A stretch of DNA of 64,000 nt from Syntrophaceae bacterium UBA4054. GTDB taxonomy: Bacteria > Desulfobacterota > Syntrophia > Syntrophales > UBA4778. Made by a program: the position numbers and the translations under genes. Below are positions 1-64,000 of the stretch, piece after piece; position 1 is the stretch's first letter; every line of letters starts with the position of its first letter. The stretch lies in NCBI GenBank assembly GCA_002383495.1, contig DFZO01000050.1, positions 19,397-83,396 on the forward strand. Reading direction: 5' to 3'. Under the pieces are notes generated by a model. It saw only the letters and a list, made by a program, of their open reading frames with translations. It had not been told where the DNA came from and did no database searches.

Positions 1-3000
1 CAGCATGTCCGATTCGTCCGTCAATTTAAGTTCGGCCCGTCCTCCTGGAAACAGTTTTGGAAAGACTTCCTTGAAACAGGCGTTGACCGCCTCGAAGGTT
101 TCGGAAAACCGCGTTCTCGAAATCCGGTTGATCCTCGATATGGTTCTCTGCAGGGCGTCCAGCGACGCGTTCAGATCCGCGACCTGGGCCGTGAGAAAAT
201 CGTAACGCCCCTGCAGTTCGTCCTGTTCGCTCAGGGCGAGCAGGTTGACCTCCCCGAAATCTTCAACGGCCTTGCTGTTCTGAGCGACCTTGTTCGTCAA
301 GGCTTCGAGCTGTGTTTCTTCCAGCCTTTCGAATCCCTCGACCAGGCTGTTCAGATCGGCGCCGTGTTTTTCCTGAGCGCTTCTTTTCAGCATTTCCACC
401 TGAAAGGTGAACCCCTGAAGTTCCATCTGGCGCTCGCCGGTTTCCGCCGTCAGGCGGTCGAGCTCCCTTTTGATTTCCTGGCCTTCGGACTCCTTCGCCC
501 TCAGGACATCTTCCTTTTCCCGCTGGACAGCGGTCCGGCGCGAGAGGTCCTCCTCCGTCACCCGGTACTTTTCATAGAGGCCCCTGAGGGTCTCCCGTTC
601 CTCTTCCATGTTCCGGGAGATCTCTGAAATATCGTGGTCGCAGGCTTCAATGTCTCCGCTCCTCACATCGATCTCCATGGCCATGTCCTCCGCGGATGCC
701 TTCAGCCGCTCCAGGGTCTCACGCCCCGCCGCCCGTTTTTCCTCGAGGGAGCCGAGGAGGATTTTTTCTTCTGTGAGCCCGCGCTCCAGCGATTCCACAT
801 CGGCTCTCGACGTTTCCCATTTCTCCTTCAGCGACGCGATCGTCTCGTCATCCCTTCGCAGAAGTTCTTCATTCGAAGCGATGTCCTGCTCAAGAGCAGC
901 CATGCGTTCGGAGGCCTGCGTTTCCTCGGAGGAGAGGTTTTCCCTGTTGAATTTCAGGACGTTCATCCTCTGTTCCACCCAACGGAACTCGTTTTCAAGG
1001 CCCTCCATGTCTTTTTTTCCGTTATGAATTTCGAGCTCCTGTCCGCGAAGCTCCGCCCTGAAACGCTCCAGCTCCTCTTCAGCCACTGCTGTCGCGCGGC
1101 CGAGTTCGTCTCTGCGGTTTTTTTCGATCCCCAGGCTGCAGGAGATATTCTCAATCTCCCTGTCCAGTTCGGTCATCTCTCTCTTGTTGCGCAGGAGGCT
1201 GCTGTCCCCGTTCATGCCGTTCCCGCCCGTCAGGACGCCGTGGGGGCTTATAATGTCGCCGTCGGGTGTGACGAAGGTGCCCCGGAATCCGTTTCTTCGC
1301 CAGAGAGATATGCCTGATTCGAGGTTCGGGATCAGGAGAACGTCGCCCAGGAGATAAGCCGCGATATTCCTGAAATCGTCCTTGATCGTGACCTGATCGA
1401 TCAGCCTCACCGCCCCCGCGAGGTATTCGGGGGACTGGACGCTCAAGGGGCTTCGGACTTCAAGAGGAATGAAGCTGCCTCTTCCGGTCGAATGGGTCTT
1501 CAGATAGTCAATGGCCTGGATGCCGTCTTCCTGACTTCTGACGACAACGTACTGGAGTTTTTCGCCGAGGACGGCCTCGACGGCCACCTCGAATTCCCGG
1601 GGGACTTCAATGTGATCGGCCACGAGGCCGTACACGGAACCAAAGGAAAGAAGCTGATCCTTGCCGGCTTTCATGATCGACCGTGTGGCCTCACTGCACC
1701 AGAGATATCCTTCCTGAAATTCCTTCAGGGAAAAGAGCCGTGAAGATTTTCTTCCGTCTTCCTCTTTAAGGGTTGCGATCTTTTCCTCGCAGAGCTTGGA
1801 GTCCTGTCTCAGAAAATCGATGCGGGAGACAACCTCTTTTTCTTTTTCCAGCAGGGTCTCGAATGCCGCCTCGCCCTCCCTGACCGTCGATGACAGACGG
1901 GTGAGAGAGTCCTGAATCGCCTCAATCCTCTTGCGGTTTTCTTCAATATCCCTGTTTTCCCGTTCCGATCGTCTTCGAAGGTCTTCGATTCCCCTGCCCA
2001 GGGAAGAGGACATGTTTTTCAGCTTCGCATTCTCCGTCAGAAGATCGAAATAAGAGGTCTTCTTCTCTTCAAGCTCCCGGTGAATCGTTTTCTCTCCGTT
2101 CCTCAGGTCATCCGCGGTGCCCTGCTTCCCGACGATGGACTCCCGGACGGCCGAAATTTTTTCTTCCGATTCCCGGAACTGGGCCTCCAGGACGGCCGTC
2201 TCCTGAAAGGTTTTTTCCAGGCGATCCTTCAGGGTTTCCATGTCGGCGAGATCTTTTTCTTTTCGCCGGGCCAGATCCCCGATTTTGCCTCGCGAAAATT
2301 CAAGGCCCTGTTCTTTGATGTTGATGTCGTTCTTGATGGCATAGAGCGTCTCCTGAAGCTGGTGAAGGAGTCCTTCATTCTCCAGGATATCCGAACGAAT
2401 TTCTTCGATCGCGGATTCGATGACCCGCAGCCTTGTCCTCACATCCACGTCACGGACGTTCAGAGCCTCCGCCGCGTTTTGAACGGTTTTCTGTTTTTCG
2501 GCAAGCATCGAGAAATTCTGCAAAGCGAGCGTCAATTCCGCTTCTTTCAATTCTTTTTTCAGGGCTTTGAAGCGTTCTGCGCGCCTGGCCTGCTTTGAAA
2601 TGGCGTTGAGCTGGGATTTGACTTCCCGGATGATGTCGTTCAGGCGAAGGATGTTTTGACGCGCGGCCTCCATTTTGCGGGCGGCCGATTCTTTTCGGCT
2701 CTTGTATTTCCGGATGCCCGCCGCCTCTTCGATGAAGACGCGCCTGTCCTCGGGTTTGGCTTCAATCAGATTGGAGACGCTGTTCTGTTCCACCAGGGAA
2801 TAGGTTCGGGCGCCGACCCCCGTGTCCATGAAAAATTCCCTCACATCGAGGAGCCGGCAGGGGACTTTATTGATGAAATATTCGCTTTCCGCGTCCCGGA
2901 AGATCCTGCGGGTGATCATGATCTCGCTGCAGTCGGCGTAGCCGCCGGGAAAGTCGCGGCCGTCGTTGTTGAGGGTGATGGATACCTCGGCTATATTGAC

Positions 3001-3222
3001 GGCAGACGCGTCATCGCTTCCGTTGAATATGACATCCTCCATCTTTTTGCCGCGGAGGATTCTCGCGCTCTGCTCTCCCATGACCCAGCGGATGGAATCG
3101 AGGATATTGCTTTTTCCGCACCCATTGGGACCCACAATGGAGCTTATCCCGTCGGAGAAATCCAGGGCCGTCCTGTCAGGGAATGACTTAAAACCCAGAA
3201 TCTCCAGTTTCTTCAGCTTCAT
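1..3222 (-). CDS. smc: Chromosome segregation protein SMC (C-terminus runs off the window)
   Basis: Reverse strand from 3222 reads MKLKKLEILGFKSFPDRTALDFSDGISSIVGPNGCGKSNILDSIRWVMGEQSA (SMC Walker A signature), followed by coiled-coil and hinge-like sequence. GAGG RBS upstream. Absent from the ORF track, presumably because no stop lies inside the window. Confidence 0.95.
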   Translation of the reverse strand, partial: MKLKKLEILGFKSFPDRTALDFSDGISSIVGPNGCGKSNILDSIRWVMGEQSARILRGKKMEDVIFNGSDDASAVNIAEVSITLNNDGRDFPGGYADCSEIMITRRIFRDAESEYFINKVPCRLLDVREFFMDTGVGARTYSLVEQNSVSNLIEAKPEDRRVFIEEAAGIRKYKSRKESAARKMEAARQNILRLNDIIREVKSQLNAISKQARRAERFKALKKELKEAELTLALQNFSMLAEKQKTVQNAAEALNVRDVDVRTRLRVIESAIEEIRSDILENEGLLHQLQETLYAIKNDINIKEQGLEFSRGKIGDLARRKEKDLADMETLKDRLEKTFQETAVLEAQFRESEEKISAVRESIVGKQGTADDLRNGEKTIHRELEEKKTSYFDLLTENAKLKNMSSSLGRGIEDLRRRSERENRDIEENRKRIEAIQDSLTRLSSTVREGEAAFETLLEKEKEVVSRIDFLRQDSKLCEEKIATLKEEDGRKSSRLFSLKEFQEGYLWCSEATRSIMKAGKDQLLSFGSVYGLVADHIEVPREFEVAVEAVLGEKLQYVVVRSQEDGIQAIDYLKTHSTGRGSFIPLEVRSPLSVQSPEYLAGAVRLIDQVTIKDDFRNIAAYLLGDVLLIPNLESGISLWRRNGFRGTFVTPDGDIISPHGVLTGGNGMNGDSSLLRNKREMTELDREIENISCSLGIEKNRRDELGRATAVAEEELERFRAELRGQELEIHNGKKDMEGLENEFRWVEQRMNVLKFNRENLSSEETQASERMAALEQDIASNEELLRRDDETIASLKEKWETSRADVESLERGLTEEKILLGSLEEKRAAGRETLERLKASAEDMAMEIDVRSGDIEACDHDISEISRNMEEERETLRGLYEKYRVTEEDLSRRTAVQREKEDVLRAKESEGQEIKRELDRLTAETGERQMELQGFTFQVEMLKRSAQEKHGADLNSLVEGFERLEETQLEALTNKVAQNSKAVEDFGEVNLLALSEQDELQGRYDFLTAQVADLNASLDALQRTISRINRISRTRFSETFEAVNACFKEVFPKLFPGGRAELKLTDESDML

Positions 3223-3353
3223 TCAAAGGACCTCTCTACCCGCAGCGGATTGCGGAATTCTTAGTCATCATCATTGGTTGTGCCTTGAAAAGGTGACTTC
3301 GAACAACCCTGACAAGAATTCTTAGCAGAATAAAAAGGCTTTGTAAAGAAAAA

Positions 3354-3400
3354 ATACAACAAAATGTATTGCCGATAATAGAAACCACAATATGTTGTGT
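3354..3400. promoter_or_regulatory. Tandem NrdR-box-like palindromes
   Basis: CCACAATATGTTGTGT (3385-3400) and weaker ATACAACAAAATGTAT (3354-3369), offset 31 bp, resemble the NrdR consensus acaCwAtATaTwGtgt. Confidence 0.45.
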
Positions 3401-3456
3401 CTCACGAAGAAGAAATGAAATTTATGCCTTCATCGCGCGAAAACGAGTCTAACAAA

Positions 3457-3471
3457 TGAGATGTCATCTCA
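3457..3471. promoter_or_regulatory. Perfect 15-bp palindrome, candidate regulator site
   Basis: TGAGATG-T-CATCTCA, 9 bp upstream of a TTGACA. Confidence 0.4.
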
Positions 3472-3480
3472 GTTTTTTCC

Positions 3481-3509
3481 TTGACATGAAGGGTCGTACG
3501 GTTTATGAA
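3481..3509 (+). promoter_or_regulatory. Candidate sigma70 promoter of CoA-transferase 1
   Basis: TTGACA-N17-TATGAA (imperfect -10). Confidence 0.4.
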
Positions 3510-3716
3510 ATCGTAATCCTTTTTTCGTCGAAAACAGACAAAAAAACGGCCATTCGTCGGAGTTGAGCTAAATTTAATACAGAAAGGGGGGATCCCGCCG
3601 CCGGTTTATCACATTTCTTAACTTGTCCTTTTTGGACGGGGCCTTTGTTCAACACAAAGTGGATTGAAGTTTTCATGAAATCAATATCTTAATTAAAAGG
3701 GAGGGAACATTTCACT

Positions 3717-5264
3717 ATGGCGCAGAAACCTATTGCAAACAAAGGAAAAGTTACGATGACCACGCCCCTGCAGCAGAAGCTCAGGGATAAGATGATCACG
3801 GCCAAGAAATGGGCGGAAATGGTCAAACCGGGCGACTGGATCAACCGCGGCGGCCCCGGATCGGACGCGGTTGTGACGATGGAGGCCCTGGCTGCCAGAC
3901 TTGGCGGCGGCCCCGGGGATCTGAACAATATCGAGATCTGGAACCAGGCGATGATGTGCGGCAACGGCTTTTGCGCCGCAGCCGATATGGACGCAAAGTA
4001 CCACGTTGTCCACGAAGCCTTCCTTCTCGCGACCCTTCGCGGCCTCGTGACCAAGGGGTACAAGGCTATGGACTGGAAGCATTGGGGATGGTCACTGGGT
4101 ATGGATGCCGAGTACGCCCGTTTCTACAGGAAGGAAAAGACAAAACGCGCAATGGACTGGGGCGTCCAGGCATGCGCGGTACCGGAGGCGGGTTACGTGA
4201 ATGCCAGCTACGGCGTGAACAATTTCTTCATCACCGCCAAATCCTGCAAGAAGTTCGTCTGCGAAATCCGTGACGATTATGCCTGGTGCGAAGCAGGAAG
4301 GAGCATGTACCTTCCCATTGACGAAGTGGACTACTTCATCGAAGTGGATACCAGTCAGGAGAAATATCAGTGGCCCTACATAGCCGAAAAGGATATCAAG
4401 CCGAACGACACCCAGACGGCCATTGCAGACCACTGTCTCTCCCTTATGCGAGACGGCGATTGCATCCAGGTCGGAATCGGCGCGCTCCCCACGGCCGTGG
4501 TCATCGGACTGGCGAAATCCGACCTGAGGCATATCGGCGTCCACAGCGAAATGATCGGTGAGTACGCCTTCACGCTTTACGAAGCGGGCATCATGGACAA
4601 CACCCGGAAGGCCATCGACAAGGGAAGATGCGGCTGGGCCTACATCATGCCCGTCGACACACCCCGATATTACGAGTGGATGCATCGCAATCCTCTTTTC
4701 GCCGGGTATGACATCGGCTACACCAACAACGTCGTTACACTGTCCCAGATTGACAATTTCGTGACCGTCAACAACTTCGCACAGATGGATCTCAGGGGGC
4801 AGGACGCGGCGGGCAATGTCGGCGGCCGTCCCATCTCCTCGACGGGCGGGCAGTTCCAGTTCACCCTCGGCGCCTCCATGGCCAGGGGCGGCAGGGCCAT
4901 CCTTGCGGCGACGGCACGGGATGGAAAAGGCAAGTCCCGCATCGTGCCCATGCTGGAGCCCGGAAGTGTCGTGGCCGTGCCCGACTGGCTCGTGACCTAT
5001 GTGTGCACGGAATACGGCATCGTCAATATTCAGGGCTGCACGGATGCCGAGAAGGCGCGGAAGCTCATCTCCATCGCCCATCCCGATGACAGGGCAATGC
5101 TGGAGAAGGCGGCCGTTGAGCAGCTGAAGATCAAGTCCGATCACTGGATGTTCAAGAGCGCTCCCGATCGCCGCTTCCCGACAGCCGACGAGATGAAGGA
5201 GCATAAATACGGTTATGCGGATCTTGAGGTTCGTCCGAAAGAGATCGCCAAATTCACCGACTGA
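3717..5264 (+). CDS. Acetyl-CoA hydrolase/CoA-transferase family I (butyryl-CoA:acetate CoA-transferase-like), paralogue 1
   Basis: IQVGIGALP, GVHSEM (catalytic Glu), VCTEYGIVN, LISIAHPDDR. The start could be 3756, by alignment with paralogue 2. Confidence 0.88.
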   Translation: MAQKPIANKGKVTMTTPLQQKLRDKMITAKKWAEMVKPGDWINRGGPGSDAVVTMEALAARLGGGPGDLNNIEIWNQAMMCGNGFCAAADMDAKYHVVHEAFLLATLRGLVTKGYKAMDWKHWGWSLGMDAEYARFYRKEKTKRAMDWGVQACAVPEAGYVNASYGVNNFFITAKSCKKFVCEIRDDYAWCEAGRSMYLPIDEVDYFIEVDTSQEKYQWPYIAEKDIKPNDTQTAIADHCLSLMRDGDCIQVGIGALPTAVVIGLAKSDLRHIGVHSEMIGEYAFTLYEAGIMDNTRKAIDKGRCGWAYIMPVDTPRYYEWMHRNPLFAGYDIGYTNNVVTLSQIDNFVTVNNFAQMDLRGQDAAGNVGGRPISSTGGQFQFTLGASMARGGRAILAATARDGKGKSRIVPMLEPGSVVAVPDWLVTYVCTEYGIVNIQGCTDAEKARKLISIAHPDDRAMLEKAAVEQLKIKSDHWMFKSAPDRRFPTADEMKEHKYGYADLEVRPKEIAKFTD

Positions 5265-5287
5265 TCGGTTACGTAAGCACATCAGTG

Positions 5288-5322
5288 AAAAAGGCAAGGT
5301 GTTCGCACCTTGCCTTTTTTTT
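5288..5322 (+). terminator. Intrinsic terminator
   Basis: aaaaaggcaaggtg-TTCG-caccttgcc followed by a T run. Confidence 0.9.
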
Positions 5323-5601
5323 ATCATTTCCCCTCCATAATAGCGATCCCAATCGTCCGGGCGATCGGACGGGTCATCGTAGCGATAATATATTGAAAAC
5401 ATAGACGTATTAGTTCATTTGAAATCTTATTATCCCCTTGACACGGAGCTTCCGGGTTTGATATTCAGGAGCTACAAAAGATAACTTGGCGAATCAACAG
5501 TTCTTTAAAAGAATGAAACAGGATTGAGCGCCGCATTGTTAAGGCGACCCCGCAGACCGGTATCGTTGCATAGGATCAATCTTTCAAGGAGGGATAGTAT
5601 A

Positions 5602-7107
5602 ATGACACCCGTTCAGCAGAAGATTCGCGACAAGAAAAGGACACCTCAGCAAATTCTGGACATGGTCAAATCCGGGGATTGGATTCAACCCGGCTCTGTC
5701 GGAGGCGACTCGACGGTATGCATGAAGGAACTGGCGAAGAGAATCGGCCCGAACCTGAAAGACATAGAGATCTGGAATTATGCCATGTTTTTCCCCCACC
5801 CCGAATTCCATGCCGTAGACCCCAGGCAGGAATTCCACTGCTTCCATGAATATTTCTTTTTCCCCTGGAACCGCAAGGCCAGAGATACCAACAATGTAAC
5901 GAGCTGGGCGCAATGGGGATGGGCCATGGGCATGTGGTTCTGCCATTACCGCTTTGTCAATGCCGTGAAGGAGAAACGAGGCCTCGACTGGTGGTGGAAC
6001 GCGGCAACGCCCTTCAATGCCCATGGCTTTGCCAATTTCTCTTATGGCACGAATAACGCCAGCATCTTCAGCCAGTGCGCCAAGAAGACCGTCATCGAAG
6101 TCCGCAGCGATTATCCCTGGGCCGAAGGCGGGCGCTTCAACACCATTCACATCGACGATGTTGACTATTGGGTTGAGGTGGACTGCGAAAAATACAAGTG
6201 GCCCCAGATCAACGAAAAGGCCATCAAGGTGAAACCCAATGAGGAAGCCATCGCCAAGCACATCATGTCCATCATGCAAGACCGGGATGTCATCCAGCTC
6301 GGCATCGGCTCCCTCCCCTCCGCCTGCGTCGGAGCCATGGCGGACGCCGGCTTCAAGGATCTCGGAATCCACACCGAGATGCTCAATGCCGGTCTCATCA
6401 AACTGATCGAGTCGGGTCAGGTCACGAATAAGTATAAGACCCTTGATAAAGGCAAGAGTGTCTGGACTTTTTCTTTCCCCTTGGACATGGAGTGGTACTA
6501 TAATACAATCCATCAAAATCAGGAACTCGCTGTCTATGACATCAATTACACCAATAACGTGTATAATCTCACCAGGGTCGACAACATGATCGCCATCGAC
6601 AACTGCGTAGCCGTGGACCTCCTGGGCCAGCAGTGCAGCGGTTTCTATGAAAAACGCCCGATATCGAGTACCGGCGGATATTTCAATTTCGTGACCTTCT
6701 GCGCCCAGTCAAGGGGTGGTCGCAGTGTTGCGTCCATGACGACCCGGAGCAGGCTCGGCACCTCCCGCATTGTTCCCTTTCTGCCTGAAGGGTCCTCGGT
6801 GGATGTCCCGGCTCAGTTCTCCAATTATGTCTGCACCGAATACGGCATCGTGAACCTGAGGGGGCTCAACGGCTACGAAAGGGCCGCGGCACTTATATCC
6901 ATCGCCCATCCCGATGACCGCGAGTGGCTGGAGAAAGAGGCTCGCGAGAATGGTCTCCTTGCTCCGAAATTTCCCGTCTCCATGCTGCCCGTGGAAGGAA
7001 AGACCAGGCGGTATCCCTCCTATACGGATAGAAGAAAGTATAAGATCCCTTACCATGGCGAGATCTGGGGATACGATTGGGAGGATGGCTATCAGTCCGG
7101 AAAGTAA
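5602..7107 (+). CDS. Acetyl-CoA hydrolase/CoA-transferase family I, paralogue 2
   Basis: IQLGIGSLP, GIHTEM, VCTEYGIVN, LISIAHPDDR. ATG 5602 follows AAGGAGG; the ORF-track start 5524 is probably too long. Confidence 0.88.
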   Translation: MTPVQQKIRDKKRTPQQILDMVKSGDWIQPGSVGGDSTVCMKELAKRIGPNLKDIEIWNYAMFFPHPEFHAVDPRQEFHCFHEYFFFPWNRKARDTNNVTSWAQWGWAMGMWFCHYRFVNAVKEKRGLDWWWNAATPFNAHGFANFSYGTNNASIFSQCAKKTVIEVRSDYPWAEGGRFNTIHIDDVDYWVEVDCEKYKWPQINEKAIKVKPNEEAIAKHIMSIMQDRDVIQLGIGSLPSACVGAMADAGFKDLGIHTEMLNAGLIKLIESGQVTNKYKTLDKGKSVWTFSFPLDMEWYYNTIHQNQELAVYDINYTNNVYNLTRVDNMIAIDNCVAVDLLGQQCSGFYEKRPISSTGGYFNFVTFCAQSRGGRSVASMTTRSRLGTSRIVPFLPEGSSVDVPAQFSNYVCTEYGIVNLRGLNGYERAAALISIAHPDDREWLEKEARENGLLAPKFPVSMLPVEGKTRRYPSYTDRRKYKIPYHGEIWGYDWEDGYQSGK

Positions 7108-7118
7108 ATTACAAAGAC

Positions 7119-7325
7119 AGGCATCAGGCATCGGGCGAAGGGCATTGGAAAAAAGGGGGAGGTCCTGAATTTATCGAGGGTAGGGGAGCCTTCAGGCTCC
7201 CGAACCCGAGGAGCGTAAACGCCCCCCTATCCAAGAATCTTTCCCTTTTGCCCTCGACCCATTGCCCTCAGCCTTGGGATGAGAATTTTTTCCTTTAGCC
7301 TTTCGCCCTTCGCCTTTTGCCTTTC
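7119..7325. repeat. Intergenic repeat composite: GTAG-type REP doublet flanked by heptamer tracts
   Basis: GTAGGGGAGCC-TTCA-GGCTCCC (7180-7201) faces GGAGCG-TAAA-CGCCCCCCTAT (7210-7230). Heptamers AGGCATC x2/GGGCGAA/GGGCATT lie on the left and GCCTTTC/GCCCTTC/GCCTTTT/GCCTTTC on the right. Confidence 0.55.
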
Positions 7326-7328
7326 ACA

Positions 7329-7357
7329 TTGACAAATACCGGCTCCCTGTTTATATA
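7329..7357 (+). promoter_or_regulatory. sigma70 promoter
   Basis: TTGACA-N17-TATATA directly upstream of the 53-aa ORF. Confidence 0.7.
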
Positions 7358-7400
7358 GTCGCTACGCCGTTCAGAAAAAGGGCCTGCAGGAGCTGTCAGG

Positions 7401-7562
7401 ATGTCTAAAGCAAAGAAGAAAAAACCCTTGCCCGCAACCGCGAATCCCGTGGAAATGCTTCCGGGACCTCAGACTCCCGGAAAGAAAAAATATCAGATAT
7501 GGGCCTTAATTGTCTGGATTATCGGCATCATTTTGATTTTTCTCAAGTGGAGACAATTCTAA
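7401..7562 (+). CDS. Small (53 aa) protein with a C-terminal transmembrane helix
   Basis: MSKAKKKKPLPATANPVEMLPGPQTPGKKKYQIWALIVWIIGIILIFLKWRQF; CAGGAG RBS 8 nt upstream and its own promoter. Below the ORF-track cutoff. Confidence 0.62.
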   Translation: MSKAKKKKPLPATANPVEMLPGPQTPGKKKYQIWALIVWIIGIILIFLKWRQF

Positions 7563-7607
7563 GCATTTCAATTGTTTTTCACATCAGACGAAATCGTCAT
7601 TTTATCC

Positions 7608-7637
7608 TTGACAAACTCTTTCCATATTTGTTACTGT
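7608..7637 (+). promoter_or_regulatory. Candidate sigma70 promoter for the acetate channel gene
   Basis: TTGACA-N18-TACTGT with an extended -10 TG; it implies a leader of roughly 270 nt. Confidence 0.45.
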
Positions 7638-7914
7638 CTATGTATAAATCGCGAACTGCAGCAATGCAGGTTCTTTGACATAAACGATACCATGAGAAGC
7701 GCCGTATTTGCATAAGGGACTCTGGGCATTTTAATCTTTCGAGTCCGAGGGGTTTTACGAAACATGTACGATAGCCTGCGGGGGCAGGCATTCGATGCCA
7801 GAGGAAAGGGGGGATGCAAGGGATTGCTTAACGGAATTTAAGAGGTAGTGGCAGAATCATTCAACCATGAAGTTCATTATTTCCGTTTTACAATAAAAAA
7901 GGAGGAATTTTCTT

Positions 7915-8511
7915 ATGGCGCAAGAGCATAGCTTCGCATCTCCAGGTCCTGCCGGATTGGCAGCACTGGCAGTCGCGTGTTTCGCTTTCGGTGCAGTGTT
8001 TCTTGGCAAGGTAGCTCTCGAAGGTTTACCAATACTGGCTGCTTGGCTGGTGGGTGGTGGAATTGTTCAGTACACCGTGGCTGTCATGGAGTTAAAAGAT
8101 CATAATATCACCGGTGGAAACGTATTTCTCTTCTTTGCCGCCTTCTTCATGTTTGGGGCCGCTCTGAGCGTGTTCGCCAAATTCATGATGATCAAGTTCG
8201 GCATGAAGCCCGCAGCTCATATCGAAGGATGGACGTGGATGGCGGGAGCTGCCTTCCTGACGTTAGTGACCCCCGCATATGCCAAGAGCACTTCGATCCT
8301 GTTCTTCGCCGTTATCTTAATTGATGTCGCCCTGTGGTGTATCGTCGGTCTTGATAGCGGTTGGTATGGCGATCCGGCAGTATTCAAGCCGATTGTGGCT
8401 TGGACCCTGATTATTGCTGGTTGGATCGGCGTTTACCTGGCCGGTGCGATTACCTGCAATACCGTCTATGGCAAGCCGGTCTTCTTTGTGCCCAAGCCCT
8501 TGGTGAAGTAA
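7915..8511 (+). CDS. satP: Acetate uptake/efflux channel, GPR1/FUN34/YaaH (SatP) family
   Basis: N-terminal FASPGPAGL (FANPAPLG-type motif), about 6 hydrophobic helices, 198 aa, AGGAGG RBS. Confidence 0.85.
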   Translation: MAQEHSFASPGPAGLAALAVACFAFGAVFLGKVALEGLPILAAWLVGGGIVQYTVAVMELKDHNITGGNVFLFFAAFFMFGAALSVFAKFMMIKFGMKPAAHIEGWTWMAGAAFLTLVTPAYAKSTSILFFAVILIDVALWCIVGLDSGWYGDPAVFKPIVAWTLIIAGWIGVYLAGAITCNTVYGKPVFFVPKPLVK

Positions 8512-8532
8512 TATTAATTAAATTGTGGTTTG

Positions 8533-8567
8533 AGGGCAGGCTGTTTAAAAACAGCCTGCCCTTTTTT
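8533..8567 (+). terminator. Intrinsic terminator after satP
   Basis: agggcaggctgttt-aa-aaacagcctgccct plus T run. Confidence 0.88.
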
Positions 8568-8587
8568 ATTGAGGCGACTCAGAGAAC

Positions 8588-8626
8588 AAAAAAAAGAAGG
8601 CCGCGAGTTCAGCGCTCGCGGCCTTC
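8588..8626 (-). terminator. Intrinsic terminator after the thiolase gene
   Basis: A-tract then gaaggccgcgag-loop-ctcgcggccttc. Confidence 0.85.
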
Positions 8627-8666
8627 GTGCTTGTTAGAGAGGGAGGTAAGTAAGTAAGGGTACTCT

Positions 8667-9851
8667 CTACAGCATTTCGTATATGCCGGCAGCCCCCATG
8701 CCGCCGCCGATGCACATGGTCACGATGCACCTCTTGGCCTTGCGCCGTTTCGCCTCGTGCAGGATCTGGGCGGTGAGCTTGGCGCCCGTGGCGCCCAGGG
8801 GATGGCCGAGGGCGATGGCGCCGCCGTTGGGATTGATGTCGCCGGCCTTGTAGCGTTCTTCAAGACCGAGAACCCGGATGGAGTAGAGGGCCTGAACGGC
8901 AAAGGCCTCGTTGAACTCGAAGAGATCGATGTCGTCCGTCTTGAGTCCCGCCAGCTTCAGTACTTTCGGAACGGCAACGGCCGGGCCGATGCCCATCTCT
9001 TCGGGCTTGCAGCCCTCGACGGCGAAATAAGCCAGCCTCGCCAGGGGCTTCAGGCCGAGTGCTTTCGCCTTCTCGGCGGTCATGAGGAGAGAGAAGGCGG
9101 CCCCGTCTGTCATCTGGGATGCGTTCCCGGCGGTCACGCTTCCGCCCTGCTTGAATGGCGATCGGAGTTTTGCCAGGTCCTGCAGCGTCGTGGGCCAGCG
9201 GACCCCGTCGTCCGTGTCGAAGACGACCTTCTCCCGGACGCGCTTTCCGTTCTTCTTTTTATAGGCCCAGGCCTCGATGGGGATGATCTCGTCCTTGAAT
9301 TTTCCGGCCTTGATGGCCTCATAGGCCCGGTGGTTGCTCTCGACGCCGAACTTGTCCTGATCTTCCCGCGGGACGTTGTAGTTCGCGGCCACGTTCTCCG
9401 CGGTGATTCCCATGGAGACGTAGGTGTTGGGCCGGTCGCCCCAGTCGGGATGGGGCCGGAAAATGCTTCCGCCCATGGGGATGTGGCTCATGGTCTCGCA
9501 TCCGCCGGCGATGATGACATCGGACCATCCCGCCCGGATCTTGGCCGTGGCGTCGGCGATGGACTGCAGCCCCGAGGAGCAGAAGCGGTTGATCGTCATC
9601 CCGGAGGTTGTGAGGGGCAGTCCGGCTCCCAGGGTGAGGACGCGGCCGAGGTTCATCCCCTGTTCCGCTTCCGGGAAGGCGCATCCCACGACGAGATCAT
9701 CCACGTCTTCCGGTTTCAGCTGGGGAACTCTCGACATGAGTCCCTTCACCACCTGAATGCCGATTTCATCCGCCCGGGTCGAGCCGAGGCCTCCTCTCCT
9801 GTACCGTCCGCCTGGACTTCTTACAGATTCAACAATAACAGCATCACGCAT
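8667..9851 (-). CDS. fadA: Acetyl-CoA C-acyltransferase (thiolase)
   Basis: INRFCSSG, NEAFAVQ, GHPLGATG and MCIGGGMG catalytic motifs; AAGGAGG RBS before ATG 9851. Confidence 0.95.
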   Translation of the reverse strand: MRDAVIVESVRSPGGRYRRGGLGSTRADEIGIQVVKGLMSRVPQLKPEDVDDLVVGCAFPEAEQGMNLGRVLTLGAGLPLTTSGMTINRFCSSGLQSIADATAKIRAGWSDVIIAGGCETMSHIPMGGSIFRPHPDWGDRPNTYVSMGITAENVAANYNVPREDQDKFGVESNHRAYEAIKAGKFKDEIIPIEAWAYKKKNGKRVREKVVFDTDDGVRWPTTLQDLAKLRSPFKQGGSVTAGNASQMTDGAAFSLLMTAEKAKALGLKPLARLAYFAVEGCKPEEMGIGPAVAVPKVLKLAGLKTDDIDLFEFNEAFAVQALYSIRVLGLEERYKAGDINPNGGAIALGHPLGATGAKLTAQILHEAKRRKAKRCIVTMCIGGGMGAAGIYEML

Positions 9852-9871
9852 GATATGCCTCCTTATCAAAA

Positions 9872-12289
9872 TTAATTACGCAGTGGTTTGCCCGTGGTGA
9901 GCATGTGCATGATCCGGTCCTGGCTCTTGGATTCCCCGAGCAGGCTCAGGAAGACCTCTTTTTCCAGGTCCAGGATCTCCTGTTCGGAGACCAGGGTGCC
10001 CTCGGCGCAATCGCCGCCGGAAATGACATAAGCCAGTTTCTTTCCGATATGGGCATCGTGTTCGGATACAAAATTCCCGTGCTTCATGTTGTAAAGCATG
10101 ATATCCACCATGCCCCTGAAGTTCTCGCCCATGACGGGGATCATGGCGGGCCGGGGTTTCTTGTAGAACTTCGACAGGCCCAGAACGACCTGCTTGGCGT
10201 CCCATATCTGCTGGTCGCGATTCAGGCTGATCCCGTCGGTTTTCCGGATGTAACCCAGTTCCATGGCCTCCATGGCACTCGTGGCGACTTTGGCCATTCC
10301 AATATTTTCGAAGACCTTGGCGTAGTACTGCTGGAGGTTCAGACCCTGCTCGATTGTGCCGTCGGGAATGCCCTCGGTCACGCGCACCATCAATTCCTTT
10401 GTGCCGCCGCCCGCCGGTATGACGCCCACGCCGACTTCGACGAGACCCATGTAGGTCTCACCGCAGGGCTGACATCTTGCCGCGTGGATGGCCATCTCGC
10501 AGCCGCCGCCGAGGACCAGTCCGGCCGGCGCCGAGACGACGGGTTTGGAGAGGTACTTCATCCGCATGTTGGCGTTCTGGAAATCCTCGATCAGTTTTTC
10601 CAGGACGTCCCAGTCGCCTTTCTGAACGGCCACCAGAACCATGAAGATATTGGCGCCGACGGAGAAATTCTGGGCGTGGTTCCCCACGACCAGTCCCGCG
10701 TAGTCCTTCTCCACGATGTCGCAGGCGTCGTAGATCATCCGGATCATGTCATTGTCGACGGCGTTCATCTTGGTCTGGAATTCGAGGCAGGCGACGCCGT
10801 CGCCGATATCGACGAGGCTCGCACCGGGATTCTTCTTGATGACCATGTTCCGCTCTTTGAAGGAGGGCAGGAAGATAATTTTCGGATTTTCTCCTTCCTT
10901 CACGTAACTCTTCGTGGCGAAATCATAGTAATAGAGGCCGTCCGCTTTCTTCTGATAGAAGGAGGTGAAGCCCGCCTTGATCATTTCGTCGATCTTCTTG
11001 GGGACTTTCTTCTTCATCTTTTTCATGACGGCGACGGATTCTTTCACGCCCACGGCATCCCACGTTTCAAAGGGACCCAGCTGGTGGTTGTAGCCCCACT
11101 TCATGGCGTTGTCGATCCCCGTGATGTTGTCGCAGATTTCGGGGACACGGTTGGCGGCATAGATGAAATTGTTGCAGAGGTATTCGCGGGCGACTTCCGA
11201 GGCCGTGTCGGTCTCGTTGAAGAGGACTTTCAGCTTGTCGGCGAAACCGCCTTCCTTTTTCTTTGCCGCGGCGAGAGAGGCGTACCTTGGTGATGTCGGC
11301 GCCACGTATTCCATGGTGTTGTAATCGAGAACGAGCTTGACCCTCTTGCCTTTCGCATCCGTGGTCTTTTTGTAGAAGCCCTGCTTCGTCTTGTTGCCGA
11401 GCCACTTCTTTTCCATCATCTTGGTCATGAATTCGCCGGGCATGAAGAGGCTTCTCATCTCATCGTCGGGCACCGCCTCGTAAAGATTTTTCATGACGTG
11501 ATAGCCCGTGTCGAGGCCCACGAGATCAAGGGTTCCGAAAACGGCCGACCCCGGCCTTCCCAGAGACTTGCCGATGATGGCGTCGAGCTCTTCCACCTTG
11601 AGGCCCTTGTCCAGCATGATGTGAATGGCGTTGGAGATGTCGAAGACGCCGATGCGGTTCCCGATGAAGTTGGGGACATCCTTGCAGATGACGACGCCCT
11701 TTCCGAGGACGTCCTCGCAGAACCGGACCATGTAATCCAGCACGTCTTTCTTCGTCTGTTCGCCCGGGATGATTTCCAGGAGCTTCATGTAGCGGGGAGG
11801 ATTGAAGAAGTGGGTCCCCAGGAAGCGCTCCTTCATCTTTGCGCTGAAATTCGCGGTGATGTCGCGGATCGGGATGCCCGAGGTGTTCGTGGTGACGATG
11901 CACTTGTCGTTCACGACCTTCTGCACCCGCGCGAAAAGGTCCTGCTTGATTTTCAGGTTTTCAATAACCACCTCGATGACCCAGTCGCAATCGGCCAGCC
12001 AGCCGAGGTTGTCTTCAAAGTTGCCGCATTTGATCATGGACGCGTTCTTCTTGGAGTAGAAGGCGGCGGGCTTGGATTTGGTGACTCCGGCCAGCCCGTT
12101 CTGGGCGAAACGGTTGCGCCAGGCGGGGCTTTTCTCGGTGAGGCCTTTCTTCTTGTCCTCCTCGGTCAGCTCGAAGGGGATGATATCCAGCAGAACGCAC
12201 TCGATTCCGGCATTGGTCAGATGGGCCGCGATCGTGGCCCCCATGACCCCTGCTCCTAAAACAGCTGCTTTTTTGATTTCAAAAGACAT
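9872..12289 (-). CDS. fadN: 3-hydroxyacyl-CoA dehydrogenase / enoyl-CoA hydratase fusion (FadN-type)
   Basis: LGAGVMG Rossmann motif, GTHFFNPPRYMKLLE, C-terminal crotonase GGGCEM and GLVEVGVG; AGGAGG RBS before 12289. Confidence 0.92.
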   Translation of the reverse strand: MSFEIKKAAVLGAGVMGATIAAHLTNAGIECVLLDIIPFELTEEDKKKGLTEKSPAWRNRFAQNGLAGVTKSKPAAFYSKKNASMIKCGNFEDNLGWLADCDWVIEVVIENLKIKQDLFARVQKVVNDKCIVTTNTSGIPIRDITANFSAKMKERFLGTHFFNPPRYMKLLEIIPGEQTKKDVLDYMVRFCEDVLGKGVVICKDVPNFIGNRIGVFDISNAIHIMLDKGLKVEELDAIIGKSLGRPGSAVFGTLDLVGLDTGYHVMKNLYEAVPDDEMRSLFMPGEFMTKMMEKKWLGNKTKQGFYKKTTDAKGKRVKLVLDYNTMEYVAPTSPRYASLAAAKKKEGGFADKLKVLFNETDTASEVAREYLCNNFIYAANRVPEICDNITGIDNAMKWGYNHQLGPFETWDAVGVKESVAVMKKMKKKVPKKIDEMIKAGFTSFYQKKADGLYYYDFATKSYVKEGENPKIIFLPSFKERNMVIKKNPGASLVDIGDGVACLEFQTKMNAVDNDMIRMIYDACDIVEKDYAGLVVGNHAQNFSVGANIFMVLVAVQKGDWDVLEKLIEDFQNANMRMKYLSKPVVSAPAGLVLGGGCEMAIHAARCQPCGETYMGLVEVGVGVIPAGGGTKELMVRVTEGIPDGTIEQGLNLQQYYAKVFENIGMAKVATSAMEAMELGYIRKTDGISLNRDQQIWDAKQVVLGLSKFYKKPRPAMIPVMGENFRGMVDIMLYNMKHGNFVSEHDAHIGKKLAYVISGGDCAEGTLVSEQEILDLEKEVFLSLLGESKSQDRIMHMLTTGKPLRN

Positions 12290-12367
12290 AGATTCCTCCT
12301 TCTCATTTCCTTTCATTCCCGGGCGGGGCCGAGAGCGTCAGCCGCCGGCCGGGAATCCATAAAGTGT

Positions 12368-14233
12368 CTATGACGCGAACGATTCTTCCGCCATCTCAAT
12401 AGGCGTCTTGTCCCCGATCTTGATGGCCGCGCAGCGTGATTTGACCGTGGTCAGGATGTTCAATGCGAAGAACTTGGCCGCGGCGATCTTGCCGTTGTAA
12501 AAGGCCACATCGGCGTTGTCATGGACGAGCGCCCTCTGCTTGGCCCTGGAACCCGCGGCACCCTTCTCCGCGTAAAGGACGTTCAGCTTTTCCGTCGCGA
12601 TGGCGGCCTGCTGCATGAGGAGCCAGCCGATCACCACGTCGCCGAAGATTTCCAGATAGGGGGTGGCATAGAGGACGGGGACCAGGAAGCTCGCACTCTT
12701 GCCGATCTGGCCGAAGTGCATGGTGAGATCGGAAAGGGCGTTCGCCGCCTCTTCCAGGAAGGCGTTGTAGGACTTCAGGTCATCGATTTTCCTGAGCTTC
12801 GCCATGTCCTTCATCATGTCGACGGAGAGGTTCTTCACGTTGGCGCCTTTTCTCATGCCCAGTTTACGGCCCACGAGGTCGAGGGCCTGAATGCCGTTCG
12901 TTCCTTCGTAGATGCTGGCGATCTTGCAATCCCGAAGGTACTGTTCCACGGGGTACTCGGAGCAGTATCCGTAGCCGCCGTAAACCTCAATGGCCTTCGA
13001 GCAGACCTGGAAAGCCTTTTCCGATGAGTAGGCCTTGCAGACGGGAATGAGAAGCTCGATCATGCCGTGCCATCGTTCTCTTTCTTCCGGTGTTTCCGCA
13101 ACCAAGGACATGTCGATGCAGTAGGCGGCGTAGTAATTCATGGCTCGGATTCCCTCCACATGGGCCTTCATCCAGAGGAGCATCCGTCTCACATCGGGGT
13201 GTTGAATGATGGGAACGGGCTTGGCGTCGGGGTTTTTCATCTCCCAGATGGCGCAGCCCTGGATTCTGCCCTTTGCGTAATCCACGGAGTGCTCATAGGC
13301 CACGGAGGCGAGAGACAGACCCTGCATTCCCACTTCCAGTCGGGCTTCGTTCATCATGTGGAACATGATCTTCATGCCTTCCCGCTCCCTGCCCAGAAGC
13401 TCGCCGATGCATTTTCCGTCATCGCCGAAATTGAGGGTGCAGGTGGCGGAGCTCTTGATTCCCATTTTGTGCTCGATGTTGCCCGTCCGGACATCATTGA
13501 ATTCGCCGATGCTTCCGTCGTCATTGACCCGGTATTTAGGGACGATGAAGATGGAGATGCCGCCTGTTCCCGGAGGATCCCCTTCGATGCGTGCGAGGAC
13601 AGGGTGGATGATGTTGTCGCATAGGTCGTGGTCCCCGCAGGAGATGAAGATCTTGCTGCCCGTGATGCTGTAAGTGCCGTCGGGGAGTTTCTTTGCCGCT
13701 GTTTTCAGGGCGCCCACATCGCTTCCGGCACCGGCCTCCGTGAGGCACATGGTTCCTCCCCACTCGCCCGAGTTCATTTTGTACATGTATTTGTTTTTCT
13801 GCTCTTCCGTGCCGAAATTCTCGATGAGCGAGGCCGCCCCGTTCGTCAGCATGGGATACATGATGAAGGGACAGTTCGCGGCGTCGAAAAATTCGAAACA
13901 GGCCGTGGAAACCGTGAGGGGCATTCCCTGACCGCCCACATCCGGCGATTTCATGCAGCACTGCCATCCCGCCTCGACAAATTTCTTGTAGGCATCGTGG
14001 AAGCCCGCGGGCACGAAGACCTTCCCGTCCTTGAATTTCGCCTCTTCCCGGTCACCCGGAACGTACGCGGGCATGAGGACGTCCAGGGACATCTTTTCCG
14101 CTTCCGTCAGTATCATGTCCACCGTGTCTTTCGAATAATCGGCGTACTTCTTGGTATTGAAAAACTTTTCGATACCCAGTTGTTCGTAAAGGACGAATTG
14201 CTGATCCCTTGTGTTCACCAGTAAATTGCTCAT
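12368..14233 (-). CDS. fadE: Acyl-CoA dehydrogenase (long, ~600-aa type)
   Basis: MCLTEAGAGSDVG, EHKMGIKSSATC, MNEARL, IYEGTNGIQALDL. Confidence 0.93.
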   Translation of the reverse strand: MSNLLVNTRDQQFVLYEQLGIEKFFNTKKYADYSKDTVDMILTEAEKMSLDVLMPAYVPGDREEAKFKDGKVFVPAGFHDAYKKFVEAGWQCCMKSPDVGGQGMPLTVSTACFEFFDAANCPFIMYPMLTNGAASLIENFGTEEQKNKYMYKMNSGEWGGTMCLTEAGAGSDVGALKTAAKKLPDGTYSITGSKIFISCGDHDLCDNIIHPVLARIEGDPPGTGGISIFIVPKYRVNDDGSIGEFNDVRTGNIEHKMGIKSSATCTLNFGDDGKCIGELLGREREGMKIMFHMMNEARLEVGMQGLSLASVAYEHSVDYAKGRIQGCAIWEMKNPDAKPVPIIQHPDVRRMLLWMKAHVEGIRAMNYYAAYCIDMSLVAETPEERERWHGMIELLIPVCKAYSSEKAFQVCSKAIEVYGGYGYCSEYPVEQYLRDCKIASIYEGTNGIQALDLVGRKLGMRKGANVKNLSVDMMKDMAKLRKIDDLKSYNAFLEEAANALSDLTMHFGQIGKSASFLVPVLYATPYLEIFGDVVIGWLLMQQAAIATEKLNVLYAEKGAAGSRAKQRALVHDNADVAFYNGKIAAAKFFALNILTTVKSRCAAIKIGDKTPIEMAEESFAS

Positions 14234-14273
14234 AACCTTCTCCTTTCCTTGTTTGCCTGTTGATGCTTTTCAT

Positions 14274-14289
14274 TGTCAGGGATCTGACA
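14274..14289. promoter_or_regulatory. Palindrome between tetR and fadE, candidate operator
   Basis: TGTCAG-N4-CTGACA, about 40 bp upstream of the fadE start. Confidence 0.35.
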
Positions 14290-14332
14290 GCGGAAGTTCA
14301 TCAAATCCCTTCTCGTTTCATGAAGTGTGTGT

Positions 14333-15007
14333 TTAACGTGCCCCTGAAAGCCTTGTGTGCGGGACGGCTTTTACATCCGCTTTGGAAAGGCCGCGGACAA
14401 AAACATCCAGGCTTGCCTGTACGGTGGATCGAATCTTCTGCTCTCTTGTCGACTCCTTGCCGATATAGAGATGGAGAGAAATGACGCCGTTCAGGAGGCC
14501 CCAGATGGCATTCTTGTATTGCCTGATATTCAGATTTTCGGGGAACTCTCCCCGTTCAATGCCGTATTTGAATATTCTTTCGATGATATCGACCGTCGCG
14601 TTTGTCGCCAGGATGAGCTGCTGATTCAGCTGTTCGGAGAACTGGATTTCATCCGTGTGAAGCATGAAGGACATCAGAATCCTGAACAGTTCTTTGTCGC
14701 TGATGAAAAAATTAACGTAAATGTCCGAGAAATGCCTGAGCATGTCCGCGGCGGTGCCGCCCCGCTCGCAAATATCCGTCAGGGTGGAGTGGAACTTGTC
14801 GATGTCTTTGAGCAAAATCTCAACGTAGATTTCCTCTTTGCTGTTGAAATAGAGATAGACGGCTCCCTTGCTCAATTCTGCTTTCTTGGCGATGCTGGCG
14901 ACGGTGATGGACTTGAAGCCCTTCTCGAAGGAAAGCTTGCGGGCGGCCTTCAGAATGGCGTTCTTCCGGCCTTCCTTTTCTCGCTTTCTTCTTTCTTCGA
15001 GTCCCAT
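14333..15007 (-). CDS. TetR/AcrR-family transcriptional regulator (FadR-like context)
   Basis: ILKAARKLSFEKGFKSITVASIAKKAELSKGAVYLYFNSKEEI HTH; heads the beta-oxidation genes. Confidence 0.93.
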   Translation of the reverse strand: MGLEERRKREKEGRKNAILKAARKLSFEKGFKSITVASIAKKAELSKGAVYLYFNSKEEIYVEILLKDIDKFHSTLTDICERGGTAADMLRHFSDIYVNFFISDKELFRILMSFMLHTDEIQFSEQLNQQLILATNATVDIIERIFKYGIERGEFPENLNIRQYKNAIWGLLNGVISLHLYIGKESTREQKIRSTVQASLDVFVRGLSKADVKAVPHTRLSGAR

Positions 15008-15021
15008 GACAGGTTCCTGTT

Positions 15022-15088
15022 TGAATGGCGGTCACAAGATGAATGGCGGTCACAAGATGAATGGTGGTCAATATATGACCAACGGTCA
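15022..15088. promoter_or_regulatory. Four operator-like boxes at an 18-bp period upstream of tetR
   Basis: TGAATGGCGGTCA (15022), TGAATGGCGGTCA (15040), TGAATGGTGGTCA (15058), TGACCAACGGTCA (15076, near-perfect palindrome). Confidence 0.6.
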
Positions 15089-15408
15089 TTAGCTGTGTGA
15101 CACAGATAAAAATGTTTGTCAAGGGAAATATCAGAGGGATTCTTTTATTTTTTTAATCGCTTGAATACGTTGATATTTTAAGCATCACTTGCAGCAGGTT
15201 TTCATTGAGCTTTGTGAAAAAGTCCGTTCTCTCGAGGAGATAATTCTATTGACAGACCCGGAAGCATATGTTACGAGAAATTCGCTTTGAAATCGGTGAC
15301 TCATTCGATAAGCCGTGCGTGCAAAGAGCACGCTGGACGCGTATGCGGGCCGGGGTGTTTTTTTTGTGGCGTGATCGCAACTGTCCTTTAAGTAAAAAGG
15401 AGGAAGAG

Positions 15409-15795
15409 GTGACCCTTCGAGAGGTAAAAGAAATTCTAGATGCCGATATCATTGTCGGGGAGGATCAGCTGGACAAGGAAGTCCAGACGGCCTTCAGCGC
15501 CGATCTGATGAGTGATGTCCTTGCCTTCGCAACGGCAGGAAGCCTTCTCCTCACCGGTGTTACGAATCCCCAAGTCGTCCGGACGTCCGAGATTCTTGAT
15601 ATAGCGGCCATTATCATGGTCCGGGGCAAAAGACCTTCTCAGGAAACGGCTCAACTGGCACTGGAACTGAGGATCCCGATTCTTTCCACAAAATATATCC
15701 TTTTCGAGACCTCCGGGAGGCTTCATGCCAGGGGAATTGTCGGCTGTATCGTGAAGGTTGGTGACAGGAGCGATGTCCGAAGAGACAAAGTATGA
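15409..15795 (+). CDS. DRTGG-domain protein
   Basis: AFSADLMSDVLAF...LLLTGVTNPQVVRTSEILD...MVRGKRP; GTG start after AGGAGG. Confidence 0.85.
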   Translation: MTLREVKEILDADIIVGEDQLDKEVQTAFSADLMSDVLAFATAGSLLLTGVTNPQVVRTSEILDIAAIIMVRGKRPSQETAQLALELRIPILSTKYILFETSGRLHARGIVGCIVKVGDRSDVRRDKV

Positions 15796-16207
15796 TGGTC
15801 ATTTTGCCGTAGAGGGTGGTAATTTCCGGAATGCGGGCCAGGTATCGAGCAGGATCAAGAACATCCTCAAAGACCTGGGATGTGACAGCGATATGGTCAG
15901 AAGAGCCGCTATAGTTACCTACGAGGCGGAGATCAATATTGTTTCTTACGCGAGAAAAGGTCTGATCCATCTCCGCGCGAAACCAGACAGTGTCAGGATT
16001 GAGATCAGTGACGAAGGTCCGGGCATTGCCGATATCGAGCTGGCGATGCAGGAAGGTTATTCAACGGCCTCTCCGATTGTCAGGGAAATGGGGTTCGGGG
16101 CCGGGATGGGACTCGCGAACATGAAAAGGTTCTCCGATAATTTCAGCATAACGTCCAGGGTCAATGAAGGTACGCAAGTGGTCATGCAAATTGACCAGGT
16201 TCACTGA
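15773..16207 (+). CDS. RsbT-like anti-sigma factor / Ser-Thr kinase (HATPase_c)
   Basis: YEAEINIV (N-box), ISDEGPGI (D/G1 box), GFGAGMGL (G2 box); CAGGAG RBS before ATG 15773. Confidence 0.88.
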   Translation: MSEETKYDGHFAVEGGNFRNAGQVSSRIKNILKDLGCDSDMVRRAAIVTYEAEINIVSYARKGLIHLRAKPDSVRIEISDEGPGIADIELAMQEGYSTASPIVREMGFGAGMGLANMKRFSDNFSITSRVNEGTQVVMQIDQVH

Positions 16208-16227
16208 TTCGCTGAACGCGGGGTGAA

Positions 16228-16563
16228 ATGAATCTGGAACTGATTGTCGAATCATTGAAGCTGAGGGTCCGGTACGGCGCGAAGAACCTCAAAAGGGAAG
16301 TCACGGGCGGCTTCGTGGGAGACCTTTTGAGCGATGTCATCGCCAACAGCCAGGAAGGGAATGTCTGGATCACGAGACAGATCCATCAGAATATTATTGC
16401 TGTCGCGAGCCTGAAGGAAATCGCGGGGATCGTCCTTGTTCAGGGGAGCGAGCCTGCGGCGGAGACGCTTGCCAGGGCTGAACAGGAGGGGATTCCTCTC
16501 CTGGTGTCCGATCTCCCGGGGTTCGAGGTGGCCGGCAGGATATACAAGATGTTGAACCCGTAA
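16228..16563 (+). CDS. DRTGG-domain (HPr-kinase N-terminal-like) protein
   Basis: VTGGFVGDLLSDVIAN...VWITRQIHQNIIAVASLKE. Confidence 0.82.
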   Translation: MNLELIVESLKLRVRYGAKNLKREVTGGFVGDLLSDVIANSQEGNVWITRQIHQNIIAVASLKEIAGIVLVQGSEPAAETLARAEQEGIPLLVSDLPGFEVAGRIYKMLNP

Positions 16564-16706
16564 GTCCGCCGGATGTGAACGATCAGGCACGGACAAGGTG
16601 AGTTGAATACAGCGCAGGGTCTTTTGAGCCGGATTTTCGGATCCTTCGGTTCCGGAAAGTTTCTGCAGGCAGGGGAAGGTTCATTGGTGTTCAGGGTAAG
16701 AAAACG

Positions 16707-17444
16707 ATGCTTAAGGAGTTTCGTTGCGATCTCCATATCCATACATGCCTTTCACCTTGTGCCGACTTGGAAATGTATCCAAGGGCCATCGTCGCAAAGT
16801 CCCTGGAAGAGCGATTGGATGTAATCGCTGTCTGTGATCACAACTCGTCCGAAAATGTTATTCATGTCGTCAACGCGGCCCGGGGGACGCGTCTTAAGAT
16901 CCTCCCTGGAATGGAGATATCGAGCCGCGAGGAGGTTCACCTCGTGGCGCTCTTTGATAAATTGGATGAATTGTTGAAGCTCCAGAATTGGATTTACGAT
17001 CATCTTCCAGGAAAAAATGAGGAATCCGTTTTTGGCTGCCAGGCCGTCGTTAACGAACTCGATGAGGTGGAGGGTTTTAACGAGAGGCTCCTCATCGGGG
17101 CGGCGGAACTTTCGATTGATGAAATCGTAGCAAATGTTCATGAGCTTGGAGGGCTTGCCGTGGCTTCTCATATTGACCGGCAGGGATTCGGGATCATCGG
17201 TCATCTCGGTTTCATCCCTCCCGATCTTCGCCTGGATGCCCTGGAGGTTTCAGTAAGGATGGGCCTGAAGGAGGCTCGGAAGGAATTCGCCGAGCTTTAC
17301 CGGATGGCCTTCATTGAGGCGTCGGATGCCCATTTCATCAGGGATATCGGAAGGGGGTCGACACGGTTCCTGCTCGAGGACGCGACCGTGAAAGAATTGA
17401 GAATGGCTTTCCGGAAGCAGCGGGGCCGGCTTGTTCTGGAGTGA
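16707..17444 (+). CDS. PHP-domain metal-dependent phosphoesterase
   Basis: DLHIHT, CDHN, EVHLV, ASHIDR and SDAH metal-ligand motifs. Confidence 0.88.
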   Translation: MLKEFRCDLHIHTCLSPCADLEMYPRAIVAKSLEERLDVIAVCDHNSSENVIHVVNAARGTRLKILPGMEISSREEVHLVALFDKLDELLKLQNWIYDHLPGKNEESVFGCQAVVNELDEVEGFNERLLIGAAELSIDEIVANVHELGGLAVASHIDRQGFGIIGHLGFIPPDLRLDALEVSVRMGLKEARKEFAELYRMAFIEASDAHFIRDIGRGSTRFLLEDATVKELRMAFRKQRGRLVLE

Positions 17445-17447
17445 GGC

Positions 17448-17999
17448 ATGCTGGAATTATCTCTTCATATCCTGGACATCGCTGAGAACTCAACAAGGGC
17501 CGGTGCGAAGACGGTCTGGATCGACATTGTGGAGGATCAGGAGAAAGACAGGTTAACCATTGAGATCAGAGATGATGGAGAAGGAATGGATCAGGAGACG
17601 CTCAGAAAGGCCCTTGATCCTTTTTTCACGTCCAAGAAAGTCCGGCGGGTCGGTCTGGGACTTCCGATGCTGGCCGAAGCGGCGGGGAGAACGGGCGGCC
17701 GTTTCGAGATCAAATCAACCGTCGGTGCCGGGACGCAGGTCCGGGTGGAATTCCGGCACAGCCACATCGACCGCCAGCCTCTCGGGGATATCCCCGGAAC
17801 CTTTATGGCTCTGATCGCGGGAAATCCGCAGGTGAACTTTGAATACCGTCACCGGAAGGGAAGCGGGATCTTCGTGCTCGATACAGCCGAGATCCGGAAG
17901 GAGCTTGACGGTGTTCCCATCAATCACACGGATGTGCTCCATTTCCTGCGGAACATGATCCGGGAGGGGTTGGAGGAGATCGGCGTGACGAACCATTGA
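17448..17999 (+). CDS. Stand-alone HATPase_c (histidine-kinase-like ATP-binding) protein
   Basis: LDIAENS, IRDDGEGM, DPFFTSK, VGLGLP; no sensor domain. Confidence 0.85.
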   Translation: MLELSLHILDIAENSTRAGAKTVWIDIVEDQEKDRLTIEIRDDGEGMDQETLRKALDPFFTSKKVRRVGLGLPMLAEAAGRTGGRFEIKSTVGAGTQVRVEFRHSHIDRQPLGDIPGTFMALIAGNPQVNFEYRHRKGSGIFVLDTAEIRKELDGVPINHTDVLHFLRNMIREGLEEIGVTNH

Positions 18000-18069
18000 A
18001 ATCGAATAGACAGAATTATTTTTCAAATATCGGAGGGAAAGAAATCTAATTGAGGCAGGAGGACCATTT

Positions 18070-18555
18070 ATGAGTGAAGACCTTTTAAAAGAGTTCAGTC
18101 CGGAACAGGTCGCGAAACTGGACGCCATCATTGACAAATTCAGGGGGAAGCCGGGATCGCTGATCCCGGTGCTCGAGGAAGCCCAGGTGGCCCTTGAATT
18201 CATTCCCATGGCCGTTCAGAAGCGGATTGCCGCGGGATTGAATATCCCTCTGGCCCAGGTTTACGGGGTCGTGACATTCTATTCCTTTTTCACCATGACC
18301 CCCCGGGGCAAGCATACCGTCCGGGTCTGCCTGGGCACGGCCTGCTATGTCCGGGGAGGCAAGACCATCGCGGAGAGCCTGGAGAAAGAGTTCGGCATCA
18401 AGGAAGGGGAAACCACGCCGGACAGAATGTTCACCTATGAGTCCGTGAGGTGTCTCGGCGCCTGCGGTCTTGCGCCGGTGATAGTCATAGACGAGAATGT
18501 CCATGGAAAGCAGAAACCGGCCAAACTCAAAGAAGTCGTTGGACAGTATAACTGA
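18070..18555 (+). CDS. NuoE/HndA/HydC-like [2Fe-2S] subunit
   Basis: VCLGTACYVRG and VRCLGACGLAP. Confidence 0.93.
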   Translation: MSEDLLKEFSPEQVAKLDAIIDKFRGKPGSLIPVLEEAQVALEFIPMAVQKRIAAGLNIPLAQVYGVVTFYSFFTMTPRGKHTVRVCLGTACYVRGGKTIAESLEKEFGIKEGETTPDRMFTYESVRCLGACGLAPVIVIDENVHGKQKPAKLKEVVGQYN

Positions 18556-18573
18556 GAAACGGGGGAACCAGCC

Positions 18574-18957
18574 ATGGCGAAGATAAAGATAGAAGACTTG
18601 AAGAAGATCAAGGAGAAGATTCAGGCGGAGACCTCCCTGAGGGCAGGGGATCGGCGGGTAAAGGTGACGGTCCACATGGGGACCTGCGGCATCGCGTCCG
18701 GTGCGCGCGGGGTTCTCGATGCCCTGATGGCCGAGATCGCCGAATCGGGCGCCAAGGATATCGCCGTGACCACATCGGGCTGCATGGGACTCTGCAGCCG
18801 GGAACCCCTGGTGACGGTCGAGGTCCTGGATCAGGATCCCATTAAATACGAATACATGAATCCCAACAAGATGAGGCAGGTCTTCAAGAGGCACATCCTG
18901 CAGGGCGAGATTCAGACTCCCTTCGTGCTTGCCAAGGGTGCGGAGATCGTAAAATAG
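18574..18957 (+). CDS. Thioredoxin-like [2Fe-2S] ferredoxin (HndB/HydD-like)
   Basis: HMGTCGIASGA and SGCMGLCSREP. Confidence 0.88.
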   Translation: MAKIKIEDLKKIKEKIQAETSLRAGDRRVKVTVHMGTCGIASGARGVLDALMAEIAESGAKDIAVTTSGCMGLCSREPLVTVEVLDQDPIKYEYMNPNKMRQVFKRHILQGEIQTPFVLAKGAEIVK

Positions 18958-19000
18958 TCTTAAGGACACTCAGATACATGTAAGGAGGAATAAAATCCAC

Positions 19001-22000
19001 ATGAAGATATATCGATCACATTTATTGATCTGTGGAGGGACGGGATGCCATGCCTCCGGGAGCCTCGCTGTAAAGAAGGTCCTGGTTGAGGAGCTGGACA
19101 AGAGAGGTCTTGCCGAGGAGATTAAAATCGTCGAGACCGGGTGCAATGGATTCTGCGCCCAGGGCCCCATCATGGTGGTCTATCCCGAAGGGATCGTCTA
19201 CATGCAGATCAAAACAGAGGATGTTCCGGAACTCGTGGAAGAACATTTCGTCAAGGGCCGGCCGCTGGCGCGGCTGTTCTACAAGGAACCCACCACGGAA
19301 GAGAAGATTCCCACGATGCAGGAGATCCCTTTCTTTGCCCATCAGGAATTGCGGGTGTTGAGAAACAGGGGGCTCATTGATCCGGAGAACATTGAGGAAT
19401 ATATAGCGAGAGACGGTTATGCGGGCATGGCCAAGGCCCTGACCGAGATGTCTGCCGATGATATCGTCAAGGAAGTGCTTGCGTCGGGACTCCGGGGAAG
19501 GGGCGGCGCGGGCTTCCCCACGGGGATGAAGTGGCAGTTTGCCTCCCGGTCCATGGGAGACATGAAATACGTGCTGTGCAATGCCGACGAGGGTGACCCC
19601 GGGGCCTTCATGGACCGCAGCGTCCTGGAGGCGGATCCCCATTCCGTAATCGAAGGCATGGTCATCGCCGCCAAGGCTATCGGCTCTCCTCAAGGTTATA
19701 TTTACTGCCGCGCGGAATATCCCCTGGCCATTCACCGGATGAATATCGCCCTCGACCAGGCAAGGGAATTCGGGCTTATCGGAAAAAATATCCTGGATAC
19801 GGGATTTAACTTCGATATCGAAATTTATCAGGGCGCGGGCGCTTTTGTTTGCGGGGAAGAGACGGCTCTCATGACCTCCATTGAAGGGAAGCGCGGGATG
19901 CCCAGACCGAGACCCCCATTTCCAGCCATTTCAGGCTTGTGGGGGAAACCAAGCATCCTCAATAACGTGGAGACCCTGGCCAATATCGGCCAGATCATCC
20001 TGAGAGGGGGCGCCTGGTATGCCAGCGTAGGGACGGAGAAGAGCAAGGGAACCAAAGTCTTTGCGCTGACCGGTGATGTGAACAACGTGGGTCTCGTGGA
20101 AGTCCCCATGGGAACAACGTTGGGCACCATTGTCTATGAGATCGGCGGCGGCATTCCTGGAGGGAAAAGATTCAAGGCCGCGCAACTCGGCGGTCCTTCC
20201 GGCGGAATGATCCCTGTACAACATTTGAACGCGCCTATAGATTATGAGAAGGTCGCGGAATTGGGCGCCATCATGGGATCCGGCGGCATGATTGTTCTGA
20301 ACGAAGACAAGTGTGCGGTCGATATGGCGCGGTTCTTTATGGATTTCTGCCAGGATGAATCCTGCGGTAAATGCACTCCCTGCCGTGAAGGGACCAAGCG
20401 AATGCTTGATCTCCTCACCAATATATGCAGCGGTAAAGGCAAGGAAGGAGACATCGAACTGCTCGAGGGAATGGCGGCCCTGATCAAAGATTCCGCTCTC
20501 TGCGGGCTGGGACAGACCGCCCCGAATCCCGTATTGAGCACGATCCGCTATTTCCGCAACGAGTACGAAACCCATATCAGGGACAAGCGCTGCTCGGCCG
20601 TTGTTTGTTCGGCCCTCTTCAAATCGCCCTGCCAGCACACCTGTCCCGTGGGGATGGACGTGCCGTCCTATATCGCTCTGATCCGGGCGGGGCGTCTTGA
20701 GGATGCCTACAAGGTGATGATGAGAACGAATCCCTTCCCCTCCGTTTGCGGACGGGTCTGCGACCACAAATGCCAGTCCAAGTGCCGGCGGGGCATGCTC
20801 GATGAAGCCGTGGCTATCAAGTTCTTGAAACGGTTTATCTCGGACAATGCTCCAAGGCCGAAGATCGAACCGGTACCCGTGACGCGAAAAGAAAAGATCG
20901 GCGTCGTCGGGGCCGGGCCAGCCGGTCTCACGGCAGCAAGGGATCTCGCGAAACGGGGTTACAAGGTGGATGTCTTCGAGGAGCTTCCTACGCCCGGCGG
21001 CATGCTGGCCTGGGGCATTCCCTCTTACAGGCTTCCCCGCGAGATTCTGAATCGGGAAATTGACGACATCCGTCAGCTGGGCGTCGATATCCGCTGCAAT
21101 GTCCGGGTGGGCAAAGACATTCCCTTTGATAAATTCCTGAAAGAATACGATTATGTTTATCTTGCCCCCGGCGCTCACAAAAGCCAGAGGCTGGGCGTTG
21201 AGGGCGAAAAACTGAAAGGCGTTTACGGAGGCGTGGAGTTCCTGCGGGCATTCAACATGAACGAAGCGGCCTGGCTGAAGGGTGAAAGGAAGATCGGCAG
21301 CCGGGTGGCCGTAGTCGGCGGAGGAAACTCCGCCATCGATGCGGCCCGGACAGCGGCCCGACTGGGCGCCGACGTGACCATCCTTTACCGACGGCTCCGG
21401 GCGGACATGCCTGCAGCGGAAGAGGAAATCGTAGCCGCCGAACACGAGGGGATCAAGATCGAGTACCTGGTGGCCCCCACGAAACTGGTCGGAGAGGGCG
21501 GCAAGGTCACGGGGATCTCCTGCGAGCGGATGATCCTGGGCGATTTTGATTCCAGCGGAAGGCGAAGACCCGCTCCCGTGAAGGGCTCCGAATTCACCCT
21601 CAGCGTGGATGCCGTCATTGCCGCCATCGGGCAGACGCCCGATCTTTCCTTTGTTTCAGAAGGAAGCGGCGTCAAGGTCAACCGGTGGTCCTGCTTTGAT
21701 CTCGATGGTTTAAGCAAATCAAAGACGCTCCACGAGAAGGTTTACGCGGGAGGAGATGCCGTTACGGGTCCCGATACGGTGATCGGCGCCATTGCCGCCG
21801 GCCACCGGGCCGCCGAGGATATCGACCAGGCCATCCGGACGGCCAACGGTGAACCGCCCTACGCGGCACCGCCGACCGAGAACATCGTGATTCCCTTCGA
21901 AATCGACGAGGAGACGCAGGAGCGCCCACAGGCGGCCATGCCTGAACTCGATGCCCACGAAAGAAGGAAGAGTTTCATTGAAGTGGAGCTCGGCTACAGC

Positions 22001-22057
22001 AGTGAGGAGGCCTTCAAGGAAGCCTGTCGCTGCCTGCGCTGCGACGCAGAAATCTAG
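19001..22057 (+). CDS. NuoF/HydB-like NADH-FMN subunit fused to a GltD/NfnB-like FAD-NADP(H) oxidoreductase
   Basis: N-terminal Trx [2Fe-2S]; GLRGRGGAGFPTG; CNADEGDPGAFMDR; CGKCTPCREG. Then CQHTCP/CGRVCDHKCQSKC, GAGPAG, GGGNSA...YRR and a C-terminal CLRCD. Confidence 0.9.
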   Translation: MKIYRSHLLICGGTGCHASGSLAVKKVLVEELDKRGLAEEIKIVETGCNGFCAQGPIMVVYPEGIVYMQIKTEDVPELVEEHFVKGRPLARLFYKEPTTEEKIPTMQEIPFFAHQELRVLRNRGLIDPENIEEYIARDGYAGMAKALTEMSADDIVKEVLASGLRGRGGAGFPTGMKWQFASRSMGDMKYVLCNADEGDPGAFMDRSVLEADPHSVIEGMVIAAKAIGSPQGYIYCRAEYPLAIHRMNIALDQAREFGLIGKNILDTGFNFDIEIYQGAGAFVCGEETALMTSIEGKRGMPRPRPPFPAISGLWGKPSILNNVETLANIGQIILRGGAWYASVGTEKSKGTKVFALTGDVNNVGLVEVPMGTTLGTIVYEIGGGIPGGKRFKAAQLGGPSGGMIPVQHLNAPIDYEKVAELGAIMGSGGMIVLNEDKCAVDMARFFMDFCQDESCGKCTPCREGTKRMLDLLTNICSGKGKEGDIELLEGMAALIKDSALCGLGQTAPNPVLSTIRYFRNEYETHIRDKRCSAVVCSALFKSPCQHTCPVGMDVPSYIALIRAGRLEDAYKVMMRTNPFPSVCGRVCDHKCQSKCRRGMLDEAVAIKFLKRFISDNAPRPKIEPVPVTRKEKIGVVGAGPAGLTAARDLAKRGYKVDVFEELPTPGGMLAWGIPSYRLPREILNREIDDIRQLGVDIRCNVRVGKDIPFDKFLKEYDYVYLAPGAHKSQRLGVEGEKLKGVYGGVEFLRAFNMNEAAWLKGERKIGSRVAVVGGGNSAIDAARTAARLGADVTILYRRLRADMPAAEEEIVAAEHEGIKIEYLVAPTKLVGEGGKVTGISCERMILGDFDSSGRRRPAPVKGSEFTLSVDAVIAAIGQTPDLSFVSEGSGVKVNRWSCFDLDGLSKSKTLHEKVYAGGDAVTGPDTVIGAIAAGHRAAEDIDQAIRTANGEPPYAAPPTENIVIPFEIDEETQERPQAAMPELDAHERRKSFIEVELGYSSEEAFKEACRCLRCDAEI

Positions 22058-22117
22058 AAGTCACCTTCTTTGAAATAGAAAATGAACAAGATGTGAAAAT
22101 GGAGGATAATTGATCCG

Positions 22118-24817
22118 ATGAACAAAATCTTAATAACCATTGATGGAAGGCAGCTGGAGGCGAAGCCCGGCCAGACCATTCTGGAGGTGGCGAAGGAAAA
22201 CGGCATCTATATTCCGACCCTCTGCTATTATGCCGCCACGAGGGTGGTGGGCGCCTGCCGTGTCTGCGTGGTGGAAGTTGAAAATTCCAGAACGCTCGTG
22301 GCGTCCTGCGCCATGCCCGTGAGTCCCGGCATGGTGGTCAAGACGGATACGCCGAGAGTGAGAGAATCGCAGAAGCTGGTGGTGGAGCTTCTCTGGTCCG
22401 CGGGCGATCACAACTGCCTCGTCTGCGAATCCAACGGGCAGTGCGAGCTGCAGGATCTGATCTACTGGCTTAAGATCGAAAAGCCGAGGTTCAAGATCGA
22501 AGCGCCGGGATATCCCCTTGAGAAAACCAACACGATGATCCAGAGGGATCTCAACAAGTGCGTCCTCTGCGGCCGGTGCATCCGGGCCTGCAACGAGATC
22601 CAGGTCAACGAAGTGCTCGATTTCTTCGAGCGCGGATCGAAGATGAAAGTGGGACCCGCCTTTGACGCCGACTACATCGATTCAAACTGCGTCTTCTGCG
22701 GGGCCTGCGTGGACGCCTGCCCCACGGGCGCCATCGTCAACAAGCAGTCCCGGTTTGAGGGACGGCCGTGGGACCTGCAAAAGATTCGCACCACCTGCGG
22801 GTATTGCGGGGTAGGGTGCCAGATGGACCTCAATGTCTATGACGGCAAGGTTGTCAAAGTCACGGGGAACAAGGAATACGGTACTCCAAACCAGGGCAGC
22901 CTCTGCGTCAAGGGACGCTTCGGAATGGAATTCATCCATCATCCGAGCCGCCTGAAGACGCCGCTGATCAAACAGGCGAACGGTGAGTTCAAGGAGGCGG
23001 ACTGGGATGAGGCATACGACTTCATCGCCGGAAAATTGAAGTCGATCAAGAAGAAACACGGTGCTGACAGCCTGGCGGGGCTATCTTCGGCCCGGTGCAC
23101 CAATGAAGAAAATTATCTGTTTCAGAAATTCATGAGAACGGTGATCGGAACCAACAATGTCGATCACTGTGCCCGTCTCTGACACTCCTCCACGGTGGTC
23201 GGTCTGGCCACCGCATTCGGGAGTGGTGCTATGACGAATTCCATCGATGAGATCGAATTCGCCGATGTGATTTTTGCCATAGGGACCAACACGACGGAAA
23301 ACCATCCTGTGATCGGAAGCAAGGTCAAGAGGGCCGTCCGTTACCACGGCGCGAAACTCATCGTGGTCGATCCGAGGGACATCGCCCTGACCAAATATGC
23401 CGAGCTCTGGCTGCGTCCGAAAGCGGGCACCAACGTGGCCCTGGTCAACGGGATCATGAACGTGATCATTTCCGAGGATCTTCAGGCAAAGGATTATGTC
23501 AAAGAGCGCACGGAAGGCTTTGAGGCCATGAAGGCCGTGGTGGCGAAATTCACACCGGAACGCGTGGAGGAAATAACAGGCGTGCCCGCCGCGAATATCC
23601 GGGCCGCCGCCCGGCTCTACGCCAAGGCCGGCAAGGCGTCTATTCTTTACTGCATGGGCGTCACCCAGCATTCCACGGGGACGGACTCCGTCAAGAACGT
23701 AGCCAATCTCGCCATGCTCTGCGGGATGATGGGCATTGAGAGCGGCGGCGTGAATCCCCTGAGGGGACAGGGCAACGTCCAGGGCGCTTGCGATATGGGC
23801 TGCCTTCCCAATGTTTTTCCGGCTTATCAGAACGTCACGGTCGACGATAACCGGGCCAGATTCCAGAAGGCCTGGGGCGTCAAGCTTCCGGCCAACGTGG
23901 GCCTGACCATCGTGGAGATCATGAATGCCGCCCATAAGGGGGATATCAAGGGTCTTTACGTGATGGGCGAAAATCTCATGATGAGCGACCCGGATCTCCA
24001 TCATGTCGAGGAGGCCCTGAAGAATCTTGATCTCCTGGTCGTTCAGGACATTTTCCTCACGGAGACGGCGAAGTTCGCCCACGTGGTTCTTCCGGCGGCC
24101 TCTTTCGCTGAAAAGGACGGAACATTCAGCAATACGGAAAGGAGAGTCCAGCGGGTGAGAAAAGCGGTCGCTCCTCCGGGCATGGCAAAACCCGACTGGC
24201 AGATCCTCTCCGGGCTTTCCACGAAGATGGGATATCCCATGGCCTATGCGTCGCCCTCGGAGATCATGGACGAGATCCGCAAGGTGACGCCGAGCTACGC
24301 GGGCATTACCTACCGGAGGATCGAGAGGAGAGGCATTCAGTGGCCCTGTCCCAACACGGATCACCCGGGGACGAAATACCTGCATAGGGATCGGTTCTCG
24401 CGGGGGCTGGGTCTTTTCAGCGCCATTGATTACATCCCATCGGCGGAGCAGACGGACAAGGAGTATCCCCTGATCATGACGACGGGCCGCATCCTCTATC
24501 ATTACCACACGGGTACGATGACCCGCCTCGCCAGGGGCAGCATGGAGAGGTACCCGGAGAGCCTCGTGGAAATCAATCCCCGGGATGCGGAGCGATTCGG
24601 CATCGAGGATGAGAAGCTTGTAAAGGTGACCTCCCGAAGGGGAAGCGTGACCGCAAAAGCCTCTTTGACGGATCGTTCTCCCGAAGGGACGATCTTCATG
24701 AACTTCCACTTCAGGGAAGCGGCGGTCAATCTGCTGACGAATTCCGTCCTGGATCCGCTTGCGAAGATCCCGGAATACAAGGTATCGGCAGTCAGGATAG
24801 AAGCCGCCGGGGCATGA
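22118..24817 (+). CDS. fdhA: Selenocysteine-containing formate dehydrogenase alpha subunit (Mo/W-bisPGD) with N-terminal NuoG-like Fe-S domain
   Basis: ORFs 22118-23182 and 23195-24817 are in frame across TGA 23180-23182 in DHCARL-U-HSSTV (residue 355). Also CGYCGVGC...LCVKG and RGQGNVQG; SECIS follows the TGA. Confidence 0.93.
23194..23212 (+). promoter_or_regulatory. Bacterial SECIS element
   Basis: GGTGGTC-GGTCT-GGCCACC hairpin starting 11 nt after the in-frame TGA. Confidence 0.8.
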
Positions 24818-24925
24818 ACCTCCGATGGATTTCGCAGGCGAGGGGCCGATGGATAGAATAATTGATGTCGCAAAGAATATAATTCATATATAATATGAAA
24901 GAATCCAGAGAAGGAGGAAGCGCAG

Positions 24926-25426
24926 ATGGAAACCGTTATTGATGTTTTAAGGCATTCCGTTGTTTTTCAAAAACTGACCAATGAGCAGATCAAAAAGCTG
25001 GCGGCCATTGCCTCGTTTGAAACCCATCCCGCGGGAACGGTGCTCTACAAGGAGGGGGATCCCGCCGGCAAATTCTATATCGTGAAAGAGGGGAAAGTCA
25101 TACTGGACATGAAATGTGAAATGGATCCCCACACCGCTCCGAGACAGGTCACCGTGGATGTCATCACGAAAGGAGAATCCATGGGCTGGTCCGCCGTGGT
25201 GGATCCTTATATTTACACACTCAGCTGTCTGTGCATGGATTCGACAACGCTCGTTGCCGTTGACGCGGCCAAACTTCGGGAATTCATCGCCGAGGACCTT
25301 GCCCTGGGCTTTGAGGTCATGAGATCGATCGCAAAGCTGATCTCTTCCCGTCTCACCCACACGCGAGTGTTGCTGATTGGTGAACGGACCCTTGGTTTCA
25401 TGACGGAACAGACACAATACGCATAA
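24926..25426 (+). CDS. Cyclic-nucleotide-binding (Crp/Fnr sensory) domain protein without HTH
   Basis: LYKEGDPAGKFYIVKEGKV...GESMGWSAVV...YTLSCLC; 166 aa, ends after the C-helix. Confidence 0.85.
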   Translation: METVIDVLRHSVVFQKLTNEQIKKLAAIASFETHPAGTVLYKEGDPAGKFYIVKEGKVILDMKCEMDPHTAPRQVTVDVITKGESMGWSAVVDPYIYTLSCLCMDSTTLVAVDAAKLREFIAEDLALGFEVMRSIAKLISSRLTHTRVLLIGERTLGFMTEQTQYA

Positions 25427-25453
25427 GCGTTAAAAGGAGAAATGGTCGCGTGG

Positions 25454-25490
25454 AAAGGGGTTTGATCATCATGATCAAACCCCTTTTTTT
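25454..25490 (+). terminator. Intrinsic terminator
   Basis: aaaggggtttgatcat-c-atgatcaaacccc plus T run. Confidence 0.88.
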
Positions 25491-25504
25491 AGGAGTTTTT
25501 TCAA

Positions 25505-26887
25505 ATGTTCAGACGCTGCATCTGCCCGATTATTTTTCTTGGCCCCTTCCTCTGTTCGGTTTCACTGGCGCAATCTCCGCTGGAGTCGAATCTTCATCTC
25601 CCGGCCGGCGTGCTTAGGGAAACGGCGCCTTCTCCTCTGCCCCACGTAAAGCCGGCCTTTGAAGACTTTCGCTTCTGGACAGGCCGCCAGCCCGAACCGG
25701 ACAAAATTATTCTGAACGGGGACGAGATTGAGAGGATCAACCGCGAGGCCCTGAAAAGCGATCCGGAGGCGGTGGATATTTTTTCTCTCGCCGACGGGAT
25801 CGACTCCGCCTTTTTAAAAACGATTCTGTCCGCCGACCGGCAGCGGTACGGGAAAGGGACGTTTTTCGATCTCACGAACCGGACCCTCCTGCCCGATTAC
25901 TTTGCGCAGCTCTTTTCGCGCATGAATCTCAAGGGCATTCCCGCTGTCCTGAAGCCGTTGTATGGACTCATCACCCGCGAGGCGAATCTTCGTGTTCTCC
26001 CCTCGGACGACCTTGTCATGGACAGGCCATTTGATTATGCCTTTGACCGTTTTCAGTCCGACAAGCTGGACTGCGGAACCGCCGTGGCTGTTCTTCATTA
26101 CACAGCCGACCATTCCTGGTGCTTTGTTGAGACCGGTTACGCCCGGGGATGGGTCCGGCCGAACGATGTGGCCATCGGAACCAGGGAAGAGGTCATGAGA
26201 TTCGCCGCCGCGAAGCCCCTCGTGGTCGCCGGGGACGCGGTCCCCTTTTACAGGGACCGGGAACTCACGCAGTTCGTTTTCGACCTCCCCATGGGGGCGC
26301 GGCTTCCCTTTGCTGGCAGAGACGGGGACACCAGCAAGGTCTATCTGCCATGGCGAAACAGCAGGGGCGGCCTGGTCGTTGTGGATGGTTATGTCCGTTC
26401 CGGCGCGGGCGTCCACGAGGGATATCTCCCCTATACCACGGCAGCCGTGATGAGGCAGGCCTTTAAACTCAAGGAAAACCGTTACAGCTGGGGCGGACTC
26501 CATGAAGGCCGGGATTGTTCCCGCTTCATCATGGACGTCTTTCGATGTTTCGGTTTTCAGATGCCGAGAGACAGTTACCGCCAGGCCGCATTTGCAGGAA
26601 ACCGCCGCCTGGATGTGTCAAAACGGACGGACAGCGAAAAAGTGAATCTCCTGCAACGGTGTCAGAACGCGCCGACCCTGCTTTACATGAAGGGACATGT
26701 GATGCTTTTGCTCGGCGTTGTAGACGGCAGGGCTTACGCCATTCACAGCTACTGGGATTACGGCACCCATGACAGACCGGATGTCGTTTACCACGTGGGC
26801 AGGGTTGCCGTAACGGATCTTTCTGTTGGAAAGAATGGAGAGGGAGACCTGCTGCGCTGGATCTCGGCCCTGATCCCGCTCAGGTGA
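25505..26887 (+). CDS. SH3 + NlpC/P60 cell-wall peptidase (YkfC-like), exported
   Basis: Signal-like N-terminus; RYSWGG...RDCSRF (catalytic Cys); GHVMLLLG...AIH. Confidence 0.88.
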   Translation: MFRRCICPIIFLGPFLCSVSLAQSPLESNLHLPAGVLRETAPSPLPHVKPAFEDFRFWTGRQPEPDKIILNGDEIERINREALKSDPEAVDIFSLADGIDSAFLKTILSADRQRYGKGTFFDLTNRTLLPDYFAQLFSRMNLKGIPAVLKPLYGLITREANLRVLPSDDLVMDRPFDYAFDRFQSDKLDCGTAVAVLHYTADHSWCFVETGYARGWVRPNDVAIGTREEVMRFAAAKPLVVAGDAVPFYRDRELTQFVFDLPMGARLPFAGRDGDTSKVYLPWRNSRGGLVVVDGYVRSGAGVHEGYLPYTTAAVMRQAFKLKENRYSWGGLHEGRDCSRFIMDVFRCFGFQMPRDSYRQAAFAGNRRLDVSKRTDSEKVNLLQRCQNAPTLLYMKGHVMLLLGVVDGRAYAIHSYWDYGTHDRPDVVYHVGRVAVTDLSVGKNGEGDLLRWISALIPLR

Positions 26888-26902
26888 GAAGAGTTCAGAA
26901 TT

Positions 26903-26935
26903 AAAAAAGGGGGCGGTCAAACCGCCCCCTTTTTT
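26903..26935. terminator. Bidirectional intrinsic terminator
   Basis: aaaaaagggggcggt-caa-accgccccctttttt between convergent genes. Confidence 0.9.
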
Positions 26936-27041
26936 TCTCAAGTCCTCATGAAAATGTCTTTCGGGGTTCTCCATTGATATCTAAGATATTTAATGACCCC
27001 GTTTTTTAGATGGACGGCGGATATGGCACTGTCTTGCTTCG

Positions 27042-27194
27042 TTATGTCGATTCGAAAAACGCGGTTGACATTGAAATAATAATACCAAACAGCATAATCA
27101 TTTCCGTTATGCCAGGTCCAAGATGCTTGGCGAAAACAGGAGCCACACCGAGCAGTATAAATCCTATTAAAAAGGTTCTTTCTCGCGAATCCAT
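27042..27194 (-). CDS. Small (50 aa) two-helix membrane protein
   Basis: MDSRERTFLIGFILLGVAPVFAKHLGPGITEMIMLFGIIISMSTAFFEST; AAGGAGG RBS; same strand as and 27 bp after the upstream gene. Confidence 0.7.
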   Translation of the reverse strand: MDSRERTFLIGFILLGVAPVFAKHLGPGITEMIMLFGIIISMSTAFFEST

Positions 27195-27221
27195 AATGAC
27201 CTCCTTGATATTTAAGTTTTT

Positions 27222-27692
27222 TTAAGTATCCCTTTTTTTTATATTGACGGCAGATATGGCAGCGTTACGGCGATCGAAAATATTTTTTATGACCACACCA
27301 AGTATGTCTACCGTATCTCCAGGCTTTATGTCTTCGGAAGGTGCGGTGAACATGATTACCCTGATGGTTCCCGTACCATCTTTAACCTGGAAATGCGGTC
27401 TGTTGAGCCACTTGAAGGAGATTTTGCGAACTTCTCCGGTAATGCTTACCGCCTGTCCCGTCATAGACAGGCTCAGGTTGCCGATTTTATATGGCCTGGT
27501 CCTTTGACTGTGTTCTTCTGTCGCCTGAGTAAACATTCTGCGGCTCATCCATGCTAAGGTCATGGGAATAACAAGAAGGGCGATCAACCCGGGAATTGCA
27601 AAAATCAAAAATCGGGTATCCCTCACTTCCATATAATGAATGAGTACCGCTGCCGCACATACGATAAAAGCGATCCACGCTAAAAGTGACAA
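27222..27692 (-). CDS. Membrane-anchored OB-fold protein
   Basis: Two N-terminal hydrophobic helices, then VSITGEV...FQVKDGTGTIRVIMF...IKPGDTVDILGVV (OB-fold pattern); TTG start after AGGTG. Confidence 0.75.
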   Translation of the reverse strand: MSLLAWIAFIVCAAAVLIHYMEVRDTRFLIFAIPGLIALLVIPMTLAWMSRRMFTQATEEHSQRTRPYKIGNLSLSMTGQAVSITGEVRKISFKWLNRPHFQVKDGTGTIRVIMFTAPSEDIKPGDTVDILGVVIKNIFDRRNAAISAVNIKKRDT

Positions 27693-27703
27693 TGGAATTA
27701 CAC

Positions 27704-28585
27704 CTAATCTTTGGGGACTTCCTTTCTGAACATCATGAAGTAGGCGACGCCGATAAACAGAAATCCGCCTACGATGTTCCCTATTGTAACGGGAATGATA
27801 TTCCAGACCCAGACGTCACCCCAGCTTAAGCCGTTATTGGCCTGCAATAACCCGCCTATTTTTGTGATCGTTTCTGGATACCAATCGGTTAAGAATTTTC
27901 CAGTGGGTAAAAAATACATGTTGGCGACGCAATGCTCGAAACCGGTGGCAACGAATGCCATGATGGGAAACCAGATACCGAAAAACTTGCCGACCACGTC
28001 ATCGGCGGTAATGGCAAGGAGTATAGCGATGTTGACGAGGAAGTTACAGCCGATGGCCTTCATGAAACATGACCATAAGCCTGCGGCGCCAACGGCTTTG
28101 TAGGTCAAAATTTTAGCAACGGCAATGTTTATCGCCGTTGTTCCGAAGGCATTCACTACCATTGTTCCTCCTGCCGTACCATCGACAAGAGGACCAACGG
28201 CCATTAAATAGGCATAAAAGAATGAACCAATGATGTTTCCGATGTATACCCATAGCCAGTTTTTCCACACGGCGCCCCATGTACATCTTTTCATCATCGC
28301 GGCCATGGGAACAAGCATGCAATCACCGGTAAAAAGCTCCATTCCTGTCAGAACGATTGCAATCAAGCCGACGGGGAAGACCGCCCCGCCGATCATTTTC
28401 GCGATTCCGGGACCCAGGTGTGTTGCCACGCCGGTTGAGCATACGGTTGCCAGTGCTCCTCCGATCGCGATGTAGGCACCCGCCATAAAGCCCCGGATGA
28501 GAAACTGAAAAATAGAGAGTTTTGATTTGTAGACACCCGCGTTGCCTACGAGACCGACCATCTTGGGTGGTGCGTTAAAAGCCAT
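27704..28585 (-). CDS. focA: Formate/nitrite transporter (FocA/FdhC family)
   Basis: FPVGLIAIVLTGMELFTG, AIGCNFLVNIAI, GFEHCVANM, VTIGNIVGG. Confidence 0.92.
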   Translation of the reverse strand: MAFNAPPKMVGLVGNAGVYKSKLSIFQFLIRGFMAGAYIAIGGALATVCSTGVATHLGPGIAKMIGGAVFPVGLIAIVLTGMELFTGDCMLVPMAAMMKRCTWGAVWKNWLWVYIGNIIGSFFYAYLMAVGPLVDGTAGGTMVVNAFGTTAINIAVAKILTYKAVGAAGLWSCFMKAIGCNFLVNIAILLAITADDVVGKFFGIWFPIMAFVATGFEHCVANMYFLPTGKFLTDWYPETITKIGGLLQANNGLSWGDVWVWNIIPVTIGNIVGGFLFIGVAYFMMFRKEVPKD

Positions 28586-28723
28586 GTTTATTCCTCCATT
28601 TCGTCAATAAAATCAAAATCTAATAAGCAAAGTCACGCTTATTTTGTCTATCACGCGCAATAAATCATCGATGACTGCCCTGCGAATTTTAAGGAGATGA
28701 GTGAAAAGCAAGGCCGTCGCCGG

Positions 28724-28969
28724 CTAGCTTGCAAACGCCTCTTTTATTTCTTTCTTCCAGATACAAAGCAGTTTGCCGCCGTGATATTGGCATTGGACCA
28801 ATTCCCATTCACTTTGGCCTTCTTTATCGAGCATGTCCTTGAAATGCGGAAGGCCTCCTCCCTGAAGATCCGATACGATACAGTCTCCAGTCAGGTCGCA
28901 CTTGACTGATTCAGGGGGAATAAGCTTGTCCAGATCAATAATGTTTGTTTTGTAAGTCCATCGTGGCAT
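28724..28969 (-). CDS. Small hypothetical protein, DUF4177-like
   Basis: RWTYK...GQSEWELV...LLCIWKK pattern; AGGAGG RBS. Confidence 0.6.
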   Translation of the reverse strand: MPRWTYKTNIIDLDKLIPPESVKCDLTGDCIVSDLQGGGLPHFKDMLDKEGQSEWELVQCQYHGGKLLCIWKKEIKEAFAS

Positions 28970-29193
28970 ACGATACCTCCTGATTTAATTTTTGAGCGGT
29001 GGAGATATACCATATTTGATCAATTTACCAAAGAAAAAATGAGGGGCAGGATCCATGATTCCACCGCTTGATTTGTTTGCCTAAGCCGATTCTAACGTAT
29101 TAACATAAGATGGTTGTGAGGTGACATCATCTCATGGCAAAAAAAATGCATTTTCGCTTTGCAATAGCGGAAGGCAAAGGAGAGGAAATACCT

Positions 29194-29520
29194 TTACGAT
29201 GCCTTTTCCCTTGCCAGCCTTCGCGTTCTTTTCTTCAGCCGGCTGATCTTTCTTCTGAGAAAATCGATTTTTGCCCGTTCCCCGGCCTTGCTGAACACCC
29301 CTTTCTCTTCTTTGAGCGCTCTGATCCTTTGCTTGAGTTTTACCACCGTTTCGATGGGTTTTTCTCGGACCTCTTTGACGGGAACACCCTTTGCCTCTTT
29401 GATGGCCTGGATCAATTCCGCTTTTTTCATGGCGGAGACGCCGGTTATGGTCCCCATAGTCATGGCCATTTCTTTCAATTCCTTTACGGTGAGTTCCTCC
29501 AGAGGCTTTTCTTTTTCCAT
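29194..29520 (-). CDS. Rho N-terminal (Rho_N) domain-only protein with basic coiled coil
   Basis: LEELTVKELKEMA...GVSAMKKAELIQAI; GGAGGG RBS. Confidence 0.78.
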   Translation of the reverse strand: MEKEKPLEELTVKELKEMAMTMGTITGVSAMKKAELIQAIKEAKGVPVKEVREKPIETVVKLKQRIRALKEEKGVFSKAGERAKIDFLRRKISRLKKRTRRLAREKAS

Positions 29521-29600
29521 TTCTTCACCCTCCCTTTATGATGATGGCGTTTCACACATTCCTTCATGACCTCCGAACCGCCACACATACGGCGTGCACG

Positions 29601-30650
29601 TCAGGCAATCAGGCGAGCCAGGGCCTTAATCAAAACGGTATTCTCCTCATCGGTTCCAACCGATATGCGAAGTTTATCATCGAGACGCGGTTGTTTGAAA
29701 TATCGGATCAAAATGCCTTCTTCCTTGAGAGATTTGTAGAGTCTTTCTGCGTCTCCTCCCGGAGGGCGGGTGAGCAGAAAGTTCGACTGGGATGGCCATA
29801 CACTGAATCCCATCTCTTTCAGTGCTGCGGACAGCTTTTCCCGGGAGGCCTTGACCCGTGAGGCGTTCAAGTTCTTGTGGGCCTGATCTTCAATGGCTGC
29901 CGCTCCGAGGAGGCACGACAGAGCGTCCACGTTATAGCTGTCCTTGATCTTCATGAGACCATCGATGAGGTCGGGCCTCGCGACACCGAATCCCAGCCTC
30001 AGACCTGCCATGGAATAGCCCTTCGAAAGCGTTCGGAGCACGATGACATTCCCATTTTTTTTCACAAGAGCAAGGGCATCCCCTTCGGCAAAATCCATGT
30101 AGGCTTCGTCCACGGCCAGGATTCCGGAGAGCTTCGATGCGAGCCTTTCGAGCTGATCGAGAGGGACCGTTGTTCCCGAGGGGCTGTTGGGCGTGCAGAC
30201 GACGGTCAGGGCGCCGTCCGACCTGAGCAGTTCTTCAACGGGCAGGTTGTAATCCTCGTCATAAGCTGCTTCCACGTACGGGGCGTCCTGGAGCTCGGCG
30301 AGTGTGCGGTAGAGAACGTAAGTGGGCGTGGCATAGGCCACGGGCCTCCCCGGTTCGCAGCAGGCGCGCACGAGCATGGAAAGAATCTCGTCGCTGCCGT
30401 TGCCGACCAGGACCCAGTCTTCGGGCACGCCGAACACCCTGCTCACGGCGCTTCGGACGCGGTTCGAAACAGGGTCCGGGTAACGCCGGAGGAGTTCGGG
30501 ATTGAAGGTCCGGAGAATTTCCATGACGGCCGGAGACGGCGGGTAGGGGTTTTCATTTGTGTTGAGCTTGATCACCTTCACGTCCGGCGGCGGCTGCTCG
30601 CCCGGCACGTAACCGGTCATGGTTTCAATGTTTTTACGGAAATAAGCCAT
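29601..30650 (-). CDS. hisC: Histidinol-phosphate aminotransferase
   Basis: KLNTNENPYPPS, CTPNSPSG, VDEAYMDF, RTLSKGYSMAGLRLG. Confidence 0.93.
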   Translation of the reverse strand: MAYFRKNIETMTGYVPGEQPPPDVKVIKLNTNENPYPPSPAVMEILRTFNPELLRRYPDPVSNRVRSAVSRVFGVPEDWVLVGNGSDEILSMLVRACCEPGRPVAYATPTYVLYRTLAELQDAPYVEAAYDEDYNLPVEELLRSDGALTVVCTPNSPSGTTVPLDQLERLASKLSGILAVDEAYMDFAEGDALALVKKNGNVIVLRTLSKGYSMAGLRLGFGVARPDLIDGLMKIKDSYNVDALSCLLGAAAIEDQAHKNLNASRVKASREKLSAALKEMGFSVWPSQSNFLLTRPPGGDAERLYKSLKEEGILIRYFKQPRLDDKLRISVGTDEENTVLIKALARLIA

Positions 30651-30658
30651 ACCACACC

Positions 30659-31711
30659 TCAATCTGCCGGCAGCTTGTTTTCAAAGTAACGCCCGGACAT
30701 CTCCCAGAGGGAAAGGAGAAGGGCCGTGATGATCGGGCCGATGACCACGCCCGAAATGCCGAAGCCCGCGATCCCTCCCAGGGTGGAAAAGAGAATGAGG
30801 AGGGGGTGCATCTGAATGTCTCTGCCGACCAGGATGGGCCGCAGAATATTGTCCACGGAACTGATCACCAAAACGCCGGTGACAAAGATAACCACGCCTT
30901 CCCAGATGTGGCCGGTAAAGAGCATGGCGATACACGCGGGGAGCCAGACGATGGAACAGCCGACCCCGGGGATCACGGCGAGGAAGACCATCAGGACCCA
31001 CCAGACCAGAGCTCCTTCTATACCCACGGCGAAAAAAAGAAGTCCTCCCAGAGATCCCTGAAGAAAAGCGATGACCAGTGTCCCCTTGAGTGTCGCCCTG
31101 GCGGCGGAGGTAAATCTCTCATAGAGCATCCTTTCGCGCTTGTCCCCCAGGGGGAGGAGATGAGACGCTTTTTCCAGGAACTTTTCACCATCGCGGATGA
31201 AGAAGAAAAGGGCGTAGAGCATCACGAGAAACATGCCGATGAAGATCACGGTGTTTTGTGTCAGACCCTTCAGGTTGGTGAATATGAAGTTCGTGATATC
31301 CTTGGCGATGCCCGAAAATTTGCTCGCGAGCATTTCCTCATTGATGTTCAGTCGTTTCACAAAGTGGTTCTCCATGATGAGGTCGGGAATGCCGTCAACG
31401 AATTCGCTGATCGGACTGTGATCTTTGCTGAGCGACGTGTAAATGTTGAAAGACTCATTTACGAGAAGAGTGCCGATGAGGATGAGCGGAAGAAGAATGA
31501 TGACTACAATAGAAAAAAGCATGATCGCCGCCGCCAGATTTGGGCGGCCGATCTTCCTTTGCAGGCGCGCGTGAAGAGGTTTGAAAATACTTGCAAACAC
31601 GGCCGCCCAGAAGATAGGATAGAAAAAAGGCTTCAGGAGATAGAAAAATAAAATCGTGATGACGGCAAGGATGCCGAAGAAAAAGATGTTGTGGGTTTTT
31701 TTGTCTTTCAT
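30659..31711 (-). CDS. AI-2E family transporter
   Basis: FFFIRDGEKF, DNILRPILVG, ILFSTLGGIAGFGISGVVIGP; start uncertain. Confidence 0.88.
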   Translation of the reverse strand: MKDKKTHNIFFFGILAVITILFFYLLKPFFYPIFWAAVFASIFKPLHARLQRKIGRPNLAAAIMLFSIVVIILLPLILIGTLLVNESFNIYTSLSKDHSPISEFVDGIPDLIMENHFVKRLNINEEMLASKFSGIAKDITNFIFTNLKGLTQNTVIFIGMFLVMLYALFFFIRDGEKFLEKASHLLPLGDKRERMLYERFTSAARATLKGTLVIAFLQGSLGGLLFFAVGIEGALVWWVLMVFLAVIPGVGCSIVWLPACIAMLFTGHIWEGVVIFVTGVLVISSVDNILRPILVGRDIQMHPLLILFSTLGGIAGFGISGVVIGPIITALLLSLWEMSGRYFENKLPAD

Positions 31712-31938
31712 AGGATCAGGGAGAAAATCCAGTCGCAGTTCACGTGATTTTTGAAATTTACCTGTTATGACCTCAAATTGCAAGTCTCAGGACCGAATTT
31801 TTTAATCGACTGCTTCAGAGGATTTCGTGAAAGCTGATATCAAACACAAACCGGAGCTCTGTTCGGGATGCCGGATATGCGCTCTGGATACATACACTGA
31901 ACTGCGCGGATGGGATCCGAAGACGGCGGTTCCGTGCC

Positions 31939-33717
31939 TCATTCATCGCTCTTTTTTTGAAAACCTGCCGCGAGCGACCGGTCAATAAGGGCTTTGTTGT
32001 AACTGGCGAAAATATCCCTCCGGGAGAGAATCCCCAATATCTTTCTCGAGTCCTTTGCGTCGACGACGGGAAGCTGTTCGATGTTCCGGAACCCGATCTT
32101 TTTCAGGGCGGTATCCAGGCTCTCGTCGGGCGTGATGGTGACGACCTTCAGCGTGGCCAGATCCTTCGCCACCACCAGATTATCCAGACCTTCCTCATAG
32201 ATGACATCCTTGAAATCCTGAAACGTAACGATTCCGCAGAGAAGTCCGTTCCCGTCCACAACGGGAAAACTCGAATGCTTGCTGCTGATGGTGAACTTCA
32301 AAAGCGCTTTCAGGGGCATAGTCTCCGGCACGGTGACGACATCCGTCGTCATGGCGTCCTTTGCCAGCAGGGACCGCATGACATTGATCTCCCGGCCCGC
32401 CCGGATGTCCGTTCCTCTTCGGATGAGTTTCATGGTGTAAATGGATTCCTTCTTGATCTGAGTGGCAAGCATGGCGCTGATGATGCAGGAAAGCATCAGG
32501 GGAAGAATGATCTTGTAGCTTCCCGTCATCTCGAAGAGGATGATGATGGCATTGATGGGCCCGTGCGTGGCGGCCGCAAGAACGGCGCCCATGCCCACGA
32601 GGCCGTAAGCCCCTGACGTGGCCGTGACATCGGGAAAGAGGAAATGAGCGAGGTATCCGAAGGCGGCGCCTGTCATGGAGCCTATAAACAGCGAAGGCGC
32701 GAAGATTCCTCCTGAGCCGCCCGACCCGAGAGTGGCGGAGGTGGCAAGGATCTTGACGAAAATCAGACAGAGGATGATGGACCAGGCCATTTTTTCCAGG
32801 AGGACCATTTCAATCGCGTCGTAGCCCACGCCGAAGATATGGGGGAAGAAAATGCCGATGACCCCGATCACCGCGCCTCCAAGGGCCGCCTTGGTGTACT
32901 CGGGTATTCTTATTTTCGCGAAAAGATCCTCTGCCTTGTAGAGACAGGTGGTGAACCCGACGCCGATCAGTCCGGCGATGATTCCGAGGACGATGTAAAG
33001 AGGGATTTCGTACACGCTCACCAGGGAATACTGGGGAACGATGAAGGCCGGATAATTTCCCATGTAGGCCCGGGAAATAACCGTCGCCATGACGGATGAG
33101 ACCACGATGGGGCTGAAGGTGGCGATGCCGAACTCCCCGAGGATGATCTCCATGGCGAACATCACGCCGGCGATGGGGGCATTGAAGGTCGCCGCGATGC
33201 CCGCGGCGCCGCCGCATCCCACGAGCGTCCTCATTCTGTCCGGCGAAACGCGCAGGATCTGTCCGAAGGCCGATCCAATGGCCGATCCGATCTGGACGAT
33301 CGGGCCTTCCCTGCCGACGGAGCCCCCGGAACCGATGCAGATGGCCGATGCCATGGCCTTGATGACCACCACGCGCTTCCGGATCACACCCCCTTTAAGC
33401 GCCACGGCTTCCATGACTTCCGGGACCCCGTGACCTTTGGCTTCCCGGGCGAAAAAATAAACGAGGGGACCGACAATGGCCCCGCCGATGATCGGGGGAA
33501 TCAGCTTGGCATACCATGGAAGGGTAAAGAGAAAGTCAAGGAAATGGTTTTTTCCGTGGCCAAAAAAAATATTTTGAAAGGAACCTATCAGCCAGCGGAA
33601 GGCAACGGCGCCGTAACCGCCGAGGACACCGACGAAAAGGGCCATGATGATCATGACCGCGTTTTCGTTCAGATTGATATGGTTGAACCACCGGTTACCT
33701 GAAAAGGACCCTGCCAA
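31939..33717 (-). CDS. CLC chloride channel/antiporter with two CBS domains
   Basis: GHGVPE, GREGP, FNAPIAG, GIFAPS; C-terminal CBS pair. Confidence 0.92.
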   Translation of the reverse strand: MAGSFSGNRWFNHINLNENAVMIIMALFVGVLGGYGAVAFRWLIGSFQNIFFGHGKNHFLDFLFTLPWYAKLIPPIIGGAIVGPLVYFFAREAKGHGVPEVMEAVALKGGVIRKRVVVIKAMASAICIGSGGSVGREGPIVQIGSAIGSAFGQILRVSPDRMRTLVGCGGAAGIAATFNAPIAGVMFAMEIILGEFGIATFSPIVVSSVMATVISRAYMGNYPAFIVPQYSLVSVYEIPLYIVLGIIAGLIGVGFTTCLYKAEDLFAKIRIPEYTKAALGGAVIGVIGIFFPHIFGVGYDAIEMVLLEKMAWSIILCLIFVKILATSATLGSGGSGGIFAPSLFIGSMTGAAFGYLAHFLFPDVTATSGAYGLVGMGAVLAAATHGPINAIIILFEMTGSYKIILPLMLSCIISAMLATQIKKESIYTMKLIRRGTDIRAGREINVMRSLLAKDAMTTDVVTVPETMPLKALLKFTISSKHSSFPVVDGNGLLCGIVTFQDFKDVIYEEGLDNLVVAKDLATLKVVTITPDESLDTALKKIGFRNIEQLPVVDAKDSRKILGILSRRDIFASYNKALIDRSLAAGFQKKSDE

Positions 33718-33776
33718 AGGAACATTCCTGAAAAAACTTTTTTTTCGCAGCTAAAAGAGGGCAGAAGAATGCCGCG

Positions 33777-34241
33777 TTATCTTTTCCAACCCCAACCCAC
33801 CCAGACGGGAATTCCCACGTTATCCCTCAGGACAAGAACCTTGTTTCCGTGTCTGATTTCGGCGGCGATGATGGAGGGCTTATTGTTGAAGGACAATCTT
33901 GCCCCTTTGATTTCCACTTTGTCTCCGGGGGAAATCTTGTAATCCAGTCTCTCAATATACCAAAGCGGACCCAGATGGACAGACAGGGTTTCGCTGCCGG
34001 TTTTCACGGTTAAAAAAATACCGAAACACATCCCCTTTAACGGAGCCTGTTTTTCAACGCTCAGAACATCGCCCGATACGATGATGACATCCGTTGCGTT
34101 ATACATTTTTTGATAAGGAGCGTTCATGCCCCAACCGCGGCTGCCGCGCCAATTCTGCCAGGAAGACGCGAATGTCCATGAGGGAGAGCCCGCCAGCCAT
34201 ATAACGATCAACAAGCAAACCATGGATCTCATGATCTTCAT
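33777..34241 (-). CDS. Exported OB-fold-like hypothetical protein (MamS/MamX C-terminal-like pattern)
   Basis: Signal peptide, Gly/Trp/Arg-rich N-terminus, VHLGPLWY...ISPGDKVEIKG...VLRDNVGIPVW. Confidence 0.6.
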   Translation of the reverse strand: MKIMRSMVCLLIVIWLAGSPSWTFASSWQNWRGSRGWGMNAPYQKMYNATDVIIVSGDVLSVEKQAPLKGMCFGIFLTVKTGSETLSVHLGPLWYIERLDYKISPGDKVEIKGARLSFNNKPSIIAAEIRHGNKVLVLRDNVGIPVWVGWGWKR

Positions 34242-34383
34242 GTCTCATCCTTTCCAAAATGGCCGGATGGTCCGGGCATTCTTTTCACGCAGTTCCTTTG
34301 TTCATCCCATCATGAAGGAAGACCCGAATGCGCATTCGGGTTCGTCTCCCCGCCCTGCCATTCGCCTGTAATGATTGTTCAGA

Positions 34384-34419
34384 AAAGGAGGGCACTCGTC
34401 AACTCGCGTGCCCTCCTTT
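34384..34419 (-). terminator. Strong hairpin / terminator in the leader of the 33777-34241 gene
   Basis: aaaggagggcac...gtgccctccttt, with a T run on the minus strand. Confidence 0.7.
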
Positions 34420-34626
34420 CAGCCGGATTTCGGCAGGCGCCTGGCTTCTTGGGGAAAATGCTTCAGTTGGAGGTGTATAAGGTCTCCCGCCACCCGCCTT
34501 CTTCCTTGCTTTTTGACATCATTCATAGTCTACTTAAACGAGCATGTCAATTGATTTATGTTCAAATTATTGTTATAAAAAGATAATGCATTCAGAATGC
34601 CAACGGGTATTTAGAAAGGAACGATT

Positions 34627-35121
34627 ATGGCTGCAAAAGATGCCGTTGTGTCCGAAATAATCGATCATATTCGGAGAGTTTTTCAGGTGGTTCACGAACA
34701 ATCCAAGAAAGCGAAACGTAAAACAGGGATCACGGGACCCCAACTGTGGGCCATCAAGCTTATCAAGGAGTTGTCCCCCGTAAGGGTGTCCGACCTTGCG
34801 CGCCGCATGTACATTCACCCGGCCACCGTGGTCGGCATTCTTGATCGCCTTGAATCGAGCGGGTTTGTCGTCAGGAAACGATCACAGGACGACAAACGGG
34901 TCGTCAGGGTTGAGCTGACGGTCAAAGGAAAAAAACTCGTCGATGATGCGCCTCAGGTCGCGCAGGGTCTGCTTGTCGTCGGCCTGGAGAAGCTGACCCT
35001 GAAAAAACTTGAGGCCATATCGTCCGCGCTCGACGACCTTGTCATTATTCTGGGAGCCCAGGAACTTCCGCCTCAAATGATTCTTTCACCGGAGGTGAAC
35101 CTCCCCGGAAAGAAAAAATGA
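34627..35121 (+). CDS. MarR-family transcriptional regulator
   Basis: ITGPQLWAIKLI...VSDLARRMYIHPATVVGILDRLESSGFVVRKRSQDDKRVV. Confidence 0.93.
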   Translation: MAAKDAVVSEIIDHIRRVFQVVHEQSKKAKRKTGITGPQLWAIKLIKELSPVRVSDLARRMYIHPATVVGILDRLESSGFVVRKRSQDDKRVVRVELTVKGKKLVDDAPQVAQGLLVVGLEKLTLKKLEAISSALDDLVIILGAQELPPQMILSPEVNLPGKKK

Positions 35122-35140
35122 AGAGGTGTAAAACATACTT

Positions 35141-35935
35141 ATGATGGATAAACGAAAGGAGAGACTCTGGATATTCGACTTCGATGGAACCCTTTCTCCC
35201 CTGGTTCCACGTCGTTCGGCGGCGCGTCTCGATCCGTCCTGCAGGGACCTTTTGAGGCATCTGGTTCTTGTGCCTTATCAGCGAGTAGCTGTCCTGTCCA
35301 GTCGCCAACTGGATGATCTCGTCGGACGGATTCCCGTTCCGGGTGTTTTTCTGGGAGGGGGGAGCGGTCTGGAGTGGCAGCTGCCGGACGGTGAAAAACG
35401 CGTTGCCGGCAAGGATCTCCAGGAAAAGCTGAATCAGAAGAGAAAAATTCTTTTGCCGAAGATCCGGAGCATGGGAGCCATTCCGGGTGTTGAAATTGAG
35501 GACAAGAAGTGGTCGATCGCCGTTCACCTTCGTAAAGCTTCCATGAAATCGAGAGCGTTCGTTCAGCTGCTTCTGGAAGACTGGAAGCCTCTCCGCAGGG
35601 TTCGCAAATTCAGGGGGCCGGACGTCATCGAGCTTCAGTTGCTGTCGGAAGTCGATAAAGCCTGCGGCGTTCGGAGGCTGTGCGATATTCTTGACTTTGA
35701 GCCTGAGGGACGACTCATCTATTCCGGTGATGACGAGAATGATGCCGCGGCCATGCAATGGGTCCTCTACCTGAAAGGAAAGGCATTTACGGTGGGCACA
35801 GCCCCCCTGGTCAGAGGGTCCAGGGTTGTGGATGGCCCTTCAGCGCTTGCACGGGAGGTCCGTAAATTGGTTGGGATAAGAGAGTTGAACCCTGATGATG
35901 AAAGAGCGGAAAAGGTGTCCTATGAATCCCTTTGA
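35141..35935 (+). CDS. otsB: Trehalose-6-phosphate phosphatase (HAD IIB)
   Basis: DFDGTL, EDKKWSIAVHLR, VDKACG, SGDDENDA. Confidence 0.85.
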   Translation: MMDKRKERLWIFDFDGTLSPLVPRRSAARLDPSCRDLLRHLVLVPYQRVAVLSSRQLDDLVGRIPVPGVFLGGGSGLEWQLPDGEKRVAGKDLQEKLNQKRKILLPKIRSMGAIPGVEIEDKKWSIAVHLRKASMKSRAFVQLLLEDWKPLRRVRKFRGPDVIELQLLSEVDKACGVRRLCDILDFEPEGRLIYSGDDENDAAAMQWVLYLKGKAFTVGTAPLVRGSRVVDGPSALAREVRKLVGIRELNPDDERAEKVSYESL

Positions 35936-36602
35936 AATTAAGGATTGCGCGCTTTTGACACGAATGAGCGGACTGCCGGCGGCATTCAATTTAAGAGAGC
36001 TGCGGGATCGGATTGCCTCGTGCTCCGCCGATGTACTCTATCACCATTTTTGTGAAACGCCGCTCGCACCGTCTTTCGACTATCCGGATTACCGGAATGA
36101 CTTTGCCGTGTGGATCAAGCACAAGCTGGACGACGACATCCTGGCGGAACGTCTGGGAATCATCGATCCCTATTCTTTCCCGTCCATGGAAAAACTTCGC
36201 GTTGCGACCCTGGAGATCATCGATGACCGTTTGAGCGAATTGACCGTTATCCCCTGGGCTCGGCCCGGACATGAATTTTACTTCACGGAGGCTTCAACCG
36301 TTGTTTTTGATACGGGAGAGAGGGTCCTTCATCCGAAGGATCTCGGTGCCGCCATCGGAGCGATGACGACGGGGAGCATCTATTATCATTTTCTGGAAGC
36401 GCGCAGGCGGCCCCCCAGGTGTGTGGATGATTTTTCCTCGTGGCTGAGCGGATTCGGAAAAGCGTGGGCCCCGCACGTGCGTGCTCTCAAGCAGATTGAT
36501 TTCACTTTTTATACGCTCGCGGAACTCCGAACGGAACTCCTGAAGGTGCTGAAGGATGTGAAGGGTTCGAATGAACGCGCGGGAAAAAGGGCGAAGCCAT
36601 GA
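35922..36602 (+). CDS. DUF5752-family protein (typically adjacent to treT)
   Basis: Duplicated motif LYHHF...YRNDFAVW / IYYHF...VDDFSSW; overlaps both neighbours. Confidence 0.75.
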   Translation: MNPFEIKDCALLTRMSGLPAAFNLRELRDRIASCSADVLYHHFCETPLAPSFDYPDYRNDFAVWIKHKLDDDILAERLGIIDPYSFPSMEKLRVATLEIIDDRLSELTVIPWARPGHEFYFTEASTVVFDTGERVLHPKDLGAAIGAMTTGSIYYHFLEARRRPPRCVDDFSSWLSGFGKAWAPHVRALKQIDFTFYTLAELRTELLKVLKDVKGSNERAGKRAKP

Positions 36603-37837
36603 TCCGATCCATCGATGCATACAGGGATATCGTCAGTGCCCCCGTCATCCGGCAGCTTCGCAGGCTGGGTGAGCGGCTCGGGGGAATCCGGGTCGTTCAT
36701 GTCAACTCCACCGCCGAAGGCGGAGGCGTGGCTGAGATCCTGGCATGGATGGTTCCGCTTATGCGGGATCTCGGAATCGACGCCCAGTGGAGGGTGATTC
36801 AGGGGACCCCGGAGTTTTTCTCCGTGACCAAGGCCATTCACAACGGATTGCAGGGATATCCGGTCTCCATCACGGGAAAAGACTGGGAGATTTATCAGGA
36901 GGTGAATCAGTCGAACGCGGTGCAGTTGAGGGCCGAGCTGGAAGAAGCGGACATCGTTGTCATCCATGATCCCCAGCCGGCTCCGCTTCTGGGGCTGTGC
37001 AGAAACCGGAAAGGGAAGTGGATATGGAGAGCGCACATCGATATCAGCCGTCCATCTCGTCCCGTTTGGAAGACGCTTCGTTCCCACGTGGAAAAGTACG
37101 ACGCGAGCATATTCTCCATGAATCCCTTCGCGCAGCTGCTGCCGCATCCCCAGTTTGTCATTGCGCCGAGCATCGATCCGCTGAGCGAAAAGAACATGGA
37201 ACTGGATCAGGACGAACTGGATGCGGTGCGCGAGAGATTCGGCCTGAATACCCGGAAGCCGCTCCTCGTTCAGATATCAAGATTCGACCGCTTCAAGGAT
37301 CCCGTGGGGGTGATCAAGGCGTACCATCTTATTCGCACGGTGATTCCGGTCCAGCTCGTTCTCGCGGGCGGGGAGGCGACGGATGACCCGGAAGGCAAGG
37401 CGGTCATCGGGGAAGTCCGGGAAGCCGCCGGAAACGATCCGGACATTCACGTTCTTCTTCTGCCGCCGGACGCGCACCGGACGATCAACGCCCTGCAGCG
37501 ATTGGCCGATATCATCATACAGAAATCAACGCGGGAAGGTTTCGGTTTGACGGTCACCGAGGGCTTGTGGAAGGGCAAGCCCGTCATAGGGGGGGATTCA
37601 GGGGGGATCCGACTTCAAGTTATCGGCTATTATACCGGATTTCTCGTCAATACGCCGGAAGGCACCGCGCGGCGCATCCGCTTTCTCCTGCACCATCGTG
37701 AACGGATGAGCCAGATGGGCGTGACAGCCAGGGAATTTGTGAGGGAGAATTTTCTCCTGACCCGGCACCTTCGGGAATACCTGACCCTGATGCTCCTCCT
37801 TCGCAGCGGGGTGGGCGAGCACCGGATATTCATATAA
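36599..37837 (+). CDS. treT: Trehalose synthase TreT (GT4 glycosyltransferase)
   Basis: HVNSTAEGGGVAEIL, IHDPQP, QISRFDRFKDP, STREGFGLTVTEGLWK. Confidence 0.88.
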   Translation: MIRSIDAYRDIVSAPVIRQLRRLGERLGGIRVVHVNSTAEGGGVAEILAWMVPLMRDLGIDAQWRVIQGTPEFFSVTKAIHNGLQGYPVSITGKDWEIYQEVNQSNAVQLRAELEEADIVVIHDPQPAPLLGLCRNRKGKWIWRAHIDISRPSRPVWKTLRSHVEKYDASIFSMNPFAQLLPHPQFVIAPSIDPLSEKNMELDQDELDAVRERFGLNTRKPLLVQISRFDRFKDPVGVIKAYHLIRTVIPVQLVLAGGEATDDPEGKAVIGEVREAAGNDPDIHVLLLPPDAHRTINALQRLADIIIQKSTREGFGLTVTEGLWKGKPVIGGDSGGIRLQVIGYYTGFLVNTPEGTARRIRFLLHHRERMSQMGVTAREFVRENFLLTRHLREYLTLMLLLRSGVGEHRIFI

Positions 37838-37861
37838 TTTCAAAGAAGGGAGAAAAACAGG

Positions 37862-38896
37862 ATGGACGCATGGACAGTCTACAGGGGCCTCTGGATTCCT
37901 CTGGTCTGGCTTGCAGGCGGTCTCGCCATGGGCCTTCTCTTCGAAAAAATCATCATGAAGAAGATCCACGATGTCGCGGCGAGGACCAAATGGGAAGGGG
38001 ACGAACTGGTCGTCGGCGCCATGCGGGGCCTGGTGTTTGTCGGGTTCGTCGCGGCGGGAATTTACGGGGCGGCCCACAATTCAGGGATCGTTCAGACGTA
38101 CCTGCATGACATCGACAAGGGTCTTCTGATCGTCATCATTTTTTCCGCAACCGTGGCTGCCGCGCGGATTTCCGTGAATTTCGTTTCTCTTTACAGCTCC
38201 AGGATCGGCGGAGTCCTGGTATCCACGGCCATTTTCTCGAACCTGACAAGAGTTCTTGTCTTTGTCATCGGTTTTCTGATCATTCTGCAATCTCTCGGGA
38301 TCTCGATCACGCCCATCCTGACAGCCCTTGGCGTCGGGGGACTTGCCGTGGCGCTGGCGCTTCAGGATACTCTCGCGAACCTCTTCGCGGGGATTCACGT
38401 GATCGCCTCGGAACAGGTGCGGCCGGGAGATTACGTGAAGCTCGCGACCGGCGAGGAAGGATACGTTCAGGACATCGCGTGGCGTTACACCACGATCCGG
38501 TCGCTGCCCAACAACATGGTTATCATTCCGAATTCAAAACTGGCGTCCGCTCTGGTGACGAACTATTACTCCCCGGATAAGGAAATAGCCGTTCTTGTCA
38601 ATGTGGGCGTGGGCTATGGCAGTGACCTGGAGAAGGTGGAGCAGGTCACGTGCGGGGTGGCCAAAGAAATCATGGCGTCCGTGGAAGGCGGCGTCCCGGA
38701 ATTTGAGCCGTTTATCCGTTATCATACCTTCGGCGACTTCAGCATCAACTTTACGGTCATCCTTCGTGCCCGGGAATATGTGAACCAGTATCTTCTCAAG
38801 CATGAATTCGTCAAGAAGCTGCATCAGCGATACAGGGAAGAAGGCATCGAAATTCCTTTCCCGATCCGGACGGTGATCATGAAGGAAAAAGAATAA
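37862..38896 (+). CDS. mscS: Small-conductance mechanosensitive channel MscS family
   Basis: ALGVGGLAVALALQDTLANLFAG, RPGDYV, IIPNSKL, GIEIPFP. Confidence 0.92.
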   Translation: MDAWTVYRGLWIPLVWLAGGLAMGLLFEKIIMKKIHDVAARTKWEGDELVVGAMRGLVFVGFVAAGIYGAAHNSGIVQTYLHDIDKGLLIVIIFSATVAAARISVNFVSLYSSRIGGVLVSTAIFSNLTRVLVFVIGFLIILQSLGISITPILTALGVGGLAVALALQDTLANLFAGIHVIASEQVRPGDYVKLATGEEGYVQDIAWRYTTIRSLPNNMVIIPNSKLASALVTNYYSPDKEIAVLVNVGVGYGSDLEKVEQVTCGVAKEIMASVEGGVPEFEPFIRYHTFGDFSINFTVILRAREYVNQYLLKHEFVKKLHQRYREEGIEIPFPIRTVIMKEKE

Positions 38897-38966
38897 CGCG
38901 GCGGTTTTCCGGAACGGAATATCGTGTTTTAACGTTGCCCGTGGAAAGGGCAACAAGGAGTTTGGG

Positions 38967-41201
38967 ATGAAAAGAGTGCTCATGTTCATCTTACCCATAG
39001 GGATTCTCGTCTCCATCGTCTTTGTGGCTTTCGGCTTCTTTGAGGCGCGGTCCATGGAAAAAAGGCTGACCGAGGAAGTCGGGCAAAAAGCCAAGGCCGT
39101 TGCGGAGAGCATGGAGCTGTCCGCGGCACAGGTTCTCATCAACGTCGACATGAGCAGGGCCAGGCGTCTGGTCCAGAAGTTCGAGAATCGGGAAAGGCTC
39201 CAGGGCTGTGTCATCTATGATGAAAACGGGCGGATCTTCGCCATTACCAAAAGATTCTCGGATTGGAAAGAAAAAGAAAAACCTTACGTGGCAAGTGTGC
39301 TGAAGAGCAAAGACCCGGGGGGTAAGATCGAAAAATTCAAGGATCATCCCGTCTACAGCTACGTTCTGCCCATTTTGGATGATGAGGATCACGTTCTGGG
39401 GCTCGTGGAAGTCATTTACGATACGTCCTATATCTTCACGAGGCGGACCGACCTCTGGCGGAGCATAAGCATCACGCTGACGTTTCTGCTGATTTCCGTT
39501 CTGTTGATATCCCTGTTCACCCACAGGCAATTCTTTGAGGTGCCCGTTCAACGCCTCACAGAGTGGTTCGAGCATTTCCAGAAGGGCACCACGGATGAGA
39601 AACCGCCTGTCAGGGAAACAGGTGATCTGGGAAAACTGGCTTCCGAAGTGGAGCAGGCCGCCCTGAGTTTAAGGGTGGCGAGAAAGTCCATGATTGAAGA
39701 GGCGCAGGAACGGATCCAGTACGATGAAATATGGACGGAGACAAAGCTGAAAGACCTTGTCAGGGCCAAATTGGGGGATCACGCCCTCTTTGTCGTTTCC
39801 AACAGGGAACCTTATATCCATATGATGGACGAAAAAAACAATGAACCCCGATGCGTGTTTCCGGCAAGCGGTGTCGTCACCGCGATCGATCCGATCCTGC
39901 GCGCCTGCGGCGGAACCTGGATTGCGCACGGGAGCGGAAATGCCGATCGAAAGGTCGTCAATTCAAGCGATAAGGTCGGCGTGCCGCCCGGGAATGAACG
40001 CTATATCCTCAAAAGGGTGTGGTTATCCAAGGAAGAAGAGGAAGGCTACTACTATGGTTTTTCCAATGAAGGACTGTGGCCTCTGTGTCATATTACACAC
40101 ACGCGGCCGATTTTCAAAGAATCGGATTGGCGGATATACAGGGAGGTCAACCAGAAGTTCGCCGACAGCGTTCTGGCGGAACTGCCCCGGCATCATCCCT
40201 TCGTGTTCATCCAGGATTACCACTTCACTCTTCTTCCACAGATGATCAAGGAAAAACGGCCCGATGCCACGGTCGCCCTGTTCTGGCACATACCGTGGCC
40301 GAATCCGGAGGTATTCTCGATCTGTCCCTATCAGAAGGAAATTCTGGAAGGCTTGCTGGGGTGCGATCTCCTCGGTTTCCACGTGCAGTTTCACTGCAAT
40401 AATTTTCTCGATACGGTGAACCGGGTTCTCGAATCCAGGGTGGACACGGAGCGCTTCAGTGTCGTGAGAACCGGAAAAGAAACCCTGGTCCGGGCGTTTC
40501 CGATCAGCCTGGACATCAATGTTTTTGGCGAGGCCTCCGACGGGGTGGATTCACAGATGGAAAGAATCAGAAAAGAATTAAAACTGGAGGACAAGATCGT
40601 CGCTGTGAGCGTTGAGAGAATGGATTATACGAAAGGCATGATCGAAAGAATTTATGCCATAGACCGCTTTCTTGAAAAATATCCTCAATACATCAACCGG
40701 TTTGTTTTCATTCAGATAGCCGCCCCGAGCCGTACGCTGATCAAGCGCTACCATGATTTTGTGGCGGAGGTGGACGAACTGGTGGAGAGAAAGAACTGGA
40801 AGTACTCCCAGGGGGACTGGAAGCCGATTGTCTATTTCAACAGACAATTTTCTCAGGAAGAAATCAAGCCTTATTACAGGCTCGCGGATCTCTGCATGGT
40901 CAGCTCCCTTCATGACGGGATGAATCTCGTGGCCAAAGAATTTGTCGCGGCTAAAATCGATGCATCGGGAATTCTGATTCTGAGCCGTTTCACGGGAGCG
41001 TCCCGGGAGCTCGTCGATGCGATTCAGATCAATCCCTATGCCATCGAGGAGTTTGCCGACAGCATCCGTTTTGCCATTGAAATGCCTGCAGAGGAAAAGA
41101 GAAGGCGGATGGTGAATATGCGGGAAATGATCAGCAGGAACAATGTGTATGGCTGGGCCGCCAACATCATCACCGATCTTGCCGCAATGAAAAAATTTTA
41201 A
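38967..41201 (+). CDS. otsA: Trehalose-6-phosphate synthase (GT20) fused to an N-terminal TM-periplasmic-TM-HAMP-like module
   Basis: C-terminal ~480 aa carry VSNRE, QDYHF, FWHIPWP, VERMDYTKG and DGMNLVAKE. The N-terminal ~260 aa has two TM helices around a soluble domain. Confidence 0.88.
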   Translation: MKRVLMFILPIGILVSIVFVAFGFFEARSMEKRLTEEVGQKAKAVAESMELSAAQVLINVDMSRARRLVQKFENRERLQGCVIYDENGRIFAITKRFSDWKEKEKPYVASVLKSKDPGGKIEKFKDHPVYSYVLPILDDEDHVLGLVEVIYDTSYIFTRRTDLWRSISITLTFLLISVLLISLFTHRQFFEVPVQRLTEWFEHFQKGTTDEKPPVRETGDLGKLASEVEQAALSLRVARKSMIEEAQERIQYDEIWTETKLKDLVRAKLGDHALFVVSNREPYIHMMDEKNNEPRCVFPASGVVTAIDPILRACGGTWIAHGSGNADRKVVNSSDKVGVPPGNERYILKRVWLSKEEEEGYYYGFSNEGLWPLCHITHTRPIFKESDWRIYREVNQKFADSVLAELPRHHPFVFIQDYHFTLLPQMIKEKRPDATVALFWHIPWPNPEVFSICPYQKEILEGLLGCDLLGFHVQFHCNNFLDTVNRVLESRVDTERFSVVRTGKETLVRAFPISLDINVFGEASDGVDSQMERIRKELKLEDKIVAVSVERMDYTKGMIERIYAIDRFLEKYPQYINRFVFIQIAAPSRTLIKRYHDFVAEVDELVERKNWKYSQGDWKPIVYFNRQFSQEEIKPYYRLADLCMVSSLHDGMNLVAKEFVAAKIDASGILILSRFTGASRELVDAIQINPYAIEEFADSIRFAIEMPAEEKRRRMVNMREMISRNNVYGWAANIITDLAAMKKF

Positions 41202-41202
41202 G

Positions 41203-41346
41203 AGGGTGTTGAAAAACACACTATTCTTCAGGCTGTTCAAAAAGGTTCATGGTTCGACAAGCTCACCATGACAACCACTTGTCACCCGGAGCCTGTTGAA
41301 GGAAGGGCGCAGCGCAACGCCGCAGATGGGCGTTTTTCAACAGCCT
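41203..41346. mobile_element. MITE-like element, copy 1
   Basis: Terminal inverted repeats AGGGTGTTGAAAAAC / GTTTTTCAACAGCCT; non-coding; homologous in reverse orientation to 60291-60472. Confidence 0.8.
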
Positions 41347-41347
41347 G

Positions 41348-43177
41348 TCAGGGGATTTTTAGTTTCCGTCCCACATAAAGCGGGTCCTTGAGTTTCATCT
41401 TGTTTGCCTTGAGCAGGGCCGCAAGGGTGGTGTTGTGCTTTTTCGCGATCTTCTCGAGCGTGTCCCCCCGCTTTACACGATAGCTCGCGGTCTTCGGTCT
41501 TTCCGCCGCCCGTTTTTTCACGGCCACTGTTTTGCTTTCCCGGTCTTCCTCTGTTCTCTCGGGCACCTTCAATTTCCTGCCGGAATAAAGAGGATCTTTC
41601 AGTTTCATCTTGTTCAGTTTGAGCAGGATGGCCATGGTGGTGCCGTGACGCCTGGCGATTTTGTCGAGCGAGTCGCCCTTCCTGACCGTGTAAAAAGAAA
41701 ACGCAGATGCCGGCGCGGCGGAAGATTTTACTTCGGGCGCTTTCTTTCGTTCCTTTCCTTTTTTTACCTCTCTTCCTTCTCGCTCTTCTTTTCCCTCTTC
41801 TTCACCGCTGACCGGGACCTTCAGTTTCCGGTCCGAATGGAGCGGGTCGCTGATCTTCATCCTGTTCAGTTTGAGAAGAACGGCGATGGTCGAATGGTGC
41901 CTTTTTGCGATCTTGCCCAGGGTATCCCCTTTTTTCACTTTATAGAACGCGGTTTCCATCGGCGGTTCCCGCGAAGGCGCGGTCCTGGCAGAAGGCGTCT
42001 TCCCGGGAGGATCTCCCTTCATGGCCAGCGCTGCCGTACGTTTCCCCTCCGCCTTTGCAATAAAATCATTAATGGAGAAAGCGATGGTCTCTGCGATCTT
42101 TGTCTGGAAGGCGGGACTGCGCAAAAGGGCCTCTTCTTTCGGATTGGAGATGTAGGCTGTTTCAACGAGGACCGAGGGGATTTCAGGCAGCTTCAGGACC
42201 CTGAAAGGCGCGTACTGGACGCTATGGAACTTCAGGGGATTCACTTTTCGGAGCCGCCTCAGAAGGGTGGCTCCCAGGTCCCTTGAAAGGTTCATCGTTT
42301 CGGTCTGGACCATGTGCAGGGTGATGGGATCGGATTCCTCTGTTCCCTGGTCGTTCTCGGCGCCCCCGATGATATCGGCAAGGTTCTGTTCGCTGGCCAG
42401 CAGTCTCGCGGCGACACTGCTGGCTGACGTTGTAGAGAGACAGTAAACGGAACTTCCCCGGGCGCTCCTTCCTTTCCATGCGTCGGCATGAATGCTCAAA
42501 AAGAGATCGGCGCCGTATTCTCTCGCGATCCGAAGCCTTTTGTTGAAGGAGGGATAATAATCTCCCCTGCGGGTGAGGAAGGCTTTGTAACCCTTCCTGC
42601 TGTTCAGAATTTTCTCCAGCTTTTTGGCGATCTTGAGGACCACGACCTTTTCTTTTGTCTTTTTTCTCCCGATGGCGCCCGGATCGTCTCCGCCGTGTCC
42701 GGGGTCAATGACGATGACCTTGTCCTTCTTGATCCTCTGAATCTGCTTTCGCTCCTCTGTTTCCTTTTTCTCGATTTCGGGAAGTCCGATATCGATCACC
42801 ACGCGGTACGGCTTGTCGGCAAACGCTTTCAGTTTGAAGACCCTCGCTTCCACGTAATCGGACAGCCACAGTTCGACGCGCGTCCTTTTTTCCGGAAGAG
42901 GCAATACGGTTATTTTTTGAATGCCTGGTTTGTTCAGAACGTCTTCGGCGGGGACTGTCTTGAGGGCCTGGGAGTTCTTGAAGTCGATCGTGATCTTCTG
43001 GTCCGTTTTGTGGACCATGGTATCGGCTTCATCGCTTGTATCGATCACGATCCGGGTATTGTCGGGAGCCACCCAGTGCCGTATATTGAGAATCTCCGTC
43101 AGGGCAAAGGCCCGGGGAAGCGGGCTGAAAAAACAAAGGAGCGCGATGAGAATGGCGGTCCGTCTGATCATCGTCAT
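41348..43177 (-). CDS. N-acetylmuramoyl-L-alanine amidase (AMIN + Amidase_3 + 3 LysM)
   Basis: VIDPGHGGDDPGA, FLSIHAD, SVLVETAYISN; three YxVxKGDxLxKIAxxH repeats; start uncertain (43171/43177). Confidence 0.92.
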   Translation of the reverse strand: MTMIRRTAILIALLCFFSPLPRAFALTEILNIRHWVAPDNTRIVIDTSDEADTMVHKTDQKITIDFKNSQALKTVPAEDVLNKPGIQKITVLPLPEKRTRVELWLSDYVEARVFKLKAFADKPYRVVIDIGLPEIEKKETEERKQIQRIKKDKVIVIDPGHGGDDPGAIGRKKTKEKVVVLKIAKKLEKILNSRKGYKAFLTRRGDYYPSFNKRLRIAREYGADLFLSIHADAWKGRSARGSSVYCLSTTSASSVAARLLASEQNLADIIGGAENDQGTEESDPITLHMVQTETMNLSRDLGATLLRRLRKVNPLKFHSVQYAPFRVLKLPEIPSVLVETAYISNPKEEALLRSPAFQTKIAETIAFSINDFIAKAEGKRTAALAMKGDPPGKTPSARTAPSREPPMETAFYKVKKGDTLGKIAKRHHSTIAVLLKLNRMKISDPLHSDRKLKVPVSGEEEGKEEREGREVKKGKERKKAPEVKSSAAPASAFSFYTVRKGDSLDKIARRHGTTMAILLKLNKMKLKDPLYSGRKLKVPERTEEDRESKTVAVKKRAAERPKTASYRVKRGDTLEKIAKKHNTTLAALLKANKMKLKDPLYVGRKLKIP

Positions 43178-43348
43178 GGGTGGTGGATATCCCTTCGTGA
43201 TGTCCGGCACATTAACAGATTCGCGGCTTGAATACAACTGCTATAAAGAAAAATGGGTTGACAACAGAACGGCTTAATGACATTTTCTCGGTCGAAAAAC
43301 GAAACAGGCCTCACCGTGGCGGCCGTCAGATGTTTTTAGGAGTTGTTC

Positions 43349-44218
43349 ATGAAGATCCGGGATTTTTTTGCAAAGAAGAAATGGACGCTCTCCTTTGAGG
43401 TTTTTCCGCCTGTAAGGGAGGGGAATCTGGAGAGCCTGTACAAAACGATAGGAGAGCTGAAAAAGCTGAAGCCCGATTTCATATCCGTGACCTACGGCGC
43501 GGGCGGGGGCACGCGGGACATGACCATCGAGATCGCCTCGGAGGTGAAAAACAAATTCGGCCAGGAAGTTCTTGCCCATCTGACCTGTGTCGGATCAACG
43601 AGAGACGATGTTGCCAGGATCCTGGACGACATGAGGAGCCAGGGGATCGAAAACATCCTTGCGCTGAGGGGAGACCCGCCCCAGGGTGAAAATCAGTTTG
43701 TGAAAATGGAAGGGGGATTCGGTTACGCCAATGAACTCGTCGAGTTCATCCGTTCCAGGAATGATTTCAGCATCGGGGTCGCGGGTTATCCGGAGGGTCA
43801 TGTGGAAGCGCCGAACCTCGAAACAGACCTCAGGAATCTGAAGAAAAAAGTCGACGCCGGGGCGGACTTTGTCGTGAGCCAGCTTTTCTTCAACAACGAT
43901 GTCTTTTACCGGTTTCGTGACAGCGCGATGAAAATCGGCATCCGGGTTCCACTGATACCAGGCGTTTTCCCCATCCTGAATTACAAGCAGATCAAGAAAT
44001 GTATTTCACTATCCAACGCGAGCGTGCCGGAAAAGCTGGAGAGCAGGATGATCCGGCTTCAGGATAAGCCTGAGGAGACAGAGAAGTATGGAATCGAATA
44101 CGCCATCCGCCAGGCGGAGGATCTGGTCCGGAACGAGGTTCAGGGCCTTCATCTCTACAGCATGAACCGGAGCGAACACGTCATCCGGATCGTGACGGAA
44201 CTCGATCTGCCCCGGTGA
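43349..44218 (+). CDS. metF: 5,10-methylenetetrahydrofolate reductase
   Basis: SFEVFPP, SVTYGAGG, AHLTC, LALRGDPP, VAGYPEGH, SQLFF. Confidence 0.95.
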   Translation: MKIRDFFAKKKWTLSFEVFPPVREGNLESLYKTIGELKKLKPDFISVTYGAGGGTRDMTIEIASEVKNKFGQEVLAHLTCVGSTRDDVARILDDMRSQGIENILALRGDPPQGENQFVKMEGGFGYANELVEFIRSRNDFSIGVAGYPEGHVEAPNLETDLRNLKKKVDAGADFVVSQLFFNNDVFYRFRDSAMKIGIRVPLIPGVFPILNYKQIKKCISLSNASVPEKLESRMIRLQDKPEETEKYGIEYAIRQAEDLVRNEVQGLHLYSMNRSEHVIRIVTELDLPR

Positions 44219-44332
44219 GGCGGTCGTGTCAGAAAAGAGTTGAATATTCAACGGGCCCGTAGTATGAAACGCCGCGATTTACGAATGTTTAATTTACCTC
44301 GTCCATGGTATTGATGGCATTGATAAAGATGA

Positions 44333-44408
44333 GGGCGATTAGCTCAGTGGATAGAGCACAGGCCTCCGGAGCCTGGTGTCGAGGGTTCAAATCCCTCATC
44401 GCCCTCCA
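44333..44408 (+). tRNA. tRNA-Arg(CCG)
   Basis: GGGCGAT/ATCGCCC acceptor stem, D-loop GGA, anticodon arm CAGGC-CTCCGGA-GCCTG, GGTTCAAATCC T-arm, encoded CCA. Confidence 0.93.
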
Positions 44409-44722
44409 GGTTTTACCTGCCGTTCGGGACGATTGAATCATATCCTGAAATACCTGCCATCCAAGAGTCTGATATCCGCCCGCTCAGTGTTTTATTGCGC
44501 AGCGTATAACAGCCATTAAAATTTGACGAATATTCTTGACTTTAATCTCAGGCAGATAATAATCTATTAAAGAAGATGAGAGGGTATCCTGTTGTTTTAT
44601 AAGATTTTAATCCTTTTACCCGATTGAGGGTTGACATGCGCCCATGACAAGAATCCCGTTGCTGAAAAGAGGACGGGGTTTTTGCGTTTCAAGGACGCCC
44701 GCAACGCCTGGAGAATATCTTC

Positions 44723-45703
44723 ATGAAGAGTGCCGCTGTCTTCTCAACGGGAAGTTATCTTCCGGAGACGATCATTCCAAACGAAGCGCTGACCCAGTTT
44801 TCTCCCGAGGCGCGCCGTCTCATCGGAGAGAAGACGGGGGTTTTTTCAAGAAGATGCGCCTCCGATGATGAATGCACCTCGGATCTGGCCATCAAAGCAG
44901 CTCTCTCCTGTCTTCAGAAGGCCGGCGTCCCGCCTGAGGAAATAGAAGGCATTGTGGTTTCCACGTCCTCGCCCGACCGGATGCAGCCCGCAACGGCGAC
45001 CCGTGTTCAGTATGAGATAGGCGCGAAAAAGGCCTTTGCCTTTGACATCAATTCTGTCTGTTCGGGGGGTTCTTTCGGGATCGAAGTGTCAGATTCTTTC
45101 ATCCGGTCCGGTAAATATGAAAACATTCTTTTGATCGCCGCTGAAATGTACTCGAGGATTCTCAATAAAAAAGATTTTTCCACCTATCCCTTTTTTGGGG
45201 ACGGCGCCGGGGCCGTTCTGTTCCGCGCGGATTCTTCGGGTCAGAGAGGCGTTCTGCATTCATGCCTGGCCACGGATGGAGCCGGAAACAACACTATCTG
45301 CGTACCCGGCGGAGGCACCATGCTGCCCTATGAGAAGATGACCGGTCCCCGCATGGCCTATTTCAGGATGAAGGGGGAGGAGGTTTTTGCCTTTTCCATC
45401 GACAAGGGGCCCAAGGTCATCTCACGGCTCCTCGCGGAGGCCAAGGTGGATATCGCGGCTGTAAAGCGCTTTATCTGTCATCAGGCCAATATCAATATCC
45501 TTCACAGGATCGCGGACATCCTGCATGTGCCCAGGGAGCGATTCCATGTGAATCTTGATCGATACGGCAATACAGCCAGCGCGTCTGTATTGATCGCCCT
45601 CGACGAGGTCCTTTCTAAAGGGATTGCGGCGCCCGGCGACCTGGTAATGCTGGTGACCTTTGGAGGCGGTTTCTCGTGGGGAGCAAATTTACTCCGGATT
45701 TAG
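44723..45703 (+). CDS. fabH: Ketosynthase III family (FabH-like; NphT7/acetoacetyl-CoA-synthase-like motifs)
   Basis: Cys-His-Asn triad (NSVCSG, CHQAN, GNTASAS) and FGDGAGA. Confidence 0.9.
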   Translation: MKSAAVFSTGSYLPETIIPNEALTQFSPEARRLIGEKTGVFSRRCASDDECTSDLAIKAALSCLQKAGVPPEEIEGIVVSTSSPDRMQPATATRVQYEIGAKKAFAFDINSVCSGGSFGIEVSDSFIRSGKYENILLIAAEMYSRILNKKDFSTYPFFGDGAGAVLFRADSSGQRGVLHSCLATDGAGNNTICVPGGGTMLPYEKMTGPRMAYFRMKGEEVFAFSIDKGPKVISRLLAEAKVDIAAVKRFICHQANINILHRIADILHVPRERFHVNLDRYGNTASASVLIALDEVLSKGIAAPGDLVMLVTFGGGFSWGANLLRI

Positions 45704-45732
45704 CTGGCCTTTCAGAGACGGGGGAGATAGTC

Positions 45733-45978
45733 ATGGATGATATTTTTGCAAAGATAAAAAACGGAATCCTGGACCTCTTTCCGGAAATCGGCAGCCTGCC
45801 GATCACGGCGGACACGCGCCTCGGAGAGATACCGGATTTTGATTCCATGGCCGCTGTAAACCTCCAGACTTTTTTGGAGGAAAACTTCCCCTTGAAAATT
45901 CCGCTGGATATGCTGAACGAGGAAACAACCATCGGTGAGCTGGTTGTTCACATTGGGAAATATGTCCGAAAAAAATAA
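45733..45978 (+). CDS. Acyl carrier protein (divergent)
   Basis: 81 aa, acidic, LGEIPDFDSMAAVNL (phosphopantetheine Ser); GGGGAG RBS. Confidence 0.85.
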   Translation: MDDIFAKIKNGILDLFPEIGSLPITADTRLGEIPDFDSMAAVNLQTFLEENFPLKIPLDMLNEETTIGELVVHIGKYVRKK

Positions 45979-47656
45979 GACCGCCCCGGAGACCGGAAGA
46001 GAAGCGGATGTTTTCGGAATTATTCCGGCACTGATCGAAGTCCATCGCTCCTGGATGGAACGCCCGCAGGAATTTGCCCGGATGCGGATGGATCTGATGG
46101 TCCGTCTTGAGGAAGCGGCGCGGGAAGAGATCGCGCGTCTTCTGCCCGCCGATTCCTCGCCTCAGGATCAGGAGGATGGCGCCGTGTCCTTTCTGGACAT
46201 GATGAAAACAGGAGGCCAGCTCGCCAGAAAATATCACGCGATTCATCAGAAATGGCTCAAAGAGTTCATTGAGCAGGCCCAGGGGATGGAGGAGAGAGAA
46301 AGACAGCGCGCCCTTTTCTGGACCCGGCAGTTGATCAACGCCTGCTCGCCGGCGAATTTCTTCTGGACCAATCCCGGGGCCCTTCAGCGGTTCATGGACA
46401 GCTCCGGAGAAAGTCTCATGCGCGGGGTTCAGCGCTTTCATGAGGATCTTCAGCTCGGAAATTTTCTTCTCAGGCTGACGGATGACACGGCATGGAAGAT
46501 CGGAGAGAACATTGCCGCGACGCCCGGCCGCGTCGTATTCCGGAATGAGCTGATGGAGCTGATACAGTATGAGCCGGCGACGAAGAAGACGCTGGCCGTC
46601 CCCGTGGTCTTCATCCAGCCCTGGATCAATAAATTTTACATCTTTGATTTAAACCCGCCCATGAGCTTTGTGGGCTACCTCCGGGATCGGGGGTTCACGG
46701 TGTTCATCATCAGCTGGAAGAATCCGACATCGATGATGCGCCGCGTGACCTTTGAGGATTACATGCTGCAGGGAGCCCTGAAGGCCATAGAAGCGGCCCG
46801 GGATATCTGCCGGTGCGATGCCGTGCATGCGGCGGGTTACTGCATCGGAGGGACCGCGCTGGCGGCTCTCATGGCCTGGTTCAACCGACAGCGTTCCAAA
46901 AGGAAAAAAGCCGTTCCAGTGTCGGACTGGACCTTGTTTTCAACACTGGTGGATTTTTCAGAACCGGGGGACCTGGGCTTTTTCATCACCGAAAAATCCG
47001 TTGCGGCCGTTGAAGAACTGATGGAAGAAAACGGTTATCTGAGCGAGAAGTATATTGAGATGGCCTTTCGCATGCTCGGGTCCGACAGCCTGATCTGGCG
47101 AAATTTCGTTCAAACCTGTCTTTTCGGCGCGGCCCCGCCCAAATCGGATGTCCTCTTCTGGAACAGCGACAGCACCCGGCTGCCGGAGGCCATGTGCGCA
47201 TTCTATCTCCGGGATCTCTATTTGAATAACCGTCTGGCCGAAAAGGATGGTCTCGTTCTGGGCGGTCGTTCCATCGACCTGGGCTGCATCGAACAGCCCC
47301 TTTATGTCGTCGGCACGCAGCTGGATCACATTTGTCCCTGGAAAAGCACGTTTAAAACCTGCAGCCTGGTCGGAGGTCCCGTCCGGTATGTTCTTTCAAG
47401 TGAGGGCCACATAACGGGAATCGTAAACCCGCCTTCCGAGACATCGCGGAGGAGATATTGGGCCGGTGATGCAGCGGGGGAGAGGGATCCGGAAAGCTGG
47501 CTGAGCCGCCAGGAGGAAGGCAGGGGTTCCTGGTGGGAGGACTGGGCCGCGTGGCTGTCCGTCAGGAGCGCGGGTGAGAGACGGACGCCGTCCATGGGAT
47601 CCCGGAAATATCCGCCTCTCGAAAAAGCCCCCGGATCTTACGTCATGGAGCGTTGA
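45962..47656 (+). CDS. phaC: Polyhydroxyalkanoate synthase PhaC (single-subunit class I/II type)
   Basis: SPANFFWTNP, IAATPGRVV, PWINKFYIFDL, GYCIGG (Cys), DHICPW (Asp), GHITG (His), APGSYV. Confidence 0.93.
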   Translation: MSEKNKTAPETGREADVFGIIPALIEVHRSWMERPQEFARMRMDLMVRLEEAAREEIARLLPADSSPQDQEDGAVSFLDMMKTGGQLARKYHAIHQKWLKEFIEQAQGMEERERQRALFWTRQLINACSPANFFWTNPGALQRFMDSSGESLMRGVQRFHEDLQLGNFLLRLTDDTAWKIGENIAATPGRVVFRNELMELIQYEPATKKTLAVPVVFIQPWINKFYIFDLNPPMSFVGYLRDRGFTVFIISWKNPTSMMRRVTFEDYMLQGALKAIEAARDICRCDAVHAAGYCIGGTALAALMAWFNRQRSKRKKAVPVSDWTLFSTLVDFSEPGDLGFFITEKSVAAVEELMEENGYLSEKYIEMAFRMLGSDSLIWRNFVQTCLFGAAPPKSDVLFWNSDSTRLPEAMCAFYLRDLYLNNRLAEKDGLVLGGRSIDLGCIEQPLYVVGTQLDHICPWKSTFKTCSLVGGPVRYVLSSEGHITGIVNPPSETSRRRYWAGDAAGERDPESWLSRQEEGRGSWWEDWAAWLSVRSAGERRTPSMGSRKYPPLEKAPGSYVMER

Positions 47657-47663
47657 ATGCCTT

Positions 47664-48623
47664 ATGGAGGGATCGAACGTCGGACTTGTTTTCCCCGGGC
47701 AGGGTTCTCAGTTTGTCGGCATGGGGGAAGACCTCTACAGGGAAAACGAAATCTTTAAAAAGGTTTTCCACCGCGCCCAGGACATCCTGGAGATGGATAT
47801 GCTGGGCCTCTGGACGAGAGGTCCTCGTGAAACCCTGGATCAGACCCTTTACACGCAGCTGGCCGTCCTGGTCTTTGAGCTGGCGGCCTCTGAGGCTTTC
47901 CGAAAAGAGGTTTCCCTCCGGCCCCGGGTCGCGGCAGGCCACAGCCTTGGCGAGTACAGCGCCATTTATGCCTCAGGTGCGCTGGACATGGAGGCGGTCT
48001 TGAACCTTGTCCGGGTGAGGGCGCAGCGCCACGAGGATGCCGTCCCCGCGGGGACGGGCGCCATGCTGGCCATTCTCGGGCTGGACGGCCGCTCCGTGGA
48101 AAAACTGTGTCTCGCGGCGAGCCGGGAGGGGGAAGAGGTCGATGTGGCCAACCTGAACGCGCCCATCCAGGTGGTTGTTTCGGGACATGTCCGTGCCGTG
48201 GAACGCTTGGCCCGCGCGGCTGAGAAGGCCGGCGCGAAAAAGACGGTCACCCTGCCCATCAGTGTTCCCTGTCATTGCCGGCTGCTCATGACGGCCTCGG
48301 AGCTTTTCGAGGAGAGCCTGAAGCGCGTGTCTTTCAAGTCCTTTCAGATACCGGTGATCCCCAACTGCGATCCAGCCGTCTTCTACACGCCTGAAAACGC
48401 GGCCGGGCTCTTGAAAAGGCAAATCACATCGCCGGTTCGCTGGCAGGAGACCATAGAGAGGATGGGGGCCATGGGCGTCGACACGATTGTGGAAATCGGC
48501 CCCAGAAAAGTCCTCTCCGGGCTCATTAAGAATATTGATCGAAGCATCCGGCTCTTTTATGTCGGGGACGTTTTGTCGCTCCGGAACACGGCCGAAGCGC
48601 TTAGCCTTCCGTCTTCCCAATGA
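47664..48623 (+). CDS. fabD: Malonyl-CoA:ACP transacylase
   Basis: FPGQGSQ, GHSLGEYS, ANLNAPIQVVVSG, VPCHC, EIGPRKVL. Confidence 0.93.
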   Translation: MEGSNVGLVFPGQGSQFVGMGEDLYRENEIFKKVFHRAQDILEMDMLGLWTRGPRETLDQTLYTQLAVLVFELAASEAFRKEVSLRPRVAAGHSLGEYSAIYASGALDMEAVLNLVRVRAQRHEDAVPAGTGAMLAILGLDGRSVEKLCLAASREGEEVDVANLNAPIQVVVSGHVRAVERLARAAEKAGAKKTVTLPISVPCHCRLLMTASELFEESLKRVSFKSFQIPVIPNCDPAVFYTPENAAGLLKRQITSPVRWQETIERMGAMGVDTIVEIGPRKVLSGLIKNIDRSIRLFYVGDVLSLRNTAEALSLPSSQ

Positions 48624-48686
48624 TCCTAATTAATACTTGATTTAACACGGGAGATATTGTAAAAGAACCGTTCTAAAATTTCTGGT

Positions 48687-48730
48687 CTCCTTGCTCGAAC
48701 CAGGCGTTCGGGCTTCAGAGCCGAGAGGAG
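48687..48730 (+). ncRNA. S6:S18 ribosomal-protein autoregulatory leader
   Basis: CTCCTT pairs with the SD GAGGAG, enclosing a GCTCGAAC/GTTCGGGC hairpin and a CCG-containing linker, as in the known rpsF leader motif. Confidence 0.7.
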
Positions 48731-48738
48731 AAAACTCA

Positions 48739-49206
48739 ATGAACAGATACGAAATCGTCATGGTGGCCCTGTCCGACCTGTCGAAGGACGATGTGGACGG
48801 CCTGATCGAGCGCTCGAGCGCTATCATCGCGAACATGAAAGGCATCGTCGTCAAGGCCGAGAAATGGGGAACGAGGAAGCTTGCCTATCGCATCAGGAAA
48901 CAGCCGCGGGGCACCTACGTTCTGATCGATTTTGCGGGAGAAAGCGCCGTGGTCAATGAACTGGAGCGAAATCTCAAGTTTGATGACGAGGTTTTGAGAT
49001 TCCAGACGATCAAGAAAGCGGACGCGGTCACTCTTGAAGAAATCGAGAAAGAGATCGCGGGATCAAAGAAAGAAGAAAAGATCCAGGAGGTGAAGCCCTT
49101 GACGGCCGCCCCGGCAAAGGAAGCGGAGAAGACAACACAGACAGCCGTTCAGGGAGACGCGGGATCAGGCGAGGCGGCCGCTTCGGAAAAGAAGGGGGAG
49201 GAATAG
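48739..49206 (+). CDS. rpsF: 30S ribosomal protein S6
   Basis: [20 protein letters not shown]; acidic/Ala-rich C-terminal tail. Confidence 0.95.
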
Positions 49207-49210
49207 GATC

Positions 49211-49483
49211 ATGGCATATAATCGTCCAGGGGAGCGCTCGACAGAAAGAAGACCGGAAAGAAGGGTCTTTCACAGGAGAAAGGTCTGCAGGTTCTGCACC
49301 GATTCCAATTTGAAAATCGAATACAAGGACCCCGGTTCTCTGAGACATTTCGTTTCAGAAAAGGGGAAAATCATTCCGAGAAGAATCACGGGAAACTGTG
49401 CCAACCACCAGAGGGAATTGACGGTGGCCATTAAAAGGGCCAGGGCCATAGCCCTCCTGCCCTTCGTGGTCTCAGAATACTGA
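49211..49483 (+). CDS. rpsR: 30S ribosomal protein S18 (Zn-binding C+ form)
   Basis: RRKVCRFC...[17 protein letters not shown]...ARAIALLPF. Confidence 0.96.
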
Positions 49484-49514
49484 TTCGTTAAGCTCTTCCA
49501 ATAAAAGGCAGGCA

Positions 49515-50480
49515 TTGGACATCCGAATTTTGAACAGAGAATTTGTCTCGGCAATCGTGACATCCTCGCTTGTCTTCATGGCCGCCGCGTTGACGCCGCT
49601 GCTGGGCCCGCTCATAGGGCTTTTCATGCCGCTGCCGATCTTCTTTTACGCCTTCAGGCTCGGGCGGATCAGGGGAGCAGCGGTCTTTGTCCTATCGCTT
49701 GCCGTCGTATCGGCTGCCGTTTTTTTTTCGGCGCTGGACGTGAACATCGCGGTCCTCTTCCTGGCGGGATCCTTCGGACTGATCCTTTCAGAAATCTTCC
49801 GGAAGGGTTTGTCCATTGAAAGGACTGTTTTTTATTCCGTACTGTCCATTCTGATCCTGGGTTCTTTCTTTATTGTCTATCATCTTCTGACGACGGGTCA
49901 GGATTCCATGCTTCTGGTCGAGTCCTATATTTCGGAGGGCATCCAGGAGAGCATCGGCGTTTACGCGCAGCTCGGGATCTCGCCCGAACAGCTCAGCGAG
50001 ATCAGGAAGAGCGCGCCCGTCATCGTTAAAACCATATTGAATCTCTTTCCGGCTCTGGTGATTGTCAGTGCCGTTTCCTTTGTTCTGATCAATATCCTGG
50101 CGGGAAGGGCGATCTTTCAAAGATTGGGGACGCCGTCCCCGGATTTCGGCGATTTGAGCTTCTGGAAGATTCCCGACCAGATGGTCTGGTTCGTCATCCT
50201 GGCCGGAGGTCTGATCCTTATCCCCAGGGTAGACGTGCGGATCATCGGGCTGAATCTACTCATCATTTTTCTCTTTTTCTATCTCTTTCAGGGTTTTGCG
50301 ATCATCAGCTACTTTTTCCGGAAAAAAAATGTTCCCCTGTTCTTTCGGGGCATCATTTATTTTCTTATTTTTGCTCAGAATTTCCTTTTTCTGATCGTTA
50401 TGGTCCTCGGTTTTGCCGATATCTGGATCGATTTCAGAAAGAGAAACCCGCCCGCGGCGGATTCCGTGGAACAGCAATAA
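49515..50480 (+). CDS. DUF2232/YybS-family membrane protein
   Basis: Polytopic hydrophobic protein in the conserved rpsR-rplI slot; QGFAII and [11 protein letters not shown]. Confidence 0.85.
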
Positions 50481-50506
50481 TCTCACAAAGCGAAGGAGGC
50501 CTTTTC

Positions 50507-50956
50507 ATGAAGGTGATTTTAAGAGAAGACGTTGACTCTCTCGGAAAAATGGGAGATATTATCAAAGTCGCGGACGGTTACGCCAGAAACTATCTCATTC
50601 CGAAGGGGCTGGCCATCGAGGCCAGCGTGAAGAATGTAAAGGTCCTTGAACATGAAAAGAGGGGAGTCGCGCAGCGGGCGGAGAAGGAACGTAAGAAAGC
50701 CAAGGCGCTCCTCGAGAAGTTCACGGACCTGACATGCACCATCTCGCGGCGGGTCGGCAAGCAGGATAAGCTTTTCGGCGCGGTGACGACCAAGGATATC
50801 GAGAAGGCGCTCCGGGACCAGGGGATTGACGTGGACCGGAAGACCATTGTCCTGGAAGAGACCCTCAAGAGTCTGGGAGAATTCCCCGTGAAAATCCGCC
50901 TGTACCCTGGAATTGTCGCGCAGATTAATGTCGTGGTGAGCAGGGAAGAAGAATAG
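50507..50956 (+). CDS. rplI: 50S ribosomal protein L9
   Basis: [32 protein letters not shown]. Confidence 0.97.
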
Positions 50957-50964
50957 AATTTGCC

Positions 50965-52323
50965 ATGAAGGATATCGATTCCTCTTTGCATAAGGTTCCG
51001 CCCCAGAACCTGGAGGCCGAGCAATCGGTTCTCGGCGGGATCCTCCTCGACAACCAGGCCCTGAACAGTGTCCTGGAAATCCTGCAGATGGATGATTTTT
51101 ACAGCGACGCGCACCGGAAGATCTTTGCCTCCATTCTTGAACTTTCGGAGAAGGGCCGGCCGAGCGATCTGATCACCCTGAGCGATATTCTGAGGGACAG
51201 AAATCAGATCGATGCGGTGGGGGGTGTTTCTTATCTGGCTTCCCTAGTGGATAATGTGCCCTCGGCGGCGAACATCTCGTACTATTCCAAGATCGTCAAG
51301 GAGAAGGCCATCTTGAGGAGCCTGATCGGAACGGCGACGGACATTCTCACGAAGAGCTACAACGCCGGATCGGATGTGGATACCCTCCTCGACGAGGCCG
51401 AGCATGCCATCTTCGAGATATCCGAAAACAAAATCAAGCCGAGCTTTTCTCCCTTGAAGGAACTGATCAAGGATAGTTTCAGGACGATTGAACGGCTCTA
51501 CGAGAAGAAGGAACTCATCACCGGTGTTCCCACCGGCTTCGAGATGCTGGATGAGAAAACGTCCGGTCTCCAGAGATCGGACCTGGTCGTCGTGGCGGGC
51601 CGCCCCAGCATGGGCAAGACCGCCCTCGCCCTCAACATTGCTCAGTACGCCGCCATCGAGGCAAATATTCCCGTTGCCATTTTTTCGCTCGAAATGTCAA
51701 AAGAGCAGCTCGCTTTCCGCATGCTTTCTTCGGAGGCGCGGGTGGACTCTCAGAGGCTGAGGAGGGGATTCCCGGGAGAGACGGACTGGCCGAAATTGAC
51801 CACTGCCGCGGGGAGATTGGCCGAAGCCCCCATATTCATAGACGACACGGCGGCGATCACCGTCCTCGAAATGAAAGCGAAGGCCAGGCGGCTGAGGGCC
51901 GAGACAGGCCTCGGCCTCGTGATCGTCGACTATCTGCAGCTCATGCGGTCGACGGGGTCCAGGGACTCGCGGGAGCAGGAGATATCGGAAATCAGCCGTT
52001 CCCTGAAGGCGCTTGCCAAGGAATTGAACATTCCGGTGATGGCCCTTTCTCAATTGAACCGTCAGGTGGAGCAGAGAACGAACAGGCGCCCTCAGATGGC
52101 GGACCTGAGAGAATCCGGAGCCATTGAGCAGGACGCCGATGTGATCATTTTTCTTTACCGGGATGAGGTCTACAACCGGGCGGAAGACAATCCGGAGAAA
52201 GGGACAGCGGAGGTCATCATCGGCAAGCAGAGAAACGGCCCCGTCGGAACCGTCAAACTATCTTTCCTTGAAAAGTTCACCCGCTTTGAAAATCCGGCGA
52301 GGGGTGATTACGACTACCACTAA
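50965..52323 (+). CDS. dnaB: Replicative DNA helicase
   Basis: PPQNLEAEQSVLG, AGRPSMGKT, VDYLQL, DLRESGAIEQDAD; no intein. Confidence 0.97.
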   Translation: MKDIDSSLHKVPPQNLEAEQSVLGGILLDNQALNSVLEILQMDDFYSDAHRKIFASILELSEKGRPSDLITLSDILRDRNQIDAVGGVSYLASLVDNVPSAANISYYSKIVKEKAILRSLIGTATDILTKSYNAGSDVDTLLDEAEHAIFEISENKIKPSFSPLKELIKDSFRTIERLYEKKELITGVPTGFEMLDEKTSGLQRSDLVVVAGRPSMGKTALALNIAQYAAIEANIPVAIFSLEMSKEQLAFRMLSSEARVDSQRLRRGFPGETDWPKLTTAAGRLAEAPIFIDDTAAITVLEMKAKARRLRAETGLGLVIVDYLQLMRSTGSRDSREQEISEISRSLKALAKELNIPVMALSQLNRQVEQRTNRRPQMADLRESGAIEQDADVIIFLYRDEVYNRAEDNPEKGTAEVIIGKQRNGPVGTVKLSFLEKFTRFENPARGDYDYH

Positions 52324-53183
52324 GCCTCGAGGAGGGCAACAGGCTCCTTACCCGTGTAAGTGATGGCGGCCCTCATCTTTTTGAGCGCCTGGGCCTCGAT
52401 CTGCCGGGCGCGTTCCCTCGTGATATTAAACCTGTCTCCGATGTCCTGAAGGGTCTCGGGATTGTCCGCCATGATCCGGTGTTCGATGATGTAGCGCTCC
52501 CTCTCGTTCAGCTGCGACATCGCTCCCGCAATGCTCATTTTGGCAAGGGCGGTTTCCTCCTTCCTGATCAGGGCCGATTCCTGGTCTTCACCCTCGTATT
52601 TCAGCTGATCGATATAAGTGGATTCGCCATCCTCCGTGAGAGTCGCATCCAGGGAAAGATCGCGGTTGCTGAGCCGGAGGTCCATCTCTTCGATTTCCGC
52701 CTCTTTCACCTGTAGGGACTCCGCGATCTCCGCGAATTCGGGATTCTTCTCGGAGAGGGACCGAAGCCTTTTCTTTTCCTGATTCAGCTTGAAAAAAAGT
52801 TTGCGCTGCGCCTGGGTGGTGCCGATCTTGACAAGACTCCAGGACTTGATGATGTAATTCTGCATATAGGCCCGGATCCACCAGACGGCATAGGAAATAA
52901 GCCGATAGCCCTTGTATGGATTGAACTTCTTCACGGCGTGCATGAGGCCGATATTGCCTTCCTGGATCAGGTCAATGAGCTTCATGCCGTAATTGCGATA
53001 TTCGTGGGCTATTTTCACAACAAAACGCAGATTGGACGTGACCAGTTTTTCCGCCGCCTTCAGGTCGCTCTGCTTCTTGAAGCGAACGGCGAGATCGAAT
53101 TCCTCTTCCGGCGTCAGGAGGGAAAAGCGATTGATTTGCGTGATGTAGATATCCAGGGCATTGGATACGGCCGGAAGGTTCAT
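52320..53183 (-). CDS. rpoH: RNA polymerase sigma-32 factor
   Basis: DLIQEGNIGLMHAVKKF, RpoH box QRKLFFKL, ITRERARQIE; GAGGAG RBS before 53183. Confidence 0.92.
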   Translation of the reverse strand: MNLPAVSNALDIYITQINRFSLLTPEEEFDLAVRFKKQSDLKAAEKLVTSNLRFVVKIAHEYRNYGMKLIDLIQEGNIGLMHAVKKFNPYKGYRLISYAVWWIRAYMQNYIIKSWSLVKIGTTQAQRKLFFKLNQEKKRLRSLSEKNPEFAEIAESLQVKEAEIEEMDLRLSNRDLSLDATLTEDGESTYIDQLKYEGEDQESALIRKEETALAKMSIAGAMSQLNERERYIIEHRIMADNPETLQDIGDRFNITRERARQIEAQALKKMRAAITYTGKEPVALLEA

Positions 53184-53215
53184 GTCCTGCTCCTCGTGAA
53201 TGAATAAGTTCATGA

Positions 53216-53243
53216 ATTATATCAGTTTTTTGCCAGGAGTCAA
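53216..53243 (-). promoter_or_regulatory. sigma70 promoter of rpoH
   Basis: TTGACT-N16-TATAAT with extended TG. Confidence 0.7.
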
Positions 53244-53276
53244 GACATTTTAACCGTTTGGACAAGGAATGAACGC

Positions 53277-53334
53277 TTGACATTAAGCGGGTCTGTGTTT
53301 AATTTATGCTTGAAATCACTAAGATATCCAATAT
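53277..53334 (+). promoter_or_regulatory. Tandem sigma70 and sigma32-like promoters of clpB
   Basis: TTGACA-N17-TAATTT (53277-53305) and CTTGAA-N13-CCAATAT (53309-53334). Confidence 0.55.
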
Positions 53335-53458
53335 TTTGAAATCCTTTAAAAAATTTTTTCAACGGGAAATGGCGGGATGAATTCACTCAGCCGTCGCATC
53401 ATTGATTGTGCCTGCGACATGGCAAAAGAAGCTGGTGGAATAATTTCTGGAGGAGACC

Positions 53459-56059
53459 ATGAGATTTGACAAATTGACCTTGAAGGCGCAGGAGGCCTTT
53501 CAGGACGCTCAGAGAACAGCTGAAAAATATGGGCATCAAGCCATCGACGCGGAGCATGTTCTGCTTTCGCTTATCCGCCAGCCCGAAGGAACGGTCGAAA
53601 CCATCCTGAAAAAAATGGGGTCCGATCCCAGCGTGATTGCCAGGGAGGTTGAGAAGCTCCTGGACAGGATGCCGAAGGTTTCCGGAGCGGGAGGCGGGCA
53701 AACCTATGTCACGCCCCGTCTCAATGGCATCATGGAGAAGGCGTTCCAAGAAGCTGAAAGGATGAACGATGAATACATGAGCGTCGAGCACATCCTGATT
53801 GCCATGACCGAGGACAAGCAGGATCCGGCGGCCCGCATTCTTCAGAATGCGGGCGTGACGAAGGACAAGATATTCCAAGTGCTTGTGGATATCCGGGGGA
53901 CGCAGAGAATCACGGACCAGAACCCCGAGGAAAAGTATGAGGCCCTGAAACGGTACGCCAGGGACTTCAATGAACTCGCCCGCAAGAGTTCTTTCGATCC
54001 CGTGATCGGGCGGGATGATGAAATCCGGCGGATCATGCAGGTTCTGTCTCGAAGAACAAAGAACAACCCGGTTCTCATCGGGGAGCCCGGCGTCGGGAAA
54101 ACGGCTATCGTGGAGGGCCTGGCCCAGCGCATCGTGAACGGCGATGTCCCCGAGAGCCTGAAAAACAAGAGGGTCATCGGACTCGATATCGGGGCCCTCG
54201 TGGCGGGAGCGAAATACAGGGGCGAATTTGAAGACCGACTGAAGGCGGTGCTGAAGGAGATCACCGAGGCTCAGGGAGAGATCATTCTCTTCATCGACGA
54301 GATTCACACCGTCGTGGGGGCGGGCGCGGCGGAGGGGGCCATCGACGCATCCAACATGCTCAAACCGGCCCTGGCCCGCGGCGAGTTGCGGTGCATCGGC
54401 GCCACGACGGTCAACGAATACCGCAAGTATATCGAGAAGGACGCGGCTCTGGAAAGGAGATTTCAGCCGATTCCGGTCAGGGAGCCGACGGTGGAGGATA
54501 CCATCGCCATCCTGCGGGGGCTCAAGGAACGCTATGAGATTCATCACGGCGTCCGGGTATCCGATTCGGCCATCATCGCGGCGGCCACCCTGTCCAACCG
54601 TTACATCAGTGACCGGTTCCTGCCGGACAAGGCCGTGGATCTCATCGACGAGGCCGCGTCAAAGCTGCGGATCGAGCTTGACAGCCTGCCGGCGGAGATC
54701 GATGCCGTGGAGCGCAGGATCATCCAGCTCGAGATCGAGCGGCAGTCCCTGAAGAAGGAAACGAGCCCGACGGCGAAAGAACGGTCCGGGAAGATCGAGA
54801 AGGAACTGGCCGGGCTCAAGGAAGACAAAGAGCAGATGATGCAGCACTGGTCGAAGGAAAAAGAGGTGATCAAAAGGATCCAGACCATCAAGAGCCTGAT
54901 AGAGGAAAACAGAAACGAAGAGTTGAATGCCCAGAGGCAGGGCGATCTGGAAAAAGCGGCGACGATCCGGTACGGGAAACTCGTCGAACTTCACCGGGAA
55001 CTGGAGGAGGAAAACGAGAAACTCGACGAAATTCAGAAAGACCGGAAAATGCTCAAGGAAGAGGTGGACGAGGAAGATGTGGCCGAGGTCGTGGCCAAGT
55101 GGACAGGCATTCCCGTGGCGCGCATGATGGAAAGCGACGTGGCCAAGCTTATCCACATGGAAGAGCGCCTGAAGCAGAGGGTCATCGGCCAGGATGAAGC
55201 CGTTCAGGCCGTTTCAAGCGCCTTGAGAAGAGCCCGTTCCGGAATACAGGACCCGAACCGGCCTCTCGGTTCCTTCATCTTCATGGGCTCGACCGGTGTG
55301 GGAAAGACCGAACTGGCGAGGGCTCTGGCGGAGTTCATGTTCGACGACGAACAGGCCATGGTACGGATCGACATGTCGGAGTTCATGGAAAAACATTCCG
55401 TTTCCCGGCTGATCGGCGCGCCCCCGGGCTATGTGGGATACGATGAAGGCGGGCACCTCACCGAGGCCGTGAGGAGAAAACCCTACACGGTATTGCTTTT
55501 TGATGAGATTGAAAAGGCGCATCCCGATGTGTTCAACGTCCTTCTGCAGATTCTGGATGATGGGAGACTCACGGATGGTCACGGCCGGACGGTGAACTTC
55601 AAAAATACGATCGTGATCATGACCTCGAACATCGGCGGAGAGTTTGTGCACAATTTCTCCATGAGCGAGGAAGAGAGGCGGTTGAGAACCATGGACGTCA
55701 TGAGGACGACCTTCCGGCCGGAATTCCTGAACCGCGTCGATGACATCGTCTTTTTCAGGTCCCTGACCATCAGCGACATCGACCGGATCATCGAGATTCA
55801 GCTCGGCCTGCTTCAGAAGAGGCTTGAAGAAAGGAAACTGTCGCTGGAATTGACAGAAAGTGCAAAGAAGTATATTACAAAGGTCGGCTACAGTTCCGTT
55901 TACGGTGCGAGGCCTTTGAAGAGAGCGCTTCAGAAAATCATCCAGGACAGCCTCGCCTTGAAGCTCCTTGAGGGGGCGTTCAAGGAAGGCGATCATATCC
56001 TTGTGGATGTGACCAAAGAGGGCGATGTCGTCTTCAAGAGCGGAAAAAAGAAGGGGTAA
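53459..56059 (+). CDS. clpB: ATP-dependent chaperone ClpB
   Basis: Two AAA+ modules ([17 protein letters not shown]), M-domain coiled coil, GAPPGYVG. Confidence 0.97.
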
Positions 56060-56087
56060 TTATCTTCGGAAACAGACAACAAAGGGG

Positions 56088-56116
56088 TTGCCATAAAAGA
56101 TTAAAAACAATATAAT
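56088..56116 (+). promoter_or_regulatory. sigma70 promoter of htpX
   Basis: TTGCCA-N17-TATAAT. Confidence 0.7.
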
Positions 56117-56175
56117 TATACTTGGTTATTCATCCGGCCTGGGGAGCAGGACGGAGAGATATGGAGGTTTTGCGA

Positions 56176-57033
56176 ATGAACACCATCAAGACAACGATGC
56201 TTCTGGGCGCCCTGACGGGCCTTTTGATGCTCATAGGCGGATATTTTGGCGGACAGCAGGGTGTTGTCCTGGCTTTTATCTTCGCGTCGGTCATGAATCT
56301 GGGAAGCTACTGGTTTTCGGACAAGATTGTCCTGCGTATGTACAAAGCCACGGAGGTCACGGAAAGAGAGGCTCCCGAACTGTTCACCCTGGTGAGAAAC
56401 CTGGCGATGAGGGACGGTCTTCCCATGCCGAAAGTCTATATTATTCCCGGTGATACGCCCAACGCCTTTGCGACAGGCAGGAACGAGCACCATGCCGTCG
56501 TGGCCGTGACGGAAGGCATTCTGCGGATTCTCAACAGAGAAGAGCTTGAGGGAGTCATCTCTCATGAACTCTCCCACATCAAGGACAAGGATATTCTGAT
56601 CAGTTCGATCGCCGCCACTTTGGCGGGCGCCATCGTCATGCTGGCGAACATGGCCCAGTGGGCGGCCATCTTCGGCTTCGGCGGAAGGGACGATGAAGAG
56701 GCCGGGGGAGGGGGTATTTTGGGACTCATCCTCATGGCGATTCTGGCCCCCATCGCCGCCGCCATCATCCAGATGGCCATCTCGCGTTCCCGGGAATATC
56801 TGGCGGACAGCGAAGGTGCACGGCTGTCAGGCAAGCCTATGGGACTGGCAAACGCGCTGGAGAAGCTTTCCAGAGCGTCGCAGGCTATTCCCATGGATGC
56901 CAATCCATCCACGGCGCATATGTTTATCGTGAATCCCCTGACCGGGAGATCCTTCGCGAATCTTTTCAGCACGCACCCGCCGATCGAGGAGAGGGTCGCC
57001 AGGCTGAAGAACATGGTCGCGACAGCCCGATAG
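56176..57033 (+). CDS. htpX: Zinc metalloprotease HtpX
   Basis: [27 protein letters not shown]; GGAGG RBS. Confidence 0.95.
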
Positions 57034-57074
57034 GGATTGCATTCGGTTGTTCAAAATCATTTGAAGGGACGCAA

Positions 57075-57716
57075 GTGAAGCGGAGTCGTTTGAAATACGC
57101 AGGCGCGAGGATTGTTTTTTTCATGACCATCGGGCTGCTTATTCTTGGCCTTTCCTTCCCCCTCCTTTCTTCAGCCGACATATACAAATTCGTTGATGAG
57201 GAAGGGGTCACCCACATCACCAATGTCCCGACGGATGCGAGGTACAGGCTCTGGTGGAAGGAGGCGACACCCGCGCAGCGGAGAGCGCTTCTCAAGTCGC
57301 CGCCCTACGAGTCGATGATCCTCGATGCCTCAAGGAAGCACAACGTGGAATCGGATCTGATCAAGGCGGTCATCAAGGCCGAATCCGATTTCAACCACCG
57401 GGCCGTTTCCAGGAAGGGGGCGAAAGGACTCATGCAGCTCATGCCGAAGACCGCCGACCGCTTCCAGGTGAACAGCTCCTTCGACCCCTGGAGCAATATT
57501 GAAGGGGGCGTCCGCTATCTGCGTCATCTTCTTGATCTTTTCAATGGTGACCTGACCCTGGCCCTTGCCGCCTACAATGCCGGCGAAGGGGCCGTGGCCA
57601 AATACAATAACCGGGTCCCTCCCTATCAGGAGACCCAGACCTACATCCAGAGGGTTTTACGTTACCTCAAAAAATATCGCAGCGAACCGGGTAGAGCTGT
57701 CCGGGCGTCCTACTGA
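57075..57716 (+). CDS. Lytic transglycosylase (SLT) with N-terminal DUF4124-like domain
   Basis: ADIYKFVDEEGVTHITN; IKAESDF, GAKGLMQLMP, ALAAYNAG. Confidence 0.92.
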   Translation: MKRSRLKYAGARIVFFMTIGLLILGLSFPLLSSADIYKFVDEEGVTHITNVPTDARYRLWWKEATPAQRRALLKSPPYESMILDASRKHNVESDLIKAVIKAESDFNHRAVSRKGAKGLMQLMPKTADRFQVNSSFDPWSNIEGGVRYLRHLLDLFNGDLTLALAAYNAGEGAVAKYNNRVPPYQETQTYIQRVLRYLKKYRSEPGRAVRASY

Positions 57717-57862
57717 GGTATCGGTTCGCCTCTGGAAAGATCACGAAATCCCTTTTCAAATCAGACATCCACGAGAAAATTTCGGGAAACTCTGCGAGGT
57801 GACGGGATCTTATCTCACGTGGAAGCATGAAAAAGAGTACACTTACTGATGGAGGGTGACCG

Positions 57863-58300
57863 ATGCAGGACGAGGACAAGAAAGAAAAAAGTTTTGTCGT
57901 GAAGGATCGGCGGAAATTCACGGAGACAGGCGAAAGCCGTGAGGATGAGGTCGGTAAGCCGGAAGAGACAAAAACAGGGGAGCCTGTCAAGGAGGGAGAG
58001 GAGACAGCGGAACAGAAGAGCGGGGACAAGGCGGCGGAAGAGGCCTACATGCCGGAGATGAACTTCGCCAGTTTCATATTCTCGCTCAGCACCTCCGCCA
58101 TGTATCATTTCGGCGATTTCCCGGACCCCGTCTCAAAGAAGGCGCAAAGAAACCTTGCAGCAGCCAGGCAGACGATCGACATCATCGCCATGCTGAGAGA
58201 GAAAACGGAAGGCAATCTCGACTCCGACGAAAAGAACCTGATCGACACAATTCTTTTCGAGCTCCGGATGCGGTATGTTAAAGAAAAGGATAAGGGATGA
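57863..58300 (+). CDS. DUF1844-family protein
   Basis: ARQTIDIIAMLREKTEGNL...LFELRMRYV. Confidence 0.8.
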   Translation: MQDEDKKEKSFVVKDRRKFTETGESREDEVGKPEETKTGEPVKEGEETAEQKSGDKAAEEAYMPEMNFASFIFSLSTSAMYHFGDFPDPVSKKAQRNLAAARQTIDIIAMLREKTEGNLDSDEKNLIDTILFELRMRYVKEKDKG

Positions 58301-59130
58301 TCAGGCAATCCCCCGCGAAGGTTAATCTTTTCCTGAAAGTGCTTGGAAGGCGGGAGGACGGCTATCACGATATTGCCACCCTCATGCAGCGGATCAGCCT
58401 TTACGATGATCTGGATATTTCCCTTGAGGGAGAGAATATCCGCGTGAGGTGCCCGGGGAGTTCTCTGCCGGAAAACGGGGAGAACATTGTTTACAGGGCG
58501 GCAGAGGTTTTTCTGACGAGGGCCCGCTGCAGCCGGGGGGTTGAAATCACCCTTCGAAAGAGGATTCCCATTGCTTCCGGGCTCGGGGGAGGAAGCTCGA
58601 ACGCGGCAACAACGCTCGTGACCCTGAATGAATTGCTGGGAAAACCTTTCAGCGACGGGGAATTGATGAAAATGGGAGCGGAGATCGGGGCGGACGTCCC
58701 TTTTTTCATTTTTGGAAAGACCGCCTGGGCTTTCGGCATAGGAGATCAGCTTCAGGAGGCGGAAGGAGTTCCGGATCTGTGGTTTGTTCTTTTGAATCCC
58801 GGGTTCGGTATTTCCACTAAAATGGTCTACGAAAACCTCAATTTGGGATTGACAAAAGAGGGAATTAGGTTTAGCATCCAAAACTTTCTTACGGCAGGGG
58901 ACATGGCAAGAGGGCTTCAAAACGATCTCGAAAAGGTTGCCTTTCGTCTGCAGCCCCTTCTCATTGATTTGAAAAGGATTTTGGTGGACCACGGTGCGCT
59001 CGGTTCTCTCATGTCGGGGAGCGGGGCAACCGTATTCGGCATTTTTGCTGAAGAACAAGATGCCCTGAGAGCCGGAGAAGCGCTGAAACAGGCCGGAAAG
59101 TGGTCCGTATTTACGGCTCATTCGCTGTAG
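58297..59130 (+). CDS. ispE: 4-diphosphocytidyl-2-C-methyl-D-erythritol kinase
   Basis: PAKVNLFL, GYHDI, GLGGGSSNAA, GADVPFF, LMSGSG. Confidence 0.95.
   Translation: MIRQSPAKVNLFLKVLGRREDGYHDIATLMQRISLYDDLDISLEGENIRVRCPGSSLPENGENIVYRAAEVFLTRARCSRGVEITLRKRIPIASGLGGGSSNAATTLVTLNELLGKPFSDGELMKMGAEIGADVPFFIFGKTAWAFGIGDQLQEAEGVPDLWFVLLNPGFGISTKMVYENLNLGLTKEGIRFSIQNFLTAGDMARGLQNDLEKVAFRLQPLLIDLKRILVDHGALGSLMSGSGATVFGIFAEEQDALRAGEALKQAGKWSVFTAHSL
58849..58877 (+). promoter_or_regulatory. Internal sigma70 promoter within ispE
   Basis: TTGACA-N17-TAGCAT in an AT-richer patch of the CDS, pointing at tRNA-Gln-prs-rplY. Confidence 0.6.
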
Positions 59131-59183
59131 TTCAGCCCGTTCTCCTTGATCGTTCAGGTGTGCCGGGTCAACGCAGGAGATAT

Positions 59184-59258
59184 TGGGGCGTCGTCAAGCG
59201 GTAAGACACAAGATTTTGGTTCTTGCATCCGGAGGTTCGAATCCTCCCGCCCCAGCCA
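59184..59258 (+). tRNA. tRNA-Gln(TTG)
   Basis: TGGGGCG/CGCCCCA acceptor stem, anticodon arm CAAGA-TTTTGGT-TCTTG, GGTTCGAATCC, CCA; conserved ispE-tRNA-Gln-prs context. Confidence 0.95.
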
Positions 59259-59347
59259 TCATTGAAACATGACAGGGAAGGCGAAGCACATCTTTTTTAA
59301 TTGATTTAAACTTTTTCCGTCAATGGACGACTTCCGAGGATAATGAG

Positions 59348-60289
59348 ATGCTAGAGAGAATAAGAATCTTTTCCGGCAATTCCAATATAAATCTTGCGCA
59401 AAAGATCTGCAAGAACCTGGGGGTGCCGCTTGGCAAGGCAAATGTGGCCACCTTCAGTGACGGCGAGACCCGGGTCGAGATCAACGAAAACGTGAGGGGC
59501 ATGGACGTTTTCATTATCCAGTCCACCTGTCCACCCGTGAACAACAACTGCATGGAACTGCTGATCATGATCGACGCCATGAAGAGGGCTTCGGCGGACC
59601 GGATCACGGCGGTCATCCCGTATTACGGCTATGCCCGGCAGGACAGAAAGGTGGCGCCGAGAGCGCCCATCACGGCGAAACTCATCGCGGATCTCATCAC
59701 GACCGCAGGGGCGAACCGGGTTCTTTCCATCGATCTTCATGCGGGACAGATCCAGGGGTTCTTCAATATCCCCGTGGATAACCTTTTCGCTACCCCCGTC
59801 CTCCTCGATTATATGAGAACGAAGTTTATGGAGAACACGGTGATCGTGTCCCCCGATACGGGAGGCGTGGAAAGGGCAAGAGCCATCGGAAAGCGGCTCG
59901 ACGCGAACCTGGCAATTATCGACAAGAGGCGGGAAGGGCCGAATGAGTCGGAGGTCATGAATATCATCGGGGACGTGAAAGGGAAGCGGGTCATCATCCT
60001 TGATGACATGATCGATACGGCGGGAACCGTGGTCAACGCGGCGACGGGCCTGGAGAAAGAAGGCGCCAAGGAGGTATCCGTCTGCTGCACCCACGCGGTG
60101 CTTTCGGGGCCGGCCATTGAGAGGATTGAGAAATCAAGCATCAAAGAGCTCATTGTCACGGATACCATCCCCCTGCATGACGGAGCGACCAAGTGCAAAC
60201 GGATAAAGATTCTTTCGGTCGCCGGCCTTTTGAGCGAGGCGGTGAGAAGGATTTACTATAACGACTCAGTGAGCTCATTATTTGTTTAG
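59348..60289 (+). CDS. prs: Ribose-phosphate pyrophosphokinase
   Basis: [43 protein letters not shown]. Confidence 0.97.
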
Positions 60290-60290
60290 C

Positions 60291-60472
60291 GGGCTGTTGA
60301 AAAACGCCCATCTGCGGTGTTGCGCTGCGCCCCTCCCTTCGACAGGCTCAGGGCAGGCTTACAAGTTGTCATGGTGAGCGATGTCACGGTGAGCTTGTCG
60401 AACTGCGAACCATGCGCCTTGCATCTGAACGTTTTTGAACAGCCTGATGAAAAATGTGTTTTTCAAAACCCT
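60291..60472. mobile_element. MITE-like element, copy 2
   Basis: GGGCTGTTGAAAAACGCCCATCTGCGG...GTTTTTCAAAACCCT; reverse-complement homologue of 41203-41346, about 38 bp longer. Confidence 0.8.
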
Positions 60473-60486
60473 TTTAGGAGGCAGGA

Positions 60487-61137
60487 ATGGAAACCATGGA
60501 ATTAAAAGCCCTCATCCGGCAGGGATCGGGGAAAGGGCCTGCGAGGAGATTACGTTCAGCCGGGATGATACCGGCTGTTTTCTACGGCTCGGGAGCGGAA
60601 GCGGTTTCCCTGTCCGTCGGTGCCCGCGATATGCTGAAGTTGCTGAGAGAGAGGGAAGAAAGCCTCTTTGTAAAGCTGAAGATAGATGAAGGCGGAAAGG
60701 AAGCGGAGCATCTTTCCATGATAAAGGAAATTCAGGTGAGTCCCACGGGCGATGGGATCCTTCATGTGGATTTTTATGAGATCAGGATGGATCATGAACT
60801 CACGATAGACGTCCCCATCCATCTTGTCGGACAACCGGTGGGCCTGATCGATGGCGGAGAGTTGTATCACCTGAAGCGGGAACTGAAGATATCGGGCCTT
60901 CCATCATTGCTGCCGGAATATGTGGAAGTGGATGTGAGCGGACTCAAGATCGGCGATTCCGTCAAGGTCGGCGATATTCCCCTTGTGAAGGGGATAGAAG
61001 CCCTTGATGCCGCCGATATCGCCATCGCGTCCGTCGCGGCCACGAGAGCGGCAGAGGTGGTTGAGGAGGCCGCTGAGGAAGCCGCCGCCTCCGAACCGGA
61101 GGTTGTTGGAAAGAAGGCGGAGGAGGGGGAAGCATAG
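60487..61137 (+). CDS. rplY: 50S ribosomal protein L25/TL5 (long CTC form)
   Basis: ARRLRSAGMIPAVFYG, HVDFYE, PEYVEVDVSGLKIGDSV. Confidence 0.95.
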   Translation: METMELKALIRQGSGKGPARRLRSAGMIPAVFYGSGAEAVSLSVGARDMLKLLREREESLFVKLKIDEGGKEAEHLSMIKEIQVSPTGDGILHVDFYEIRMDHELTIDVPIHLVGQPVGLIDGGELYHLKRELKISGLPSLLPEYVEVDVSGLKIGDSVKVGDIPLVKGIEALDAADIAIASVAATRAAEVVEEAAEEAAASEPEVVGKKAEEGEA

Positions 61138-61193
61138 TATCACCTTCCGAAAATGGAGAAGTCTTGATGAAAAGCGAATGGACCTGAAAGATG

Positions 61194-61228
61194 AAGCCCC
61201 GTTTCTCACGGCGAGAACGGGGCTTTTT
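61194..61228 (+). terminator. Intrinsic terminator between rplY and pth
   Basis: aagccccgtttctc-loop-gagaacggggcttttt. Confidence 0.8.
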
Positions 61229-61252
61229 ATTGACCCCTTGGACCCTCGCATC

Positions 61253-61852
61253 ATGAAACTCATCGTTGGACTGGGAAATCCCGGAGATCGTTACCGGTTC
61301 ACAAGGCACAACATGGGCTGTCTCGTCTTGGATGAGCTGGCCGACGAACACGGCATTTCCGTGCGCCGCAAAAAATTCGATGCCGATTTTGGAGAGGGAG
61401 TCATTGCCGGTGTGCCGGTCATGCTGGCCAAGCCGCGGACCTACATGAACCTCAGCGGCACCGCGGTGATGAGGCTTTCCGGTTTTTTCAAAATCGACCT
61501 GACCGATATCATTGTCGTTCATGACGACCTTGACCTTGCCTTCGGAAGCGTCAGGGTCAAGGATGGGGGAGGCCCAGGCGGTCACAAGGGGATGATATCC
61601 GTGATCCAACATCTGGGTGCGCGCGAATTCATCAGGGTGAGGCTGGGAATCGGGAAGCCACTTCTGAAAGCCATGGTTGAAGATTACGTCCTGCAGCTTT
61701 TCAGCCGGGACGAGATGGAAGCGCTCCCTGATATTTTGCGCCGGGCAGCAGATGCTGTCGTTGAGATTCTGACCTCCGGTTCCCAGGCGGCCATGTGCAG
61801 ATTCAACGCGAGAAGGGCCAAGGGAGAAAACAGGGAGGAGGATCCTTGTTGA
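61253..61852 (+). CDS. pth: Peptidyl-tRNA hydrolase
   Basis: MKLIVGLGNPG, TRHNMG, PRTYMNLSG, VHDDLD, GGHKG. Confidence 0.96.
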   Translation: MKLIVGLGNPGDRYRFTRHNMGCLVLDELADEHGISVRRKKFDADFGEGVIAGVPVMLAKPRTYMNLSGTAVMRLSGFFKIDLTDIIVVHDDLDLAFGSVRVKDGGGPGGHKGMISVIQHLGAREFIRVRLGIGKPLLKAMVEDYVLQLFSRDEMEALPDILRRAADAVVEILTSGSQAAMCRFNARRAKGENREEDPC

Positions 61853-63384
61853 ACATAGAGATAGCCGGTTACGCCGCCCTTCCGGGTTTTCTCGCCCTCG
61901 TTGCTGCCGTTCTCATCGTACCCGATATCCGCCGGTCGATCGACTTGAGCCTCCCGATTTTTTCGAGGGATATCTTCAAAACGTCGGCGTTGATGATATC
62001 CTGCCTTTTCCTGTTGATCCTCATTTTTCTTGAGCCGGGATTCTCGTCGGTCGCTTTCCTGGCAGGAATTCTCTCCACTGTTCTGTTCCTCATTTTCTCC
62101 CTTGCCCTGTTCAAATCTGCCGACGCCCGTTCGTCTGACAGAGAAGAGCGCTTTCAAGGATGGAGCCTCGGTCTTGCCGCTCCCGGACTTGCCCTTGCGG
62201 CGATCGGCATCTATCTCGCGATTTTCGCCTGGGAAGACGTTTCGATCCTGAACGCCTATGCCTTCGGCGCGACCTGTGCCCTTGTCCCCATCACCCTCGG
62301 CGGAGTTCAGGTAAAAGAAGGAGATGCGGTTCTGAAGCCAGCGGTTCCTGCCGCGGATTTCTATGTTTCCTCGCTCTGCATTCTTGCGGCCGCCATGACC
62401 ATGGGAGCCGCCATGATGGAATCTAAGCGGGTCTGGATCGGAATGCCGGTTCTTTTTGTCATGGCGGGGCTGGCGGTTTTTCTCGCTGCGGCCGTGGTGA
62501 TGCGGGTTGTGCCCCGTGGACGTCCGTGGTTTTCTCGCGGCATTGCGTATCTCTCTGCCCTTTCGGTCGTGATCGTTTCCTATCTCATCCCCGGAGAACT
62601 GACTCGAAAAATATCGTCGGATACGATCGCCGGACTGGGAATGCTCGACCGCATGGGGCCCTATTGGGCTTCCATAACAGGGGTTCTGACAGGCGCTCTC
62701 CTGACCCTCCTGACCCGTTATGCCACGGCTCAATCAGAGCGCGGCCATAGGAATCTGACTTTCGGCTTTTCCCTTTACTTTGTCGCCGCCTGTGTCTGGA
62801 TATCCTATCTCTTTGCCGATTTGTACGGCATTGCCTTTGCGGGGATGGGGCTGCTTGGTGCGGTGTGTCTGCCTGCAAGTCGACAGATGATCCGGTCCGT
62901 GAAAAGAAATTCAGGAAGCGGAAGTGGCTTTCAACTTGGCGCGTCGGCCTTTTCAACCCTTGCCGTTGTTGCCGCCTGTCTCATGTGGGTCAGTGAAACG
63001 GCAGACTTTGAAGACGGATTTCCTGGATTCGCCGGGGCGGCGGTCCTTGCGGGACTGGTGCCCGGAGTGGGGATAGCTTATGTCATGAGATCCTTCGTGA
63101 AAAAGGTATCGAGGGGAACGCCGGAGGGCACTGAAATCCATTTTCCTTTCATGAGTCCCGATCTCTCCTCCTGTCTTGTGTTTATCTTCATTCCCGTTTT
63201 GATCGGTCTGGTCGCCGGCCCGGAAGTGCTGGGCGGTTTTTTGGCCGGAATGGCTCTGGCGGGGATTTATGCGGTCTTCAGGCTGGACAAAGAGGGCGAG
63301 TCGGAAGATGCGGGACGCCTCAACGGCCTCGTGAAGCTCGCCGCCCTGGCGGCGCTGTTGACAGTGCCTCTCATGATTCTCTAA
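61849..63384 (+). CDS. Membrane pyrophosphatase (HppA)-like polytopic protein lacking all catalytic motifs
   Basis: Helices match mPPase by eye (AFLAG, WISYLFADLYGIA, GSGFQLGASA, GPEVLGGFLAG, LNGLVKL), but no DVGADLVGKVE, DNVGDNVGD, DNAGG, DNAKK or GDTVGD. TTG after GGAGGAG overlaps the pth stop. Confidence 0.75.
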   Translation: MNIEIAGYAALPGFLALVAAVLIVPDIRRSIDLSLPIFSRDIFKTSALMISCLFLLILIFLEPGFSSVAFLAGILSTVLFLIFSLALFKSADARSSDREERFQGWSLGLAAPGLALAAIGIYLAIFAWEDVSILNAYAFGATCALVPITLGGVQVKEGDAVLKPAVPAADFYVSSLCILAAAMTMGAAMMESKRVWIGMPVLFVMAGLAVFLAAAVVMRVVPRGRPWFSRGIAYLSALSVVIVSYLIPGELTRKISSDTIAGLGMLDRMGPYWASITGVLTGALLTLLTRYATAQSERGHRNLTFGFSLYFVAACVWISYLFADLYGIAFAGMGLLGAVCLPASRQMIRSVKRNSGSGSGFQLGASAFSTLAVVAACLMWVSETADFEDGFPGFAGAAVLAGLVPGVGIAYVMRSFVKKVSRGTPEGTEIHFPFMSPDLSSCLVFIFIPVLIGLVAGPEVLGGFLAGMALAGIYAVFRLDKEGESEDAGRLNGLVKLAALAALLTVPLMIL

Positions 63385-63465
63385 TCGGTTCAAAGGTAAT
63401 TGGTCTGTTGCCCAAATGTTTCTGGGATGCATTATTCTCAGGGACAGGTCTCTTCCGGGCTCAGG

Positions 63466-63615
63466 ATCTTTTTATCGACCGTTCTAAATCTCGCTTCACT
63501 GCAAATGCAAAACTCGTCCGCAAGAGGCGGACTCAGACAGTTGCATTTGCGGGCGTGGAATTTATCCTGAGCCTGTCGAAGGGCTGCGATAAGAACGGTA
63601 ACCCGAAAAAAAGAT
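63466..63615. repeat. Nested imperfect palindrome / REP-MITE-like element
   Basis: GCAAATGCAA...TTGCATTTGC arms (63501-63550) around GTCCGC/GCGGAC; outer ATCTTTTT...ACCGTTCT arms; TCCTGAGCCTGTCGAAGGG (63565-63583) is shared with the MITE interiors. Confidence 0.55.
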
Positions 63616-64000
63616 ATTCACCCGTTCAGAATCCTGCCTCCTTCGAATAGGATTGGATGTGCTATGCGCTACTTGAGGAACCGACCGTAAAGTCCCAACC
63701 TTTGTTTGAGGTAAGGAACATCATCCGATCAAGTCATTACTTGATGAGCGCTTTCACCATTCATTTTTCATGACCAACCTTTAATTGAAAGTCAAGATTA
63801 CGAAAAAATGAGTAACGCTGAATCTGAGCGGTTATCGAAACGCCTTGTTATAGGCTGGAAAACTAACTGCGTAGCTGGTATAATTTTTGGAAATCTCAAA
63901 AGGGCAGAACTCTCATTCTGAATGTGGTACGTGCTCTGGGTCAGGTTACTTGCCTACGTAAAAGACAAATACTGCCTTGTCGATTCCGCAAGCACCATGG

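Follow-up and report, generated by a model that had tools for sequence, protein, structure and literature searches.

The 64,000-nucleotide window analysed here, from Syntrophaceae bacterium UBA4054, encodes on its forward strand (19001..22057, stop codon included) a fusion flavoprotein of 1018 amino acids, P0001. Judged from its open frame, Pfam domains and PDB matches, it is a two-part chain in which a bifurcating-type HydB/BfuB (residues 1–541) continues into a complete GltD module (residues 543–1018), and by alignment this NfnA/StnC-type module replaces the ferredoxin-like domain carrying clusters B3/B4. The overall best explanation, to which we give an even chance, is a four-subunit formate dehydrogenase descended from the bifurcating HydABC/Bfu enzymes, with NADP(H) in the place of ferredoxin. 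The first-pass annotation had described a single reading frame with a series of motifs, and each of them was located in the translation.

An AGGAGG lies just ahead of the P0001 frame. In the N-terminal half, Pfam recognized 2Fe-2S_thioredx (residues 6–81), Complex1_51K (161–329), SLBB (353–402) and NADH_4Fe-4S (441–525), and in the C-terminal half Fer4_20 (529–617) and Pyr_redox_2 (633–934). The chain begins with a thioredoxin-like [2Fe-2S] domain at 19016..19243, assigned to cluster B5, with C11, C16, C48 and C52. The FMN/NAD(H) and SLBB domains at 19481..20206 contain GRGGAGFPTG, GDPGAFMDR (198–206), KVFAL (352–356) and GGPSGG (397–402), and are followed by a four-helix domain at 20321..20575 (NADH_4Fe-4S, E 1e-35) with C455, C458, C461 and C501 for the [4Fe-4S] cluster B1, which is N3 in complex I.

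Conservation was assessed in an alignment of 25 fusion sequences, down to 62% identity. The marks A202/M204, F354 and G397–G401 are invariant in it, as are the FMN, FAD and NADP-fold motifs and the cluster ligands including K610; GRGGAGFPTG and the four cysteines of each of the B5 and B1 sites are invariant or at least 90% conserved. Losey et al. 2020 (PMC7311640) distinguish bifurcating beta subunits by three correlative marks, Ala/Glu-x-Met at the NADH site, Phe near FMN and GGPSG in the SLBB region, in agreement with what the first-pass annotation had stated for AFM/F/GGPSG. Its assignment of the NuoF half to the bifurcating (Bfu) type is likewise borne out by these marks, by the HydB/BfuB matches and by the N-terminal [2Fe-2S] domain. 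The AlphaFold2 model built from the same alignment is poor (mean pLDDT 68.7, pTM 0.54, with the NuoF half below 50).

The position of the break is defined by PDB sequence searches. Residues 1–541 match HydB/BfuB of bifurcating hydrogenases and Nfn-Bfu (E 1e-242 to 1e-184), and residues 541–1015 match NfnA 101–567 (9bov_A, E 2e-115) and StnC (8oh5_C). The alignments to 7q4v_B, 8oh5_B, 9bov_B and 7t2r_B all end at the HIRDKRCSAVVC linker (20573..20608), a His/Cys motif specific to Bfu-type HydB that probably provides the ligands of zinc site B2. It aligns with HIRDKKCPAxxC of HydB chains of solved structure, and H525, C531 and C536 are invariant among the 25 fusion sequences. In canonical relatives, whose NuoF half is 58–66% identical, this linker is followed by CxxCxxCxxxCP twice, corresponding to clusters B3/B4, whereas P0001 continues with PCQHTCP of the GltD module; the distance from the linker to the first cluster ligand is 7 residues in P0001 and 12 in canonical HydB. 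With HydB homology stopping at residue 541, a full GltD module does stand where HydB normally has its 2x[4Fe-4S] domain, as had been noticed from the letters. The B3/B4 domain is the ferredoxin-reducing end of Bfu enzymes, reached via the moving C1 domain (PMC11829005; PMC12018979), and the family definition of Schut et al. 2022 treats it as absolutely conserved (PMC9304861). No ferredoxin-like domain or ferredoxin gene was found elsewhere in the P0001 operon by Pfam or among its open reading frames. The earlier suggestion that ferredoxin might also be used is therefore weakened, because the replaced part is the only domain of this enzyme family known to reduce ferredoxin.

The GltD module itself (20627..22054), delimited by Pfam, PDB alignment, conservation and motif positions, is of the permuted NfnA/StnC type. 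It contains two [4Fe-4S] sites (C544, C548, C583, C587, C591, C595, K610, C1011 and C1014), an FAD fold with GAGPAG (637–642), an NADP(H) fold with GGGNSA (773–778) and YRR (796–798), and a C-terminal RCLRC tail. Over 475 residues aligned with 9bov_A and 8oh5_C, RCLRC falls on RCLEC of NfnA/StnC; K610 falls on K170 of these proteins, where NfnL has Glu. Such a Lys-liganded cluster beside FAD is characteristic of the NADPH-input module of Stn/NfnABC, which is non-bifurcating (PMC10482914). The label GltD/NfnB-like thus holds as far as GltD is concerned, but the module is the permuted, lysine-liganded one and not the NfnB of NfnSL. GGGNSAIDAAR...LYRR aligns with the equivalent motif of NADPH-using NfnA, StnC, NfnL and GltD, and GxGxxA has been interpreted as NADP(H)-binding in StnC (PMC7483475). 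The GltD half accordingly fits the NADP(H)-type motif pattern, GxGxxA and then YRR after beta-2; that GGGNxA with YRR would indicate NADP(H) had been proposed at the outset, and the pattern is common to NADPH-using NfnA, StnC and NfnL. Two nucleotide/flavin sites in one chain had also been proposed, and both are intact and conserved among the 25 sequences.

All genes around P0001 described here lie on the forward strand. Pfam identified a five-gene regulatory cassette at 15268..17999, consisting of DRTGG (15268–15795), a kinase-like HATPase_c_2 (15758–16207), a second DRTGG (16228–16563), PHP (16707–17444) and HATPase_c (17448–17999); nearly all related loci have it, in identical order, ahead of the fusion, and Firmicutes loci have it ahead of hydABC. 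It is followed at 18070..18555 by a NuoE/HydC/BfuC-like subunit of 161 amino acids with a thioredoxin-like [2Fe-2S] domain (2Fe-2S_thioredx, E 1.6e-49), the C1 carrier, which lies upstream of the fusion in all loci extending that far and whose identity is 63–80% in Syntrophales fusion loci and 47–67% in three outliers. The next gene (18574..18957) encodes 127 amino acids with only three cysteines, so that cluster binding is uncertain. Pfam gave no match for this small subunit, and it was recognized as HndB/HydD-like from its homologues, which lie directly upstream of HydB both in fusion loci and in Firmicutes hydABC loci.

Downstream of P0001, the frame at 22118..24817 encodes an FdhA of 899 amino acids if TGA at 23180–23182 is read as selenocysteine U355 (DHCARLUH). 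A NuoG-type N-terminus with [2Fe-2S] and [4Fe-4S] clusters, the [2Fe-2S] domain standing directly before NADH-G_4Fe-4S_3, is followed by Mo/W-bisPGD domains (Molybdop_Fe4S4, Molybdopterin and Molydop_binding in Pfam). The protein has U355-H356 and the arginine motif of formate dehydrogenases, its best PDB match is FdsA (6tg9_A, E 2.5e-235), and the in-frame TGA is common to the homologous FdhA loci. Directly 3' of the UGA, folding predicted a SECIS-like hairpin at 23183..23226 (−28.9 kcal/mol and z = −2.5 for 23174–23245). By these sequence criteria the neighbour of P0001 is a genuine selenocysteine metal-dependent formate dehydrogenase of the FdhF/FdsA type.

A census of the domain architecture, which the first-pass annotation had named as a check, covered 151 Syntrophales genomes of 62 genera and found P0001 orthologues in 113 genomes and 53 genera. 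Full-length members 78–94% identical to P0001 occur in more than 120 protein clusters (90% identity), and the fused frame recurs in about 45 species genomes. A chimeric assembly or a chance fusion was rejected on this recurrence. The gene adjoining the fusion cassette varies: it is FdhA, an [FeFe]-hydrogenase HydA (in Smithella and other relatives) or neither. The description of P0001 as a formate dehydrogenase flavoprotein is thus right for its true selenocysteine FdhA neighbour, but the fusion is not specific to formate dehydrogenase. In at least five of eight genomes without an adjoining catalytic gene, a selenocysteine FdhA orthologue (70–75% identity) is found elsewhere; a sixth has an FdhA fragment (69%), and in one, three HydA-sized frames match the NuoG-like N-terminus only. 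A stand-alone NADH:NADP+ transhydrogenase at these loci was considered and rejected, since unlinked partners are the simpler reading. The source genome also has a canonical BfuB paralogue with B3/B4 (L082) and canonical NfnAB, suggesting that the fusion is an additional and distinct device.

The nearest parts list is that of Nfn-Bfu/Stn (NfnABC of Caldicellulosiruptor saccharolyticus, 9bov; StnABC of Sporomusa ovata, 8oh5), which equals that of the P0001 system: a NuoE-like C1 subunit, a Bfu-type NuoF with FMN and B1 (NfnB/StnB match the NuoF half at about E 1e-194) and a permuted, Lys-liganded GltD module for FAD and NADPH. In those enzymes the GltD module is placed within the NuoG-like A subunit after a [2Fe-2S] domain, where it feeds the mid-potential branch, the FDH-like domain is a pterin-free remnant without an active site, and the B subunit retains B3/B4 for ferredoxin; in the P0001 system the module takes the place of B3/B4 at the C-terminal end of the B subunit, and a selenocysteine formate dehydrogenase serves as the A subunit. 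The operon layout matches that of Fdh-Bfu/FeFe-Bfu (HydABC/HydABCD, HylABC-Fdh; 7q4v, 8a6t, 7p5h), including the DRTGG/kinase/PHP cassette and the HndB/HydD-like gene, and the canonical BfuB proteins adjoining FdhA or HydA are the 58–66% identical relatives mentioned above, with P0001 having all bifurcating marks; P0001 differs in that it lacks B3/B4 and has an additional FAD site and a predicted NADP(H)-type site. Of the Bfu family features, the P0001 system has, by sequence, the BfuB core with the B1 and FMN sites, the B5 cysteines, the His/Cys linker and a separate BfuC, and lacks B3/B4. The FdsABG NAD+-dependent formate dehydrogenase (Rhodobacter capsulatus, 6tg9; Cupriavidus necator) follows the same NuoE/NuoF/NuoG-FDH logic, but FdsB is a non-bifurcating NuoF with no GGPSG, with Tyr for Phe, and without such an N-terminal [2Fe-2S] domain, zinc linker or GltD; the active-site residue of FdsA is Cys, compared with Sec in the FdhA beside P0001. 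NfnSL (NfnAB of Thermotoga maritima and Pyrococcus furiosus; 4ylf, 5jca) shares the GltD fold, two [4Fe-4S] sites and the NADPH motif (E 2e-106), but in NfnL the RCLxC segment is N-terminal, the proximal cluster has Glu and FAD is the bifurcating flavin, whereas in P0001 the segment is permuted to the C-terminal end and the ligand is Lys.

A junction like that of P0001 is present in the SfrB-type proteins P0207 and L083 (the latter from the source genome), in which NADH_4Fe-4S is followed by Fer4_20, Pyr_redox_2 and a C-terminal RCxRC tail, with about 37–43% identity to P0001 over residues 400–1014. They lack the FMN domain, the N-terminal [2Fe-2S] domain and a complete zinc linker, all three of which P0001 has. 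SfrAB of G. sulfurreducens is NADPH-dependent, as cited in PMC7483475. The L083 gene is flanked by a TPP-enzyme gene and a NuoG-N-terminal-like gene, and no NuoE gene was found within about 1.4 kb on either side. The early description of P0001 as analogous to, but rearranged from, the Stn/Sfr systems therefore fits: the parts of Stn/NfnABC are reordered, and the B1-GltD junction is also that of P0207.

We propose that P0001 is the beta (flavoprotein) subunit of a soluble selenocysteine formate dehydrogenase made of the NuoE-like subunit, the HndB-like subunit, P0001 and FdhA. By sequence it retains the whole Bfu core, that is B5, the FMN/NAD(H) site with its marks, B1, the zinc linker and the separate C1 subunit. 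By analogy of motifs, the complex is most likely a formate (or H2) oxidoreductase in which FMN is the site for NAD(H) and FAD that for NADP(H), the latter branch replacing ferredoxin. The built-in transhydrogenase activity suggested by the first-pass annotation is likewise a prediction. The 7-residue spacing after the zinc linker suggests that the GltD clusters probably lie about where B3/B4 are in canonical HydB, where the mobile C1 domain could feed them. If so, NADP+/NADPH would take ferredoxin's place as the third, lower-potential partner, in the reaction 2 formate + NAD+ + NADP+ <-> 2 CO2 + NADH + NADPH. Formate levels in syntrophy would favour the direction of CO2 reduction, with NADPH (about −380 mV) pulling NADH (about −280 mV), and in relatives the same flavoprotein cassette would serve the [FeFe]-hydrogenase likewise. 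A stricter version makes the enzyme a ferredoxin-free member of the Bfu family, in which the [B1-FMN-C1] site splits or merges electrons between the NAD and NADP pools with NADP(H) as the low-potential and formate/H2 as the middle partner; we put this forward only tentatively.

The same parts could also work as an uncoupled dual-input diaphorase, which we regard as possible but doubtful: NADH at FMN and NADPH at FAD with its two [4Fe-4S] clusters would independently exchange electrons with B1 and the FdhA chain, so that the formate dehydrogenase or hydrogenase takes either nucleotide and transhydrogenation is at most incidental and not energy-coupled. The SfrB-type junction, formed without an FMN domain, NuoE partner or zinc linker, counts here against our best explanation; it joins a B1-type domain directly to the same GltD module in P0207 and L083, and so suggests that the module can presumably pass electrons straight to a B1-type cluster, which would permit a simple, uncoupled NADPH input. 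The GltD module is a plain electron input in Stn/NfnABC as well (PMC11829005; PMC10482914), and since NADH and NADPH differ little in potential, there may not be much to gain from a bifurcation machine. Yet P0001 keeps all Bfu-specific features (B5, the zinc linker and A-x-M/F/GGPSG), which are missing from non-bifurcating NuoF, FdsB and HydB of S. aciditrophicus, its GltD module replaces exactly the low-potential exit domain, and linking the NADH and NADPH pools without coupling would run down the disequilibrium between them.

GltD-type [4Fe-4S] pairs reduce ferredoxin in NfnSL, and the annotation from the letters had left ferredoxin possible. A Stn-like NADH-dependent ferredoxin:NADP+ system joined to formate dehydrogenase, with four substrates, would need another docking site for ferredoxin, such as the HndB-like subunit or the space between the GltD clusters and the C-terminal domain of NuoE; NfnABC of T. 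sibiricus binds ferredoxin between the C-terminal domain of its C subunit and an Fd-like domain, with no dedicated pocket (PMC12018979). We consider such ferredoxin dependence unlikely, as B3/B4, the ferredoxin reducer in every characterised Bfu enzyme, is absent from P0001, the module has the non-bifurcating Lys ligand of Stn/NfnA and not the Glu of NfnL, and the genome has separate canonical NfnAB and BfuB. The HndB-like subunit was rejected as a substitute for B3/B4 because canonical HydB loci have it too. Less probable still, and in our view improbable, is a GltD half that binds no pyridine nucleotide productively and is a structural or regulatory remnant or passes electrons to something else, for instance polysulfide or Fe(III) chelates. 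Several in-vitro acceptors have been reported for GltD-like modules (SudA and SfrB, as cited in PMC7483475), but the FAD fold, GGGNxAIDAAR...YRR, the cluster ligands and RCLRC are invariant among orthologues that are 62–92% identical, which indicates that a catalytic module is under strong purifying selection. Separate nuoF and gltD genes joined by mis-assembly or a frame error would be an extremely improbable source of P0001, as an uninterrupted frame of about 1018 amino acids is present in hundreds of independent assemblies, closed chromosomes included.

We found no description of a HydB/NuoF-GltD fusion in the searchable literature, where absence is not proof of absence. The inventory of NuoF proteins of S. 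aciditrophicus comprises HydB, FdhB-2, FdhB-4 and three proteins assigned as BamH and reports no such fusion, and a recent comparative-genomics paper on Smithellaceae counts hydB and hnd genes with the extra module unmentioned. In current genome annotation, fusion genes bear the labels 'NuoF', 'HndC' or 'FAD-dependent oxidoreductase'.

Syntrophs have to transfer electrons uphill in potential from NADH to protons or CO2, and the accepted ways of doing so are confurcation driven by ferredoxin and the use of non-bifurcating enzymes where H2 or formate is very low. A bifurcating core with an NADPH-type module instead of the ferredoxin end, present in about three-quarters of the sampled Syntrophales genomes, suggests that there is a third way and that formate/H2 metabolism is tied directly to the NADPH pool. 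For enzymology, the fusion is a natural experiment on the Bfu mechanism, bearing on the requirements of a functional low-potential branch. If the ferredoxin-free Bfu reading is true, NADPH and not reduced ferredoxin would be co-oxidised with NADH when Syntrophales produce formate or H2. Flavin-based confurcation of this kind would form a new class and explain in a new way how NADH is reoxidised in syntrophs.

The first-pass annotation had described P0001, the 1018-aa product of an ORF at 19001–22057 on the + strand (AGGAGG upstream), as a fusion of a NuoF-type half with a GltD half, and this description, including the motifs it quoted, was true in every detail when Pfam domains and motifs were located on the protein. 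The domains 2Fe-2S_thioredx (residues 6–81), Complex1_51K (161–329), SLBB (353–402) and NADH_4Fe-4S (441–525) are followed by Fer4_20 (529–617) and Pyr_redox_2 (633–934); GDPGAFMDR lies at 198–206, KVFAL at 352–356, GGPSGG at 397–402, GGGNSA at 773–778 and YRR at 796–798. Its appeal to established marks of bifurcation is also correct: Ala/Glu-x-Met, Phe and GGPSG are given as features that tell bifurcating from non-bifurcating beta subunits by Losey et al. 2020 (PMC7311640). Across an alignment of 25 sequences, the most distant at 62% identity, all predicted ligands and nucleotide motifs were invariant or at least 90% conserved, namely C11/16/48/52, GRGGAGFPTG, A202/M204, F354 and GGPSGG in the NuoF half, C455/458/461/501 in the B1 region, H525/C531/C536 in the linker, the GltD cluster ligands C544/548/583/587/591/595, K610 and C1011/1014, and the GltD flavin/nucleotide motifs GxGPxGL, GGGNxAIDAAR and YRR. 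The AlphaFold model of P0001 was of poor quality.

Residues 1–541 match HydB/NfnB/StnB of the bifurcating Bfu enzymes end to end in solved structures (7t2r_B, E 1e-242; 7q4v_B, 8a6t_B, 8oh5_B, 9bov_B and 9n5u_B), and residues 541–1015 align with 101–567 of NfnA from the C. saccharolyticus NfnABC (9bov_A) and of StnC (8oh5_C). This second alignment also covers the final 40 residues, ...ERRKSFIEVELGY..EACRCLRCD, whose counterpart in the NfnSL large subunit (4ylf_B) sits at the N-terminus, indicating that the GltD module is circularly permuted, as in NfnA/StnC. The counterpart of K610 in NfnA/StnC is K170, which serves as an unusual lysine ligand to the FAD-adjacent cluster, whereas NfnL has a glutamate at this position. 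In Stn the lysine ligand is strictly conserved and activity depends on it, and the FAD of the module is described as non-bifurcating (PMC10482914). The break point between the halves is sharp. HydB homology extends through HIRDKRCSAVVC (525–536), a His/Cys linker specific to Bfu-type HydB, before which complex I NuoF homology ends. In canonical relatives (58–66% identity), the CxGCGxCxxxCP...CxxCxxCxxxC motif of clusters B3/B4 comes 12 residues past the second linker cysteine, whereas in P0001 the PCQHTCP of the GltD module comes 7 residues past the linker.

The P0001 gene belongs to a single long operon on the + strand of the window. Upstream are a five-gene cassette identified with Pfam (DRTGG, HATPase_c_2, DRTGG, PHP and HATPase_c; 15268–17999), a NuoE-like gene (18070–18555; Pfam 2Fe-2S_thioredx, E 1.6e-49) and a small HndB/HydD-like gene (18574–18957) with no Pfam match, whose product has only three cysteines (C38, C70 and C74), one short of the four ligands that a thioredoxin-like [2Fe-2S] fold requires. 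Downstream, the FdhA gene (22118–24817) is split by an in-frame TGA and encodes 899 aa when this is read as selenocysteine, giving DHCARL-U355-H in the active-site region; folding predicts a stable hairpin starting immediately downstream of the UGA (−28.9 kcal/mol, z −2.5). Among PDB structures, FdhA comes closest to Rhodobacter capsulatus FdsA (6tg9_A, E 2.5e-235); its own N-terminus is NuoG-type (Fer2_4, NADH-G_4Fe-4S_3 and 4Fe-4S dicluster), with no insertion in its Pfam domain map. The gene immediately past fdhA, also on the + strand, encodes a 166-aa cyclic-nucleotide-binding-domain protein (24926–25426).

The order of the DRTGG/HATPase_c_2/DRTGG/PHP/HATPase_c cassette is kept in nearly all fusion loci. 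Firmicutes hydABC loci also carry a DRTGG/HATPase/PHP cassette, but there extra genes are interleaved. In the window the cassette at least accompanies a formate dehydrogenase (FDH) rather than a hydrogenase, and control of the FDH is a possible role.

Clustering at 90% identity gave more than 120 protein clusters with full-length members 78–94% identical to P0001; those with a named source come from Syntrophales, Syntrophus gentianae (orthologue P0059, 79% identity), Syntrophaceae or Smithella, and the annotations go no further than NuoF, HndC, 'hydrogenase' or 'FAD-dependent oxidoreductase'. At 50%, about 10 full-length representative clusters (36–53% identity) were found, together with SfrB-type proteins of about 650 aa (NADH_4Fe-4S, Fer4_20 and Pyr_redox_2 by Pfam). 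Among species-representative genomes the fused frame occurs at about 45 loci, nearly all in Syntrophales, the others being one in Desulfatiglandales and two in deep-branching MAGs. In an even sample of 151 genomes of the window's order, searched with the GltD half, an orthologue (62–92% identity) was present in 113, in 92 of the 117 high-quality genomes and in 53 of 62 genera, sometimes in two copies; frames not cut by a contig end were about 1014–1170 aa, mostly 1018–1070. Two relatives of about 1040–1110 aa, P0135 and P0149, have degenerate FMN-site and B1 motifs, an intact GltD module and an additional C-terminal cysteine-rich ferredoxin-like tail, and their sequences suggest a branch of the same fusion that has decayed or been repurposed.

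Across loci, the upstream cassette, NuoE and HndB-like genes accompany the fusion, but the downstream gene varies. It is a selenocysteine FdhA in the window and Syntrophus-like loci. Smithella and the deepest branches have HydA at this place, a genuine [FeFe]-hydrogenase by its Fe_hyd_lg_C domain (E 1e-101 to 1e-105); a third set of loci has no relevant gene downstream. Mapped onto a maximum-likelihood tree built from the fusion proteins, the partner type requires at least nine changes. At least five of eight no-partner genomes checked carry an orthologous selenocysteine FdhA elsewhere (70–75% identity), in one case about 52 kb from the fusion on the same contig; a sixth has an FdhA fragment (69% identity), and one of the eight has three HydA-sized frames that match the NuoG-like N-terminus only. 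Given the varying linked partner and the FdhA encoded elsewhere in no-partner genomes, the flavoprotein trio is a conserved module serving either FDH or hydrogenase. At one MAG locus (L018:7463–11160), genes for a HydF-like GTPase and a radical-SAM-like maturase directly follow the fusion with no hydA between; that gene may have been lost or moved elsewhere.

In Bfu enzymes, electrons of the third substrate run via A-subunit clusters to the composite site [B1-FMN-C1], NAD+ accepts electrons at the FMN, and the C1-bearing C-terminal domain of the NuoE-like subunit swings to B3/B4, where ferredoxin is reduced (PMC11829005; PMC12018979). By sequence comparison P0001 keeps all Bfu features but B3/B4, and carries on the same zinc linker, via a shorter connector, an FAD module of the NADPH type that has two [4Fe-4S] sites. 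The GltD clusters would then lie roughly at the B3/B4 position and be served by C1, and NADP+/NADPH would take ferredoxin's place as third partner. Physiological potentials are about −280 mV for NADH, about −380 mV for NADPH and about −300 mV for CO2/formate at roughly 10 µM formate, so that NADH + NADPH -> 2 formate is feasible whereas the reaction with NADH alone is not. We hypothesize that the P0001 complex links NADH and NADPH to formate, NADP(H) standing in for ferredoxin.

The main alternative, an uncoupled dual input through B1, is plausible, because in SfrB-type proteins the same GltD module is attached to a B1-type domain, and FMN, NuoE partner and zinc linker are all absent. Less likely is an enzyme with four substrates that depends on ferredoxin, because the sole known ferredoxin-reducing domain, B3/B4, is exactly the part that was lost and the GltD module has the Lys ligand, not Glu. 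The enzyme probably works like a Bfu/Stn enzyme, with which it shares its building modules. It misses a defining feature of each named family: it is without the B3/B4 of Bfu, whose BfuBC cofactors were called absolutely conserved by Schut et al. (PMC9304861); unlike in Stn/NfnABC, its GltD module is in another subunit and its A subunit is, by sequence, a live FDH; unlike SfrAB, it has an FMN domain; and unlike FdsABG, it has the bifurcating-type marks and an extra module.

The window's genome (2.66 Mb, rated 100% complete) also encodes a second NuoG-type FdhA (C24:128517–131234), 52% identical to the window's selenocysteine FdhA and apparently, like it, a selenocysteine protein with an interrupted frame; it is flanked by two Tat-type periplasmic FDH operons with no NuoE/NuoF genes nearby, and may share one of the NuoEF modules as electron partner. 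Two GltD-type modules lie beside 2-oxoacid oxidoreductase genes. At L083 (C58, ~106.7–110.5 kb) the gene order is TPP-binding 2-oxoacid oxidoreductase beta-like, SfrB-type (636 aa, B1-type domain + GltD) and NuoG-N-terminal-like Fe-S protein (235 aa), which could be an NADPH-linked 2-oxoacid oxidoreductase; at L085 (C51), a second POR–GltD pairing, a POR alpha-like gene adjoins one for a GltD-like protein of 585 aa that bears a 4Fe-4S motif at its C-terminus. A canonical NfnAB pair is present, as are a canonical NuoE and a 628-aa BfuB (C52:20197–23220) that has B3/B4 as well as GGPSG and the A-x-M mark; after these comes just a 229-aa NuoG-N-terminal-like protein, with no adjacent catalytic subunit. 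Since canonical BfuB and NfnAB are both in the genome, the fusion does not make up for the loss of a Bfu or Nfn enzyme but is an additional device beside them.

Follow-up and report, generated by a model that had tools for sequence, protein, structure and literature searches.

A conserved four-gene set in Syntrophales points to a natural malonyl-driven supply of polyester building blocks for a PHA synthase

Four co-directional ORFs on the forward strand of the syntrophic anaerobe Syntrophaceae bacterium UBA4054 (44723–48623) encode a FabH-like KAS III, a divergent acyl carrier protein (ACP), a class-I-type PHA synthase and a FabD, here called FabHx, ACPx, PhaCx and FabDx (Table 1). They lie in the window analysed in this study, a 64,000-nt stretch of assembly GCA_002383495.1 (contig DFZO01000050.1, positions 19,397–83,396, forward strand). 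Judged from sequence comparisons, the operon points to an undescribed natural route to polyester building blocks from malonyl units, and we found no published description of it. We see an even chance that the four genes are one operon that serves as a self-contained, carrier-protein-based monomer supply for a PHA synthase, apart from both housekeeping FAS and catabolic beta-oxidation. Textbook PHA monomer routes all end in CoA esters provided by PhaAB, PhaJ or PhaG and, to our knowledge, malonyl-driven routes (FabH, FabD, NphT7) are known only from engineering. If the proposed reading is true, this would be a new monomer-supply pathway, in which a natural, conserved operon gives a PHA synthase a malonyl transferase, a condensing enzyme and a carrier protein of its own. 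It would also account for polyester synthesis in beta-oxidising syntrophs whose thiolase pool operates degradatively.

Table 1. Features of the four-gene unit and its upstream region (positions within the 64,000-nt window).
Feature	Position	Strand	Description
tRNA-Arg(CCG)	44333..44408	+	ARAGORN; Rfam tRNA 69 bits; upstream boundary of the unit
Sigma-70-like promoter candidate, TTGACT-16-AATAAT	44536..44563	+	consensus scan, 10/12 matches; pattern match only
FabHx	44723..45703	+	326 aa; non-canonical KAS III; NF006829 314.7 bits, above the cut-off of 249
ACPx	45733..45978	+	81 aa; divergent acyl carrier protein; PF00550 25.1 bits
PhaCx	45962..47656	+	564 aa; class-I-type PHA synthase, distinct subclade; PhaC_N (PF07167) E = 4.5e-51
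FabDx	47664..48623	+	319 aa; malonyl-CoA:ACP transacylase; TIGR00128 306.8 bits, above the cut-off of 260.9

The unit is bounded downstream by rpsF. Its 314-nt leader ahead of fabHx contains the promoter candidate, and an Rfam E-value scan found no riboswitch there, the tRNA being the sole match. The gap between fabHx and acpx is 29 nt, acpx and phaCx overlap by 17 nt, if PhaC translation begins with the ATG at 45962, and 7 nt separate phaCx from fabDx. The gene set and spacing claimed in a first-pass annotation of this DNA are thus all present, and the catalytic residues that it had called intact are so in all four proteins, as judged by alignments and, for ACPx, an ACP-fold model. Likewise, it had found no thiolase, reductase, PhaR or PhaG near phaC, and none lies within ~7 kb on either side of the unit; no phaA, phaB, phaR or phasin gene adjoins phaCx. 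We reject a phaCAB-type PHB operon: phaA and phaB are not linked, and the genome holds no PhaB equivalog above the TIGR01829 cut-off.

FabHx retains the catalytic residues of a KAS III enzyme and scores below the cut-off of TIGR00747 (275.9 versus 292.1 bits). Its best solved-structure matches are FabHs (E ~1e-60), it forms a separate clade (SH-aLRT 98), and the Cys-His-Asn triad (C112, H244 and N274; numbering of E. coli FabH, 1HN9) is kept in 80/80 metagenome homologues and in a further set of 30/30 members. Compared with 1HN9, FabHx carries W32L, R36K, F87Q, L142Y, R151F, L205F, K214A, R249N, K256D and K257I. All these positions are substituted clade-wide, with the same replacement pattern in both sets (80/80 and 30/30): W32 is replaced by L, M or I, R151 by F, Y or, once, M, R36 by K, and R249 by N or H in 110/110 members, while K214, K256 and K257 give way mostly to neutral or acidic residues. 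In FabH, the adenine of the acyl-CoA primer is stacked between Trp32 and Arg151, and Arg36 sits on the pantetheine (PMC4606726). Loss of W32 and R151, together with R36K, rules out this classical CoA-adenine primer site in FabHx. According to Zhang et al. 2001 (J Biol Chem), Arg249, Lys214, Lys256 and Lys257 form the AcpP-docking basic patch of FabH, and their replacement rules out a classical patch as well.

A role of FabHx as housekeeping initiator was also rejected, since its gene lies away from fabD-fabG-acpP-fabF and its type occurs in only 21/81 Syntrophales genomes (4/401 genomes of the phylum). Another KAS III-like gene is found in 70/81 Syntrophales; FabHx is an accessory enzyme and not the housekeeping enzyme of the order. 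The expectation of separate housekeeping fab genes is borne out for fabD-fabG-acpP-fabF, which sit on another contig (C47), but not for fabH, as FabHx is the only FabH in this genome to pass the family cut-off. In module-bearing Desulfobacterales, by comparison, a classical FabH (435 bits) is retained as well.

ACPx is as divergent as first described: besides its low PF00550 score, it reaches 19.4 bits with TIGR00517 against a cut-off of 70.45, and AcpP models stay far below their cut-offs. Its AlphaFold model (pLDDT 83.5) shows the helical-bundle fold, has ACPs as best PDB fold matches (TM ~0.75) and places Ser38, the DSM serine of the motif FDSMAAVNLQ and the expected site for phosphopantetheine, at the start of helix II (residues 38–51). 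Where AcpP has DSLDTVELV, ACPx has an invariant DSMAAVNLQ, a motif kept in 72/72 homologues, so that the two acidic helix-II residues of AcpP are gone (D38 to A, E41 to N). Matching clade-wide changes thus occur on both sides of the classical docking interface, and by their sequences FabHx and ACPx look like an orthogonal, private pair. Such a KS III/ACP pair, for which docking to AcpP partners is not expected, could be of use in pathway engineering.

FabDx is 45% identical to the housekeeping FabD; counting its gene, the genome has three that are FabD-like. Q11, S92, R117, H201 and Q250 are conserved, M121H is clade-specific, and retention of the malonyl-binding Arg117 agrees with the malonyl-driven reading proposed earlier. 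With these residues, FabDx would transfer malonate from malonyl-CoA onto ACPx. FabHx, with its intact decarboxylative-condensation triad behind a remodelled entrance, would then form a short 3-ketoacyl-ACPx, most likely acetoacetyl-ACPx; bulkier residues line its acyl pocket (L142Y, L205F). The acetyl primer may come from acetyl-CoA bound in a non-classical manner or from decarboxylated malonyl-ACPx. A FabG-type ketoreductase, in this genome the housekeeping FabG or another SDR, would yield (R)-3-hydroxyacyl-ACPx, and PhaCx would polymerise this unit, using the ACP thioester itself or a CoA ester formed from it by transfer. Transacylation to CoA by FabD and FabH was shown in engineered E. coli. 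Over-expression of FabH or FabD feeds PHB monomers in E. coli (Taguchi et al. 1999, cited in PMC11539682). As a counter-point, the operon in the window has no reductase, and the housekeeping FabG might not accept the remodelled ACPx. The supply-line logic gains from relatives in this respect: PRK08217-type FabG-like SDRs follow PhaC immediately in three loci (L012, L013 and L109), and a second SDR lineage follows PhaC in two (L193 and L202) and lies beside the module in another (L107). Two FabG-like reductase lineages have thus been recruited in or beside the module.

The linkage itself is conserved. FabH-ACP-PhaC(-FabD) occurs in genomes of both Syntrophales and Desulfobacterales, and genes of the PhaCx type are confined to genomes with the FabHx type. 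ACPx follows FabHx in 74/74 metagenome loci with room, and PhaC comes next in 29 of the 37 loci that extend 4.5 kb or more downstream (FabD present in 23, absent from 6). In 44 of 63 ACP/PhaC junctions, the PhaC-frame start overlaps the ACP stop or lies at most 20 nt away. Among 98 PhaCs, the 23 linked ones group in a single clade (support 100). Dozens of genomes and metagenome contigs, independent of each other, share the arrangement, far beyond what chance would give, and the survey of synteny called for in the first-pass annotation thus revealed a conserved arrangement of single origin. Its view of a four-gene unit needs adjustment, however, because the conserved core is FabH-ACP, which is also part of an operon without PhaC. 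FabHx-ACPx stands without PhaCx in 8/21 Syntrophales genomes and in 8/37 of the roomy metagenome loci, mostly in a 4HBT-thioesterase/GT2/MMPL-methyltransferase operon, and one otherwise collinear locus differs solely by clean presence or absence of PhaC. The persistence of the pair without PhaCx, together with this locus, therefore indicates a PhaC-independent use of the pair. Some module variants adjoin GT2 and nucleotidyl-transferase genes.

Both the conserved PhaC-less operon, with its MMPL-methyltransferase fusion, and the insertion or deletion of PhaC at a collinear locus would be expected if adjacency came without metabolic coupling. FabHx-ACPx(-FabDx) would then initiate a different acyl product, short or modified, e.g. 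a lipid or glycolipid substituent, and clustering would reflect co-regulation or history only. An ordinary, CoA-fed PhaCx, as its canonical appearance would allow, could receive (R)-3-hydroxyacyl-CoA from beta-oxidation via PhaJ-type hydratases, or from a thiolase and a reductase. With 8 thiolases and 5 MaoC/PhaJ-type hydratases, a classical CoA-based supply is indeed available in the genome, and the earlier suggestion of PHB made independently of the catabolic thiolase cannot be maintained for the genome as a whole. Nevertheless, PhaCx-type genes form a single clade and, wherever the context is complete, always accompany FabHx-ACPx, their junctions with ACP are typically overlapping or tight, and the linkage has outlasted divergence down to ~52% PhaC identity across two orders. 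Moreover, it is specifically around PhaC that an additional, malonyl-specific FabD and FabG-like reductases of two independent lineages have been gained. We thus hold uncoupled adjacency to be unlikely, if a serious contender. For the dedicated supply line as first suggested, the outcome is mixed: conserved linkage, FabHx/ACPx interface changes and reductase recruitment speak for it, while the PhaC-less pair, the thiolases and hydratases and the canonical PhaCx speak against it.

PhaCx has the length of a single-subunit enzyme and scores 536.8 bits with TIGR01838, under the class I cut-off of 622.65. Residues 97–562 align to 9knj, a PHA synthase of solved structure; the lipase-box Cys of GYCIGG, the Asp of LDHICPW and the His of EGHITG fall on the same residues of 9knj, and the Trp of HWNSD is conserved. 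PhaCx thus looks like a canonical class-I-type PHA synthase, with predicted polymerase activity. Only six residues are clade-specific, and sequence comparison revealed no ACP-use signature among them. The first-pass annotation had considered a possible ACP-tethered route; PhaCx carries no sign in its sequence of a switch from CoA to ACP. That PhaCx draws (R)-3-hydroxyacyl units directly from ACPx, as the first carrier-protein-dependent PHA synthase, is in our opinion improbable. If true, the module would represent a minimal type-II "polyester synthase" (MAT, KS III, ACP, KR and polymerase) that never proceeds via CoA esters, and storage-polymer synthesis in syntrophs would be insulated from the reversible CoA-based beta-oxidation pool. 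Whether a PHA synthase can use acyl-ACP is directly testable with four small genes.

The resemblance of PhaCx to CoA-dependent synthases would also suit an NphT7-type system, in which FabHx acts as an acetoacetyl-CoA synthase on acetyl-CoA and malonyl-CoA or malonyl-ACPx, and the reductase and PhaCx use CoA esters only. An engineered malonyl-driven PHB route based on NphT7 works (PMC11539682), and FabHx combines an intact KAS III fold and triad with loss of the classical AcpP-docking residues. However, the co-varying carrier protein behind FabHx in every roomy locus would be pointless for a CoA-only enzyme, the classical CoA-adenine clamp is gone too, and the operon includes a dedicated malonyl-CoA:ACP transacylase, all of which makes such a system very improbable. 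We consider a non-storage product similarly remote. In that case PhaCx would turn 3-hydroxyacyl units on ACPx into short oligoesters, or would attach them by ester linkage to a different acceptor, for instance a lipid, glycan or protein, and granules would not form. One may cite for this the lack of PhaR and PhaZ matches in the genome, the GT2 and nucleotidyl-transferase neighbours of some variants and the score under the class I trusted cut-off, but all polymerase hallmarks are kept, including the dimer and lid-region Trp motif, PhaR-like genes occur in module-bearing relatives, and we know of no PhaC homologue that makes oligoesters or esterifies such acceptors.

Returning to the dedicated malonyl-driven supply, its parts can be set against known systems. 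FabHx shares fold and Cys112-His244-Asn274 triad with canonical E. coli FabH (1HN9) but not the CoA-adenine clamp or the docking patch, and ACPx, in contrast to AcpP, is without helix-II D38 and E41. Like the synthase of phaCAB (Cupriavidus necator type), PhaCx is a single subunit of ~560 aa with PhaC_N, GxCxG, the Cys-Asp-His residues and the HWNSD Trp; its partners, however, are KAS III, ACP and FabD instead of adjoining phaA, phaB, phaR or phasin genes, and it falls below the TIGR01838 cut-off into a clade of its own. The PhaG route of pseudomonads to mcl-PHA also ties ACP-bound (R)-3-hydroxyacyl intermediates to PHA, yet it draws C8–C12 units from the housekeeping FAS pool for class II synthases, whereas the UBA4054 operon links a class-I-type synthase with an initiation module of its own and contains no PhaG-like gene. 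Chemistry of the proposed kind is also used by the PHB systems engineered in E. coli and Pseudomonas with FabH, FabD or NphT7 (Taguchi et al. 1999; Okamura et al. 2010; PMC11539682), where malonyl-driven decarboxylative condensation likewise provides C4 units for PhaC. Those systems are artificial and employ housekeeping FabH, FabD and AcpP or the ACP-independent NphT7, whereas the UBA4054 set is natural and conserved, with what appears to be a private, co-varied FabH/ACP pair.

Four closely packed genes, encoding a KAS III enzyme (FabHx), a small carrier protein (ACPx), a PHA synthase (PhaCx) and a malonyl transferase (FabDx), lie between tRNA-Arg(CCG) at 44333-44408, the upstream limit of the unit, and the rpsF operon downstream. 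The ORF coordinates bear out the spacings read in the first-pass annotation, i.e. a 29-nt gap, a 17-nt overlap and a 7-nt gap. PhaCx additionally matches PhaC_N (E = 4.5e-51). The 314-nt leader between the tRNA and FabHx contains one promoter-like site, and an Rfam E-value scan for a leader riboswitch matched the tRNA alone. The genome carrying the window, 2.66 Mb in size, is a MAG assigned to Syntrophales (Thermodesulfobacteriota), and the stretch occurs in DNA runs from hydrocarbon, groundwater and sediment metagenomes. Elsewhere in the window, a 744-aa protein (38967-41201) has an N-terminal Cache-like sensor region fused to a trehalose-6-phosphate synthase domain of family GT20 (Pfam).

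Genes of the four-gene unit and the family models they match
Gene	Position	Strand	Source	Model, score in bits (cut-off)
FabHx, KAS III, 326 aa	44723-45703	+	family scan	FabH-like: NF006829, 314.7 (249); TIGR00747, 275.9 (292.1)
ACPx, small carrier protein, 81 aa	45733-45978	+	family scan	ACP-like: PF00550, 25.1 (20.8); TIGR00517 (AcpP), 19.4 (70.45)
PhaCx, PHA synthase, 564 aa	45962-47656	+	family scan	PhaC: TIGR01838 (class I), 536.8 (622.65)
FabDx, malonyl-CoA:ACP transacylase, 319 aa	47664-48623	+	family scan	FabD: TIGR00128, 306.8 (260.9)

The arrangement is not confined to this genome. The dedicated FabH-ACP-PhaC-FabD operon that had been proposed from the window alone was found again among reference genomes in Syntrophales (loci L006-L012 and L026), with FabH-ACP-PhaC in Desulfobacterales and Desulfococcaceae (L013, L014 and L025). 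Neither partner is present with the next-closest PhaCs, which belong to Gamma- and Betaproteobacteria (41-47% identity). Genes of the PhaCx type, defined in the order survey as 53% identity or more, occur in 12 of 81 Syntrophales genomes, each of which encodes a FabHx-type enzyme as well; wherever the contigs make it possible to tell, the two genes are neighbours, and one surveyed Syntrophales genome holds two copies of the module. Among 80 independent metagenome loci retrieved with a FabHx profile, ACP follows FabH in every one of the 74 with any room, and the 37 that extend 4.5 kb or more downstream divide into 23 FabH-ACP-PhaC-FabD, 6 FabH-ACP-PhaC and 8 FabH-ACP only. At the ACP-PhaC junction, the PhaC-frame start overlaps the ACP stop or lies at most 20 nt from it in 44 of 63 cases, a somewhat favourable count since the candidate start nearest the ACP stop was taken. 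In a tree of 98 PhaCs, the 23 linked ones group together as a single clade (support 100). The 30 FabHx-type enzymes form a single long-stemmed clade separate from classical FabHs (SH-aLRT 98), inside which PhaC-linked enzymes take basal or paraphyletic positions and two groups without PhaC are nested. In the closest relative (L006, 89% PhaC identity) the FabD match falls into two pieces ~100 nt apart (3312-4423), which may stem from a frameshift, an insertion or a misassembly, and a PhaCx orthologue in another Syntrophales genome (G070:C12:56900-58570) carries one in-frame TGA.

The true invariant is the FabH-ACP pair, which also exists without PhaC, namely in 8 of 21 Syntrophales genomes and 8 of the 37 roomy metagenome loci. 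Such pairs mostly reside in a second conserved operon (L097 4643-10277; also L153, L154, L166, L176 and L178, from -1430 to +5100 relative to the FabH end), in the order 4HBT thioesterase, FabH, ACP, GT2 (~240 aa), a ~1035-aa fusion of MMPL/sterol-sensing-like and methyltransferase domains, and a 302-aa protein; its product may be an exported acylated or glyco-lipid. Furthermore, locus L149 and genome locus L098 share an NTP-transferase/APH fusion, FabH, ACP, a 496-aa GT2 and DUF4922, and are collinear apart from 1.6 kb that correspond exactly to PhaC (L149 8254-9883 versus L098 6697-6773).

Since contig C47 of the same genome carries a normal fabD-fabG-acpP-fabF-rpiB-glyA cluster, the FabD and ACP of the module are genuine additional copies, with FabDx sharing 45% identity with the housekeeping FabD. 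The separate housekeeping genes that the first-pass annotation proposed to check for thus exist for fabD and acpP; for fabH, FabHx is the sole gene above cut-off in this genome. A FabHx-type enzyme is the single above-cut-off FabH in four other Syntrophales genomes as well. We nonetheless rejected FabHx as the housekeeping FabH. Its type is rare, with 21 carriers among 81 sampled Syntrophales and 4 among 401 genomes of the phylum, and the remaining 60 Syntrophales give no FabH match at E <= 1e-30; another gene of the KAS III-like kind is nearly ubiquitous, present as a single copy in 70 of 81; and Desulfobacterales carrying the PhaC-linked FabH keep a classical FabH besides (435 bits). Altogether, this shows that FabHx is not the lineage's housekeeping enzyme. 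Canonical FabH as such is missing from 60 of the 81 Syntrophales. In the genome studied here, the near-universal KAS III-like gene (27% identity to FabHx) sits in a cluster with FabD-like, acyl-CoA dehydrogenase and FabA-like genes (C53:~70600-76600; L005 8521-14579), which continues with three ORFs of 164, 82 and 427 aa. Another contig encodes consecutively a MaoC-type hydratase, an SDR and a very divergent FabH-like protein, 22% identical to FabHx (C5:7300-9499).

We aligned the FabHx clade to E. coli FabH, using a reference sequence identical to 1HN9. Cys112, His244 and Asn274 are retained in every member (30/30 in the clade alignment and 80/80 in the metagenome set), and a further set of residues is replaced just as consistently (30/30 and 80/80; F87, 79/80): W32 by L, M or I, R36 by K, F87 by Q, L142 by Y, R151 by F, Y or (once) M, L205 by F and R249 by N or H, while K214, K256 and K257 are mostly neutral or acidic. 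All these E. coli-type residues are preserved in the classical FabHs of the Desulfobacterales carriers. Arg249, together with Lys214, Lys256 and Lys257, reportedly forms the patch on which AcpP docks (Zhang et al. 2001, J Biol Chem). On the side of the carrier protein, helix II of ACPx reads DSMAAVNLQ where AcpP has DSLDTVELV, and two acidic recognition residues are gone from this helix in all ACPx homologues. In E. coli FabH-CoA structures, the adenine lies between Trp32 and Arg151 and the pantetheine is bound by Arg36 (PMC4606726). We infer that FabHx and ACPx constitute an orthogonal KS III/ACP pair which dispenses with the classical electrostatic interface, and that FabHx does not hold an acyl-CoA primer in the classical pose. 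L142Y and L205F would make the pocket bulkier, which suggests a very short primer. ACPx is nevertheless predicted to adopt the ACP fold: a profile search matched ACPs weakly, yet in its AlphaFold model (pLDDT 83.5) helix II starts at the serine and the closest folds are those of ACPs (TM ~0.75).

Judged by its sequence, PhaCx is a canonical PHA synthase, of which residues 97-562 align to the solved PHA synthase 9knj with conserved Cys, Asp, His and HWNSD Trp. A signature of ACP use was sought in PhaCx and not found; the clade-specific positions number six (W120, C283, W323, S327, R380 and S395). Position 395 (window 47144-47146), which precedes the HWNSD Trp by five residues, is Ser in every one of the 23 linked PhaCs and Phe in 67 of the 75 others. 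By motif, we take this position to be that of C. necator Phe420, where the F420S mutation reportedly raises activity and shortens the lag. PhaR and PhaZ models matched nothing in the genome carrying the window, and PhaR-like genes are present in relatives. Directly after PhaC, four loci share a conserved ORF (L182 9981-10250, L193 7869-8150, L194 9851-10240 and L202 9975-10235; 62-76% identical), 86-93 aa long in three and called as 129 aa in L194, which matches no Pfam or NCBIfam model and is a phasin candidate by its position only. The genome also encodes a distant 600-aa PhaC-like protein with a GYCMGG lipase box (C57:53522-55324, minus strand), which reaches only 93 bits with the class III PhaC model; the N-terminus of the adjacent gene product resembles by eye 4-hydroxybutyryl-CoA dehydratase, making it a candidate for this enzyme.

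The best-supported reading, to which we give about an even chance, is that the operon is a carrier-protein-based, malonyl-driven PHA supply line. FabDx retains Gln11, Ser92, Arg117 (the malonyl carboxylate binder), His201 and Gln250, and should therefore load malonate. FabDx would malonylate ACPx, FabHx would form acetoacetyl-ACPx, a FabG-type reductase would yield (R)-3-hydroxybutyryl-ACPx, and PhaCx would polymerize this directly from the ACP thioester or after transacylation to CoA. In some relatives the missing ketoreduction step is encoded within the module: orthologous SDRs with 64-77% mutual identity, above the cut-off of NF006072 ("3-ketoacyl-ACP reductase"), lie directly 3' of PhaC in L012 and L109 (Syntrophales) and L013 (Desulfobacterales). 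A further SDR lineage occurs downstream of PhaC in L193 and L202, where the small conserved ORF precedes it, and in L107, where it lies divergently beside the module. Neither lineage is present in the genome carrying the window, where nothing exceeds the PhaB cut-off and the best match is the housekeeping FabG. As this genome has eight thiolases and five MaoC-type hydratases, a classical CoA-based supply is conceivable, and the genes might be co-located without coupling, with PhaC fed from beta-oxidation; we consider such uncoupled co-location unlikely. It is very improbable that FabHx acts as an NphT7-like acetoacetyl-CoA synthase, given that it has lost the CoA clamp and that the ACP is invariant and has co-varied with it, and we hold a non-storage oligoester as the product to be highly unlikely, too.

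In summary, the main new observation is a private FabH/ACP pair that, by all appearances, has been remodelled. Full-text literature searches (Syntrophus/Smithella PHA; PHA synthase with fabH and ACP) turned up no published account of an operon like this. The closest known counterparts are class I operons of the phaCAB type, the PhaG route that connects FAS with mcl-PHA, and the routes engineered with FabH/FabD or NphT7 (PMC11539682, which cites Taguchi et al. 1999). A natural operon in which a private KS III/ACP pair goes together with a class-I-type synthase is found in none of them.

What the first reader, a model, noticed from the sequence alone, without database searches (positions are those of the whole stretch)
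44723..45703. The FabH looks like an NphT7-type acetoacetyl-CoA synthase
Seen: TSSPDRMQPATA, FDINSVCSG and AEMYSRILN. Established (recalled, not searched): Streptomyces NphT7 has TSTPDRPQPPTA, FDVNAVCSG and ADLYSRILN, with Gln where E. coli FabH has Phe87, and irreversibly condenses acetyl-CoA with malonyl-CoA. Inference: storage-polymer synthesis is pulled by decarboxylation, which suits an organism whose thiolase must run in the cleavage direction.
Basis: partly seen in the sequence, partly recalled or inferred. Interest (0 to 1): 0.6.

Follow-up and report, generated by a model that had tools for sequence, protein, structure and literature searches.

The report
Carrier-protein-linked KAS III feeding PHA synthase
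This FabH-like gene is not the cell's fatty-acid starter enzyme: it is a condensing enzyme with an NphT7-like active-site pocket, fused in an operon to its own small carrier protein, a PHA synthase and a malonyl transferase, so it probably starts storage-polyester synthesis by a decarboxylation-driven step on a carrier protein rather than on CoA.

Summary
Observation confirmed. All three motifs are present in the 326-aa KAS III. The recalled NphT7 motifs occur in actinomycete KAS III genes that close mevalonate clusters.

Interpretation partly supported.
- The enzyme is not a canonical FabH. It scores below the TIGR00747 cut-off and lacks the invariant ACP-docking Arg249.
- It is missing from 16 of 26 related genomes and always lies beside phaC, with one exception.
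- It shares 10 pocket-lining signature residues with NphT7-like enzymes, including Gln at Phe87. It shares 4 with canonical FabH.

Three things argue against a CoA-only NphT7-type enzyme.
- A small carrier-protein gene follows it in 12 of 12 relatives and in the nearest outgroup loci. No such gene follows any of 61 NphT7-like genes.
- A malonyl-specific FabD paralogue closes the operon.
- The CoA-adenine site (Thr28, Trp32, Arg151) is gone; NphT7-like enzymes keep Trp32 and Arg151.

Phylogeny gives a robust separate clade. It is only weakly sister to the NphT7 group, and an AU test does not reject a canonical-FabH sister.

Best reading: a dedicated acetoacetyl-carrier-protein synthase for PHB. 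The decarboxylative-pull idea stands. "Acetoacetyl-CoA synthase" probably does not.

An earlier first-reader note in this scan covers the same operon.

The parts
44333..44408 (+). tRNA-Arg (CCG). It marks the upstream boundary, between the MTHFR gene and the operon.
   Evidence: ARAGORN
44536..44563 (+). Promoter-like site, TTGACT-16-AATAAT, a candidate operon promoter. Weak evidence only.
   Evidence: Consensus scan matched 10 of 12 positions. The region has 3 such sites against 2.6 expected by chance.
44723..45703 (+). KAS III (FabH-family) condensing enzyme, 326 aa, with triad Cys113-His253-Asn283. It has an NphT7-like pocket (Ser82, Gln88, Tyr143, Ile192, Phe214). Leu33 and Phe152 stand where FabH and NphT7 have the CoA-adenine sandwich Trp32 and Arg151. 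Asn258 stands where FabH has ACP-docking Arg249.
44963..44998 (+). Motif TSSPDRMQPATA (residues 81-92), containing Gln88, which aligns with E. coli FabH Phe87
45041..45067 (+). Motif FDINSVCSG (residues 107-115), containing the active-site Cys113
45140..45166 (+). Motif AEMYSRILN (residues 140-148), containing Tyr143, which aligns with E. coli FabH Leu142
45733..45978 (+). Dedicated carrier protein, 81 aa, with the phosphopantetheine-site motif DFDSM (Ser38). A GGGGGAG ribosome-binding site lies upstream. The gene starts 30 nt after the KAS III stop codon.
   Evidence: PF00550 scores 25.1 against a cut-off of 20.8. Asp-Ser is invariant in 15 homologues. The sequence is shown. A carrier gene is present after the KAS III in 12 of 12 Syntrophales loci.
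45962..47656 (+). PHA synthase PhaC (class I-like, 564 aa). Its start overlaps the end of the carrier gene by 17 nt.
   Evidence: PF07167. TIGR01838 scores 536.7 bits, below the 622.65 cut-off. Start position.
47664..48623 (+). FabD paralogue (malonyl-CoA:ACP transacylase), starting 7 nt after the phaC stop codon. It keeps Gln11, Ser92, Arg117, His201 and Gln250.
   Evidence: TIGR00128 scores 306.3 against a cut-off of 260.9. Residues. The housekeeping fabD is elsewhere, on C47.

Best explanation
The gene encodes a dedicated, non-housekeeping KAS III. It performs the decarboxylative Claisen condensation that starts short-chain PHA (PHB) synthesis.

Proposed sequence of steps:
1. The operon's FabD paralogue loads malonate from malonyl-CoA onto the operon's own 81-aa carrier protein.
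2. The KAS III condenses an acetyl primer with this malonyl-carrier protein. The primer would fit a small NphT7-like pocket (Gln88, Tyr143, Phe214). The product is acetoacetyl-carrier protein plus CO2.
3. A FabG-type reductase makes (R)-3-hydroxybutyryl-carrier protein.
4. The monomer reaches PhaC either directly or after transfer to CoA.

Shown:
- gene order and its conservation;
- an intact catalytic triad;
- the pocket signature shared with NphT7;
- loss of both the FabH-type AcpP-docking patch and the CoA-adenine site;
- strict co-occurrence with phaC.

Inferred:
- the substrates;
- the source of the primer, which could be acetyl-CoA bound without the adenine site, or acetyl formed by decarboxylating a second malonyl-carrier protein;
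- the reductase;
- how PhaC receives the monomer.

The likely carrier, however, is a protein and not CoA.
For: **Operon**
- The order is KAS III, carrier, PhaC, FabD paralogue, with a 30-nt gap, a 17-nt overlap and a 7-nt gap.
- The order KAS III-carrier-PhaC is kept in 11 of 11 Syntrophales loci. The FabD paralogue directly follows in 7 of them. One relative inserts a FabG-type reductase (NF006072 309.8 against cut-off 298; its PhaB-model scores are lower).

**Accessory, PHA-linked distribution**
- This KAS III type is in 10 of 26 related genomes and PhaC is in 9.
- All 9 PhaC-bearing genomes have the two genes adjacent. None of the 16 genomes without this KAS III has PhaC.
- Complete genomes lack both.

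**Carrier pairing is older than the PhaC link**
- The nearest outgroup members (P0123, P0126, P0134) sit in sugar or polysaccharide loci. Each is followed by a homologous Asp-Ser carrier ORF.
- Controls for a carrier ORF within 600 nt downstream: 0 of 61 NphT7-like genes and 0 of 30 canonical Desulfobacterota fabH. The count is 2 of 3 for Streptomyces fabH, where acpP is known to follow.

**Residues**
- Cys, His and Asn are invariant.
- The window clade has Leu/Met at Trp32, Phe/Tyr at Arg151 and Glu at Thr28. These residues hold the CoA adenine in E. coli FabH (PMC4606726). Of the 66 NphT7-like sequences, 66 keep Trp32 and 65 keep Arg151; at the Thr28 position their consensus is Val.
- The FabD paralogue keeps the malonyl-binding Arg117 and the catalytic Ser92 and His201.

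**Genome content**
- There is no PhaB over the cut-off. The best reductase match is the housekeeping FabG.

**Complex prediction: weak support only**
- Two KAS III copies plus the carrier scored 0.54, against a best control of 0.00.
- The mark was reached by 58 of 80 solved complexes and 2 of 110 mismatched pairs. At 0.60 or under it was reached by only 7 of those 80, and by both mismatches that passed.
- The runs agree in at least 83% of contacts, and the partner's pLDDT is at least 82.
- Solved ketosynthase-ACP complexes may exist, so the pass may be from memory.
Against: - No biochemical data exist for any member of this clade.
- The canonical ACP-docking residues Arg249, Lys214, Lys256 and Lys257 are all absent. 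This is also true of NphT7, which (recalled from Okamura et al. 2010, not read here) does not use malonyl-ACP. The carrier does differ from AcpP: the position of AcpP Glu41 is a nearly invariant Asn. A different docking mode is therefore plausible, but it is unproven.
- ML trees place the clade next to the NphT7 group, although weakly.
- Loss of the CoA-adenine site leaves the acetyl primer source unexplained.
- No reductase is encoded in this window's operon.
- Two relatives (L208, L210) lack the FabD paralogue directly after phaC.
- Whether any PhaC accepts acyl-carrier-protein thioesters is unknown.
Confidence: 0.55

Rival explanations
1. One reading: a true NphT7-type acetoacetyl-CoA synthase. 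It would condense acetyl-CoA with malonyl-CoA to free acetoacetyl-CoA, which a reductase and PhaC then use. The carrier protein and the FabD paralogue would serve some other step.
For: - The window clade shares 10 signature positions with NphT7-like enzymes: Lys36, Ser81, Arg85, Gln87, Asn109, Val111, Tyr142, Ile189, Phe205 and Phe215. It shares 4 with canonical FabH.
- ACP-docking Arg249 is lost in both.
- ML trees put the clade sister to the NphT7-containing group: FastTree 0.91, quick tree SH-aLRT 80, careful tree 52/87.
- A natural cluster elsewhere reads SDR-PhaC-KAS III-SDR-PHB depolymerase, with no carrier and with Trp32, Arg151 and Gln87 kept. It shows that CoA-type KAS III genes can be wired to PhaC.
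Against: - Thr28, Trp32 and Arg151 of the CoA-adenine site are replaced across the clade, whereas Trp32 and Arg151 are kept in NphT7-like enzymes.
- An adjacent carrier gene is present in 12 of 12 relatives, against 0 of 61 NphT7-like genes.
- A malonyl-specific FabD paralogue would be superfluous if malonyl-CoA were used directly.
- There is no PhaB equivalog.
- The in-operon reductase of a relative is FabG-like.
- Sisterhood to NphT7 is not significant (p-AU 0.374 for the alternative).
Confidence: 0.2
2. An ordinary housekeeping FabH that starts fatty-acid synthesis and merely sits next to phaC.
For: - It is the best FabH-model match in the genome (NF006829 314.7 against cut-off 249).
- The housekeeping fabD-fabG-acpP-fabF cluster on C47 has no fabH.
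Against: - It scores below the TIGR00747 cut-off (275.9 against 292.1). Canonical FabH of the phylum scores 340-470.
- It lacks Arg249, which is invariant in 34 of 34 canonical FabH, and also lacks Lys214, Lys256 and Lys257.
- It is not found in 16 of 26 related genomes, including several that are 99-100% complete. It co-occurs with PhaC.
- In a careful tree its clade is separate from the canonical clade, with support 98/92.
Confidence: 0.05
3. A KAS III-like acyltransferase rather than a condensing enzyme. For example, it could shuttle 3-hydroxybutyryl or acetyl groups between the carrier protein and CoA, or prime PhaC.
For: - KAS III-fold acyltransferases exist; ChlB3 (7eqi) appears among the PDB matches.
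- FabH has a known transacylase side activity that has been exploited for PHA monomer supply in engineered E. coli (PMC3896788, plus recalled literature).
Against: - The full Cys-His-Asn decarboxylative triad and the Phe304-Gly305-Gly306 motif are invariant in 131 clade members.
- A malonyl-specific FabD paralogue in the operon implies a malonyl extender.
Confidence: 0.1

Closest known systems
NphT7 acetoacetyl-CoA synthase (Streptomyces sp. CL190; EC 2.3.1.194). Here represented by syntenic orthologues L074:5648-6628 and L078:3479-4459.
   Same: - KAS III fold with the Cys-His-Asn triad.
- Shared pocket signature (Ser81, Gln87, Tyr142, Ile189, Phe205 and flanks).
- No Arg249.
- Nearly identical scores against FabH models (283-286 against 276 bits for TIGR00747).
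- Probably the same chemistry: acetyl plus malonyl gives acetoacetyl plus CO2.
- An irreversible alternative to thiolase.
   Different: - About 39% identity.
- The CoA-adenine residues Trp32 and Arg151 are lost here.
- A dedicated carrier protein and a FabD paralogue are in the operon. No carrier gene lies next to any of the 61 NphT7-like genes with enough downstream sequence.
- It feeds PhaC rather than HMG-CoA synthase.
- The sister relationship is not statistically supported.
Canonical FabH (E. coli FabH, PDB 1HN9/1HND; TIGR00747)
   Same: - Fold and catalytic triad.
- Malonyl-thioester decarboxylative condensation with a short primer.
- Probably a carrier-protein-bound extender.
   Different: - Lacks the AcpP-docking basic patch and the CoA-adenine site.
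- Has a small Gln/Tyr/Phe pocket.
- Not in the fab cluster and not universally present.
- Linked to phaC and to a private carrier protein that is 23% identical to E. coli AcpP.
Type II PKS initiation modules such as R1128 ZhuH (KS III, PDB 1MZJ), ZhuG (priming ACP) and ZhuC (acyltransferase homologue). Recalled from the literature.
   Same: The architecture matches: a KAS III, a dedicated small carrier protein and a FabD-like acyltransferase together make a short beta-ketoacyl-carrier protein that is handed to another synthase.
   Different: - The recipient here is a PHA synthase, not a ketosynthase-chain length factor pair.
- ZhuH is a more distant sequence relative (1mzj E 8.7e-37, against 8e-60 for the best FabH structures).
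- No aromatic polyketide genes are present.
Thiolase/PhaB route (PhaA-PhaB-PhaC) and the PhaG route to PHA
   Same: They supply (R)-3-hydroxyacyl monomers to PhaC. The PhaG route also draws on carrier-protein-bound intermediates.
   Different: - No phaA or phaB is in the operon, and no PhaB equivalog is in the genome.
- The condensation is decarboxylative and costs one ATP per malonyl-CoA (the ATP cost is from general knowledge, not tested here).
- The carrier is private rather than the fatty-acid AcpP.

Membership tests
NphT7-type acetoacetyl-CoA synthase | KAS III fold with Cys-His-Asn triad | tested here: met
   Cys113, His253 and Asn283 are invariant in 131 clade members. Pfam ACP_syn_III and ACP_syn_III_C both match.
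NphT7-type acetoacetyl-CoA synthase | Pocket signature: Gln at E. coli FabH Phe87, with Ser81, Tyr142, Ile189 and Phe205 | tested here: met
   The same residues occur in 66 of 66 NphT7-like sequences and in at least 128 of 131 window-clade sequences. They are rare in the 34 canonical FabH.
NphT7-type acetoacetyl-CoA synthase | CoA-nucleotide binding residues kept (Trp32, Arg151), as expected for an enzyme with two CoA substrates | tested here: not met
   NphT7-like sequences have Trp in 66 of 66 and Arg in 65 of 66. The window clade has Leu/Met and Phe/Tyr. The role of these residues comes from PMC4606726.
NphT7-type acetoacetyl-CoA synthase | Works without a carrier protein; genomic partners are CoA-dependent enzymes (HMG-CoA synthase) | tested here: not met
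   A carrier ORF lies downstream in 12 of 12 Syntrophales loci and in 0 of 61 NphT7-like loci. A FabD paralogue is in the operon.
NphT7-type acetoacetyl-CoA synthase | Forms one clade with characterised NphT7 to the exclusion of FabH | tested here: inconclusive
   It is sister to the NphT7 group in FastTree (0.91), the quick tree (SH-aLRT 80) and the careful tree (UFBoot 52, SH-aLRT 87). The AU test does not reject a window-plus-canonical clade (delta lnL 3.8, p 0.374).
NphT7-type acetoacetyl-CoA synthase | Uses malonyl-CoA, not malonyl-ACP; releases acetoacetyl-CoA; no thiolysis | not testable with these tools
   This needs an enzyme assay.
Canonical FabH (TIGR00747) | Score above the curated cut-off | tested here: not met
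   It scores 275.9 against a cut-off of 292.1. The broader subfamily model NF006829 is passed (314.7 against 249). Canonical FabH of the phylum scores 340-470 bits.
Canonical FabH (TIGR00747) | AcpP-docking basic patch (Arg249, Lys214, Lys256/257) | tested here: not met
   Arg249 is present in 34 of 34 canonical sequences and is Asn here. Residue 214 is Ala and residues 256/257 are Asp/Ile. The docking role is recalled from Zhang et al. 2001 and was not read here.
Canonical FabH (TIGR00747) | Housekeeping distribution and fab-cluster context | tested here: not met
   It is not found in 16 of 26 relatives and lies next to phaC. The fab cluster on C47 lacks it.
KAS III priming module with a dedicated carrier protein (ZhuH/ZhuG/ZhuC-like architecture) | KAS III encoded with its own small carrier protein and a FabD-like acyltransferase | tested here: met
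KAS III priming module with a dedicated carrier protein (ZhuH/ZhuG/ZhuC-like architecture) | Physical and functional use of that carrier by the KAS III | tested here: inconclusive
   - Gene pairing is conserved across contexts.
- Complex prediction gave weak support only: 0.54 against a best control of 0.00.
- The mark was reached by 58 of 80 solved complexes and 2 of 110 mismatches. At 0.60 or under it was reached by 7 of those 80 and by both mismatches that passed.

The most novel reading that the evidence does not exclude
Syntrophales run a PHB pathway that needs neither thiolase nor PhaB and takes place wholly on a private carrier protein. In this reading the FabD paralogue loads malonate, and this KAS III makes acetoacetyl-carrier protein, possibly from two malonyl units with no acyl-CoA bound in the classical way. 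FabG reduces it, and PhaC polymerises directly from (R)-3-hydroxybutyryl-carrier protein. This would be the first PHA synthase shown to use an acyl-carrier-protein substrate. The KAS III-carrier pair would be an ancient C4-acyl donor module, shared with sugar N-acylation loci.
Probability: 0.25. Interest if true: 0.85.

Novelty: new variant of a known kind. Interest (0 to 1): 0.6.

Why it matters
PHB synthesis is textbook thiolase-reductase-synthase chemistry on CoA. A natural route that starts with a decarboxylating KAS III on a private carrier protein would have three consequences.
- It would explain how syntrophs, whose thiolases are poised for cleavage, can still store carbon.
- It would give a natural counterpart to the engineered NphT7-based PHB and butanol pathways.
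- It would raise the testable question of whether a PHA synthase can accept carrier-protein thioesters.

The finding also shows that motif likeness to NphT7 does not by itself predict CoA use. The adenine-site residues and an adjacent carrier gene separate the two kinds.

Tried and rejected
- **Large trees.** The careful IQ-TREE of 101 rows did not finish in 947 s. The AU test on that set was abandoned after 574 s. Both were replaced by a 46-row careful tree and AU test.
- **Strict diagnostic columns.** With both reference groups at least 80% conserved and different, there was no bias: 3 NphT7-like, 4 canonical, 5 neither. The looser signature count was more informative.
- **Paper searches.** Searches for PHA in Syntrophus, for 3-hydroxybutanoyl sugar pathways with KAS III and ACP, for FabH Arg249/Glu41 docking and for NphT7 pocket mutants found nothing usable.
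- **Other look-ups.** The listing of cluster members gave no taxonomy for the outgroup representatives. P0130, P0187 and P0129 had uninformative or very short contigs.
- **Malonyl-CoA supply.** An AccA-type carboxyltransferase was not found with TIGR00513, although four biotin carboxylases exist. The source of malonyl-CoA was not pursued.
- **Housekeeping-FabH reading.** Rejected on distribution and residues.

Full report
**Observation**

The ORF at window 44723-45703 (+) encodes a 326-aa KAS III (Pfam ACP_syn_III plus ACP_syn_III_C). The three quoted motifs are present at residues 81-92, 107-115 and 140-148.

A back-translated PDRPQPPTA pattern found many actinomycete KAS III ORFs that also carry FDVNAVCSG and YSRILN. 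In Streptomyces lactacystinicus (L074) and a Kitasatospora (L078) the gene closes a cluster of diphosphomevalonate decarboxylase, phosphomevalonate kinase, HMG-CoA reductase and HMG-CoA synthase. This is the published position of nphT7. [quoted passage not shown] The recalled comparison is therefore correct.

**What surrounds the gene**

- A tRNA-Arg lies upstream, at 44333-44408.
- Thirty nucleotides after the KAS III stop codon, behind a GGGGGAG ribosome-binding site, an 81-aa ORF (45733-45978) passes the Pfam PP-binding threshold. It has the Asp-Ser phosphopantetheine motif.
- phaC starts at 45962, inside the end of the carrier gene, and ends at 47656.
- Seven nucleotides later a FabD paralogue begins, at 47664. 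It passes the fabD equivalog cut-off and keeps Gln11, Ser92, Arg117, His201 and Gln250. It therefore looks like a working malonyl-CoA:ACP transacylase.
- The housekeeping fabD-fabG-acpP-fabF cluster is on another contig and has no fabH.
- A second, more divergent KAS III lies in a separate cluster with a FabD-like gene, an acyl-CoA dehydrogenase, a FabA-like gene, a FabZ-like gene and a FabF-like gene.

**Is it the housekeeping FabH?**

No, on three grounds.
- Across the phylum, canonical FabH scores 340-470 bits against TIGR00747 in 74 of 81 genomes. This protein scores 275.9, below the cut-off.
- Among 26 related (Syntrophales) genomes, this KAS III type is found in 10 and PhaC in 9. In all 9 PhaC-bearing genomes the two genes are adjacent, and none of the 16 genomes without this KAS III has PhaC. 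One genome has the KAS III-carrier pair alone. Several 99-100% complete genomes lack both, while most keep the divergent second KAS III.
- Gene order KAS III-carrier-PhaC holds in 11 of 11 loci. The FabD paralogue follows directly in 7. One relative has a FabG-type reductase inserted.

**Is it NphT7-like?**

At the pocket, yes. The window clade (131 sequences) and the NphT7-like set (66) share a conserved residue that is rare in canonical FabH at 10 alignment positions. These include Ser81, Gln87, Tyr142, Ile189 and Phe205 (E. coli numbering) and the flanks of the catalytic Cys. The reverse holds at only 4 positions. Both groups lack Arg249, which is invariant in 34 of 34 canonical FabH.

Overall identity is uninformative (about 39% to NphT7 orthologues and up to 41% to Desulfobacterota FabH). 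NCBIfam models score NphT7 orthologues and this protein almost alike.

The trees agree on a robust separate clade for this protein and its relatives (UFBoot 98, SH-aLRT 92). All three ML or approximate-ML trees place that clade next to the NphT7-containing group, but weakly: FastTree 0.91, SH-aLRT 80, then 52/87 in the careful tree. Forcing it together with canonical FabH costs only 3.8 log-likelihood units (p-AU 0.374). The positive claim of NphT7 kinship is not established either.

**Why probably not a CoA-only enzyme**

1. *The CoA-adenine site is gone.* In E. coli FabH the CoA adenine hydrogen-bonds Thr28 and stacks between Trp32 and Arg151 (PMC4606726). NphT7-like enzymes keep Trp32 (66 of 66) and Arg151 (65 of 66). 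The window clade has Glu, Leu/Met and Phe/Tyr at these positions. Its nearest outgroup representatives also lack Trp32 and Arg151. The flanking anchors (TG-x-x-x-RR and FGDGAGA) make these alignments unambiguous.
2. *The carrier gene travels with the KAS III, not with PhaC.* Outgroup members P0123, P0126 and P0134 lie in sugar or polysaccharide loci (FdtA, DegT aminotransferase, hexapeptide acyltransferase, flippase). Each is followed by a 77-88-aa ORF that aligns with the window's carrier, including the invariant Asp-Ser. By contrast, 0 of 61 NphT7-like genes and 0 of 30 canonical Desulfobacterota fabH have a carrier ORF within 600 nt downstream. Streptomyces fabH, where acpP is known to follow, served as a positive control (2 of 3).
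3. *A malonyl-specific FabD paralogue in the operon has no obvious role if malonyl-CoA is used directly.*
4. *There is no PhaB equivalog.* The best acetoacetyl-thioester reductase candidates are FabG-like.
5. *A complex prediction gave weak support only.* Two KAS III copies plus the carrier scored 0.54, against a best control of 0.00. The mark was reached by 58 of 80 solved complexes and 2 of 110 mismatches. At 0.60 or under it was reached by only 7 of those 80 and by both mismatches that passed. The runs agree in at least 83% of contacts and the partner's pLDDT is at least 82. The pass may reflect memory of solved ketosynthase-ACP complexes.

A suggestive detail concerns docking. The KAS III position of Arg249 is a nearly invariant Asn. 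The carrier position that aligns with AcpP Glu41 is also a nearly invariant Asn. From memory, Glu41 is the proposed partner of Arg249 in Zhang et al. 2001; I did not read that paper here. This would fit a re-made, less electrostatic docking pair, but it is inference.

**Mechanism proposed**

1. The FabD paralogue loads malonate on the private carrier.
2. The KAS III condenses an acetyl unit with it, releasing CO2 and giving acetoacetyl-carrier protein.
3. A FabG-type reductase gives the (R)-3-hydroxybutyryl thioester.
4. PhaC polymerises it, either directly or after transfer to CoA.

The small shared pocket argues for a C2 (perhaps C3) primer and a C4 (C5) product. The primer source is open because the adenine site is missing. 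That idea does not depend on the carrier.

**Comparison with known systems**

- The chemistry is most like NphT7.
- The architecture (KAS III plus private carrier plus FabD-like acyltransferase) is most like type II polyketide initiation modules such as ZhuH/ZhuG/ZhuC (recalled). ZhuH is a more distant sequence relative.
- I found no paper describing a KAS III-carrier-PhaC operon. Engineered uses of FabH and NphT7 for PHA are known.
- An earlier first-reader note of this scan (e1-5252120) describes the same FabH-ACP-PhaC-FabD operon.

**Verdict**

This is a new variant of a known kind: a PHA-dedicated, carrier-protein-coupled KAS III with an NphT7-like pocket. All functional statements are predictions from sequence, context and phyletic pattern.

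Noticed in passing
Metagenome contigs carrying P0167 and P0274 (no DNA was available; gene tables): A KAS III on the NphT7 side of the tree keeps Trp32, Arg151 and Arg249 and has Gln87. It sits in a cluster SDR-PhaC(410 aa)-KAS III-SDR-PHB depolymerase, with no carrier protein and no FabD. This looks like a natural, genuinely CoA-type 'NphT7 for PHB' arrangement in an unidentified organism.
   Followed up: partly
L201:464-2264, L202:400-5438, L204:4994-8221: The nearest outgroup KAS III genes are each followed by a homologous Asp-Ser carrier ORF. They lie in sugar or polysaccharide loci (FdtA, DegT aminotransferase, hexapeptide acyltransferase, flippase, glycosyltransferase). This suggests a KAS III-carrier module that donates a short acyl group, possibly 3-oxo- or 3-hydroxybutanoyl, for aminosugar N-acylation.
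   Followed up: partly
G000 contig C53:70451-76566 (L002, L031), outside the window: - A second, divergent KAS III (30% identity; it keeps Trp32 and Arg151 but has Gly at Arg249) lies in a cluster of FabD-like, acyl-CoA dehydrogenase, KAS III, FabA-like, FabZ-like and FabF-like genes.
- This type is present in about 20 of 26 Syntrophales genomes searched.
- No canonical FabH (at least 340 bits) was found in any of the 26, against 74 of 81 genomes across the phylum.
- How this order starts fatty-acid synthesis is unclear.
   Followed up: partly
L207 (G006:C24) and L208 (G006:C81): One relative carries two copies of the KAS III-carrier-PhaC unit on different contigs. One copy has the FabD paralogue. 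The other does not, and is followed instead by a weak second PhaC-like hit.
   Followed up: no
L213 (G003:C9:6400-9400): In a 70%-complete relative, both the KAS III and phaC are split into two frames. This is either pseudogenisation or assembly error.
   Followed up: no
L212 (G014:C92), KAS III 5687-6673(-) and carrier 5396-5674(-): One relative keeps the KAS III-carrier pair without any PhaC in the genome. Its neighbours are uninformative (a radical SAM/B12 protein, MipA and a 2Fe-2S thioredoxin-like protein).
   Followed up: partly
Whole genome G000: No AccA-type carboxyltransferase was found with TIGR00513, although four biotin carboxylase genes exist, one of them over the AccC cut-off. 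Malonyl-CoA may come from a PccB-type acyl-CoA carboxylase.
   Followed up: no
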